Origin: Perna viridis
Lineage: Eukaryota
Assembly (NCBI GenBank): GCA_037379345.1
Contig: CM074515.1
Location: 7,998,001 to 8,062,000, forward strand
Reading direction: 5' to 3'
DNA: 64,000 nt
Below, piece after piece: positions 1 to 64,000 of this stretch (its first letter is position 1; every line of letters begins with the position of its first letter). The notes beneath the pieces were generated by a model. That model ran no database searches. It had not been told where the DNA came from and was given only the letters and a program-made list of their open reading frames with translations. A program made the translations under genes and the position numbers.

Positions 1-5
1 CTTAC

Positions 6-3000
6 CTCTTTTGCTGCCTTTTCTTCGTTTTCTTTTTGAATTTGTTTCTGTCTTTCCTTTTCCGCCTTTTCTTTATCATGTTTTTCTCCTAAAACCAAAA
101 TGTTTCAACTAAAGATTTTGTTTTGTTATATAATGTCCTCACTATTTTCCCTAAAAAACTGCTTTTTGGTGTCATATCATTTACGACATTTATTAAAAAT
201 ACTTTCAATAAAATTTAACTGAATATTACAAAAATGTAATATCACATTATATTTCAAAATTATGATGCAAGAAGTGCAGGTGTTGAATTTAATTGATCTC
301 ATCTAATTTTTTAAAATTTTAGAATGAATTACCGAAATAATTACAAGGAAGAAATGCAACTATTCACTTACCCTTCTTTCCTTTAGATTTGCCTGACTGT
401 GGATGGTGCTGCTGATCTTCCTCTGATTTCTCTGATGGAGTAGGTGGTCTTCTCAGTGACAAAGTTGTCCTGTCCCAGTACTCTAACATTTCATTTATGT
501 CCTTCTGTGCATGCTCAAATGTTCGGAATCTATAGAAATACAATACATATGTTAGCAAAATAATTCATCATTCTGGAGAGTAAATACTGAAAGTATTTAA
601 AAACACTACATAGACTTACATCTTGAGTTGATCTTAATGATAAAGTTCTATTCATACAACTTACAAAAAAGTAATAATGTATATTTCATAAGGAAGGTGT
701 GTTAATGTTTCATCCAGGGATCACAAAGCAGTACTTCAATGTAACAAACCTTTGCATCAGAAGAATATCAGACTCCTTCAGTGGTTCTTTAACTGGTTCC
801 TCTGTAGAGATTTCAGCCTTCTCTTTATCTCCTTTCTCTTTACCGTCCTTCTTACCATCTTTCTTTTTACCTTTCCTGTAAGTAATAACACTTACAAACA
901 ACATACTTTTATTTTACCTTTTCTGTAAGTAGTTTCACGCATATAAATTATCTTTTGTGCAAGCAATTACACAATAACACACCTACCAATTACCTTCCTG
1001 TAAGTAATTACACACCTACAAATTGCCTTTTCTGTAAATTATTACACACTTCCATATTACTTTTCCTGTAAGTAATAACAAACTTGTCTAATGTGCTCCA
1101 CAATGATTAAATTACAGCCATGCAAATATAATTCTACTTATAAAGAATTAAAATGTATTTTTTTCATCCTCTGTTCAGGTGGTGTTGTTTTTTTTCTTTA
1201 TGTATGAAAATTAGACTGCATCTGTTATGAAATAAATACTAGAGTGTAACTATACTGTTGAACAATCAATTTAACTGGACAACCAAACTTTACAGGTGTA
1301 TATATTACCACAGATATTTCACAAGCAAATATGTATCCCAGTTTCATATTCTTAAGTTGAATTAAATGCAAATTCAGAACTTTTTCAAAGTGGTTCTCAA
1401 GTAAAAAAAATCATAAAATAAAATGAAAACAGCAAAAAAGAACATAAAAACAACTGTGTACCCTATAGCAGCTCCCATTTTAGACATCACTGCCAGGTGA
1501 TTTTGTAGCTCTTTTGGGTTCATTCTAAAATCATTGATATCAAAGCTAAACATCCATACAGTTATATATTGTATTTAACTCTTATACATAACCTAAAGGT
1601 ATTTGACTATCAAAGTATGAGATGTATAATTCTGAAGGCAGACTATTGCATTAATGTCGTGAAAACCAAAAACCATGAATTTTCTGTTTGCAATTAAACA
1701 GTAGAAAATATTGAACTTTATATAAAATCCATTGATAAACCATGAATCATTATTAATCTGTTTTAATATATAATAATAATGATGATATAATGACAAGTAA
1801 TTTGTTCTGTATTCACTTGTCACTACAACACCAAAGGTAGATGTAATTAATACATTGCTGTTATGTACTTACTTTCCATCATCAACATTGGAGTCACTTT
1901 TCTCTGTCTGATGAGACTCTGGTCTCTCCATTGATGATGCCTGTTTACCTGGATGGTGGTCACCATCATGTTTGCCTTGACCTTTTCCAACTCGGTCAAT
2001 ACTGCTATTTTTACCAGCAGGACCAGTTGGTGCAGCACTCTTTTTGCCATCACCCTTTGCTTCATCTTTAGCTGGACCTCTCTTTCCTTTCCTCTTTGCT
2101 CTGAAGAAATCAATAAGAACTACATAAACATATCTAATATTTATGAAGTGTCTGTACCTCGTCTAAAGATCACAATTCAATTTTATATTTTCTTGAATTT
2201 AAATACATATGAAACAAATTATCTAACAAAGCTAAACATATTTAATACGCATAAATATAAATAGACTTGTTCCCAGAGAACTAGCATTAAGACTGAAAGT
2301 TATTATACAGTACTTAAAATAGTGAATGTAATTAATTGAACAAGACTGAAATCTATCTGAAAATTTTGCTATAATGAAAATTAAAAGATGAATAAAATCC
2401 CACTTTTCTTCTTCCTGAATTCTTCTTAATTCTTCTTCCTTTTCTTTTTCTATTCTTTCTCTTTCCATTCGTTCTTCCATTTCTCTGTAATCATAAAAGT
2501 ACATAAAATTGTTTGCTGAATAATTCTTATACTTTTTAATGAACAGAAATGTATATTTATAAAGTTTGCAAATTCAATGCCTTATCACAAAAATCTAGTT
2601 AGAAATATTTAAGAAAAAAAAAACAGATATTCATTACTTACATATTTTCAAACTTTCATTTATGTAATTATACTTACAGAATAAAATTATATGTTTATGA
2701 AGAATATTATAATATCACCAATAGATTTTATCAACAATTTCCATGGCATTACTGGTAGATTTTATCTTAAGTTCCTATTTAATTTAATGCAAACCAAACC
2801 AAAGCCATTATTAAAATTTGTGTGCAAAATTGTTCAACCTGAGTGTGATATTCCATGATACCTGAAAGTAGACTTCTTTTCACTGTACCTATAAGTGCAC
2901 TTACAATTCTGTGATCAAATGTAAAAATCACTATGAAATCCGAGACCAAAATATACAAAAAATTGAACATATATGAATCCCTCATAAAGCAAATATTACT

Positions 3001-6000
3001 TCATGAACAAAAATAAAAGGTACTGAAATGGTTCCTCCACCATACCAAATAACTAATTTAGATCTCAATGTAACTCACCTTCTGTTTAAATGAAGAAAAA
3101 TGTTAAGTGTCACAAAAATATTTTCTTTCAATAAGCACATTTGATAAAAATACAACATGTAAATGCATCAAAGGCAATTTAGTTAAAATATTAAAAGCCG
3201 TTTTTTAACATGGCATTGGCCAATGATTAAATGATCAATGGAGAAAATTTAAGAGAAACTTTTCATCCTGAGAAATGAACTATACGATAACAACAGACCC
3301 CCTACATTACGTTTACATGCTTTTAATTGACTTACTTTCTAATCCTTTCCTTCTTGATATCAAGTCTTTTCCTGTCAACTGCAGCCTTCTCCTCATCACT
3401 AAGAGCATCATATTCATCCTCTGACATTTCCTCTAACCTAATACGGTCCTGTTCTTCTGCCACCCGTATTGCTTTCTCTGAAATAATTATAAAACAAACC
3501 CTAGCATATCATTTATCAAAACAGGTACAATGTATCTATAACAAAATAATCAGCTGAACAATTTCCGTTCAAATACGGACTGTAAAAGTCATGGAAAACA
3601 AAAGATGGTGGGAAACTGATTAAAATGTAAAAAATGTTTTGTACTTAAAAGATTTTTTTTAACTTGCAAGTTCACACATGTTCCCTTTCAGTCTATTTCT
3701 TTAACACCTTCATACTACAAGTTCTACAAATAAGAAAGATCAGCAGTACCTTTCTCTTCTTGTTCCTTTTTCTCCTGTTCTTTCAATTTCAAGTAATCTA
3801 GTTTGAGTGTTATAAAGTAGATAAACCTCCTGTTGTTGAGGGACCTTAGTATGGCATGGGCTGTTGTGTATAGATTCTGAGCAAACAAAGTCTCAAGTCC
3901 ATCAAACACTACACCACGGTGACAGTCGTTGAGCTGAAGACGTTCTGAAAGTATCTCTACCAGTAGATCTTCTGGGAGGACTGTACTCATCAGGCCTTCC
4001 TCTCCTGCTACACTGGCACTGACGCTCAATCTTCTGGCTATGGGAGCAGCTAGGGGTGGGGGACTGCTTGGTACCTAAAGTGAAAAGAAAAGAATTATCA
4101 ATAATGCAATGAATATACATCAAAATATTTCCCTAAAAAAGATAAGTGTATGGACTGTATGGTATGAACAAAAAAAGCCTGAAGTATGTAAAGTATTGTA
4201 CACATACATGTACATGAAAAGAATCATAATGTACACTGACATATGATGAAAAAAAAATGTTTGAATTCTGCAGAAAAGAAACACCTACTAGACAACACAT
4301 TGAAGGCACTTTTTACTCCACAAATCAAGTGACACTTAAATCCTCTATCACTGAAAATTTGTTCAAATTGTAACACTTTATTCCCTGATGATAGTCCTTA
4401 TAACAACAGTATCACCAATTTTCCACATTTTAATGTACAGCATCTTTATTTGTGACGTGAAAAGACTGTTTTCTTATTATCTATTTTTTTTTAAAGTACT
4501 GGTAATCATCACTGTTAATATGAAGTGTATACGAGTCAAAAACAGTAAAACCAAACATTTAGAGGGCACTTGCACAAAATCTACCCCTTGTAGTCATTAC
4601 CTAACCTTTCCTCGATTCCTAGTGAATAATAATTAATGTTGGCATTTTTAAAACTTCATAAAGACAGCAGGGTATTCAATACTTTAAAAGACTTATTGAG
4701 CTTTACTTGATTTATATATATATTTAAAGATTGTTCCTTATAACTGAATAACCAGTAATGACTATGAAAAAAAAACTTAGCAAAAAGTTAATTCATAGAA
4801 GCAACTAACAGAAAATGCATTTCACACCATCTATAATAATGTAAAAATAAACAAAACAATAAAGTAAATATGAACATAGTAACCTGATAAACATTAAACA
4901 TTTTGAATGTGTTTCCATTTTAAAGTGTTTTTAATGTGTTACACGTAGTGCATATACATGTACATATAAATATATATAATACAAAGTATCATTTACAACA
5001 TTCATACAAAAATGGCTTATAAACTGAAGCTAGAAAGTGAAAAAAAGATAAAAACAAAAAGAAAAACAACAAATCTATAGAAAGAATCTCTTAATTTTCA
5101 AATCAGAACAGTGGAGATAACTTTTACAAACAAATATCTAGATAGATCTACATTTCACTCTATGTACCTCCCCTTTACTAGGCTTAGGATCTGTGGTTAT
5201 ATAAGTCCTACTTCCCATCTAATAGCAAAGTGTACAATTAATAAAAACATATAGTAGTACCAAGCATTGGTAGATTTATTCAAAAATTTCAAATATTTGT
5301 TTTCAAATTTTAAAGAAGCATCAGAAATGTACCTGTAGTTTTTTTTAGGTTTCATGATTATATGTTTTTCCCTTTTTAGCTATCTTCCACTACACCAATT
5401 ACATTTAACATTGATTTGTTTTTATGGAAAGATGCATTTCTCCTCAAAAACTTTTATAAAAAAAAACCTTACCTGACTGCCAGTGGCACCATCTATGGAG
5501 GATGTATTAACTGCAGTCTTTGCCCCTGCCAAACTTCCCTGGTGGTGTTTGTCTTTACCCTTTACGTCTGAAACGGTACTGGTTTTACGATTGGAAATCA
5601 CAGAGGTAGCCTGAGGTAGGACTCCAATGTTACTGGCTGGATATACGGAGAAAAACACATGTGTTAAAGTGAAGCAAGCATAGTATCATGTGATTGTTAG
5701 TTTGTGATGACTAAGTAATAGATCATGAAAGTCCTTTAAGCTGTAGCATATTATGATTTTCAGGCAGTGTTTAAGCAAGGTTTTTTCAGTGTAATTTCTA
5801 GTGTACCCAGTAGTAAAACTCCCCAAGGGTGGTTGAGAGACAATTAATTTCTTGGGTCCCTGATTAACTCTCAATCTCTTACTTCCACCACCCCATCCCC
5901 ACTCTCACTAGAGATCAAGAGTAAGACTTTTGTTTGTAGGAAGAATTTACCATCATTAAACAAATGTTTTAATATCAATACTGTTTCTGCTGTTGTAAAT

Positions 6001-9000
6001 ATTTGTATTGATCTATAAATATGCTATTGGATTTTGTACCACAATGTTTGAACCTTCAACCATAGGTAATGGTGTAAACTTTAATCAGGATTATTACACT
6101 TCATACAATGTTTAATATAAAAAATAAAACATGCAACACTCCAAGAGTTGTTACTATTGTTAGTGTGTTCAGTTAATCCTTTCATTAATTCAAGCCAGAA
6201 GAACAGTTATTCTGCTAGTCATGAGTAATGTTTAATTTCATGCCATGCAAAGCATTATTAGGTAACTTTCATTTTATGAATTTGCATATAACATTTGCAG
6301 TATGCATTCCAAATGGGGGCTGAAGAGTTTTAGCTTTGTTAATTCATTATTCAGGTCACAAAACTGATGCATATTAGTTATGTAAAGATACACAAATTCT
6401 TTCTAGAAATTTACATGCAATTATTTAGTGGAGTCATAAGGCTACCAATCTGCAACATAAAATTCTCACAAAAAATCATTTTAAGAAATATTCAATCACA
6501 TGCTTTCATCATCATGCAAATTTTTAAGTAAGTATTGTTAAAAATAAGTTTAAAACAACTGGAGATGAAGGTGGTAACACAAAATATATGAACTTGATTA
6601 ATAAATGAAAACTGTTTCAAATTTGAGGAAAATATCATAAAGATATGTAAAAATCGGATCTGAACGCAAACCTATTGCATATATCATTTGTATTATCTTG
6701 ATTATAATGTATTCTTGATACCTCTAGAAGGATTCCTAACTTCAATATCTACAGAAAAATTCAACAGATCTTGTAATAACATTTTGTATGCCACCTACTT
6801 GTTCCTTGAGTGTGAGCTGTTAGTTGCTCAATACTAAGTCCTCCTGGTTTCTTCTCAGCCTCCTCTCCCTCCAAAAGTTTTAACTCTTCCATCCTCTTAC
6901 GAGCAGCCTCCTGACACATGGCACGAGCCTTCATGCCAGCAGGGGTATTACCACTAGATATGGCATCAACAACAATCTGGTCTACAGTCAATATGGCTGC
7001 CTCATATTTCTTAGCCAAAGTTATGGCTGTTGCAGTTTTACCTGGTAAAATAATGACAGCATAACTTATAGCAAGTTAAAAATAGTATTGTCAGAAAAGT
7101 GTCTTCTTAGTCAACATAGCTATCAACTAATTACAAAAGCTTTAGAGCTATCTTTTTTTTTAATTTTACAAATGAATTAAAGCCTAAATCTGATATAAAA
7201 ATGACCTTCCACTATCTTTTTATTTAAAGCTTTTCATAATAATAAATAGAGCATAATTGTTTTCTATTCTAAATAGACTGTATGTATAAACAAGATGTTC
7301 TCATATTTCCATTTAAACATCCACAAACCTGATAGGGGAGCACCATGTACAATGACTGCAATGCCTCTTCTGTTTCTTGCTGCCTTGCCCTCAGGACTCA
7401 GGTCTATACCCAGATGTCTAGCTATAGCTGCTGATACTGGAGTTATTTCCAACTCACCAACACCAATACTACTGGCAGAGTCTTGTACTGAATAAAAAAG
7501 AACTACTATCAGAAGAAGTTACAAGTTACACAACCAGGAGAGCAAAGGAAAAACCACCCTTCAGTAAATTCAATTACAAGTGATCTCATATCTATTGTAG
7601 AAATTTCAATGGTATGTTCATGCAGGATTTAACATCTTTCATTATCCAAAATTTATTCTCTTTTATCATTTTCAGCAAACAACAAACTTCTAAATATAGA
7701 CTAAGTAAAACATTCTTTCTATTTGACCTATCATTTATTTTTAATTTGAAGGATACTTACAAAAGGAGAAAAACAATCTCTACTTCTCCTTACCTTCATC
7801 ACTATCCTCTTTCCTGGCCGAGTCAAGGAGATCTCCAGGTTCTGATCCAACACGAGATGTACCTGGAGCTGCCTCTGTTCTCTCATCAGAATCATCCTTA
7901 TCATCTTCACTTCCATCTCCTAGGCAACCAATGGTAAATAAAACAATTTTGATTATTCATACTAATAAGAAAATAAAACACAACAAGAAATCTGCTAGTG
8001 ATAGCTCATTAGTGATACCCACAATTTCCACCATGATATAAGGAAAATTAATATTTTTTCAGCAAAGAGGGAAAGATGTCACATGAATATTTAAACACAT
8101 TCCATGATACAATATCTCTATACGAAGCTTAGTACAATATATCAGCAACCTGTGATTAATTGTAGCTGAAAAATGTGACAAAAATTTTGAACATTATCAC
8201 TGTTAAACTTAAGTTTTTTTCAGCAAACATATTCCATGATTTAATATACACATATGAAATTTTGTATAAAATATCAACAGCCTGTGATTTACAGAAGCTG
8301 AGAATTTTGATAAAAAAAAATATTGTTATGGAATGATAGAAAAACACAATGATGGACACAGATAGAACAGTACACCTCCTTTCTAATTAGACAATGATTA
8401 TTTTGTGAGTATTTGCCAATTAATTTGCTTTTTTTGCAAAAAATACCATTTGATACAGCATTCCCAAGTCATAAATGTAAGGAATTAGTATAAAAAAGAT
8501 TACAAGTGGTATTTTATACAATGTGTACAAAATCTATAATTAGGACCTACCATCTTTACTCTCCAGCTCTCTACGTGAAGCCTCAGCAGCTTCTAAAGCT
8601 TCCTTCCTAGCTCTCTCTGTTTCCTCGAGTTTCTTCATTTGCTCTATAAAAAGAAAAAAAAAATAAGTATTGCCAGATATTAAAAAAAAAAAAAATTCGG
8701 TTCTTTCTCCAATAATCTTATAAAAATGACCTTATTTTAGAACTGAAAATCTTGATTTTATCTTTTGAGGGAACACAACCCATTTCTTGTTATGTAGTAC
8801 ATACCTTCAAAGTAATCCAATAGTTCATGAGGCAATCTATCACCAGGGTTTCTGGGAGGAAGTAAAATAGTGTTATATTCGTCATATCCTTTCATTAGTC
8901 TCAAAACCTGAAAAGGAAACAAAAAAAGGATATTAAATAGTACAAAATCATATAATTAGATTATTCAGAATGTAGATTGTACGTGATATGGTCATTACAA

Positions 9001-12000
9001 TTACCATCACTACCATAGAAACATAGATGTGAATTGTTTTGTGGAATCTTACCTCCAAAATATTGGTGAAATAGCTTTTTTTAATATCTAGCAATACTTT
9101 TTTTTCCTTTTTTCCGTTTTTTGGAATAAATGTCACTCTTCAAATGTTAACAGGAATTACCTTTTCCTCTTCCAGGTACTGAGAATCAAATTCCAAGTTA
9201 TAGAACTCAATGGGATAGGAACATGGATTCTTAATTGTTATTTCTTGTTCATCTCCAACACTGTGGGGTAGGATTGGTCCAAACTCAACCAGACTTTTCT
9301 CGAACTCCAGACGAGGCTCTAACCCTTGACCTCTACACAGCAGCAGAATCCTTTGGCTACTCTGGGCTATTCTGATTGGAATCCTTTGCTCATAAAATTT
9401 CTAAAATAAAACAATTCAATATTAGGATTATTATATACAAATCTCAAGTTCATAAATCAGAATATACTAGAAACAGTTTTAGGCAGAACAGATGTCCTAA
9501 TTGAAAGCTAATGACATTATCTAAAAATCTCTTTTTAAGAGGAAATTCTTACACCTCACTGGATGGAAGGTAATGAGGCAGTGAATTCTTCTTACCTCCT
9601 CTGTTGGCATGAATTTGACCTGTACGTTTAGTCTCTGGCCAGGCATCAGTACTCCTGTAGGTGGCATGATCTCAAAATGTCTAGCTTTCTGTTTCTCATT
9701 CCTCAGCTTCCTTCGTAGGTGCATTGGGACATGCTTATCAGCCTGCAGATTAGTATTACATTACATGTAGCATTAAACATGATCTAGATTTCAATTATTT
9801 TTATTTTTAATTCAATACAATACAAGTTGACGACATTTAAATAATTTATTTAAGCAAGACAAAATGAACATTTTAATTATTTACAACAATGGTTCAATTG
9901 CTGTTGTTCATGAAATTATAAATCCTAAAAATACAACTAAAAGTTTTCTAAAACACAGTACAAGATAAAATTATAATTTCCTATCTACCTTCCTGTCTTT
10001 TTCAGTCGGGTTAGAGTTCCATTCACATTTAACATGTTGGTTGTTGTACAGCTGTACTGTGATAACCTTACACTCTCCACAGTTGACATCAGAAAAGTCT
10101 AGAGTGTCATCAGAGATCTCCATATCAGGCATTGTCACGTTGGCTCTAAGTCTAATGGGGATGATTGGCCCATTTATTATCTACAAAAGATCACTTTTTA
10201 TAACTATGCCATATTCATGGCCATATGCAAACAAAATGGCCTTCTGGTGACTTTAAAATGATCTGTATAAATAACTTGATATCTCATTGTTGTTAAGATG
10301 TTTCATGAAGATGGCTAGTCTTCATAACATTATCCAACAACATTTACTTTTTATCTTTTGCTTAGTCATTTTGGGTGTACTTTTGTAATAAACTTTTTCC
10401 AATTGATGACTCAACATAGTGTAGAATTTTGGAATGATACAAAACTAGTTCACCCTTTACTAGAGAACAGTCATATTACCTGTTACAAAAGAACAATCAT
10501 TTGTTAAGAAAGTAGAAGAAATAAACATACATTTATATTGACTACAGTCTCTATTGCACCAAGTGAGAGATTAGCCCCTCTTGGGTCAAAGTTCACATTG
10601 AAGACAACAGTCTCATGGTCTGGAGCCCCTGGTAGGTTCTTCACTTTATCCAACTCCACATGGAATCCATAATGGTGTATATCATCATGTTCCACTTGGA
10701 AGGATACAGGGGCCCATCCTGTGTTAGAAGCCTTCACAATATGGTCCTTGACAGTTCCTAAGACCACATATCCAAAGTCAAGTAAATACTCAGGTAATCT
10801 TGGTCTAAAATGGAATAAAAATGTCAAACTGACTTGAAACTAGGAAACCGTTACATTATTTTTACAATATGCAGTACATGAAATAGTGTTGTCATTAAAA
10901 CATCAACTTTATAAAACAAATTTCTTCCACATTATATATATATATATATACTGATGGACATGGATTTAACTTTTGAAAGACACATACTTATGTTTCCTTT
11001 TCTTTGGTTTATGTTCTATTTCTCTGCTTTCATTGCTGTTTACAGGAGTGGGCTCACAAATATCAGGTCTAGAGGCATGCTGAGATAACTCTTGAGAAAA
11101 CTCTTTCACTGTGAGGTTCTCAACCTCCATTTGAATCTCTAGTTCATGAGGTTGGGTAACTATGTCAGCCTATAAATAATATAAATCATTTACCATATTG
11201 TCAGCACTACATGGTGTGTGTAAACAATTTAAACTTAATGACTTAAAGATTAATTTAAAAAAATGTTTGAAGTAACAAAACTGATTTATTTTAAAATGAT
11301 CTTTCAAAAAATTCTAATGATTTAAAATTATAAAATATGGTTGATAACTTTAATTTTCCTGTTATAAAAATCCTTTTCAATTGTTGTGCCATCAGTTAAA
11401 AGGGGAGACAACTATACCTGAGCAATCATCTCTGGTTGTAGTCTGTTAGATGATGGCAGTACTGGTGTATGTGCTCTCTCTGTCTGTTTGATTTTACCAC
11501 TCTTGGTTAGGTTATCTTTAGCATGTTGAACCATCTGTTCATACTGTCCTTCAGAATCAACAGTTCTTGGAAGATCCAGAGAAATCCTTGGAAATACACC
11601 AGTTCCTTTAATAGTGATTACATCTGGTTCAAAGTGAGCAACTTGAATAACAAAGCTCTTGGTAAAGTCCTCAGGGGCACCTGGTAAATACTTTACAACT
11701 AGTGTCTGCTCACTCAATGGTTCTATGTAACCCTGAAAAATAAATTTGAAAGTATATTATATCTAAAAAAATTCAAACTTTAATGTAACTAGTTAAACAA
11801 AGATCATGTTTTCAGATGCTATCATAATTAAAAGATGACATTCTATCAACCATTAACTTAAACACTATCACATACAAATTTGTTGCTGTTGCAAACTTGT
11901 AATTATGGAAAGAAAACAAACAATTTACGAAATCAATATAAGTAATTTTAGGTGAAGTAATTAGTATAAATTGGTGAATATTTTATAAGTGATACATTAA

Positions 12001-15000
12001 ACTTACTGTATGTGGGACCATGATTGGAGAGCCAGGTTTGGGTTTCTTAGCAAGAGCAGGATCCATTCCAATACCACAGAAATTAAAGCCAACTTTCCCT
12101 GTATTGATCAGCTTGATCTCAGCTGAGGCCACATGGTCATACATCTGTTTTCCAAACTCTATTTCTTTACAGTCAAACTTGTAATCAACAAGTGAGGCTT
12201 CTCCTTTCAGCATAATTTCATAAGTAGGACCACCTACTACCTCACAAATGGCCTTGACTTGACCCCAAATATTTGCATGTCCATAAAAGGTCATTGTAAC
12301 TTGTTCAGTGTCACCTGGTTGTAGGTATCCATATAATGGCAAGATGTCAAATACCTAAAACAGAATGGTAACAAGGTAAAAGTTTGTGTTCAGATGATTG
12401 AAAAGTTCAATTACTCAACATTTTTAAAAATAGATACACTTGCAAAGTAATTAAAAGCTATATCTATTTAAAGTAAATTTCAGCATTTGAAAACATATCC
12501 CTTAATTTGTATCCTCAATATGAATGTAAAAACATATATTACAAGGAAAACTGAAATCACTAGTCTGTTGTATATAACAGTTTATGTAAAAGAAAATATT
12601 TTATATATCATAGTGTATTACCTCTTCTATACCAACATGATCAGCTGAATCAGTTTCTTCTAAAAGTTGACTGAGTGCTCTATTTGTTTTTAATGGATCC
12701 TCTTCATAAACAATGTCTCTAAGTGAAGCTAAGCTAAGCATGGTTTCTTCTGTCTTATCTTTATCAACTCCACCTTCAGGCGCCTCCTGTGATTCTAACT
12801 GTCCCTTCTCAAGTTGATCCTCATCTTCCCGAGGACTACTACCATGCTGGCTACCCCTGGGACTATCAGGAGAAAGCCTGTTGTCACTAATGTCTTCCTG
12901 GGCCTCTGGTTCCTTCACAATTTCCTCCTCAGCTTGTTGGGCTGAGTCCTCTTCAACAGTCTCCTTTGGAGCCTCATCTTCCTGTTAATATATAATCATA
13001 TAATTCAAAATTGACAAAAAAGTCTAATTCATTGCAATAAGTTTTTTTCTTCAAAACTGTGACTTCTCTTATAAAAGTTCTTTCCACGTGGTTAATGAAA
13101 AAATAATTTTTTTTTTTCTGTTGAAATATTAATGTTTAAGTCTTTTTAAAAAAAAATGTTGTTTTACATAATCTATTATCAAACAGTATGACTGTACCTT
13201 AGTAGATTCCAGTTCTGCCTTTTCCTCAGCCTCTATTTTATCTTCAGTTGCCTGAGAAACAACAACTTCAACCTTTGTACCTTGCTCCTCTTCCTCTTGT
13301 ATTTCCTCAAGGTTGACAATAGGTTTAGGTGGAGCTCTGAATTCTGTACATGGTTGGTCACCAATCAGGAAGGACCACTTGTAATGGACCTCCATTGGAC
13401 TATTGTTGGTAATGTTAATGTACCTTGTAACCTCTGTATCATTAAGTATGCACCCAAAGTCAACAACTGACTTCTCAAAGTCCAGGTTTGGAAAGTAAAC
13501 TTCACCTCTCAAAGCAATGTAATCCTGAAACATCATTAAACACAAGTTAAGATTGGATATTTTCATTAAAGATATTTTAGGTATATGATAACATAAGAAA
13601 AATCTTTAACTAACAAAAGATCATTCCATAGTAATTATGTGATATCTTACTAAATTTTTATATGTTTGTTGAAGAGTTTAGTCATAATTCCTTTAATAAG
13701 ACCAAACACAAAATATTTCCTAGCGTTTCGTTGATCAAGACAATAAACATACCACATGAGGATGTTCTTTGTAGGTGATGTGTAAGACTTCGTCAATTGT
13801 CCTGATATGTAAATCCTCTTTATAGGCAGGATCAAATTGGATTCTTAACATGTATTCCTTTCCTACATCAAGGTGTACTTCCTACAAACAATATCATAAA
13901 GTCATTCTAAACTTTAAAGAATTCATTTATATTTAAGAGGTCATCGAACAAAGCTGAAACTGGCAAAATGTGACCTATACATATATGGTAAAAAATATTT
14001 GTAATGGTAAAATGGATAAAAAAAATAGACAAAGGTCTGACCTGATGTACCAAAATCTATAAATGATTAGATAGTAAAGGCAAGAAATTCCCTAAAAAGA
14101 TGCTTAAATCTTACCCCTTTGGAAATCAGTGGTTTCAAATTAAAGTGTACAAATGATAATACTATTAAACCTACCATTTCTGAAGTTTCAGAACCATCAT
14201 CTTTGATGATCTGGAAGGGATATTTAAGTTGTAATCCTGTAGTCAGTGGTAATGTAGAGACATTCATTATCTTTAAATCTCTGGTCTGAAGAGACAACTC
14301 ATCATCTGGTTTCTAAAATACATCAAAAGTTGGTATTGAAAATTAGCCCTACAACTTAAAAATAAAGTAACACAAAACAAAACAACTGACAGTCTTGCAA
14401 ACAAGTGTAAATAAACATTATTAGACCATGAATGCATTGGTCAGTAAATCATTTAGTAATTTAACATACAACCTATCTCTTACTATGATGTAAATTTAAA
14501 ATACCTATCACGAAAGCTTACCTTATCAACTCTAAAGTAGACAGACTTTGTAGAGAATTCCAACAATGGACTAATGAAATCAGCTGATAGATCAACTCTC
14601 ATGATAAGTTCTTTCCCTCCTTGTCGACCAATAATGGCATGACACAACAACTTCTCACGAACAAACTGGGGACTGTCTACAATACCTTCAATATTCATTT
14701 CCATTGAAGTGCCAGGTGGTAGATCAAATCGGTTTGGATTCAGTTTAAATATTGGTCTAGGAGGCTCTGTTGGGGGTGGCACATTCTGAAAAATTATACA
14801 GGTTATTTAATATTACATTTATGTATTATGCTATTTCATCAAATGATGATGAAGATTAATTTGATGGAATTCAACCATCTTTGAATATATACCTTATGTC
14901 AACAGAAATACTGATACATGTAGCAGCTTTTAAAGACCATCAAACATTAAATGGTTTTGTTGTTTAGCTTGCTTGTGTTTATTATGTCAAGTAACATAAT

Positions 15001-18000
15001 CTTACTTGTTTTACTTTGTTTGTTTTGCTTGCAAAATCCACTTAAACTTTTTTTTTATTTTTGTTTCAAAACTACCTAACTTGCCTGGTTAAATACTCTG
15101 TAAGATAAGTTGGGGTACTTTTTCCTAGCATTAGTGACCTTAAACATCAAACTAGTACTTCAACCCCTACTTCTTGATATTAACATAGTACCATATCCAC
15201 CTACCCTAAATTTCATATCCAATGGATTATAATTTGCCATATCTTTCTTAGCTTTACCCAAAGCAGAGAATCCATCAGTACTCCATACAAGCTGTTGATG
15301 TCTCCTACCATTGTTAGTCAGTTTTATAGTCTTCTTCAACGGTCTATTACTGTACAAAATATATAATTCATGAATAGCTCATGTATACCCAATACAAAGT
15401 ATGATATAGCTTAATGATACCTAATGTTCATATTTTGTATGAAATATTCACAATATTATGTTTTGAAGCTGCTTTCAAGTCTCTCTGTCAAATAAATATA
15501 ATGATTGTCAAACTTTGCTTACATACTATACACAACATACTGACTATATAAAAAGTTGTAGATTGCAAATATTTTCGTTAATTGCAGCCTGCATTCTTTA
15601 CCTGAAATTAGGTCCTAGATCAAATTTAGATGTCAGTTTTGGTTCGGAGACAATAGTGGTTCCTTGTCCATAACCAACCAATGGAATCTGTCTCACTTGA
15701 CTCTCTAAGAAGTTTATTTGCAACTTGTCCTGGAATCTATAAAACAAAACATATTCTATCTATATAGTACTTTTAAAATGAAAATCTGTGAAAAACAAAA
15801 GTGATCTCACTTAAATCAAGACAAACATGCAATTTACAAATTCATTTAAACAGTTAAAAGAGTTTTTGGGTTGCTGCATGACATGAAGAGTAAAAAAATA
15901 TTCAATGAAAATTAAAATTAAACACCTTTATAACCACTTTTAACTTACCTCACACTATCATTAAGATGAGCTGTAACAACAAGTTCCATCCTCTTTTCTG
16001 GCTCTATCTGGCCTTCCTGTGGATGTACATTGAAGGCTGACTTGGGGCGCATCATGTGTGCTGTAAACCTGGCTGGTATCAGGGACTCATTAGACAGGAT
16101 CAATGTCATGGGTTTATCTGTCAGTACTGGTACAACACCCCAGTCTAAACTTTGAGGTGTAATGTGGACAACTGGACCTTCACCAATACAGGCAATATGA
16201 ACAGGCTGAAAAATTATTGTGATATAATACTACAGCGTCAAGTATAGTTTATATAACAAAAGTTCATAAATCATATAACAATCCATAACATCAGCAAAAT
16301 GAATGAGATAGTTATCTTATGATCAAGCACATGAAACAGAAACAAGATATGTTTGAGAGACACACATGATGTCTTCTGAATAGCTTATGTAAGCCAAGTA
16401 ACTGACATAATTATCCTATAGGAAACTTACCAGTGGTGGATCAGGGCTTCCAAAGATGGCAAACTGGGCTACAATGTCTTCTTCTTCTAACTTCTGGGCT
16501 TGAATTATCATTGGCACTTCTGCTAAGGAATGTGGCTCTACTATACCCTGAAATTGATTTTTGAAAATATTTAAAATACATTTACTATATAATTGACTAA
16601 GAAGATTTATTTTTTTAATAGGCTCAAACAAGAAGCTAATAACAGATTCAAATAGTTTGAAAATATTTTTTTAAAAAAATTGATTTACTATTTCTACAGT
16701 TTTTAAATTACAAAGCAAAACACTCTAAAAGTGACAGAATACCTTCATTTTTGGACTTGTATAGGTGATTGGTGTTTCTTCTGTAACAACCTGATTAATA
16801 AGCTCATATTTAGCAGGTAAATCTGTGTCATTGTGAAGCTTGACAGAATGCTCATATGGGTGTCGTAAGAAGCATCGCCCATAATCTAATATTGGGCTAA
16901 GTACTGTAATTGGTGGTACAACACATCTACAATAAAAAAAAATGTAAAAAATAATAGAAGCTGACTGGAGTAACTTTGCTTTGCAACCAATTTATTCAAC
17001 TTAAATCTACAAGGCAAAGATCGTAGGCCTTCATAAAAAACGAAGTATTATGGCAAAGCACTATGCAAACAAAGATGGTCACTTGAAAGCTCAATATCTT
17101 ATATGTAAATCTTACTGAACACATATTTCACAGTGGTAATTTTGTACATACTTTGCTAAGATAGGCAAAGATAATATCTCTTCTCCAACATTCTCCACAT
17201 CAACTACCAAATTCATTTCATATTTCTTGATTGTATTGGAGATAAAGTTAACGGTCACTCTGACTTCACTCTGTGGTTGAAGTATTCCAGATTCTGGTAG
17301 TATTTCAAACTCTTTAGGAGGTCCAGTCCTGCCTACCAACATGGGTGAAGGGGAGCCCATTTCACTTCTATTACTGTCCAAGTCACTGGTACCACATACA
17401 CTCTCAGATATACCATCACCTGGTACTCGAAATGTAAACTTCATAGGAACAAGGGAAGTGTTCTGCAGAGTACATGACTGGGTGTTCAGAAATCCTAAAA
17501 TCAAGTGCATAATTGTAGAAAGATTTGAGCACTAGAGTTATTCAAGAAGCTTGACTCAGTTCATGTTTCTTTTCTCCACTGTTAAACACTATATCACAAA
17601 TTAGAATTTAATTTGAAAACATATCAAAGTTACAAAGACAATAAAAACACCTACCATAAGAAACTGTTCCGAATTTGAGGCGAGGAACATCAAACTGGAA
17701 AGTTGGACCAATTACTGTGCCACTGCAAAATACATAACATTCAAATAAAAAAAAAAATACATAAAAATGTTTAAATACATAACAACCTAATAAAAGTATA
17801 TTATTGATGCTATTAAAATACTTAAAATTTCTGCTAATTGTATGTTAACTTTAGCTGGATGAAAGATAGCAAATGGCAAAACCATAAGATAGACCACTTA
17901 CACAAATTTGACTTTCAGTTGTTCTGGTTGTCCATCAATTTGGAAACTGAACTCTTCCTCAAAGTCTCCAAGATAAGGACTAGAAAAGGTGATAGCAATG

Positions 18001-21000
18001 GCTTGATGCCCTCCTGGCATTACTATTCCCTCTGAAGGATCAAACTGAAAACATGGTCCAAATATAGAATGTTTTGGCAAAACACTATAAATAGCATCAA
18101 TGTCACCATGATTGGCCAGAATAATCTCATATGTATGTTTAGATCCAATAAAAATGTTTCCTAAATCCAATGTCTGGAAAGAAAACTTAACACTTGGTCC
18201 TATGCCTTCTCCTTTAATTCTTAGTGGTAGGAATGTCTCACGTCCAGTGACATCACAGAATGCAGTCAGTACATAGCTTTTAGCTTCTCTTGGTTTGAAT
18301 ATAACATTGACATCAAATGATGTGTTTGGCCATATATCACCTTCCACTGGTTCTATCTTCAGTTCCTGGTCATCAAATAACATAGGATCTTTCTCAATCA
18401 CCTGAAAGGCAGTCAAACATTTATAAAAATATACAAGTAAGTGCATTCATCTAGAATTTAACTTTAATATAAATTCATGTATATATCTATTAATAAGCAT
18501 CTTATGGGAAGAACATCTGAAAGGGATCAAATCAGCTACTATTAGGTAAACATTCTTTATTATAGAAGAACCATAAATTTTCAAAGAAATACCACTGAAG
18601 TGAACAGGAATGTACATACCATTCTTTTGTTATGGAAGGTTCTGGTAAGAATGGAAAGTTTGTCTTGTAAAGTAGGATCTCTGATAACTTCCTCCTGAAA
18701 ACTCTTCTTGTCATTGGTTTCATCTCTTTCTACAGCATTTATAGCTCTGTCATTAAATACATAAGACATATAATAAAATCAGACAATAAAAAAGGGGGAT
18801 GTAACACATTCAGTTTGGTAAATATTAATAAGAAATGAATCACTTCTAAAAGTTCAATACAAGAAAGGATAAAAACTAGCTGAAGACAAAGGAAGCATAC
18901 TAGCTGTTGACCGTTGAACTGACTGTAACCTTATTACACTTCCAGCATTAATACTTACAAAGACTTCTCTTCATCTTCCTGTTCCTTGGTGGAGAATCTT
19001 GTCCATCTGAAGTGACATATGACATCAGATCTGTTATGTACTGTAACTGTTCTTTGGTTAGCCATTGATATGTATGTGTTCTCCATCTTAATGGTATTTT
19101 TGTCCAACCTTACGCTAGCATTCTGTGCAGCACCATACAAATGGATAAAAACATTCTCGCCTGTATTTGAAAAAAAAAATATAAATGTATAGAAACAAAA
19201 TTTACTACAAACCAATCTCAATAAAACATTCAAAACAAATTATCACGGCACTATGATCAATGAAAAAATTTTTGTTTAAAATAAGACTTTAATAAAGCAA
19301 AATCATATTAAAATAAATCTTTTTTTCAAATGAGCATCTACATTTTTGTCAAATTCTGACAAAATAAGTAAATATACTAATATCATAAAACATTTTAGTC
19401 ATTATAAATGAAACATGAAGTTACCTAGTTTCATGAGCCACCAAACATTACCTGTATCATAACTGAGCACTAGATCTTCATGATGATCACCAGTCTTCTG
19501 AGGTGTGTACTCTACTGTAACCTGCATACTCTCCTGGACAGGTAAGGTACCAATCTCAGGGGTCACTGAGAATGGTCTGAAATGGTTGGATAACATCCAA
19601 ATTTAATTAAAAAAGACTGACAAAATAAAATGGCTAACAAAAGAATTTATTACTGTAATTTTAAGTCAGTGATTTCATTAAGTACATGCAACAACAAGAA
19701 GCAAATATCTAAAATTTCATAGTTTTTTTTACCAATTTTATAAATATTTATTTATATATACAACAAAACATCAATGTACTTAAAAAAATCTATTATTTTT
19801 TTTGTTAATGTGTAGTTAAGACAAATGTTTGATTCTGTTACATACTTTTCTGTAGAGAGTGTAAATTTTGCTTCTCTGTTTCCAATATTTCTGACTAAGT
19901 ATGTCCTGGAATGAGTGTACTTTACAGGTCCTGGTGGGAAGTGAACATTATCAGGAAAATCCAAGACAGCTCGAGATCCTACAGCTCGGACTGGTACGAT
20001 GAATTTTTCTCTTTCTGTTATGCAGACTAACTCATGACTGTAATCCTGTAAAAGCAAACTTTAGTCATAAAAGTAACAACAAAAAAACGCCATTCTTAAA
20101 GAACACAGACACATTATACTAGAATAAAATACAGAAAAGACAGTGAGATATTATTAAAGATTACCGCAAAAAAAATTAGAAAAAAAAAACAAAAGTAGAT
20201 TGCAATGAACTGAAGGAGATACAAGAATCTGAAAAAATATACCTTTTTCTCTTCTGGTTTAAACTGTATCCTAAATGTAGTGGGTAAGCCTGGTCCGACT
20301 TTGTGACCAACATCATGTGGGCTTATGATTTTGAAGTATGGAGAATCAGCTTGTGTCACCTTCACAAGTCTTGGTACCTAAAATTACACAAAATGCAGTG
20401 TTTACATTGGCTACATGAATCAAGTAGAGCATTTTTCATATCTAAAAATTTATTCAAACATCAGTTCTTTGTGATAATACGATAAGAATAAACAATGCTG
20501 TATTTCATTCTAAAGAATACAAAGAAAACCAAAATATTTAATATACATAAATGAATAAATTACTTGAAAAAGGTTATATCAATTGAATATTAATCAACAC
20601 ATACCTTGTCATTATTTCGTAAGATAAGTGGCACTTCATAAACTTGGTATGGTTCAAAATTCTGGAATGTAACTTCTGAAGGGTATGGTTGGAACATTGG
20701 CTCATCAATATTTACTTGTGAAAACTATTTAAAAACAAAGACAGTATATTACATTGTAAATTGCACTTAGTAAATGTAAAAATATTTAAGTCAAGACTGT
20801 TTCAGTTTTAATTTCTTTGTTCTAAAAATAAATTGAAACTGACAAAACAGAAGAGCTGTTTCAATCCATTTGTGAAAAATGAGGAAAAATATTATATGAA
20901 GTATAACAAATAACAAAATCTGTGTATGTGACCTGAAAATATATGATGACAAAGATAGTAATCACATAAATACTTTAAAAACATTTAAAATCATAACATA

Positions 21001-22802
21001 TGTAACACCTAACTATAAACTGGAAAATGATTAATTAAACTTTATGATTATTAAAATAAATGCATGCAAAATAAAAGTAAACAATTAATTATAGGTTTAT
21101 ATATCAACAACAAAATAAGTTTACCACACGTCTAGAAGTGGGAATAAACTCTTCTAGCTAAAACATTAGCATGGAAATTGTTGTTGTATTTCAATACACC
21201 TCAGACAGTGTTCATAATTTGATGCTATTTACAATTAACATGAGGACCAAAACTTGCATTTCATTCAACACTATGGTACCCTTACAAAGTATTCTCTTTC
21301 ATCTTATATTAATTAAAAAGTATATTGGTTCACTATTGGTAGAATTTCATTTCAAAATTTGCCATTTAAAACAAAAAATACGATCACATCAACATAACTT
21401 TATTTCTCTGGACTCTAAATGAACTTACCTTTTGAAGACTTGTGTCAGCCATATCCAACAGTTCCACTTTCTTTGGTACTTTCATTGTGTGTGTATTTGA
21501 AAGTTTTTGGTCTGTGTCCATTTTCATGTCAAACATGAATTGACTGGGAGTCATCTAGAATGTAATAATCACTTATCTATATGTTTAACTAATTTGGCCA
21601 CACTTAAAAATATTTCAGTTTGCACTAACCCAACCCTGATTTTTATCAATGGGTAGGTAGGTAGGCTTTTTTATTTTTTTGGGAATGATTGACCAGGCAC
21701 TCATATAAAATCAGAGCCGATTGGAGCTTACTTATATTCCTTCATAATGTTGAAGATCTACATGTACAAAGATTTCTTTTTATATTTGTTAAATTTTCCC
21801 CATACCCATTCCTAAATTTAATGTACCATGATCCATCAGAATATATGTATCATTGATGTCTCACATTTCTTTGTAATTGAAGCACAAGAAGAGTTAAAAA
21901 GATGTCAGCAGATGCTTCCAACATTTCTTTGAGAATGAAGATGTTTGTTGATACAAAAAGATAAAAATGTGTCCTGGAAAATGATGTTTAAGAAAAGAAA
22001 AATACTCTTCTCTTTGACTACATGAAATGATTACTAGACTTTGCATTTTGTTAATAAAATCAAGAACTTTGAACTGTTTTATTTGAACTGACTAGAATAA
22101 CAGGAATGATTAGAAACAAAGAAAAAAATATGAAAATTAAAGTCGCTATTTTGTTTCCTCCGTGGAGTATCAACATTCATATGCAGAACAAGTTACTTAT
22201 AAATAAATCTCTGGCACATAAGGTCAAGTCATTTTTTTATAATTGGCATCCTTTTTGGGACTGCCTGCTTATCCACAGTAAGGCAATTACAGTACACCTG
22301 TAGTACAACCCGAAATTTTGTCTTCAGGTCCCTGTAAGGTTGTACATCCGGTCTGCAACAAAAACAACTGATGTCCACATTTAATGTCTGTTTTGAATCA
22401 ACAGTTTGATTTTGTTGTTTTCGGTATATATATATTTTAGCCGGAAAGCAATGACAACATGAATCTCTCCGTCTTTCTACTTCCACTCGGAAGTTATCGT
22501 AGGTTACACTGACAAGTACTAAGGACTTAGGAAATGCCAAAAAAGTAACATACGGAACAAAGTTGGATGGGAGACTTGAATACATGTAAAAAACCTTTTA
22601 ATTTTCTCAAAGTCGAAATAAATAACAAGATTCAAATTCAGGCTACAGCATTACATGTTACCTTAATTTCTTCCTCATCTCCTTTTAACAATTTTGGATT
22701 TCTTGGTGCAACAACTTTACTTCTGTAGTTGGCTGCATCAGGACCAAGGGCATCCAAAGTACTAGTGGTGCCAACCACCTCCCCAAATGGCCCGAGAGGC
22801 AT
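6..22802 (-). CDS. HYDIN: Hydrocephalus-inducing protein homolog (axonemal central-pair protein), 5' portion: 41 coding exons, 7872 nt, ~2624 aa, continues past the left edge
   Basis: Exons, all with GT-AG junctions and continuous frame: 22802-22662, 21554-21429, 20724-20605, 20377-20243, 20045-19846, 19576-19452, 19160-18959, 18746-18620, 18401-17902, 17722-17655, 17494-17152, 16926-16743, 16547-16431, 16205-15949, 15736-15602, 15349-15205, 14785-14522, 14312-14175, 13881-13753, 13524-13198, 12981-12622, 12354-12007, 11732-11418, 11169-10988, 10804-10531, 10180-9989, 9742-9596, 9400-9161, 8907-8805, 8643-8551, 7919-7794, 7487-7329, 7041-6799, 5636-5473, 4074-3750, 3477-3336, 2484-2404, 2100-1873, 875-750, 529-372, 88-6. 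The peptide matches HYDIN as I recall it: MFQPYPSEVTFQNFEPYQVYEVPLILRNNDKVPRLVKV, CITEREKFIVPV, TYISMANQRTVTVHNRS, tandem ASH/Ig-like repeats, adenylate-kinase-like P-loop GAPLSG|KT, LQLNDCHRGVVFDGLETLF and an E/K/R coiled coil. Confidence 0.96.
866..1090. repeat. Degenerate ~34-bp tandem repeat (about 6 units) that copies a HYDIN 3' splice site
   Basis: Units resembling ttacctttcctgtaagtaataacac start near 867, 914, 948, 990, 1023 and 1057. Confidence 0.8.
1462..1524 (-). CDS. Candidate 63-nt HYDIN cassette exon (K-MNPKELQNHLAVMSKMGAAI-G)
   Basis: ttttag|AATGAACC...GCTATAGG|gtacac; length divisible by 3; open in the required phase-2 frame; GC-richer than the surrounding 1-kb intron. Confidence 0.55.
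3079..3081 (-). other. Candidate 3-nt microexon (AAG) or recursive splice site in a HYDIN intron
   Basis: The - strand reads cacttaacatttttcttcatttaaacag|AAG|gtgagt: branch-point-like CTTAAC, pyrimidine tract, CAG, then a consensus donor. Confidence 0.55.
4606..5190 (-). other. Candidate pair of HYDIN microexons, 5190-5168 (23 nt) and 4618-4606 (13 nt)
   Basis: cacag|ATCCTAAGCCTAGTAAAGGGGAG|gtacat and cactag|GAATCGAGGAAAG|gttagg; together 36 nt, in frame, encoding ILSLVKGRNRGK. Confidence 0.4.
22298..22615 (-). promoter_or_regulatory. Possible internal HYDIN promoter or alternative first exon
   Basis: 9 CpGs in ~310 bp; X-box-like GTTATCGTAGGTTAC 22493-22507 overlapping CGGAAG; donor CAG|gtgtac after 22298, in phase with exon 21554. 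Confidence 0.35.
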
Positions 22803-22998
22803 TTTGGCTGAAAAAAGAGAAGTACATGTCTAATATTAAATGATACCTTAAATCAACAGACAATTCTATATCTTGATACATACAAATTAATTTGTTCTAT
22901 ACTCAGGTAAGTTATATAACCAAAGGTAAGTTAATTACATAACTATCACTCAGAGAGAATATCAGTTAAAATATCTGCCCATCGCTTAAAACCATGTA

Positions 22999-23082
22999 GT
23001 GACCTGTAGAAGTTTAATTAATTGCTTGACTTTTGATGGATGACTGTCTCATTGGCAGTCATACCACATCTCCTATATTTAT
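22999..23082 (+). repeat. Fragment of an abundant mussel-type interspersed repeat
   Basis: gtgacct...tgtctcattggcagtcataccacatctcct matches, from recall, the 3' end of a very common Mytilus repeat. Confidence 0.45.
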
Positions 23083-24209
23083 ATTAACAATGAATAAATC
23101 TATGGAAAGTCAACACCTGGACACTTTTTTTTCAACAAATGAACATTACAAGTACTTTATGCAAATACTTGTTGAGTAGCATGTTTTCATACTTTTGTCA
23201 TCTCTGACAGCTTTTGTTGATTTTTTTTAGCTCAAATGTTTATGAAGTCCCATAAAATAGTACAAAGCCATAAAATAAAAGAGGCACAATATGAAATTAA
23301 CAATTTTAACTACCACTGGTTACAATTCCAAAATCAAGTATTGTCATTGGTTTTAAAATGATGAATATTAGATATTTAATGAAGTAACTGGATAACAAAG
23401 AACTTGATTCCATCCCTAATCCACAACACTACGGATGCATTTGAGATGAAAGTTGTCTGAAGACATTCTTTTCTGTCCTATTCTATATTATCTTATGTAT
23501 ACAGATCAGCAAAGCAACACAAGCTCTATTAGGATGAGTCGTGACAATATGAGAACAAACTCCTGCAATATTATTACTTCACAACTAACAACGTAAAAAG
23601 TGAGACCAATTAGGGATATGAACATATATGTATGTTTCTTCAGGACCATTTCAGGTTTCACCTGTTTTAAAAGCGTGAGAAGCTAACTCTTAAATGAATA
23701 GAAATTCTTCTAAAAAATCATCATACTGACACTTGAAAAACTTTGGTCAAGGAAAAACACTATATCACGACTTAATGAAGCTTTAGAAATAGTCAAAATA
23801 TGCTGCCTTGTCAAGTTGATGAAACATTTCAAAGATGTCTATGCTATTTGATCGAAACTCCTTGGATTTTTTCTAAAATGCTACTTTGGGTTGAAGAGAT
23901 CATAATAGTCAGATAGATCATAAAACCATGCATTCTATGCTGAACCAAGAACTGTTTGACAATAATTTTACAAATATTTGGAATGTTCTTTGCTAGCTCC
24001 ATCTCGGCAATATAAAGAGAAATTGGTACATAACGCTTCGCTCGCACTTAAGGCCACTACGATTATCATTTGACAATGAAGTGGTCCGCATCATGGCATT
24101 ATATTTTTAAATTAAATAATTTAAAACTTGCTAGAAGGAAACATGAAAACAATTGATCAATTCGTGCAAACACAATGATTCAATTAGGATATTTTCTACA
24201 TCGTGATTT

Positions 24210-24691
24210 AAGCTACCTACACTTAGACGTATGCTCGTTTCTGTAATTTCAATATCAGTGTTGATTTTCAAATCTCCATATTGTGGATAAATGTTGCTAG
24301 GAACAGTAGTCCGTTTCCTAAAGTAAGCGATTATTTCATTCGACAATACTTTTATTTCCTGTTGAAAATCGACGAATGAGATGCATTGTATTGTTTATAA
24401 GTCTGCGGAATAATTCGAAGAAAATTCATTTTTATTGCCAATAACACTAACAAATAGAATCTAGATCATGTAATGCCATTAATAAAGAATTTAATGTAAA
24501 AATTGTTTTCAAAATGATGAGATTATACAATGTAGATTAGAAATTTAGAACTATTTGATATTGCGGATTATTTTCCGTTTTCAACCATTTGTCTTTCGAC
24601 CTTGACATCCCGGCACGTGAAATAGTGTGTGGCCACTATTTTGTCGATTTTGTCATTATTTAACTGAAAGTTTTTTACTTTCCACAAGAAA
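24210..24691. promoter_or_regulatory. Putative bidirectional HYDIN/PRELID3 promoter with RFX X-box-like sites and an E-box
   Basis: Divergent genes; local CpG retention. X-box-like GTTGCTAGGAAC 24293-24304 and GTTTCCTAAAGTAAG 24313-24327; CACGTG 24614-24619. The HYDIN ATG exon has an acceptor at 22808-22810, so an upstream non-coding exon is implied (possible donor near 24216). Confidence 0.55.
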
Positions 24692-27600
24692 ATGAAAATT
24701 TGGACATCAGAACATATTTTTGAGTAAGTCTTTACGTTGATTATTTCGTTCGCCTGTCATTTCAATCATTTTGCAACCTTGGCCCTTGCTTTCTTGCATA
24801 AGCTTTTGACATGATTTAATTTTTTAAAGTGACATTTGATCACCATGTTTGATCGTTGGAAGTGTTAAAATTCGTTTATCAGTAGAATGTTTTTATCATA
24901 ACATTACATTTTCCAACAAATTGTGTCAAAATTTTCCGTCCATTATGATATGAAGTGAACAGGGTATCGGGAAATAGGAATCCTAGAACACTCTTTATGT
25001 TTATATTTTAATTGTATGAAGGTTTGTTGTTTTGGTGTGTACAAATTTGATGAGAGCAGGTTAGATGTACAGTCATTTACACATTAAAGGTTCATCTGCT
25101 CCCTTCTATGGTTGTATTATCAACTGGGTTCAATATATTTATGACCAGAAAAACCACTTATATCCTGTTAGTGCATGTAAAGTCTGGAGCTTTAAAATAG
25201 CATCATGGCAGCTTTATTGTACCCCATGCAACGAAGTTGCGGAGGGTATAATGTTTTCGACCTGTCAGTCCATCTTCAGTTTTCCTGACTTTTTTTTAAA
25301 CCCTTGTAGTTATTGACATGATTTTTGATATATAATTTCACCATGATAAGTTACAAGTCAAGTTGAACTTTCATTCCTCTCTGATGTTTTTTACAGAAGT
25401 TACTGGCCTTGAACTTAGATAAGTTCACAGAAATAACAGTTTTCCTGACTTTTTCTTTAATTCTCGAATACTTGGTAAATATAATTGAGAACTTCACCAG
25501 TCTAGGAAACATTTGTTAGCTTCGATGATTAAATACAAATCAAACTTTAGCTTTTTCCAAGATGGGGATGGTCAAAACATGACTGCCGAATGTTTTCAAA
25601 AATGATGTCATCAGCTTATCAATACCAAACAATTCAACCCAAAAATATTTTGGACCATGACAACCCACAGTTCCTTACCAAAGCTGGACATTTTGGCCCA
25701 AGATATTTTTCAGACCATGTCAATAAGAGAATGCTTAAGGACAATAAAAAACGTATATCCTAACAAATTTTACCATTTTGGAAGTTACCGTATTTTGGTG
25801 TGTATAGTGCACATTTATGTATTATGCGCAGTGCAATTATGAAGGTCTAAATGTGTGAGAAAAAGTTTTTTAGACTTAGATTGCAGTAAAATTTTGTAAG
25901 ACAAAAAAAATCGATATTTTGCACTTGATTGGTCAATTTATTTACCTTGATGCGGTATTTCCTATGAAAATGTGAAGGAAAGGAATTTCTATGCAGACTT
26001 AAAACATCATGTAAACATCAGTAGCTACATAAACTGGATAATTTTAATTACGAAGCGTGATAAAATTGACACAGGATGTATGAAATGGCTTATAAAATAA
26101 AATCGAAAGTCGGGAAAATCGGACATTTTCAGTTTTGGTTGTAACTCAATTTTCACAATTTTTCATTAGAAAACATACTTTTAAAGAAAGAAAATTGTAA
26201 GACACAATCAAAATAAGTATCAGAATAATCATTTTCAGCTGTAACAGCAATTGATAAGGAGGGTTTCACAAAAAAGGAACGAGTTACTATTTGGTTTTTA
26301 GTTGTTTCATATTAATTTCTAACCATGCTTTATAAGAAGGAAATATCATACAATCTTAGTTTGAAATATGTTATTAAGTCATTTGAACATTATTTGAAGA
26401 AAATATCACTAAAAATTTAATACTTAAAAATGTATTTGATGATTAGATAAAATTTCTTTCAGAAACTTTTCACTTTTGGTTTGTTTGTTTACATTATGCA
26501 ATGTCTTTTCACATACTAAAATCTTCAATTTCATGGCCAATTCTTATGTATTGATGTATAATATGCACCCCCATATTCTGGAAATAATTCTATGTAAAAA
26601 TGTGTGTATAATACACACCAAAATACAGTAATAATAACAGGGCTGACAAAAATTATGAAAGGTGTTTCTTCAGGAGTGTTTATGGTTTGACCTTCCTTGT
26701 ATTAAAAATGATATTTGCATAGCTACATACAGTAATTGACGATAAACAGGTCCCATGACTCACAACAGAGCAAACATGAGTTACATTTACATATCCCTGG
26801 TAAGTTGTCCCAATGACATTGTCTACATGTTAGAGATGTCCAGGATTAGCCTACCAATCAAGTCAATGAGATACCTGAATACTTCATTATTACATGTTTT
26901 CTATTAAATGTTACTCATGCGTTTGATTTGAGTTAAAGGGTTTTTTTTTCAACTGGGTTCCCTGATATAAAATTCCACTATTGTCTTCTTTTTGACTTGT
27001 CACTGATTTGCTGTCAGTATATAGTTTTAGTTCATAACATGTCTTGGTAATAAGTGTGTGCATCCATAAAAGTTGATATAAACTTAATATAGTTTTAACA
27101 AAAAGTCAAATTGAAACTAAAACACAACTGGAAAACTTCAGAGTTTTATTATATTTTACACATGGTTAGTTGCTATTACTGTTTGAATAGTGATTAGTTG
27201 TAGTTGAAATGATTGGTCATTTGATAACATTTGAATGTATTAGATTGTTTTGTTCCTAATTTTGTGAGGAAGGCATGACACTCTTGAAGTTGGTCAGAAA
27301 TATAGAAGTTTTGGCCTGCTTTAGGCAAAACGTTGAGACAAAAAATACAGAACATTTGCTCATGTTGAATCTGTTCATTTTTACTTCTTTATAAAAGTGT
27401 AATAAACAAGAGAAAATCAACAGTTTAGCAGATAAGTGCATTACATGTACCAATTTTTTTAATTATTAAAGAAATAAACTTTAATGTAGATTTCTACCTG
27501 CGGAATGTTTGGTTTTAATGATTCTGGCCATTTTTTGATTTCAGTGATCAGAACATTTAAAAACAAAGTAATGGTATGATAGTACATGTGAATTCTTACT

Positions 27601-30600
27601 TTACAGACACAATTGGGATACCATTGTGAAGGCAGCATGGAAGAAATATCCAAATCCATTTAGTGCTGCTGTGGTCGGTGTTGATGTGTTAGACCGACAT
27701 GTGGACAAGGGTGTGTTAAAAACTCACAGGCTTATGACAACCAAATGGGGATTGCCCCACTGGGCTACTAAGGTAAAAAAAATATGATTTACAGGGTTCT
27801 CATGAAGGCACGTACATGCGTCCTGTATACATGAAAAACTTAATGGACGTGTCAAGTTAAACATGGTGCGTCTGTGGGATGCATCCTCCAGGGGTTGAAA
27901 ATTCCTAAAGCCCAACGCATAGGACTAAAAAAAATTGCATGTCGGACTTGAAATTTTTCAATGAAATAAGTCTATCTGGCATGGCAAATCAGAAAAAATA
28001 AAAACTCTATTTATTGTAAGATTTTGTTGTCATTATTTGGACCATGTTTCTCGACCTATTCCCTGACCTATAAATAGTTAAAACTTCATTTTTAGAATGG
28101 GTATTCACTAGATCGATCAATTGATTAGTCTCAAGTCTGAATCACACCTGCGCTTGTTCAGACACATTTTTTGATATACTACAAATTTTATTAATCAAGC
28201 GCTGGAATGATAAAGATCAAATTTCGTTGATAAACTTTTGAGGAAAACATTGTTGCTCAATTACAATTTCACGGTTAAAAAAATGCAGAAACGGAAAGCT
28301 GATGACAAAGCATCAGACCGGTAGACAGAATCAATTGACACTGTATCTTCTTCCCTGCAAACATAGAATTATACATAAGAATATCGGATAACAGAATTGT
28401 ATTTATATCGATTGGGATTTGACACAACATTGTTTGGGCTTAGTGCACAAAAGATGAATAAGTCAAGGGCTCGGGTCTACCCAAAAAAATCTTTAACCCC
28501 TGATCCTCACAGTATCAGCTGCATCCTTTTTTGAATTCATAAAAACTATCCCTAAAATCATAGAAAACTTTGTTTGTTCCACATTTTTTGACAACAGGAC
28601 ATGAAATTGAAGTTCATACAATTTTTTTTACAAGAAAATTAAGTTATAAAGTATTTGATATAAGATTGTGACAAATAATTTCAAAAAGAGTAAAATAAAT
28701 TTTAGAAAGAACCAGATATATTTTACTATAAAATTTGTTCAGAACTGAATTTTTATAACTTAAATGTTGTTGTATTTTTGTGACATGCTGACCTCACATG
28801 ATTGATTGCATAAATGAAATGTTCAAAATTGAAAAAAAATGATATAATGTGTTCAAGATACCAGTAGGTTATTTAAAATAAGTGTTGCAATTTTACTTCG
28901 GGTTGGTGATTTTCTTAGGATCTTCATTTAATTTAGGCAGATGGAACATCTGTTGTTTGTTTTAAGTTTAACTTTGAATAATGCACTTGATCTAGTCATG
29001 ACGTGGGGTTAATCTAGGGGGAAAATGTTTATTTGTTTACACTCTAGTTATCAGCAATTAAGATTTAAGACAATCTGTTGATTACACGGCTTGGGATACC
29101 AGCTTAAGGTTATACCGAAGTCATGTTTTTAAATGAAAGTAAAAATTGCAAATTTCACCTCTGGGGAAATCTATAAACATTCTGTTATCAGATTCTGTTA
29201 AAATATTTTAACAGGTATAAGAGATATCAGCTAAAGTCAATGAACAAATTTATTAAAACTAATGTTGTAAGTCCAATTTCGAATTATTTGAGGAAATGAA
29301 AGTTGCAATATTTTTTTGAAATGTATTTTGGGTATTGTCCCTTGGCATTGATGGTTCAGTATCTTCTACACTTTTCACAAATTGAATATGGAGTAATGTC
29401 ATGATGGTCATACAAAGTTAGTATTACCCAAAAAACCTAGTTACTTACCCTCTCAAGTAGTTATGCCATGAAGCCAGTAAACAATAAACAACACATTTAA
29501 AAATGAACATGGAGGAAACTTATAATTTCCAAATACTATTAGTATTGTAAGTAGGTAACTGAATTCTCATTATATATGAATTAACGTCATGAAGCCAACA
29601 AACAAAATAAGTTTGTTTTCTAATAAAAAGAGATGCTTAGTACTCGACAGTTTAATATGGATGACATGCATAAAAGGAGTAAAATATGGTTTTGTATGAT
29701 TGTACATAAGTGTAGGAGACATGGGGAAACAATAAATACATATGTAGTACTGTATGTACTAAAATAATGAATGTATCGTTCGAATTGTTTTTAAACCAGG
29801 AAAAGGGTGGGGCACACCAAGTTCATCTTGGACTCACCATTCCTGAAAGTGATGAATCCCAGGACGCACTATATAAAAACCCTGATTTAGAAGGTTCACT
29901 TAGACCAAAATCCTTATGATATCACTTTGCATCTGTTTCATAGCATGGCCAGTGATCTAAAAAATTTTAAAGTGTCCTACACTCATTTGCTGATTTTGGA
30001 CATGAAAATTTGTATTAAGGTCAGCAGTTTAGTGTTGTTTGTACATCCTGTCTGAATAATCCCCTTATTATTTATTAGAAATAATTGTTTGACAGGTGTT
30101 CAATTCTTTGATGATGCATTGGTCATTCCATGAAAATAAAACAAAAACAGAGAAGGAAAGCTGGAACAATTCAAATGCAATCCAAGAAATTTTTTTTTCT
30201 TTTTTATGAACTGAATTTGAATTTACTTGCTAAATTGACTTTGTTACATGTATTACTGGTATATACAAAATGGTACTTCATTTTAACCTGAAAAGTTAAT
30301 CAAGCCCAATATTTAACACCATGCTCAGCTGCACTTTAATGTTTAGGGTTAATGTGGCTGTTGAGTATTGTGCTTAATTTTCATGGACAAATTCTATGAA
30401 ATTTTATACTGATAAACACTGTGACATTCCAAATTCGATTTGAGAAGCCTTGGAGCACTTGAACACATTTCCATGGCTCTTATTGCTTTCTACATATATT
30501 CCTTTTCTTGTATACACAGATGGTTGGAATGGCTGATGCTTGTTATGTGAGTGAAGTGTCATATGTGGACCTGAAAACAAATGCAATGGTAATCAGGTCA

Positions 30601-33600
30601 AAGAATGTGAGTTGGTCACCGTTGTCGTTTTCAAAGTCATATGTCTATTTCTTATTTCAAATATTTTACATATCAGTTGCTTTTAGCATGTCTTCATGTT
30701 TTATGCATGTTAGTATTTTGTTCACTTTCCTTGATGTATTCCTTCTCTGTATTAGTTGTTAGGAACGGATGAGTTTCAGTATGGAAGTGAACACTCAGAA
30801 GTTGATCCTAGAAAGAAAACTATGACATTAAAATCAGTTAATGTAAGTAGAATGCACTTAACAGATAAAGTTCAGATTGTGTATGTATTGTACTTCTTTT
30901 GTTCCCTGCTGTCAAGGAACATTGGACATATGTGGCATCCATCTGCAACACCTTGTTAGCACTCTCATGTCTACATATCTCAATGGATTTGGAAGAAATT
31001 TATACATATGGTTGCTATCATAAAATTTTTGGAAAAGTTTGAAAATCAATGTTTGTTCAAAAGAGATTTTCAAATTTTTTCTTGTAAACATACACACCTT
31101 TCATTTCCAAACAGATTAGTTATTCGGATAAAATTCATATCAAATGTTTCTATGATTAATGGCTTTGACAAGTGAAAAATCAACTGATGTTTTTAATTGT
31201 ATTAATGCTTTACTAAAACAAGCAGGTGGATGGCAGACACTGTTATTTCTCTGGAGAATGGTTTGATTATTGTACAGTTCATTTTATTGTTTTGTGGAAC
31301 ATGTTTATATGGAACTATGATGCAAAATATGGCACATTTCTCAAGTGTAATTACACAGTTGGAAAATATGCTACAGCCTACATATAGTAGATTATTTAAC
31401 TCTTCTAAATATGTTGAGCTCATTTGATGGTTCAGTGATTTATAAAGATTTTAAAACTACTTATGGAAATTCCCCCTCAAGATTCATGGGAACTGGACTT
31501 AAACTATCATTTTTGTTTCTCGATAAAGTGGTCTCTAAACATGGCAAATTTGTTTCCATATTTGGTAGGAGTTTATTTTAAGGACGTGTAAATGCACACT
31601 ACACAGTCTTTTTGATTTCAACAACTAATTTAAAACTTTTAAACTGTTTTTCACAACAGTGTTTACATCAGTAACCTCCTGTAGAAGTTGAAAGAAAGTG
31701 TTTCTTTCCATCATAAACATCTGTGAGACATTGTTATAGATTTAGAGTGTTTTGATAATGACATCAATATTATCTATTACATGCACTTGTCAAAGTGACC
31801 ACATGCTGCATCATTTTTTCACTACTTTTACTACTTACATGTATCTTGAAAAGATTTTTTTTTACAGTTATCAACATATAGTCATGTTTTCTTACATGCA
31901 TGTTTACAGATTATTGTAGATTGGTTAAAGTTTGATAAATCCTACCATTTCAACAATTTCATCAGTAACAACACCTAGCATGTAGAAATGTAGAAAGAAA
32001 ATCATCATATCTTTTTATATGAATCATGAAAAAAATGCTTTTAGTTATTTTTTTAATTGATAATGTTAGACTGTTGTGTGTCAAAGAAGGATAATTATTG
32101 CTAGAAATAATTTGTAGTACAGTGGCTACATAAATGCCAATAACATCATTGAGAAAACGATAATTAACCTACATACTCAGCTATTTTCTCATATACTAGT
32201 TTTATAAAATCTGATTGGTTTTATTTGTAGTTAACCTGGTGTAGAGCAGTAACCATTGATGAGAAGTTAGTCTATTCACCCCACCCAGAAGACAGATCTA
32301 AGTAAGTTTGAAATTTACATACTTCCTTAACAAAGTTAATCATATATATATATCAGTTCAGTTTTATAGGAAGTTTGATTAGTTTTATCAAGGAAGTTTT
32401 TTTTACATTTTGAAATATTTGAAAACCAAAAAGACAATGTTTGATTTCATTCAGTACTTAAACAAGAAAAATATGCCTATCGAAACAGCTTGTTTTTTTT
32501 TACTGTTATTCAGATGGAAGGATGTGTTGATTTTTGGGGTACATTTATATATTATACCTAGCTACCCAAAGCCTTTAGGGTTGAGTCTGGAAAGGGAAAC
32601 AACATCATTTTTTTTTATAAAAAATGGGAAATAAATGTGGTTGTATAATGATATGGTACTGTCGTCATCTGTAATCACATATAGTTGAACCTCTGTAAAA
32701 CGAAGTCGAAAGGACCATGCAAAAATGCTTGAGTTATCCGAGGTTGGAGTAATCCGAGGTCCGGAAATACTAGTAGTTTGGTCCATGATTGTTTCTGTAT
32801 TTACATCATTTGTCATGCTTGTACATGTACATGCGCTTCAATTTACACGGTACTTTGTAATGTCATGTGTTTCATATCAGAAGATATTTTTTTGTATGTA
32901 TATCATATTTGAAATACTGAATGGCAGCGAGTATTTTAGTGAAATTTCCTTTTTATTTTTTCTATATCAAAAACGCTGTAGTTCATAACATGCTGCTTTG
33001 TTTGATTCACAATCTGGAGTATCGTCAAACCATGTGCTCTACAATATTACGATAAAATTTCAGATTCATTAGTGAAAGGAATGTAGTCGTTGAAATACTC
33101 TTACTATCATCTGTTTGATGTTTCATTAGTCAGATACCATTACAATTCATCTGTATTAAAAAAAAAATTTCAAAATATCAAAATATCCGATATCACTGTT
33201 AGTGTAAATTCTGACGTGTTATTAAAGAATTTGTTTATTGTAACAACACGTGCAATTTTAAACTAATTAAATAAACAAATCAGACCATAAAGAGTGTCAA
33301 CAAATTAGTTTTAATAGTCACGCTAATTGTTGTTAAAACACACTTCGATCATGGTTTGTAATAAAACAATCAGTTTTCTGACTAATTGGTTGATTTCAAG
33401 ACATCAGGGTTAATTAACATCGAAGTCCTGTCAAGGGGACTGATTGATTACCTCGAGTTATCCGAGCTTTCGAGTCATCGGAGGTAAAATTGTATTGGAG
33501 CAAGGGGAGTTTTGCTGGGACTTTGTAATTAGTTCGAGTTATCCAAGATTTCGACTAATCCGAGTTCGACACATTGAGGTTCGACTGTAGTTTTTGTGAT

Positions 33601-35215
33601 AAATGATAAATTTAATTTTAGTGCAAATTCTTTTTTTTTGAATTTTTCAATTTAAATAAAGTGACCAATTAACTTCGAAATGATCTCTTAAAATAAATCC
33701 CTGGTTAATGATACAGTTTATGGATTTTGTATGATACATGTATTTTCTCTTTAACGAATGGTTAATGAAGCAATTGTAACTGGAAAGCATATTATATTAG
33801 AAAAAGGAAAAGACTGTTAATTACTTAAGTCTATCACTGGGTATATCCAAGAACAAGATCTGTAACAGATTCAAATATGATATAGGAATAAGTTGTTCCA
33901 CATCTTTTTGTAGCATAGTTCATTAGATAGTTGTGCCTTTAGTTGATATCAATATATGCTTTTTTCAGAACACTACTTAAGCAAGAGGCTGTGGTAAAAG
34001 TTTATGGTTTCCCACTAGCTAGCTATTTAGAGAATATAATAACACAGAATATCAACAATAATGCACATAAGGTATGGTTGTGTTGTATTGTAAGGAACTT
34101 ATTTTGTGACAACCTTAATCCTTTAGGAACTTTACAGACTTTCTTGTTTTCTATGTCTTATCTTTTTGGTACTGTGATGTGTTCTTGTGTTTATAAGTAC
34201 ATGTATAATTTGTCATTTAGTAAATTTGTTTTAATTGAATTTAGCTATTATCTAAGACATTGTCTACCTGGACACTCTAAGTAGTTAGCTATAATGGAGA
34301 AAAGTCTTAATGTTTTAGGGGGCTAATTTTTTAAAAATTCCTAAACATTCATGTACAAAAATGACAATTTTTTGTATTTTGTGACCGTGTTTTGTGTGAA
34401 ACTTAAAAGAAAAATTTTTGCATTGTAAAGTGATGGTGATGTATCAAAACAATGTAATTAACTTTTACTGAGCAGGTAACTTTACCTAATGATGGTTTTA
34501 AGATAGAGCTAGCAAGGATGTGGAAGTCCGCTTAAATAAAATAATTCATGAAACATTCAGTTACATGTATGTGCCAAAACTTACCATTATTTTAAGCTTA
34601 TATCATGTTGCAAATACCTGTATACCTGTCTTGATTGAAAAAGGAATAACGATTTAAGTACAAGTCCACATAACATTCAGACATTACCAATGGTAAAGTG
34701 ATTCATGGTCAAGAAAAACCCACCAAACCAACCATGCTTTTTCAGTCTACATAAGGTATACTTTCACATAATGATAATCATTTCTGCATTCAGATCTGCA
34801 CTTTTTAGAAAATCATACATTCATCTCCCACTAAAATCAACCAAATGAATCCAAATCAAGAATGATAACTCTTGCAAAGTGCAGATTCCAGGTACAGTTT
34901 ATATAATTTTTATCTCAAAAGAGCAACAACCAAATGAAAACCTAAGACTGGTTATGTGATCAGTAACTGTTTCTGAAGGAGAAATAAAACTGAATTCATT
35001 GGGTTTTTGACATGCATGAGTCACCTTTTGTCTGATTTTAAAAAGACTGCTGCTTAATGTCTGTTTTCTTACAGGGAAGACAAGGTTTGGAATGGGTTGT
35101 CAACAAAATCAAAACAGAGGCAGAAACACTTCAACAAGAAGCAAAGACATTTACTAAAGACACAGTACATAATGTTGAATCTGTGTTTAACACTAACAGA
35201 GATGGCTCTTTATGA
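24692..35215 (+). CDS. PRELID3: PRELI/MSF1-domain protein 3 (slowmo/Ups2-like mitochondrial intermembrane-space lipid transfer protein), complete, 199 aa with one copy of exon 3
   Basis: Exons 24692-24723 (MKIWTSEHIF), 27607-27772 (EHNWDTIVKAAWKKYPNPFSAAVVGVDVLDRHVDKGVLKTHRLMTTKWGLPHWATK), exon 3 = 30520-30606 or 30756-30842, 32231-32301 (LTWCRAVTIDEKLVYSPHPEDRSK), 33969-34071 (TLLKQEAVVKVYGFPLASYLENIITQNINNNAHK), 35075-35215 (GRQGLEWVVNKIKTEAE...GSL*). The motifs MKIWTSEH, KYPNP, VVGVDVLDRH and PHPED..KT.L.QEA are diagnostic of PRELID3/SLMO. Confidence 0.95.
25213..25475 (+). mobile_element. Truncated Helentron-associated (HINE/pearl-like) non-autonomous element
   Basis: tttattgtacccc-ATGCAACgaaGTTGCG-gagggtata hairpin, GTCY-like tract, and core motif cagttttcctgacttttt repeated at 25277 and 25437 (160-bp period). 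Confidence 0.65.
25788..26628. mobile_element. Non-autonomous Tc1/mariner-superfamily (pogo/Tc2-like) MITE, 841 bp
   Basis: TA|CCGTATTTTGGTGTGTAT ... ATACACACCAAAATACAG|TA; 18-bp TIR with one CpG-decay mismatch; TA target duplication; no long ORF. Confidence 0.85.
27792..29884. mobile_element. ~2.1-kb decayed DNA transposon with CAGGGTT termini and a 5-bp TSD (hAT-like)
   Basis: ATTTA|CAGGGTTCTCAT ... ATATAAAAACCCTG|ATTTA; subterminal TGCGTCCTG/CAGGACGCA motif at both ends in inverted orientation. Confidence 0.65.
30520..30606 (+). CDS. PRELID3: PRELID3 alternative exon 3a (MVGMADACYVSEVSYVDLKTNAMVIRSKN)
   Basis: 87 nt, phase 0/0, acceptor ccttttcttgtatacacag, donor AAT|gtgagt, open frame, aligns without gaps to exon 3b. 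Confidence 0.85.
30756..30842 (+). CDS. PRELID3: PRELID3 alternative exon 3b (LLGTDEFQYGSEHSEVDPRKKTMTLKSVN)
   Basis: 87 nt, phase 0/0, acceptor ttccttctctgtattag, donor AAT|gtaagt; carries the metazoan SLMO-type EHSxVDPxxKTMxLKSxN motif. Confidence 0.9.
32682..33587. mobile_element. Tigger/pogo-type MITE, 906 bp
   Basis: TA|TAGTTGAACCTC ... GAGGTTCGACTG|TA (TIR CAGTCGAACCTC with two C>T changes on the left); subterminal repeats of (TC)GAGTTATCCGAG. Confidence 0.85.
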
Positions 35216-35726
35216 TAAATATATATTTTAGGATTTTATTAATTATGAAAGTATCTGTGATATATCATTCCATCAGCCAATGAGCTTCTCTGCGTTATGG
35301 GCCAGTTACAGCAAATGCAGGTTGGCATAGCATCATTTGGCAAAATGTTTACATTGTTAATTCTGTTCATCAAGTGATCATGACACATAAAACCAATACT
35401 TTTATGTTTGCTTGGTTCTTACCTCAAAGATATGACTTCCTAAAAGATCAAAATATATTTTTATACATATGATTGTTCTGTATTTGTACTATGGAATGTG
35501 GTAACACTACAGATTTTCGCTGAAATTTTTACATCTGTCAGTATTTACTGTCAACCCTTCTCATTAAAAATCTTATCAGTGTGATATCTTCTTGCTCATT
35601 CATCATTTTGAATAAAAGTAGTAATATTCTAGGCCATCATCCTGGTTTTCATTGTAAAATATGTTTTGTGCCATTTAGAAATCCAGCATATTTGGCTATT
35701 ATAAACAATAATACTTCATGTATATC

Positions 35727-36045
35727 TTTTTATACACCCCATTTTATAAGTGGGAGGTGTATAGTGGTCATGGTGTCTGTCCATCCCCTATTCTAATCTG
35801 CAACTCTTCAGATATTGCTGAATGGATTTTAGTGAAACTTACACAGATTCTTTATTACATGATGTCGTTGTGATCTATTATGTTTTCCTATTATTATTAT
35901 CATTATGAACTATTTATATAGCGCTATATATAATTTAGCATTACCCTAAGCACTTCTGAATGCTTATTACTTATAAGGTATCCTACATGGTTATTGGGGA
36001 GGGAAGCTGGGGTATCATCAAGTGAGCTTTGCTCGGTTTTTCAAG
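35727..36045 (+). mobile_element. Degenerate HINE/pearl-like element in the PRELID3 3' region
   Basis: ttttatacacccc...gggaggtgtata, gtctgtcc tract, ggggtatc subterminal motif and GAGC-ttt-GCTC terminal hairpin. Confidence 0.55.
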
Positions 36046-37468
36046 TTTTACCTGCAATATTTAACTTTTTTGTATTATAAATGTGTAGAGACATATCATT
36101 TTCTTAATTTGCTTTAAGTTGTGAATAAGTGGCTAAATGCTTAACCAAAATGCAATTGTTGATATTTTGGTACAGTACTACCTATCAAACAAATTATAGA
36201 AGTGTTTGTTTTTGTAAATGGCAGCATATATTGTCTCATTAGACAGTCATTTGACAAGACAACACAGAGAAAACAAAAAAAATAATATGGAGAACTTCAG
36301 TACACAGAAAAATCAACAGCATACATCCCATTAAAAACCAAGAGTGAATCATGTAATTCAAACCCATTTCTATTCTTTAATTCTTTTGAAATATGTTGTT
36401 TTTTTTTAGTTTTTATATAGAAAGCCTTCGAAAAAAGGTAGTAAACTTACCATTTTAGTTGTATTTGTTTCATGTTTTAATATTTGAGATGATTTTCTTC
36501 CAATAATGAGGGTATATGTGAACTATTTATTCTATTTTCTCATGTCTAGTCCATGTGTGGAGTCAAGTTTTCATGTTTTGGATCTGTATTATATTAGTTT
36601 TATTAATGATCACTGCTGAATTTAGATAATTCCAAATTGAGAAATCATGTTATCATACAGAAGAAGATAATGACTTTCTATTGTCAACTTATATTTTCAA
36701 TTATTAACTTAGTATAATGAAAAGGTAATCATTGTGGCAAAAACATGAGGACGGCATTTGGTATACATTTATTCAATTATTTGGTTGAAAAATCCAATGG
36801 AGAAAATGCAGGTTTTCTTTAATTTAGAATTCAGTTAAGTAATAGCTTTTTCTATTGTAAGCATTTTGTATCTAATTGTTTTATTTTTGTATGTCGAATT
36901 GTAAAATCATGTGTGCCATGTTGTAATATAAGTCTTCAGTTGTCCTTTCTTATGAAACCCTCTTGGGTATTATTTTTGTTAATGTAATTAGGTAAGAACC
37001 AACCCATGATTGCCTAAAACATGTTTCATTGGAGTCTGATCTTTAAACCATAATAGATTAACTACTATCTGGTCAAAATCTTGTAAAAAACCTTATTTTG
37101 ATTTATCTAATGCAATTGGGCCCATTATAAAAATTTGTTCTGAAAATAATTTCAACATTATTGTGTAATGTTCAAACATTTGTCTCATAGGAGAACCTGG
37201 TCTCAGCACAATGAACAATAATTGCAAAGGTTTTATTTTCACCTTTCTTTTTTCCAATTTGGAAAACTTATTGCTCTTTCTTAGTTCCTAAATTACATGT
37301 AGCATCATAAATTTAGGTTGTATATTGAGATCTGATGTCTCCTGCCTCTGTTACATCCACTGAATACAATGTGCCTTGGTATTCTATTCTGTGCTATTAG
37401 ATATACATGTATCAGGTAAATCTTGAGTTGTTAATTGTTAACTTTATTTGTTATAAGAATTCATTTCT

Positions 37469-37474
37469 ATTAAA
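37469..37474 (+). terminator. Candidate PRELID3 polyadenylation signal (ATTAAA)
   Basis: ATTAAA followed by GT-rich cttgtgtagttt, at the point where base skew switches from T/G-rich to A/C-rich. Confidence 0.4.
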
Positions 37475-38645
37475 AGAACTAAAACTTGTGTAGTTTATAT
37501 TCAATACCAAAACAACTAACATTACACCAATTACAGTACTTAAAAAGTACTTTGATGAGCACAACAGGATTACACTGCAACATGTTGAACTCTGTTCACT
37601 CAGGGCTATGCAGATATAATATTAGATGTGACACACTGAAACAGAAAACATGAAAATCTAAACATTATGGTGGAAACACAAAACCTTATTCATTCATCAC
37701 AGGAAAGACAAAAATCTATTGCAACTTGACCTTTGTTGTATAGAATACTGTGAAGCAATATCACGTCGATATGCTTTTACTGAAGTTATGAATCCAAAAT
37801 GGTAGGGGTCATAACCCCTAAAATACCAACCTTCCAGTTGTGATTTGGAACCTTGTTATACACTTTGATGAAAGATCAACTAATATTTGTGTGGTCACTC
37901 AAAAATCAAGTGCCTACCAGTGCATACAGTGCCTTACCATTTTATGGCAGTTGTATAAAAACTAACCTTTATAGATGTCACTTAAAAAAAATACTGGTAG
38001 GTTTTTAGACTGTAGAAAAGCTTTGAAAACAAATATTTCATTTGGACCACTTGCCATTTTTTCTATCAATAGGGTATGCAAGTCTCATCACATGTCTTCA
38101 TGGTTTCACAAGAATGGTTTCTATTTTGTTCAAATGCAAGGAAACTTGTAATTTACAGAGCACTGAGTATTTCTGTGTAAAAATGCGAATAAAAATGACA
38201 AACATATATTTCTTAATGATAAAGAATTAATAAAAGCAATATATATAAGAAATTGCAATGTAATGCTGTGTTTTGAGATCCCAAAAGTAAACAATAAAAT
38301 GCAGATTGGTCTTGGGAATTCTGAACGTTCTACAACAAAAATTCTGGTTATGAAAATGAAGCTATGACAAGACATACAAACCCTGCATTAATTACAACAC
38401 CTATCAACCTCTCAAGGGATCTGATTTTTCTGGATTCTACTTAATCAAATCAAAAAATTTTCCTGCACCATTTTTCATTTTACTTGTATTTACTTCAAGT
38501 TTGTCCAATTTCCACTTCTCAGATGTCCATCATTTCTCATCCCTGCCCTTATTGTCAAACAAATGGGTCTAATATTTCCATTGACTACAAGCCCTTCCAT
38601 CTTGCCCATAGCAACAAAGTGGTTTGTTTGGTTTTTTTTTTATTA

Positions 38646-39135
38646 TTTTAATGCCCCAATGACAAACTGTCAGGGGGGGTGCATATTAATTTACCCCTTT
38701 CCGTCCTGATTAAACATGATCATGGCTTGTCCGGCTATCTCCTCGTACAGTCTTTGAACTATATCTAAAATATTTTACAGGATATTTCTTCACATGATGA
38801 AGATGTACAGGGCCAAAGGGTTTTGATAATTTTGTGAAATATTACGGAAATTGGTGATAGTTACACTTGAGTCATTTTACTCAGAAATAGGGCTGTATGG
38901 CTTGTATGGCTATCTCTTCCTGTAGTTTTTGAAGCGCATCTAAAACATTTTTTGCAGGATGTTTCTACACAAAATGATGGTGTGCAAGGTCATAGGATCT
39001 TGATTTTCATCATATATTATGGAACTGGGTGATAATTGAACTTTGGAATATTGTGGGACTGGGCGACTTTGTAATTTTTGTCTAAAATATATCCCAAGCA
39101 ACAAAGTTATGGATATGTTATTGGGGGCTATTAAC
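38646..39135 (+). mobile_element. HINE/pearl-like element with two ~175-bp internal core repeats
   Basis: ttttaatgcccc-TGACA-aac-TGTCA-ggggggg hairpin; core repeats start at atggcttgt 38722 and 38897; gggggcta near the 3' end. Confidence 0.7.
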
Positions 39136-39137
39136 AA

Positions 39138-39475
39138 TTTTTATGTGTCTGTCAGTCCGTCCTCTTTTTCTCATCACAACTAGTCTGACACTACCCAACA
39201 GAATTTCATGACACTATGTGGCCAGGATACAATATATAGATATGCATATATTTAGGAAAAATCTGATCCCCAAATTTTTCAAGTTACAGAACTGGAACAG
39301 TTCGTCATTGCAAGTCTTGGAAGGATTGAGCTGAACCAACAGACCCAGAGTATCACAAGTTTTAGAGGATTTCTGAATCTGCAAACCATGTCTTTATACA
39401 AAAATAAACATCTTCCTTATTTGGCAAATCTAGCAAGCGGGGGCATCATTTATGTCTTACAGATACATTTGATGT
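39138..39475 (+). mobile_element. Second adjacent HINE-like fragment
   Basis: gtctgtcagtccgtcc tract; gcgggggcatc subterminal motif followed by a short terminal palindrome. Confidence 0.5.
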
Positions 39476-39795
39476 ACTAAAAAAAAAAAAAAAATCACTA
39501 ACAAATGATGTGGGGGCTCCTGTGATAAACAGGACTTCTAGTTTTTTTTCTAAATCTGTTAATTCAAGATATTTTAAAGAAAAGACTGTTACTCAACAAC
39601 AACATCAGCATCATACAATTATTGGTCCACAAAAGTTTTATGTGGTTATATAAAAGGATATCTTATCATCAACTGTAATTTTTTTAGCAAGGAAGTTATC
39701 TTAAAGTGACTGAAATAAAGCTTAGTACCAAAGGAAATATTTTTTCTAGATTTTTTATCACCTAGATAACAAAGTTGTGGAAGGTATGTTTTAGG

Positions 39796-39911
39796 ATTGG
39801 TCCTTCTGTCATTGATATATTCTTCAATAAAGTATTACAGTATTTTCTAGCCTATTGGTCCTTCTGTCATTGATATATTCTTCAATAAAGTATTACAGTA
39901 TTTTCTAGCCT
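39796..39911. repeat. Perfect 58-bp tandem duplication
   Basis: attggtccttctgtcattgatatattcttcaataaagtattacagtattttctagcct x2 (39796-39853, 39854-39911). Confidence 0.95.
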
Positions 39912-40029
39912 GTAAGTCGGTACTTTTTTTCAGCAAAGTGTCAGCCTCAACTTATCATCCACTTTGACTTCTGTAAGAATTTTTCAGATAAAAATGTTCA
40001 TCTACAATGCATTTCATTAAATTTGTTTA

Positions 40030-40690
40030 TTTCAATTTTGACATTCAAAATTTTGGGTAAAATCAACGAAAGCCATAACTTGAACAGTCAAACTGGCGAT
40101 CGAATTCAAAGATTATTGGTCAGTGCCGGTATCCGTTATGAATGAATAAGACGATGTTAATAAAAATTTCAAAATCGTTAAAATATATGAACAAAGTCTA
40201 GAAGACACGTTAACAAAACTCTTTATTACTGGTAGGATATTATCAAGCGTTCAGGAGTTATCAGTCCTTTAATATGCAAATTTATACCCATTTACGGTAG
40301 GTCGTAACACATTCACACGTGGCTCAAATGATAATCAGTGTTATCTAAATGGCTAATTGCAACCAAATTCAAAAGTAACGATTTGTTTTTTATTGTATTA
40401 TAAAAAACCAGGTTAGTGTTTATTAATTACCGCTTGTAATTACGACCTTTTCATGAAACTAATTTCACACCTGGGAGCACACGCTTAACATCTTTATGAT
40501 TTCATACATCTGATAATCTAATTGACCAACTGACACCCAATTCAATAAAAATAATTTAACTCACAAAGTACACCATAAACAAGATTCAAATATTAATTTA
40601 ATTCAGAAATTCTATTCAAGGTAACATGGCTTGAATAATATGCTGTGAAAAAAAAAAAACCAAACCTCTCAACTCGGATCTCCGCTGACA
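40030..40690. mobile_element. CpG-retaining probable DNA-transposon/MITE fragment
   Basis: Locally high CpG; aactcggat resembles the reverse complement of the atccgagtt subterminal motif of the 32682 MITE; termini not resolved. Confidence 0.3.
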
Positions 40691-43498
40691 CCTATGATAT
40701 AAATACACACATCTGACCCTTGTCTTAACTGGCAAATATGACATCTGTTTTTCCATCGATTCTGCTCAAAATTAGGCAATTCATCTTACACTCCAAATCA
40801 ACTTATATTTCAGAAGGGTGACTTAAAAAAAAAAGTCATTGACTTATGCCTGGATGCAACCATTATTCAAGACACAGTTTCTTCAAAGATTTGGTTAAAA
40901 GCTAGGACAAGACTAATTATCACAAAAATCCATCTTCTTGGACTATATGTCCAAACAGGGAAAGTGATAAATGCAAGCATACTCACAAAGGTTATATACT
41001 TAAAACATAAATTGATACTCATTTTTAAATTAATTTTAATGAGTAGACGTAAATCTGGTCAATATCTGTACAATTAAAACAACTTACACAAAATGGCTGG
41101 CATGCATTACCACTGTTCAATTCTATAAATTTGGCATCAAAATGTTCAACATTGACATGACATTAAATATCAACACATACAACAATGGCAATTGACAGTT
41201 GGAAACGTACCACTATCTAAATATTAACCTTATTCCATTACTTAAAAAGATATGTTGCTGAACAAGAAAATTTAGGTTTTCAAATACACCAAAAAATTTT
41301 TCACTATTGATTTTACAGGTACAAATTTACAAGTATAAATCATTCCATAGACTTCATGCAAAATGGTACAATTATGTAAATCAGGATCAACTGAACCAAT
41401 TATCAGATTCTTTCTTGCCAAATTACTTTAACATTGTAACATACATTTAAATGTATTATTTTACTTACAAAGTTTCAGTTACAATAATTATCTTTTACTA
41501 AAAAAATCTTTCTTTATTATGTAATAAAAGTTATTGACAATTCAAAATCTCATAACAGCTGCACTGTGTTAATTTGTCAATAAAATCTATAGAATGTCTA
41601 TCTTCAAAGAATACACAAAAAAAAAAAGATTTTATCCTATTCAAAATTTGAAATGGGCAATACAATGTGATCACTATACTTGTCTTAAAACTAACTACCT
41701 AGTGATATTACATTAAATTTTGACAGTGCAATGATGGATGACATATGTAGTATAAAGAAAAAAAAAATGACTAGAACTTTTTTCACAAAAATTTTAAAAA
41801 ATCAAAGAAATTCTAAATGCTTTGTTCATGAAAACATTACAAGTGTTCACCATTCTGAACTGTAGTAAATTGTCAATAACTTATTTTCTATGATGAAACA
41901 TCCCCAATATTATGAACTCATCCATTAACAGAAAGCGTCATTAACTGGCATTTTAAATCCCATGTCTGCCTTAGCTAAAGAAATCTAAAACAGATACTTA
42001 AAAAGGCAAATGGAAAGATATGAAATTGTAAAATCATGGCAAAGTCACTCAATAGGAAAGATGATGTAAAACAGTATAAAGATACGATAAAAGATTTTCT
42101 ATGTACAAATTGCTCCCTATATACAACAGATTGCACTATATGACAATAAAATATTACAATCAACAATTCATGATAAAATTCCTAATAAAAAAATCTACAA
42201 TAAAATTTTATAAAATGAATAATTAACAATATTGGGAGGGAGTGTAGATGATATCTTCAGTGATGTCTGACATAAAATTAACTGGTTGAATGACAATGCA
42301 AAATGCTTATAGATGAAATATGCAAAAATATTCATGCAAATGTTCAGTACAGTTGCTAAAGAAGGTCATTCTCTAGTTTTATACATTCCAGTGTTAATCT
42401 AACTGTCAATAACAAACACAGTTATATCCCCTTATATAAATATACCAGATTGTCCAAAAGAAATCCCTCTTAAAACTGTAGAGATATCTCAATACAATTC
42501 TAAATTTAATACAATTATACTACAGCTTTAAAACTGCATATAACAAATTAAATAAACACAGAAGTCAAAAAAAAGAACTTTTTGCTTCTAATTTAACACA
42601 TACACTGGATATAGAGTAAATGGTGAGCATTCAGGTAACAAATGTGCCCCTGCCATAATATAAGTCCAGCAATTCAAGTTCGAAGACACAAATTAGACAA
42701 TGGGATCTCCTTTTGAACATAATAACAGGCAAGCAAATTCAAATACATTCCCATGTGTGCTCATTAAAATAAATCAATTAGAAATGTTTCAGAACCATTT
42801 TCTTAGTTTGTTTCTCACAATGATCACTCTACAACTAGGTTAGAATGTTTTTAGTATGCATGTAATATAGGGACGTTAATGGCAGGGGCAAAAAAATTAT
42901 AACCAGCTCAATACATGTAATATGTGGCAAGTATTCACTATTGCAAAACCAAAAATTAATCCTAGTAATGATTGATAATGCAAGATTACATCAATAGGAT
43001 TACAGTTAATTTGAGTATCCCCATTTGAAACAAGGTAATCATTTCCAAATTTACAGCACTGATCACAATCTAAAACATTCTTACACATAAATATGGAAGC
43101 CAGTTCTTATCACAGTAAACATACATCAAACTGTTCTATCTGTAGCACTAAACATAACAAATCACAGAACAGTCATTGGCCAACAAAAATACCCTTAAAA
43201 TACACATGTATTCTCAACTCATATTAACAGAAATTTGGTCAGTTAGATTTCTGATTTGGACAATGAATTACTGACACAGTAAGTGAATTTCTTTCCAGAT
43301 ACAGACATTCTTGATATACAATTATACTATATATGTTTCATTCTTCATGTGGATGTGCTGAGTAATGTATTTTCAACGAATATCTGACATGTATCAAAAG
43401 TGAGTATGAAATTGGTACAATGTTTACATGAATCTAAAAGTAATAACAGATTAAGAAAGACAATACAGGCTTTAATAGGAATCCTACAGTAAATGGGT

Positions 43499-46400
43499 TT
43501 ACATTCCGCCATTTGCTTCTCTTCTCTCAACACCAACCGACTGTAATTTCTTTAGAAACATTGGTCCTTGTCGTCTCACTTTAGATGGGCTTCCTACTTC
43601 CTCTTCTTCATCCAACGAAACAAGACTTCTTTTACCAAGGAAAGAAGGTCTCTTATCCCCCATCCTTATCATGTTATTTATTGCACGCAAATCCTGAAAA
43701 AAATATTTATACTAAACTGTAAAACCTACTCAATGTTGACTAAATTAGATGCTATAACTAAAATGACCTGTTCAGTGTTAAAAAATTGGAAAAAATTTGG
43801 AATGTGTACAAGCAAACATTTATATAATTTTTTTCTCATCTTTCTGTCATTATTATTATTAAAGAAGACTAATAATTGACTAAAGATGGAAGTTTGATTA
43901 AATTGCTTGAAATTTGTTCACAATCATTTACATTACAATTTCGCTAAAAAATTATAATTTTTGTTTATGTTTTTTTTTTTTTTTTTTAAATATTTAGATC
44001 AAGTGACATTGCAAGGAATAATCAGTTTATTACAATTTCTATATTATCCCTTTAAAATAAAATTGTGTTAGAAAATCTATAAGATGCAAAACTCAAAATC
44101 ATAAGTAAACACTTACAGTTTAGTAAGAATTCATGTTTTAAAAAGTTGTTCTTACCTTAGCTGGAGACCTGTTGAAGCAGTAGTGCATGGTACCAGTAGC
44201 AGGTGTTGCCTTTAAGTTGATTTGTTTATGTGGTGATATGTATACAGGATGTTTTGATGATACTCTCCTTGGTGACAACGTTTGTGGTTTCACCATGGGC
44301 AAGGGAGATAATGCAGGACAATCCTGAAATACCAAGTAAATTACATTAAACTAACCAACATGAAGCTAAGTGTCACAGATTATATATTGCTTATCACTAT
44401 TTATAAGCAGTTCATTTTTTTTTCTAAAATGTTCTTTTTCAATAATATATAACAATTAAAGAAAAAAATTACTCTTTTAAATTTACAAAATATTTTAGCA
44501 GTTAATATTTCTCTTTCTACATTTTTTGAAGTTAAGTTTAACCCATCTTTGCAGATAACAAGATGAGTTCAGAGTACAACAAGCATTTGGTGCAATTCAT
44601 TCAGTTTTATTTATTTCTCAATACTAAGTTTTTTTCAGTTATAAGATGCAATACAAACCCTTGATGGGACTGTAGCTGAGAATTTCTTAGCAAAATTATT
44701 CAGTCTATTGACAAAAACCTGAAAAAAGAAGCATTTACTCATATTAAATTACAATGACAAAATACAACAAACATTATAGTCGCTCATAACTTCATCAGTT
44801 CATATCCATTTCACAACCAACCATATACTTTTTCACTTTTGTGTCAATTTTTTTTTTTCATTCTCTGGTCATGTGTCATATACTTTGGTAACAAATACCT
44901 AATCATTAAATTATTATGGTCAAAAACAGAAATTTTAACTACGCAATTAGGTTCAGAATATCAAAGATTACCATTACTTCAAATTTTGATAAAATCAAAA
45001 ATAGCTTAATTTTTTACCTTCTCTTCCTCTTTGAAAAATGTAAATTGGAAATGGGGTCAAAATTCATAGTGTAAATACATTGTTAGCTTCAGTAAATTGA
45101 AAATCTCCAAGAATTCAATTTTTCAAAGAAATTGAAGTATTTGTATCTTTATCCTGACCTAAATTCTAAATTCATTGGACACCTAGTAAACAAAATAAAA
45201 ATCAAATACAGGAAACCAAGGACTTTGATGTATAGAAATGGATAGAAATTTATGGATGAATTTGAAAAAAACTTTTGCCATGTTTGGGACTCTTAGATGA
45301 TGTAGAATTTTATTTTATTAGTGCCAGAAGTCTCACATACTAATCTCATGAGAAAAAGCTCAACTTTCACTCCTATCACTGTAAAACTAACTCAAATTAC
45401 AGAATAAGATAGATTTGGTAATTAAGGCACATTTTTTAAGGAATGAAATAATTGCTTGGCTTTGACTTAGACTGTTGCCAAGCTAATATCAATTCACAAA
45501 TAATGAAAATGATCACTTTACCTGATTGTAAAACATAATGAGATCTCCTCTCTCCTCCTCATTCTCTGACCCTGACCCTGCAGAGGACAAATGTATGGGT
45601 GTAGGAGGATGACTTCCAGGATGAGGTACTGGCAATGTACTTGACGACCTCATCACTTCTCTCGTTTCAGTTTTCTCTAAAAGTATAATCATTTGTTTCT
45701 TTATAACCAAGTTCTATCACTTGAAGAGCAATATTTTCTCAAAATTATCTGAATAAATTTCGACATGAAATAACAAATCTGGACCTGCACTACTGTAATA
45801 TATCTGTAAGCGCATAAGTATTTTCAATATGTATATAAACAATGAGCAAGTAGAAAAACTATAATGTGGATTGGCAATTTAAAAAAATTAATGTACTAAT
45901 GACAGCATATACTGCTGAAAAAATGGCTATGTTTAACATGCTAAAAACTTAGTCAAGTTTTATCATTTTCAATGCATGTATAAACATAGTGAAAAGTTTA
46001 TGTAAAAAATTACCAAATTCCTCCATAATAGGAGGTGCACATCTTCAATATGTACATAAACACAGTTCAAAGTTTGAATAATATTGGTTCAATACTTTTT
46101 GAGTTACAGATTAAACAAGTAAGTACCCCAAAGTCTGACTGATGGTATCAAGCGACTACTAGACCTGTTTTCAAGGTTGATGACACAGGTAAAAATACCA
46201 AGGATCAACAATAATCAATTAATAATAATAATAATAATAATAAATAATAAATTTTACCAAATCAATACATTGTAAATGTTATATACCTGTATTGTTAGTT
46301 GTGCTACTGGTTGGAGAGGAAGATCTACTGGTCCCATTTCTACTGCCATCACTACCACCAGAGGTATGTCTTCGTCGACCAGTCAACAAAACACTACGAT

Positions 46401-49400
46401 ACACCTAGAAAAAAACAAAATAGATAAGAAGTTATTACCAACAAATGAACTTGCACAGAAAAAGTGAAAAAATAATGAAATTTTGTCCAGCTCTAATATC
46501 ATTTTTCATACAAGAATTAATATTTTCCTCTATTTTCATTTCTATTATCTATTAATTTTTTTTGAAGGATTCAACAACTTGCACAATTACAATGATACAT
46601 TAATTTTTACAGTGTTTCTATGCTTAGAACTTACATGACTCTGAGCCTGTGGCTGCATTCTGTAACACTTCATTATAGTTTGGAATGACTGAGAATTCCC
46701 CGTTACCTAAAATTAATATATATCTTAATAATACAGTCTTAATATAGTAAATAAGTAATTTATTAGTTTCTATTAGGTCAGATAGGCTAGCTCATGAAAT
46801 CAATACGAGAAGAAAACAGCATGGCAATAAGTCAACATTATAACACTAAGCAAACATGTTTTTACTACTTCACCAAATGATGTAAAATTTGCAGAGAAGA
46901 AACAACTACTAATTTTTCAGTTTTCCTTACAATCTACAAACTTCTAAATAACTCCATTTAGGCAATGATGTTACTAAAAGTCTTCATACCTGAAAAATGG
47001 TGTTATGTCTTTCATGTTTTTTTACATACACTTTGCTATTTTGAAAACATTTACTGCTATAATTGAGGACCTATTATATGTAAGGGTTAGTTATATAAAA
47101 AAAAGTTTTGTAAATCCATTGGGTTTAATTGAACAAGTCCTATACCTTTGCCATGACATATATTGCACACATGAGTATCTGGTCAACATGATGGTCCACC
47201 AGGAGATCTGTATGATTAACAAGTGTGTGTTCAAAACAGGTCCAGATTTTCCTCCTCAAGTCATTTTCCTCTTCAATCATCAATCTCTCACACAAGTCTC
47301 GTAATCTCACCGAGGCCATATGGTATAACTGTGCGACAGAAACATTGCTAACTTCAATGCTATACAATATCATATAATAAACAATTATATACATTTTTCC
47401 AATACAAGTATACAAGAATAATAATTACATAACAAAAGCTTAAAAAAAAAATAATAAATAAACAAGTAAGAAAACAATTTAATTTTCCTAAATTATAGAC
47501 TAATGGAATCTGTAAATATCCAATAATTAAACCTACTTTTCTGAAGAAGAGAGCCAAGGAACCAGTTTTCTTTGGTTTCTGTGACTGGTTTCCTGTGGAA
47601 TTTGAAACAGCTGGTTCTTGTTTTGAATTAACTGGTGTTCTTACAAATGTTGTATGTAATGGAATCAGTATCTGTAATATAGAAATTTAGCATTAATAAC
47701 AGAATGGATTAATTTAAATATAGGCCATTATTATAGAACTGCAATGAAACACACTATTAATGTTAACATATGTTACTTTACATATGTTTTGCTTTATACA
47801 TATCACTGTTTTATATTAAAAATATCTATGTCTGAGATCAATTCAAGTATAAATACATGTATTTGAAGCAAATTAAAATGAAAATCCCCCCCCCAATGTT
47901 TTGACTATAGAGGCAACTGAGAACATATAAATTGGTCTTATTGTAGGACTTTCTCACCTGTCTTCCATCTTCAGTCTGAGCCTGTTGGAAAGCTATCACT
48001 GTCTGGTTAGACTGACCATCCTGGTTACTAGGTGTTTGGGTTGTTGCTGTGGAGGTACCTCCAGTGAATAGCCTCCTTTTGGCACTTCCAGGGGAAGGGG
48101 AGCTAAATCTGTCAGCAGCAGATGGACCTGGTGGAGACTGAGGAATATCTGATGACAAACAAAACAATATTATTACTTTGATTTATCCATTACTGAAGAA
48201 CATGACCACAGAAATTATAGCTTACAAAGTGCTCTCTGATTCAATTAATTTATGACCCTGTCTTTCAAAACTGATTAATCTTGGGGCTCTACAACATAAA
48301 CAATGTTATAATTCTATTACACATCAAACAACTCCTAAAATCCTTCAACAAAATATTACATAACAACCAAATTTCTAATACAAATACATTTTTTTATGTT
48401 TTTATATATCAAAGTATATTTACAAGCTCTTTAAGCATATACTGACCTTTCCTAACTGGATGACCTTCATCTACCAATCTTTTGACAGCAGGATGTTGCA
48501 TTACTTTACTCCCTGAGCTTAAATTACTGTCTATCAGACTAGGCAAAATAACCTGCAATCAAAATAATAATGATTTTAAATCTTATTCAGAAGCATAATA
48601 ATGTAGTCTCTATTCCTGAAAATTAGAAATGGTTTACTTTGTTTAACCATGTGTGTTTATAACAACATATCACTTGATCCTTCTGGTCCATTTGCCACAC
48701 ATTTTATACAGATTGTATTATGTTCAAAAATGACGGTAGCAATTTAATTAACCATGTGAGCAGCATGTTTTAGGAACTTTTGTGTAGAAGAATCAAGATA
48801 CCGACTTAATTTTGCAGACTACTATACATATTTACATGGAATGAAAGTGAAATGTCTATGTTTTAAAGGTCCACAATCAATAAAATACTGTACCTCTTCA
48901 CAAGCAGGAACACCATTATTGTCCCTGATGGCATCCCATAGAGGTGATTCTTTCTTCCATGCCTGACACTCCAATATACATTCTTCTATCTGTAAACAAA
49001 AAGCAATTAGATCTATAGAATCAGCCTTTGAAGTTGACCTTATTATGGTAAATTGATAAACAAAACATGATTTTTTTTATGATTGGCCTCAAATAAACTT
49101 TATCATCTCTGTAAATTATTTGTGTGCAATCATAACCTTTGGACACTATAATCATATACAGCAATGTGATGAAATAATTCAACAAAAAATTCTACTTCAT
49201 TCTTCATACTTACATGATTAAGATGCTTTACAACATCTCTTGAAAGACCATCTTCAGCACGAATAATAATTTCTACAACTCTGTAGAAGTAGTAAGGACA
49301 AATATCAAATATTTCCATAATCCAGGGAAATTTCCTGCAAATAAACCAAGCAAAAATTACCCGTCTTGATTGTAAATAAACTGTCCTATAAGGATTAATA

Positions 49401-52400
49401 AGCCTGTTGGAGCATTCCAAAGCCAAATTCTTTCAAAAACTTCTTGAAATTAAAATTTCTGATAATATGTTCATTTATATACATCATGAAATTATGTAAA
49501 ATCCAGCAAGTAATTAAGGATCAATCAAGGACACACAGAAAACCACATATACACTGTTAAGACATTTTATTTAAAACAGAACTTTATCATTGGCTTCACA
49601 ACTTTATCACTGGCTTCACAACTCTAAGCTAACCACAACCTATGTAAAATAGATTATTTAATTAGTTTCATTTACAAAACAGAAAAAAGAATGACTTCAT
49701 GGAAAATAAATGGGTCATTTGTCTATATGCCTCAATAAATGATCATTACAAATCTTATTCATTCACGTAATTGTCATAAATAATTCATACTTCTTGTTAA
49801 TCAAACATATAATAATTACCTCTGTGAATTATAGGAAAACATAACTATTTCTAAACAGCAAGCTAACAAACACCTATGAAAGACATCATGTTCTAGTAAA
49901 TTCTGAAAATGTAAAATTAAACTATGATAAATCAAGGATATTCTCATTCAGTAAATCTAGTACCCCTGGATGGTTGGACTCATGTTTGCTGTCAAAGTAT
50001 CAGTAGATTCGGAGATGTACATATTTTGTTTAAATCACATGTAATTTCCTCCTTAGTTTTAACTAAGATCTGACATGATATGATCCATTTGGCAGGTGTT
50101 TTTTTTTTCAAAGCCCACAGGATGTTTATCCTACCAGTACATCTGGTCCATACTCTCAGTTTTTAGTGGGGTCCACTTTGCTCATTTGAAATTTAGTTGT
50201 ATTCTTTTTATTTGTTTTCTAGGTCCATTATAGGTACCCAGATCATAAATATCCAGTTCCTAGCTCTAATCATGGTCTGGTTGCTTTTACTCTTATACAC
50301 AACAGGAAGTAATATGAAGTTATAAGGTAACCCATGTATTTGTACAACTGCATCATTATTTTTGTATAAAAATTCAAAATGGAGCAGAATTATTATTCTG
50401 TAATATTAATGGCTGCATCATTTATAACAAAGCTTATTATTTAAATATAGGACAAAATGTATTAAAAAATTCTGGTGAACTAATGGTTGAATAAATAACT
50501 TATAGTGCCTTGACTACCAAAATTTTATTTTTAATTCTCCAGAATGTGGAGCCAAGCAAGCTCACCAAGACATTTTTTTGTTTGGGTAAGTTAATCAATG
50601 AAACAACAGTATACTGTGACACTTTCTGTCTTGAAATTATTTGTCTGTGTACTAATATACAGTAAATACATACAAAAATGGCCTCTTTACTACTGAGCCT
50701 TTTGTTTTCCTGAGTTACAATACTCTCCAGAGTTTTATAATATAGACTTTCACCAAGTTGTAATCTTCTCTTGGCAAAGTCAATGTGAGCACCAGGGTTG
50801 TCTTCTGTTGGCTAAAAAAAAGTTAATTCATTACAATATATCCTAGTAATCTAAAAATCATGCAGTTTTGCTTTTTATTTGTTTGAAGATACAGAGATTA
50901 AACATGAGATTGACTTCTATCCATGCTAATTGCAGAGTTGACACAGACTGACTATTTTTACCATCAGTCCTCAATAATTATCACAACTGACCTTCCAACC
51001 ACTAAAAGTCATCAGAAGCTATTCTCTTCACTGTCTCACTTAAGGCTTTTTATCATGTGTAGATCTATAACTTAAACTTCTATTAGGTTCTTTAAAAAAA
51101 AAAACTCAGCATTTTATTATTTTTTTTTGATCCACAAACAGTTTAGACTGCGTTTTCTATTGATTTGTCGGCCTATATATTACCTGGATATACTGTTGAC
51201 AGAAAACCTCTCCCATCTCCTTTATTCTGGCTACAATACTGTCAAGAGGATCTTTAGGGCACTCCCTGAAAAAAAAAGAAACAGAAGTGAACAAGATATG
51301 CCAGTATTTCTATGTGTCTACCCATAAATAAAATGCTGTGTAGGAATGCTAAAAAAAAAAGTAACAGAGTATTTGTAAGGGTAATCACATCTGCATATTT
51401 TCTTTTTCATTAAAACAGTACATTTATAGAACTTTCTATAAACAAAAACAAAAATAAACCTCATGTAGTCACTTGAGTGGGACCTTCACAAACTGTAGGC
51501 ACTAGAAAGCCTTAATTGCTCACCTGCAGAATGGAAAATCATGTGGTCATATCATTTGATCATTTAAACAAAAGATTCAGATAGTTTTCTACTAATACAT
51601 TCCTGCTTCCCCCTAAGCAAAAGTGCCCCTGACCTCTACAAAAAGAAAACTGTAGAGTGTATTGATGTCACTAACCATATCAAGTTTAAAAGAGGAGTTG
51701 ATCTTTGAGAAGTACTAAGGGGGGTTTTAATGTCCTCGACTACTCTTACAAGTCTTGCACGGATGGTTAATCTTTGAGAAGTGGCCAATCAAAAGCTTAA
51801 ATAGCCTCTCGAAGCCATTTTGTTTAATCAAGTGGAACAAAAAAATGATTTTCCATTTTATTATTTCTGCTAAGTTTTGTCATCATTGGTAGAGTAAAAG
51901 CAAAGATATAGGCCAAAAGGTGTTTCCCCATAGGGTCTCAATGCAGCCAACCTCTCAGCCAAACAAAAAATTGACCACTTACAGAGGGCACTATGATTAT
52001 CAACCTTGTCAAGTTTCAAATCTTTGGAACATGTGGTTTTAGAGGAGCTGATCTTTGAAAATTGGTAAATCAATAGCTAAAATAGCCTCAGACTGCCACC
52101 ATGTTTAATCACGCAGAACCAAAAGAGGTTCATTTGCAAATAAAATATGCTTAAACTCTTGCATACATCATTTCAGCCAAGTTTGATTAAAATGGGTCAA
52201 GTTTCCATGTAGCAAAATGTAAAGTTTACAGACAACGACGACATACACAAAGTGATGGCATCAGATCACCAGGACCACTGGTCCAGGTGAGCAGGTGAGC
52301 AAAAAAAAAAATCTCCAAGACTGTTGCTTAAGAAAACTCCATAAGATTTGAACTAGAAAATAATATATTCACTTAGCATATCAGGATATCATAATGATGG

Positions 52401-55400
52401 GTAGAATGCCAAAAAGATCAAGACAACTTGCATTTGCTTTGTGTACTAATGATCATGGAATTTAAATGAACAAAGATCTGAAATTGAACCCCTTTTGAAA
52501 ATAAAAACCTTGAAGTTTGCTGATTAAGTAAAGTTATAATAAGACTGTAGTAACCCAAGGTATCGCATATATCAATTAAAATGTATACAGTACATTCTTT
52601 TTAAAGAAAATGTTTGTTCTGTAATGTGACATTGTACCTTAATGGAGTAATATAGAGTATTTATTAATTCAGTCAACCTATATATCTTTTATCCAAGATT
52701 AAAGATGATATCAAAATAGCAGGCCATTTCATGTAAAAAATGAGACATTAATCCCTCTTGACTCTTGAGAATTAATCATATCACTTTGAATTTTTTTCAT
52801 ACATAATCATTCTTACTCCTTAAGAAATTAAATTCTTACTTCTTCAGAAATTAATTGAATTATATTTCTCTTTAACAAAAAAAGATATTGATAATAAAAA
52901 AAAAAAAAGAGTTAATACTTCAATAGATTTATGAGAACCTTGAAATTCACAATTCTTACAACCAACACCCATGATCAAGTATTAAAGAAAAGTTGTTGAA
53001 TTGTTCATATTTATTTCAATTCCAATTTACTGGACAAAGCAGTTTAATTCCTCCAAATAAATACTTCTTTTATCTACAGAAACTTTTACATTGCAATTAA
53101 CAACCTCTTACTATCAAATATATCTTGTATGCAGGGGGTTGACTCACTTTTGTTAAAGTAGATGTTAATTTGCACGAAACCTTGAGAAATTTAACACCTT
53201 TGGTTAATAAGTACAGTTAAAAAAAATAGGATTTCGCCTCAATTTAAGTAATAAAATTCTTCAAGCATGCACCAGACAAGTTACACACCATTTCCTTCAA
53301 GCAGTTGTTTACACAATTTTTTAATAACCTGAAGTCTTGAGTTAGGTTTTCTTTTCTTTTCTTTATGTCACTGACATTCTACCTTTTCTGTTAATTAGCA
53401 ATCATAATTATTGTTAATAAAGCATGCATATGTGTTGATACATAAAAACTATTTTAAAATACCAAAATAGCTATTCTTCTTATATTCAACAACAACAAAA
53501 ACCAAAAATAAAAATGCAAAATATGATGCTGAAAATTGAACTGAGAACAATCAAACTTATAACATTAACTGTTCTAAATCATAGATGATTAATTATAGAA
53601 ATTAATGTTTCAATTGGTTCAAAACCCTAGACACATTTACCAAGGTACAATTTCACTAACTAATGTATTTAATGCCATGAGGGAATCAATCAACCACCTT
53701 GGCACGAAAAAGCTCCTTTAACCACTGATACTCAATTCTACATATAATTTAATTGACAGGGCTAATTCTATCATTTAATACCGATGTCAATAAAACTTAA
53801 TGAAATTTTGCAGCACTAAAAACTCCTCCTTGGTACAACATGACACAACAATGAAATCCATTCAATTTTAACTGTAGTAAGATTGGTACTGAGATGTTAC
53901 AATTAATAAATTCCCCAATATGTGACTATATAAAGCAGCTATTTACACTGACCTATCTAATATCAAGTTGTTACAATGTTATGCCATCTAAAGGTCCAAT
54001 TCTATTACCATTGATCATTCATCAATATTTATTACCATCATTTTTCTTCATACAATGTCTATTTTAAATCTTTCCATCACAATAGACTTCTTAACTTAAA
54101 TAAGGTCCCCTGTATCTCATATGAATGGACTTTAAATTTGGGCATTGCTTTTACTCAATACTGAACTATTAAATCTGTTAACAGTGTACTGTCAAAATTA
54201 CTTATTTATTTTCTCTAAAAACTAGATGTTTATTAAAGGATATATTTATTTCTTTGTTAAACTGAAATTGAGTTTATCTTCTTTTCATCTCTTTAATTTG
54301 TAAGAAATTAAATTTCCTTAGCAGCTCAAGAAAAATGGAAATTAAGTTTCATAAATTTTTATTGAAAAGCATTTAGTAACATAGTTAAATGGGAGAAGAA
54401 AATAACCAATTTCTTCTGGAATGAAATTTCAAGTTTTTGCACCTGTTAAGTACAACATAAATGGATATTTAGTTTAATCAAGATCATGATGGCATTTCAA
54501 AACTGAGAACATTGAAGGTATAAATTACTGGAATATCTTATTCTCAATTCATCTGAGATTTTCCTTTTTAAATTGTTCAATAAAAGTTAATCATGAGAAT
54601 GTTGACATTTTCTTGTAAGAAAAAGCCCCCCCCCCCCCATTGACAGTGACATTTCTTACAGTGAAAGAAAATAGCCAATCTGACCTTGACCTTCAATCTT
54701 ATATAATCAAAATTTTAAGTTACAGACTTCACCACAAAGCAAAATCTTAGCGATACTATCTCTTCCTCAATGTTAGCTTCACTATATTGCCTAATATTTT
54801 CTTTCAATCTAATTCAAATTAAACCTATCAATTGTTCCATTCAGTCACTTCATGCAGTGACTGAATTCAACAATTGATAGGCCTAACTTTAATTGAATTG
54901 ACTTTCTTTCTTTGTATGAATATATGTATTAAAACAGAAACACAGAAAAAGGAATGAGTTTTCTAATTTCAAAATACATGTATATATTTCTTCTTATAGC
55001 TTGCCCTCCATCTTTCCCCTATACAAAATATTCTATTTAAAAATAACACATCATTTGTTCTTCCATTTGATCACATGTATTCAGATCATGAACATGTGTA
55101 CAACAAACAAACAAAAGTCTAACCTTTTTCATGCATAACTACAATGTGAAAATAATACACATGAATGAAAAACACTTGTCTTCAACAAGTCCTAACAGAT
55201 TCTAACACAATTCTCATTATTTTTTAAACCCCAACTTGTAATTATTGATAATGTGTCTCCATCATTTATAAAAATCCACGCCCCCTATTACTATAGAAGA
55301 CTTTTAAACCTACAAATTAACCATCTTTATCAACTAGATTAAACTAAGTATAATACTATCTGATCCTTATTGTAATGTCAAGTTTACTTTCTACTTCACC

Positions 55401-58400
55401 ATGGTATGTCTATAATAAGGAAGGTCTGACAGATACCTACATGTAGCGATGACATCAAGCTATTAATCTGTAGTAGCATACATGTACAAGTAATAACTTT
55501 CATTATTTAGTGCAAGAGATTATTTTATAACATCTTGACCAATCTCCATCGACTCAAAATATAAATATCAGTTTTCAATTGCAACATTAACTCAGTATAT
55601 TAAAATAATATAACAGCAAAATGTGTATAAATCTTCATGACATATTTAATAAGGTACGAACCATAGATATAACTTTTTCACTCAGGAAATAAGTGTATAA
55701 GAGAATATATTTTCTGTTTACCTAATTAAAAAATTTCTGTCCCATGAAAAGTCCGCGTAAAATGTTTTCTATCTTTTTTTTTCTGAACATCTTCTAAATT
55801 CTCATGGACATTTATGCAGATGCTTCTTTTATAACAGAAAAAACATTAATGAAATTTTTAATCATAAAGAGAACACAATGAATTGATTGTAGTTGTTCGT
55901 TTGTTTGTTAGTTTGTTTTTTTTGCATTTGGATAAATAGTTACATAAAATCTCTAGTTTCTAGAGTCAATGTCCCCTCAATCTGGACTTCCTAATAAACT
56001 CTTATTTTATTTTCCCCTGTTAACCACAAACTTGATTAAATCAGAGAATTAACTCTTACAATAATAGGAACAGTTATTGTAAATCAAGGCATCTAAACCT
56101 TCTCTCATATTTCTAACAGTCAAATCAATGACATTTCCATTACTGAAATGAATTTCAAACAGTTTTAAGTGTTTCTATCAGCTCAGAATTAGATTCTGAT
56201 ATGAGAAGGTCACAAAATATTAGATATTATTGAAAATACAGATATTAGATCATTGGCTTCAAAGAAATATGAAACCAAGATTAATAATTTTATAGAAAAA
56301 TCTATTCTTCTTTTGTGAAATTGATGTACAGTTTTTAACAGAAGATGTCAATATTTTCTAAGAAAACAAAGAACTACAAAACTTAAACAACAATGTGACT
56401 ATTCTAGTTCTGAAAAAGAAGGAAAAGGAGGATTTCCAAATATCAATAACATTATTCTATGATTTTGCCTATTTCAATCACATCAGTTCATATCTTACAA
56501 ATTTAATAGGTTTTAATATTTAAACAAATATCCTGATAAAGAGAAAGCCATTAAAGTCAATAGGATAAAATACTTTACATTATATATGTTTCCATCAAAT
56601 TGTATGAGTAGTTGCATCATGACCATAAATAAACTTGATAAGTAAATACTGTATACATGATATATATCAAGATTAGCTTGTACATTACATTCTAACCTAC
56701 AATGGCTTTCATTTTTTTTCTGTCTTACAAATTTAAGTGGATCTTGCAGAGAAAGGGTACTATAAGACTGGTGAGATTGATAATGTATTCTACAATAAAT
56801 GTATTCTGCACATAATCAAATAACAGTATCTTACCTGAACATTTCTGTTAATACATCTGATGGACTGGTTTTCTTTCCTGACAGTAGCAACTGAAGTTTA
56901 CTAACACTCTGTGTTGCTGTAGACACAGGAGTTATGGAGGGGTCCTTATCCTTTAGATATCTCCTCCCCGTCAGTGGAGTCAAAGGTGCTAATGTCTTTG
57001 TCTGATCAAAATATAAAGAATAACAAGGACTTTTACTATAAGGCCATCTGTCACTCTGTTGACACAGACACAGCTCGTGTTTACGGGCCAAAATCTTCCT
57101 CATAATCGGGTGAACTATCATCATTCTCAGCCATTGAAGTATTTATTTTATTTATTATTTCTTTTGTGATATAACTGGAACCACCTAAAGTCCTGATTTC
57201 AGTCCATGCATTAGGCCACAAAATTAACAGGAATATTCACATAATTGTTTCAAATAATCAATTTTTACTGTTCAATTGTAACCAATTCATACTAAGAGAT
57301 TTAAATTTGTTTACATTTCTTCTCAGCTGATCTCATTAAGTCCACATGTTATAACATTATGTCAATTCAATCATTTATATGTAAAAATACATCAGCTTTC
57401 ACAAATTATCCATTTTCCAGCTTCCCAATAATTTAAATCTCTACACTATCCAAATCCCAAACCATTTACTCATATTCCTTTGTCCAAGTGCACTATATAT
57501 ACATGAAGTATTGAGGGAAAACTTCAACATGTTCTAACATGTTTTCCTAGGTAGTTTTCTCTCTTGTCTAAATGTGTTACATTGACAGTTAAATCTTGAT
57601 TACTCAACACTTTTATATGATAACATGATATTGGAAGAAAAAGTTTTACATCCTATCACATTACTTTTAAAATGCATCATTTAAATTGGTGGTCAGGATC
57701 TTAATCTTAGCATCAATTATATATATTATATGATCCTTTTCAGTTAATTCAAATGATATACAAATATCTCTTTGTCCTTTACTTTTCTTTTTCAGTAACA
57801 TTGTGAGGATTTCATTATATTTTATTTGTAAATTTTGAGAGATCCTTCGGAATCTCTTAGAGACAACAGAATACGAGCCTTGTAAAACAAGAGGCTCCCA
57901 AAAGCCTGAATCGCCCACCTTGTTAAAGTTTGTCTTTCAAGGGCAATAAAGAACACCATTACAAGGAGTCACCTGACAACTTTGATCCCTGAAGACTTTT
58001 GAAGGCCTTATAAATTGGGTAATTTCAATTGAAATGATTTTGCTAAATCTAACAGTTTTGGAGATATATGCGAAAAACAACTGTCTGACCCCTTTGTTAC
58101 TTTTTAGTAATGGTGGCCATGTTTTTCGACGGATCAGAAATCCCCACATCAGTTCTATGCAGGATACTCCAAAGAACATTCATGCCAAATTTGGTTCTAA
58201 TTGGTCAAGTAGTGTCACAATAGAAGAGTTTCGAAAAATTGTTAACAACGATGGACGCCAAATGATAGCAATAGCTCAATGGCCTTCGGCCAGGTGAGCT
58301 AAAATGGACACATTTAAAAGAAAAAAATTACTGAGTTCAAATATGAGGACCAATAACAAATATACTATAGTAGATTACAATAGAAAATTATAGTGATTCA

Positions 58401-61400
58401 GATAGCAGCAGAAATCTACGTAAATAACAACTCTTTAGGTGGCATTGTCTCCCTGCCCTTTTTTGGTAGGTTTCAATAGCTCTCTGGCATTTTCTGTCAG
58501 TTTTCCCTAAATAGATATTATGTTTGTATAATGTGCCTTCAAATTTGCCTCTAACAAGCTAGAGTGCGCTTTTTTTACCTGGATTATCCTGCCAATTTCA
58601 TAAGCTGCAGGGAACACTAAATTAGGTAAATGATGATACATGTTAATTTTTTGTTATTGAATTGATTTGAACAGACCTAGAAACAAATTTTATACCAAGA
58701 CAGCATGTGAAAAAGATACACTGACTAATCATATAGGACATCAAATTTACCAGTAAAATTTTACAGTGCATTTGAACTAATTTTAAATGATAAAATCATT
58801 GAACATCTTGAGTGTAAAGGAATTGTACCTGTAATCATTGCTATTAAGCCTCCCACACAATTAATGAAAGACTTTGAATCTCCCACATAAGTGTTTTGGT
58901 TAAAACTACTACATTTTCTATGAAAAAAATGTGACTTTTTACATGAAAGATTAGCTTTTATGTAAAAAAAAAAATCTCCCACATAAAACAGTGTCAAGAA
59001 AAGGAGAATCTCCCACATTTATTGTTCCCAAGGTTTATAGGTCAGAAGTGCATTGGATGTAATTCAGCACTAAAAAAGTTGAGATTTTTTATAAAAAAGT
59101 ATCACTGGTCTTAGCCAAATTCTTACATGAATGTGTGATAAAAGTACTTCAGATGTTTTAGTGATGACTTCTTTGCCATTTTCAAGAGCATTTTTTTATG
59201 TAAATGAAGCAGATCATTCCTTTCCTATTATGCTTTACTGTCAATAATATTTCAACTTAAAACTTACTCAGCCTATCTAATCATGGATTATGTGAGGATG
59301 CAAAAAAAAAACAACCTAATTCCCTTATCATAAAGACTTTTATTGACAGTTTAAGTTCTAATCAAATTTGAACAAAAACAACTTGGGATTTTTATTAAAG
59401 TTTCCCCAACTTAGACATCTTGTCAACATTTCTCTTCTATCATTAATTTCTGCTACTGAGTAATCTCCTTAAAAGCTTCATTTTTAGTAGTTGATTTGTA
59501 TTTAGGGGGTCTTTTTATAATTAGCTATCAGTATAAGTATTATATTTTTTTTCTCTTTATGAGCATATGAAAATAAATTAAACACTAGAAGCATTATAAA
59601 TATAGAATCCTTCAGAAATCTTCAAAAAAGAAAATATTCATATTTCAATTATCAGCAATAGTAGGAGGGCATAATTTCAAAATATTTTTTTTGACTATCA
59701 TCATTTACATTCTCAAATCATAGATCTTTTTATTAAGAAATGAACATAATGTCAAAGCAGACAGACAGTGACACAAGGCAAAATAAAAAAAAAACTACAA
59801 CTGCTCAAGAAACAATCAATATATAATATTACATAACTATCAATTATGTTTGGGTTTTTTTTGCACCTTTCGTTATTTTGCCAAAACTTTAAAATCACAC
59901 AATAATCCACCTGTACAAATATCTGACACACCTGGGTGATGTGTCTTTTAAAATGAGGTTCCATGTTGCTCCATACTATCTTAATATACAACCACATGGC
60001 AGAAAATCAAATTTTGTATTGACAGTGTAATAAAATTTTTTTTTTCATTTGATATTGCATGTACTAAAGAAAATTAAATTTTGAAAAGTGGATCCTTTAG
60101 ATACTGCACACTAATAATGGAGACATTTAAGCATGATCCACAATAATATCACTACTGTCAATCAATTGTAATAAATAATCAACATTGTCATAAACCTACT
60201 AGTTCCAATAATTACTGTTACATTAAATCACAAGATCTGTAGTTAAATCAATATGGGGTATATACACCTGAATAATATTGACTAAGATCCTAACCGCCAA
60301 AACCAGTAAAAGCTTGTCTTGTGATTACAATAGAAAAGGAGGCAAAAGTCGGGTATTGGCTTGAGTCCAGTGAAAAAAAAACCCACCATAACACAATATC
60401 AATTGGTCTTATCAATGTTTAACAAGCCGTGGAAGACCACAATAGATCAGTGAAGGATTACTATTAAAATCGTCCAACAAAACACAGAGATGGAAAATAA
60501 AATCTCTCTGACTACAGTATCATTGACAAAGGGAAATCAGTTCACTAAATATTTCTTATCACAAGTTACATCTAAACACTCTATAAATGTAGTTTACTTT
60601 ATAACTGATGTTTTGACAATACTGTTAAACTAAATATTGACTCTGTAGACAATTTTTGAAGAGATAAAGGGATAATACCCACTAGTTTAACTGTCTATAC
60701 AGACATATTTAATCAGCTGATTATCTGGCAGTCTATCAAATCTTACTGCTTCAATTGTTCTCTAATTGTAGGAGGTCTCAATCAAATCCAGTAGACAAAG
60801 ACATGTTATTTGTTCATAATTCAGCAAGACATATAGGCAAAAAAACATGTCATAATTCAATCTGTCAGACCTCCGACTATTACAGAAATCTTCTCAATAG
60901 TAAAGTAAAGTCATTTTTATTCTACTTGAGGAAGTTGTGCTTTATCTTGCTATCGAATTGATCAAGGGCTCTAGTCACAAGGATAAAATGGACTTGAGAT
61001 ACTTAATATAAAATATATTAAAATTTAATAAAAATTTCAACAAGCTATAAATACATGCATGGATTGACAACTTGTCATGAATTTGAACCTAAGGATTCTC
61101 TAGTTAGTAATAAATATTTCTTAAGATTCATTCAACACTCAAGGACTTTACAAAACAAGCATATTTTCATAAATTTTGGCAAAATAAACATACCACAAGG
61201 GTATTGTATGGTCTTTTAAGTACACAACAGGCAATTATACCTTTTTAATGCAATAAAGAGAGGTTGACCTATGATATCATTTAATAGATAAGTTCATCAA
61301 AATCACTGAAATATTTTCTTAGTTCTAATGTTTCCTCAGGAAAGTGGACCTTTCATGGAGTTTTTTCCCCGTCTCTTTCCACATCAAAGTTCTGATCAGG

Positions 61401-61726
61401 TGACTATGATCTTATATTTGTTAGTTACTTACCATCATCCTTTGATCATTTCACCAATACAGCCAATAAGTATTAAAATAAATACGGTGAAAAAAGAAGA
61501 CCACATCAAAAGAGTCAACTCTTTTATCAAATTCTAAAATCTCTTTTAACCTACCTCATCCAAATGTTTTTCAAGATTTTTCTGTCGTTCATCTAACTCT
61601 TCTGACACAGTTTTGGTTTTCGCTGGTGTACCGATCTCCTCCTCAGCATCTTCACCAAGAAAAATTCTTTCATCAAAATCTCCAACACTTAGGACAAACT
61701 CTTCATATTCACTGTTGATGGCTTTG
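43499..61726 (-). CDS. RBL1: Retinoblastoma-like pocket protein (p107/p130, RBL1/RBL2 co-ortholog), 3' portion: 17 exons, ~746 aa; N-terminal exons lie beyond the right edge
   Basis: Exons 61726-61555, 57001-56835, 51265-51184, 50811-50674, 49902-49820, 49334-49214, 48989-48894, 48552-48447, 48148-47958, 47671-47537, 47328-47146, 46706-46635, 46404-46287, 45676-45522, 44718-44659, 44323-44156, 43693-43499 (TAA); frame continuous. Motifs: EYEEFVLSVGDFDERIFLG, TPLTGRRYL, TPVSTATQSVSKL, pocket A (FHRCLLACCLEIVMFSY, EDGLSRDVVKHLNHIEE), spacer cyclin-binding SAKRRLF (p107/p130-type, not RB1), pocket B (GSLALFFRKLYHMASVRLRDLC, KIWTCFEH, HVDQILMCAIYVMAKV, YRMQPQAQSHVYRSVLL, GDLIMFYN), C-terminal SPAKDLRAINNMIR. 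Confidence 0.95.
49581..49623. repeat. 20-bp tandem duplication
   Basis: actttatca(t/c)tggcttcaca x2. Confidence 0.9.
51491..52304 (-). mobile_element. Non-autonomous Helentron-like element (TTTTAGCTCACCTG family), decayed
   Basis: GCTCACCTG/CAGGTGAGC subterminal inverted repeats, GGACCA-c-TGGTCC palindrome, and a duplicated caggtgag at the end. Confidence 0.7.
54811..54899. other. Long intronic inverted repeat (hairpin)
   Basis: Arms 54824-54849 and 54856-54881 pair at 24 of 26 positions around a 6-nt loop; outer stem 54811-54823 with 54888-54899. Confidence 0.85.
57886..58304 (-). mobile_element. Non-autonomous Helentron-like element (TTTTAGCTCACCTG family), 419 bp
   Basis: The - strand starts TTTTAGCTCACCTGGCCGAAGGCCATTGAGCT (TGGCC/GGCCA palindrome) and ends GGTGGGCGATTCAGGCT..AGCCTCTTGTT. 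Confidence 0.8.
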
Positions 61727-62299
61727 CTGAAAGTAGACAAAAAGAATCCATATTCAATTCTAAGGACATGATGTACCTGTACACAATCCAATTTGGTTCA
61801 GCTGCATGTAATGAACTTGGTGCCTGAACAATTTGGAATCTGAAGTGTAAAAATACAAATCAATGGGATCAAATGTGTACAAAAATAGAAATCAAACATT
61901 TATGTTTATTAATTTCATAATGGTCATGAAATTCAGTTTAAAAATTTGGAAAAGAGCATTTTTTTCAAACTTCAGATCTTCACCAACACACTATTGTAAC
62001 AAAAACCTTTTTGGTCCTTTCCAGTAGAGTTTTCTCTTTATATACCATTATGTAAGCCTACCATGAAAATACTGCAATGTAGAGGACCATATTTGTTCTA
62101 TTACCTTATTCTACACTAAGGACTGAAAATGACCTTTAAGCTTGAAATAAATAAGTCTTAAATAGAGATATTGAACTACAATTAGCTATGCCAAACCGAA
62201 AATACCACCTAAAAACTGATCGATTACTATTTTCGTACACTTTTGAGAATAATATTAAGATGGGAACAGTTAGCTGTGAAACATCATGCAATAACTAAC

Positions 62300-62347
62300 C
62301 TGACAAATCTCTTGGCAAACTTTTGATGTTCCTTGTTGATGTTGAGA
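62300..62347 (-). CDS. Candidate 48-nt RBL cassette exon (xLNINKEHQKFAKRFVS)
   Basis: ttgtctcccctgccatttcag|TCTCAAC...TTTGTCAG|gttagt; phase 2/2, open in the frame of exon 61726-61555. Confidence 0.55.
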
Positions 62348-64000
62348 CTGAAATGGCAGGGGAGACAATCAAGTTACAACAATGATGATGATGATGATGA
62401 TGATTATAAAGATACAACAATGAAAGCAGTCTTCACAGAAACTATAAGACAGCAGAAATTTGATTACATAAAATATATGAAAAAAGAATTTTCTTAATCA
62501 GTAAATCTGCAAGTCTAATAACACTCATTTGTTTCTACATAATTACAAATTCTTAATCATATCAATTTTGTTTTGGTTTAATATTTATAGGTAACTATTT
62601 CTGAGAAGACTATCAAATGACTGGGAATGACACTTTGCTGAACACACATACAACATGTATAAAAAGAAACACAACATTCAGTGATATACTATTTCATCCA
62701 TAAATGTACTAAATAAGGTCTGAAAAGAAGACCAGACTGTATAATATATATCTTTACTAGTTAATAGCAGAATATACTAGTGAATGATCTTGACAGTTAA
62801 AGTTTCCAAGGGATTTAAGAATAATTTCAGAGAGTTAAACAGTACTCAACACTAAATCTGTTTTAATAACAGTGATTTGATAATTTTTGAATTACAAAAT
62901 TACACGAACTATGTACCCTATAAACATGACACAGAGTAGAGTAACTACTAGACTTGCTTTCATCATTGGTGATACGGGTAGAAGTCTATATTTAATTTCC
63001 CAATGATTAATACATTAAATAACATATCAAGACAAAGCATGGATGTTTGTAACCGGTTACTAAAATGTTCCATATATCAGTACACCTATTGACTCAAGTC
63101 TCAGTCAGTCACAATGATAGCCTATGAAATCAAGACTTGAATTTTTCTAGTTGAAATAAATTACAAAATTAAAAAACCTTAATGGACCACCCAATTTTAA
63201 CTAGCATAGGTCCAAATGATTAGTCTTTACAAAGATAATATGGTAGTCAGTAAACATGGCAACATTCTCACCAAAAACTGATATGATCTTCCTTTCACAC
63301 AGCAAATAGTTCATTTATGTGATATTACTGTAAAAATTTGAGTGTTCTTTCAGTACAACCTTGGAGGAGGGACTGAGAAAAAATAATTAATACTAAGTTC
63401 TGGAATACCAACTAAGGAATACAAGCGAATCTTTTCATTTTCAGTTAAATCAATGGTGAAAATCAGTTTTAATCTAGGGTGAAATGTTCATTCCATTGTA
63501 TTGTATACAGTAACTGATCACATCTTACTATTCAATGCAAAATGAATTTCAATATAACATAAGTAAAAGTAAATAATAATACCCTTCAGAAAATCAAGCG
63601 ATACTGTATCTATATCACACCAAATTATAAGATAATACAAGATTTGGAAATTGAAAATATATGGTAATTTGAAGACTGTTCTTATACAATTTAAATGTAC
63701 CAAAGTTTTAACAATAAACAACCTTGCTTAACTTAGTTGAATATATATTGCTAACAGGACTATTCAATACTTCAACTTTCTTCACTGTAATGAAAACATT
63801 AAATGTTGGCACCATTTCTATTAAACATAGCTGTAGATCTAATGTAATCCCTTCCTTTCAATGACTTTATGTATTATTGGGAATCAAGCCAAAACAACAC
63901 CCAGGTACTCTCCCACCATACAATTCTATAAATTATCTCCACCCCATACTTTGTAAAATGTAGGCCACAACACGTATCATCAAGTCCTATGAGACAGATC

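What the first reader, a model, noticed from the sequence alone, without database searches (positions are those of the whole stretch)
30520..30842. Tandem, apparently mutually exclusive exons swap part of the lipid-binding pocket of PRELID3/SLMO
Seen: two 87-nt phase-0 exons 149 nt apart, each with strong splice sites and no stops. They align without gaps (MVGMADACYVSEVSYVDLKTNAMVIRSKN vs LLGTDEFQYGSEHSEVDPRKKTMTLKSVN; 10/29 identical, keeping G-x5-Y-x-SE-x-S-x-VD-x5-M-x3-S-x-N). Either one alone gives a normal 199-aa PRELI protein; both together would duplicate a beta-hairpin of the START-like fold. Known: PRELID/Ups proteins with TRIAP1/Mdm35 shuttle phospholipids across the mitochondrial intermembrane space (Ups1/PRELID1: phosphatidic acid; Ups2/PRELID3B: phosphatidylserine), and this segment covers the end of the omega-1 lid and pocket-lining strands. 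From recall, 3b resembles vertebrate PRELID3B (EHSxVDP..KTM.LKS.N) and 3a resembles yeast Ups2 (EVSxVDL...RSxN). Inference: positions equivalent to Ups1 T76/I78 differ (C/V vs Q/G), so one gene could make two carriers with different lipid preference or kinetics, a splicing-based alternative to the vertebrate PRELID3A/3B duplication. I do not know of this being described.
Basis: partly seen in the sequence, partly recalled or inferred. Interest (0 to 1): 0.85.

Follow-up and report, generated by a model that had tools for sequence, protein, structure and literature searches.

The report
Ancient duplicated exon in bivalve PRELID3
The only PRELID3/SLMO mitochondrial lipid-carrier gene of this bivalve has two tandem copies of the exon that builds part of the lipid pocket; both copies have been kept under selection since before mussels and freshwater mussels split, but only the second copy has been seen in RNA so far.

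Summary
Two 87-nt, phase-0, stop-free exons lie 149 nt apart: 3a at 30520-30606 and 3b at 30756-30842. Both have AG/GT splice sites and match the same PRELI profile positions (54-82). Their similarity is beyond chance (0 of 200,000 shuffles).

The new result is comparative. The same ordered 3a/3b pair is present in three Mytilus genomes and two unionid genomes. It is absent from an abalone locus and a chiton locus. The 3a exons form one clade (support 94/88), keep the four invariant fold residues of this stretch, and share derived changes (His to V/K/I, Pro to Leu). Between orthologues pN is below pS (bootstrap P 0.003-0.013), as for 3b. So 3a is a selected coding exon that arose in an early bivalve.

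Exon usage is only half shown. An RNA contig in this species joins 2-3b-4. No junction using 3a appeared in four runs, and coverage had holes. In Mytilus the only 3a-containing annotated proteins (230 aa) include both exons. No 3a-only product was found, and no sequence feature that would enforce exclusivity was seen.

Verdict: a real, ancient tandem-exon pair in the segment that carries lipid-specificity determinants. Mutual exclusivity and altered lipid preference are plausible but unproven.

The parts
24692..24723 (+). Exon 1 coding part (MKIWTSEHIF plus 2 nt of a split Glu codon), donor GTAAGT
   Evidence: Pattern scan for ATG..GT in the right phase. The same N-terminus is found in Mytilus and Potamilus.
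27607..27772 (+). Exon 2 (1 nt plus 55 codons), ends in phase 0; PRELI profile positions 1-53, including the first half of the omega loop
   Evidence: 59.3 bits. The exon 2 to 3b junction was seen in an RNA contig of run X1.
30520..30606 (+). Exon 3a: the upstream, divergent copy (MVGMADACYVSEVSYVDLKTNAMVIRSKN). No spliced use seen yet.
   Evidence: Orthologues occur in Mytilus (19/29 aa identical) and in unionids (15/29) with splice sites kept. pN is below pS. The 3a exons form one clade.
30607..30755 (+). 149-nt intron between 3a and 3b. It is too long for steric exclusion, and the AG-free zone covers only about the last 44 nt.
   Evidence: read by eye. The intron is 274-598 nt long in the other bivalves, and between orders it cannot be aligned.
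30756..30842 (+). Exon 3b: the downstream, canonical copy (LLGTDEFQYGSEHSEVDPRKKTMTLKSVN). This is the default exon.
   Evidence: RNA contig joints 27772->30756 and 30842->32231. It is 22/29 aa identical to Mytilus 3b.
32231..32301 (+). Exon 4 (23 codons plus 2 nt), donor gtaagt
   Evidence: RNA contigs in X1, X2 and X4 run from here into exon 5.
33969..34071 (+). Exon 5
   Evidence: Its first 30 nt equal the loose end that follows position 32301 in three runs.
35075..35212 (+). Last coding exon, with the TGA stop
   Evidence: Its C-terminus NRDGSL is the same as in Mytilus.

Best explanation
3a and 3b are tandem duplicates of the exon that encodes the end of the omega-loop lid and the beta4-beta5 hairpin of the single PRELID3/SLMO intermembrane-space lipid carrier.

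The duplication happened once. It came after bivalves split from gastropods and chitons, and before Mytilida and Unionida split. Both copies have been kept as coding sequence since then.

3b is the default exon and keeps the canonical SEHSEVDP..KTM motif. 3a is a minor or condition-specific alternative. It keeps the fold-critical residues (Gly, Tyr, Glu, Ser, Val, final Asn). It also differs from 3b in all three lineages at the same positions (Mytilus numbering): Asp72 to Ala/Ser, His80 to Val/Lys/Ile, Pro85 to Leu, Leu92 to Ile.

The most likely use is substitution: exon 2-3a-4 in place of 2-3b-4. That would give a second carrier of the same size with a different lid end and pocket wall.

Shown: homology, gene structure, age, selection, and use of 3b. 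Inferred: use of 3a, mutual exclusivity, and any change in lipid handling.
For: Anatomy and homology.

The same ordered pair occurs in M. galloprovincialis, M. californianus and GCA_011752425.2, in Potamilus and in Sinanodonta. AG/GT sites and the 87-nt length are kept in all of them. Haliotis and Liolophura have a single copy.

The 3a segments form one branch with support 94/88.

Selection: dN/dS for 3a between the window species and Mytilus is about 0.20. This is like 3b (0.17-0.22) and exon 4 (0.13-0.28). Bootstrap P(pN>=pS) is 0.003-0.013 for the three 3a orthologue pairs. Between the two unionids 3a differs at 3 of 87 nt, while the flanking introns are 66-83% identical.

3a keeps all four invariant columns of this stretch in a 111-sequence family alignment (G70, E79, S81, N96). 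That is what is expected if 3a occupies the same place in the fold.

The exon equals one hairpin plus the lid end.

The omega loop (residues 60-71) and nearby residues (Ups1 T76, T95; Ups2 M93) set PA versus PS specificity in yeast and human family members (PMC6408443).

3b use is shown by RNA contig joints.
Against: No 2-3a or 3a-4 junction was seen in four runs from four studies. In X1 an unspliced contig runs straight through 3a.

Among 464 fetched homologues there is no 3a-only protein. The only 3a-containing products are the 230-aa forms with both exons (XP_076112184.1 'isoform X1' and VDI37742.1).

No sequence feature that would enforce exclusivity was found. Both exons are multiples of 3, so co-inclusion and double skipping stay in frame. 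The intervening intron is 149-598 nt long. There is no long AG-free zone. No intronic block is conserved between orders, and only weak inverted repeats are present.

The few recent changes in 3a are all nonsynonymous: 3 of 3 in unionids and 1 of 1 in Mytilus.
Confidence: 0.5

Rival explanations
1. 3a is a cassette exon that is included together with 3b. It gives a 227-aa protein here (230 aa in Mytilus) with 29 extra residues inserted in the omega-loop lid. It is not a substitute for 3b.
For: This is the only 3a-containing isoform that any annotation reports, and two independent M. galloprovincialis annotations report it. Nothing in the sequence blocks 3a-to-3b splicing. Co-inclusion stays in frame. 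In an AlphaFold model of the 230-aa form, the core folds with 3b in the sheet.
Against: A lid insert would have no reason to keep the invariant strand residues G70, Y76, E79, S81, V83 and N96, or the exact 87-nt length, over the time since these orders split. In the AlphaFold model the 3a part is disordered, with pLDDT about 30. However, 3a has no cover in that alignment, so this result is weak. No RNA-assembly contig encodes the 230-aa form, while at least 13 encode the 201-aa form. Ab initio gene predictors tend to include every good-looking coding exon.
Confidence: 0.28
2. 3a is conserved mainly as an RNA element, for example a decoy or regulatory exon, or a splicing-control sequence for 3b. 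It contributes little or no protein.
For: There are no synonymous changes in 3a within Mytilus or between the two unionids, while 3b has 2-4. That points to constraint at the RNA level. In Mytilus the polypyrimidine tract before 3a is weak. No spliced use was seen.
Against: Over long distances the substitutions look like those of a coding sequence. Third codon positions are the least conserved, and pN is well below pS. The residues that are kept are the family's invariant ones. The reading frame is open in all six genomes examined.
Confidence: 0.12
3. 3a is a dead duplicate, an unused pseudo-exon that looks intact by chance.
For: No RNA evidence for its use in this species.
Against: The frame, length and both splice sites are intact in six genomes from two orders, while the flanking introns between orders cannot be aligned. 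pN is below pS. In unionids 3a is 96.6% identical in nucleotides, against about 70-80% for the introns.
Confidence: 0.03

Closest known systems
Tandem duplicated exon substitution events (mutually exclusive homologous exons), as catalogued for human genes (PMC8373072, PMC9741552) and exemplified by OGDH exons 4a/4b (PMC7969005)
   Same: Adjacent homologous exons of equal length and phase that encode the same structural unit. The pair is ancient and both copies are under purifying selection. Synonymous change in the alternative copy is reduced.
   Different: Exclusive use is not shown here. No enforcing feature was found: there is no short intron, no sign of a distant branch point, no frame incompatibility and no conserved pairing. 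'PRELI' does not occur in the main text of PMC9741552, and no paper links PRELID3 or slowmo with such an event.
Vertebrate PRELID3A (SLMO1) / PRELID3B (SLMO2) paralogue pair; structures 4XZV, 8AG0, 6I4Y
   Same: Same subfamily. The Mytilus orthologue hits PRELID3B at E 2.4e-65 and PRELID3A at about 1e-56, against PRELID1 at 1e-20. In both cases there are two versions of the carrier that differ partly in the omega loop and the beta4-beta5 stretch.
   Different: Vertebrates have two whole genes. Bivalves have one gene with two versions of a single 29-residue segment. 3a is not like either vertebrate paralogue: it is a derived, bivalve-specific type.
Yeast Ups1/Ups2 omega-loop swap experiments (Miliara et al. 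2019, PMC6408443)
   Same: They show that exchanging a short stretch at the lid (residues 60-71) changes PS versus PA transfer. They also show that residues just after it (Ups1 T76, T95; Ups2 M93) tune specificity. Exon 3 starts inside that loop and includes those positions.
   Different: Those are engineered swaps between paralogues. Here the swap would be natural and made by splicing, and only the last 4-5 loop residues plus the hairpin are exchanged. My mapping to Ups1 numbering is approximate. It rests on the matched ranges, because no residue-level Ups1 alignment was shown.

Membership tests
PRELI/Ups lipid-transfer family, PRELID3/SLMO (Ups2-like) subfamily | PRELI domain (PF04707) covering the protein, with exons collinear along the profile | tested here: met
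   Exon 2 scores 59.3 bits (cut-off 27). Exons 3a/3b, 4 and 5 follow at profile positions 54-82, 83-104 and 107-139.
PRELI/Ups lipid-transfer family, PRELID3/SLMO (Ups2-like) subfamily | Closer to PRELID3A/B than to PRELID1/Ups1 | tested here: met
   The Mytilus orthologue P0400 scores 223 bits against PRELID3B (6I4Y) and 77 bits against PRELID1. The nearest annotated proteins are named 'PRELI domain containing protein 3B-like' or 'slowmo'. The test used the orthologue because the window's joined model was not searched.
PRELI/Ups lipid-transfer family, PRELID3/SLMO (Ups2-like) subfamily | Binds TRIAP1/Mdm35 and transfers phosphatidylserine between membranes | not testable with these tools
   Needs biochemistry. 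No complex prediction was run.
Mutually exclusive tandem-duplicated exons | Adjacent exons homologous to each other, with the same length and phase | tested here: met
Mutually exclusive tandem-duplicated exons | Both copies conserved as coding sequence in other species | tested here: met
Mutually exclusive tandem-duplicated exons | Each exon is spliced into mature mRNA | tested here: inconclusive
   3b: yes, from the X1 joints. 3a: no junction in four runs. However, exons 2 and 3b were also uncovered in three of those runs despite exon 4 depth of 47-63 in X2 and X4, so absence is not shown.
Mutually exclusive tandem-duplicated exons | Transcripts carry exactly one of the two exons, never both or neither | tested here: inconclusive
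   The 3b-only form is common: 201-aa proteins and at least 13 RNA contigs. A both-exon form is annotated in M. galloprovincialis. No 3a-only form was found, but the top-120 cut-off of the hit lists could hide one. A Nucella model lacks the exon altogether.
Mutually exclusive tandem-duplicated exons | A mechanism that enforces exclusivity (steric, frame/NMD, spliceosome type, or competing RNA pairing) | tested here: not met
   The intron is 149-598 nt long. Both exons are 3n in length. All sites are GT-AG. No intronic block or pairing is conserved across orders. RNA pairing was examined only lightly.

The most novel reading that the evidence does not exclude
Bivalves have kept, since early in their history, a splicing switch in their only PRELID3/SLMO gene. 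The switch exchanges the lid end and the beta4-beta5 pocket wall. One gene would then make two intermembrane-space lipid carriers with different lipid selectivity or membrane-docking behaviour. This would be a splicing route to what vertebrates achieved by duplicating the gene into PRELID3A and PRELID3B.
Probability: 0.3. Interest if true: 0.75.

Novelty: new member of a known kind. Interest (0 to 1): 0.6.

Why it matters
PRELI/Ups carriers control the supply of phosphatidylserine and phosphatidic acid for mitochondrial PE and cardiolipin synthesis. The stretch exchanged here overlaps the region that experiments identify as setting lipid specificity: the omega loop and the residues just after it.

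A naturally occurring pair of variants in one gene, preserved by selection, would give a ready-made comparison for what that segment does. It would also add a mitochondrial lipid-transfer protein to the short list of ancient tandem-exon substitution events.

For genome annotation, the result flags two problems. The 230-aa 'both exons' models in Mytilus may be wrong or may describe a minor form. And 3a is unannotated in the unionid gene models.

Tried and rejected
1. RNA evidence. The single read-laying run (X1, X2, X4, X8 on 26700-32600) gave only the 2-3b and 3b-4 joints. Three runs had no contig on exons 2 or 3 at all, so this says little about 3a.

2. The loose end at 30207, present in all four runs, looked like a hidden splice site. 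It is a spurious match of a T-rich run of about 20 nt to a transcript from C5:49650109. The loose end at 28968 and the high depth at 28022-28472 lie in interspersed repeats.

3. The first homologue search, with an amphioxus query, returned almost only vertebrates. The representative search with exon 2 gave mostly genomic fragments.

4. The Mya arenaria and Nucella loci could not be fetched because their products are not on record. The duplication is therefore not dated within Imparidentia, oysters or scallops.

5. 3a against solved structures gave no hit at E<=10. BLASTP of 3a against 3b gave no alignment, so shuffle and profile tests were used instead.

6. Docking/selector-type RNA pairing. 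Only weak inverted repeats (71-77% complementary) occur in this AT-rich kilobase, and none is alignable to Mytilus or Potamilus. A 17-nt inverted repeat inside the Mytilus 3a-3b intron is specific to Mytilus. This was not pursued further.

7. Distant-branch-point enforcement as in OGDH was rejected by eye: AG dinucleotides occur up to about 44 nt before 3b.

8. Rfam found nothing in 24000-36500.

9. AlphaFold of the both-exon protein leaves 3a disordered, but this is driven by the alignment, in which 3a has no cover.

Exons were searched one by one by reference, and natural Mytilus proteins served as stand-ins.
Full report
WHAT IS IN THE WINDOW

The + strand carries a complete six-exon PRELI-domain gene.
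- Exon 1: 24692-24723 (MKIWTSEHIF.., donor GTAAGT).
- Exon 2: 27607-27772.
- Two candidate third exons: 30520-30606 (3a) and 30756-30842 (3b).
- Exon 4: 32231-32301.
- Exon 5: 33969-34071, and the last coding exon: 35075-35212.

Both 3a and 3b are 87 nt, start and end in phase 0, have no stops, and carry AG acceptors and GTRAGT donors. They are 149 nt apart.

Each exon alone matches Pfam PRELI at the same profile positions, 54-82. 3a scores 20.7 bits (E 3.9e-4) and 3b scores 18.8 bits (E 1.5e-3) (whole-genome scan). Their gapless BLOSUM62 score is 40, and none of 200,000 shuffles reach it. In the 4.5 kb between exons 2 and 4 only three AG..87 nt..GT windows are stop-free, and 3a and 3b are the only two that resemble each other.

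The pair is single-copy in the genome. The genome has two other PRELI genes, on C3 and C4. By eye, against remembered human sequences, they look PRELID1-like and PRELID2-like, so this is the only SLMO/PRELID3 gene.

WHERE THE SEGMENT SITS IN THE PROTEIN

Natural Mytilus proteins served as stand-ins. The Mytilus 3b-only orthologue (P0400, 201 aa) matches solved human PRELID3B (6I4Y, E 2.4e-65) and PRELID3A (4XZV) far better than PRELID1 or yeast Ups1.

Its AlphaFold model has mean pLDDT 88. In that model, exon 3 (residues 68-96) covers the last residues of the short helix in the omega-loop region (63-69), a loop, strand 74-84, a turn and strand 89-96. That is the lid end plus one beta-hairpin.

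Miliara et al. 2019 (PMC6408443) showed three relevant things:
- The omega loop (residues 60-71) can convert Ups2 from PS to PA transfer.
- Loop hydrophobicity and charge matter for specificity.
- Ups1 T76 and T95 and Ups2 M93, which by the matched ranges fall inside exon 3, tune specificity.

My mapping to Ups1 numbering is approximate, because no residue-level Ups1 alignment was shown.

RNA EVIDENCE

Twenty public runs of the same organism hold part of the locus. I laid four runs from four studies on 26700-32600. In X1 one contig joins 27772 to 30756 and 30842 to 32231, both GT..AG, and runs on into exon 5. That is the 2-3b-4-5 path.

No joint uses 3a in any run. In X1 an unspliced contig (30063-30727) runs straight through 3a at a depth like that of other intronic contigs. 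In X2, X4 and X8 nothing at all was laid on exons 2, 3a or 3b, although the exon 4-5 contigs of X2 and X4 have depth 47-63. Contigs also drop rare variants. So absence of 3a use is not shown.

A loose end at 30207 in all four runs turned out to be a spurious T-rich match to another locus.

COMPARATIVE EVIDENCE (THE MAIN NEW RESULT)

Searches seeded with exon 2 and then with mollusc proteins showed that annotated SLMO proteins of gastropods, chitons, cephalopods, annelids and arthropods carry one canonical segment, roughly xxGxDxxCYASEHSEVDPxxKxMTLxxRN. 3b keeps the second half of that motif. 3a keeps the first half (CYVSE).

Two Mytilus galloprovincialis entries of 230 aa (VDI37742.1; XP_076112184.1 'isoform X1') contain a 3a-type and a 3b-type segment in tandem. 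The 201-aa entries of four Mytilus species, and RNA-assembly contigs, contain 3b only.

Genomic loci fetched for M. galloprovincialis, M. californianus and assembly GCA_011752425.2 show both exons in the same order. They are 87 nt each, have AG/GT sites, and are separated by 274-511 nt. The freshwater mussels Potamilus streckersoni and Sinanodonta woodiana (Unionida) also have an unannotated 3a-type exon 598 and 408 nt upstream of their canonical exon, with intact splice sites. The abalone Haliotis cracherodii and the chiton Liolophura sinensis have only one copy between exons 2 and 4.

A tree of the 29-residue segments puts all 3a copies on one long branch with support 94/88. Few columns are available, so this is suggestive rather than proven. 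The shared derived states of 3a, against a 111-sequence family alignment (Mytilus numbering), are:
- loss of Asp72;
- His80 to Val/Lys/Ile;
- near-invariant Pro85 to Leu;
- Leu92 to Ile.

At the same time all four invariant columns of the stretch (G70, E79, S81, N96), plus Y76 and V83, are kept. The simplest history is one duplication in an early bivalve, after the split from gastropods and chitons and before Mytilida and Unionida separated. From general knowledge of bivalve history that split is several hundred million years old.

SELECTION

- Between the window species and Mytilus, 3a is 19/29 identical in protein and has dN/dS of about 0.20.
- That is the same range as 3b (0.17-0.22) and exon 4 (0.13-0.28).
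- For the three 3a orthologue pairs pN/pS is 0.32-0.49, with bootstrap P(pN>=pS) of 0.003-0.013. Third codon positions are the least conserved.
- Between orders the introns around the exons cannot be aligned.
- Between the two unionids 3a differs at 3 of 87 nt, while the flanking introns are 66-83% identical.
- Within Mytilus and within unionids 3a has no synonymous change at all, whereas 3b has 2-4. That hints at extra RNA-level constraint, as is usual for regulated alternative exons.

A dead pseudo-exon is effectively excluded. A purely non-coding role is unlikely.

IS IT MUTUALLY EXCLUSIVE?

This remains open.

For substitution: 3a has kept the exact length, the phase and the fold-critical residues of the hairpin it would replace. 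That is hard to explain if it only ever formed an extra loop.

Against:
- The only 3a-containing products on record include both exons.
- No 3a-only product was found among 464 fetched homologues. A 3a-only isoform would, however, probably have scored below the top-120 cut-off of the lists. The isoforms X2 of M. edulis and M. trossulus were not retrievable.
- Co-inclusion stays in frame.
- The intervening intron is long enough to be spliced out.
- The AG-free zone before 3b is only about 44 nt.
- I found no conserved intronic pairing.

An AlphaFold model of the 230-aa protein folds the core with 3b and leaves 3a at pLDDT of about 30. Because 3a has no cover in that alignment, this is weak evidence. 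No RNA-assembly contig encodes the 230-aa form, while at least 13 encode the 201-aa form.

COMPARISON WITH WHAT IS KNOWN, AND NOVELTY

The kind of feature, tandem exon duplication with substitution splicing, is well known (PMC8373072, PMC9741552, PMC7969005). Full-text searches found no paper that combines 'mutually exclusive exons' with slowmo, or exon duplication with PRELID3B. The five papers that hold both 'mutually exclusive' and PRELID3 were judged unrelated from their titles and abstracts. 'PRELI' does not occur in the main text of the human catalogue paper PMC9741552. Public annotation has partly seen the exon, as the both-exon Mytilus models, but not as an alternative pair, and it is unannotated in unionids. 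I therefore rate it a new member of a known kind.

The likeness of 3b to vertebrate PRELID3B holds.

THE ORGANISM

Three things point to a mussel-like bivalve. Exon 2 is 80% identical to a contig from a hydrothermal-vent metagenome. It is 79% identical to Mytilus. Matches to an interspersed repeat fall on contigs numbered up to C15.

VERDICT

3a is a selected coding alternative for a specificity-relevant segment. Exclusive use and altered lipid preference still need junction-level RNA data and biochemistry.

Noticed in passing
window 28000-28480: Interspersed repeat inside intron 2. The own-genome search raised 172 candidates and scored 40, at about 89-91% identity, on many chromosomes. It explains the very high RNA contig depth (60-250) at 28022-28472.
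   Followed up: partly
window 30190-30207: All four RNA runs show a contig that leaves the stretch at 30207. The loose sequence maps to G000:C5:49650109. The two loci share only a T-rich run of about 20 nt, so this is a laying artefact, not a splice site or hidden exon.
   Followed up: yes
window 28870-29060: A second, older repeat family (29 copies, 69-88% identical). Its boundary near 28968 gives a loose end in all four runs.
   Followed up: partly
L013:11077-11587, L014:9784-10078, L015:12072-12345: In the Mytilus 3a-3b intron, a 17-nt near-perfect inverted repeat (AAAATTTTGCAGCTTTT / AAAAGCTGCAGGATTTT) brackets most of the intron. It is absent from the window species and from Potamilus. 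It could be the ends of a small transposon, or a Mytilus-specific pairing that brings 3a and 3b together.
   Followed up: no
P0008 (Nucella lapillus KAL8603157.1) and P0278: The dog whelk has two SLMO-like gene models. One (184 aa) lacks the exon-3 segment altogether. This is either a model error or a diverged exon. The locus could not be fetched.
   Followed up: no
L020:25327-25413 and L031:12381-12467: The 3a-type exon is present but unannotated in the deposited gene models of Potamilus streckersoni and Sinanodonta woodiana.
   Followed up: yes
L014:1-1571: In M. californianus the neighbour upstream of the SLMO gene, on the opposite strand, is a very large HYDIN-like gene (5219 aa). Whether the window keeps this synteny was not checked.
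   Followed up: no
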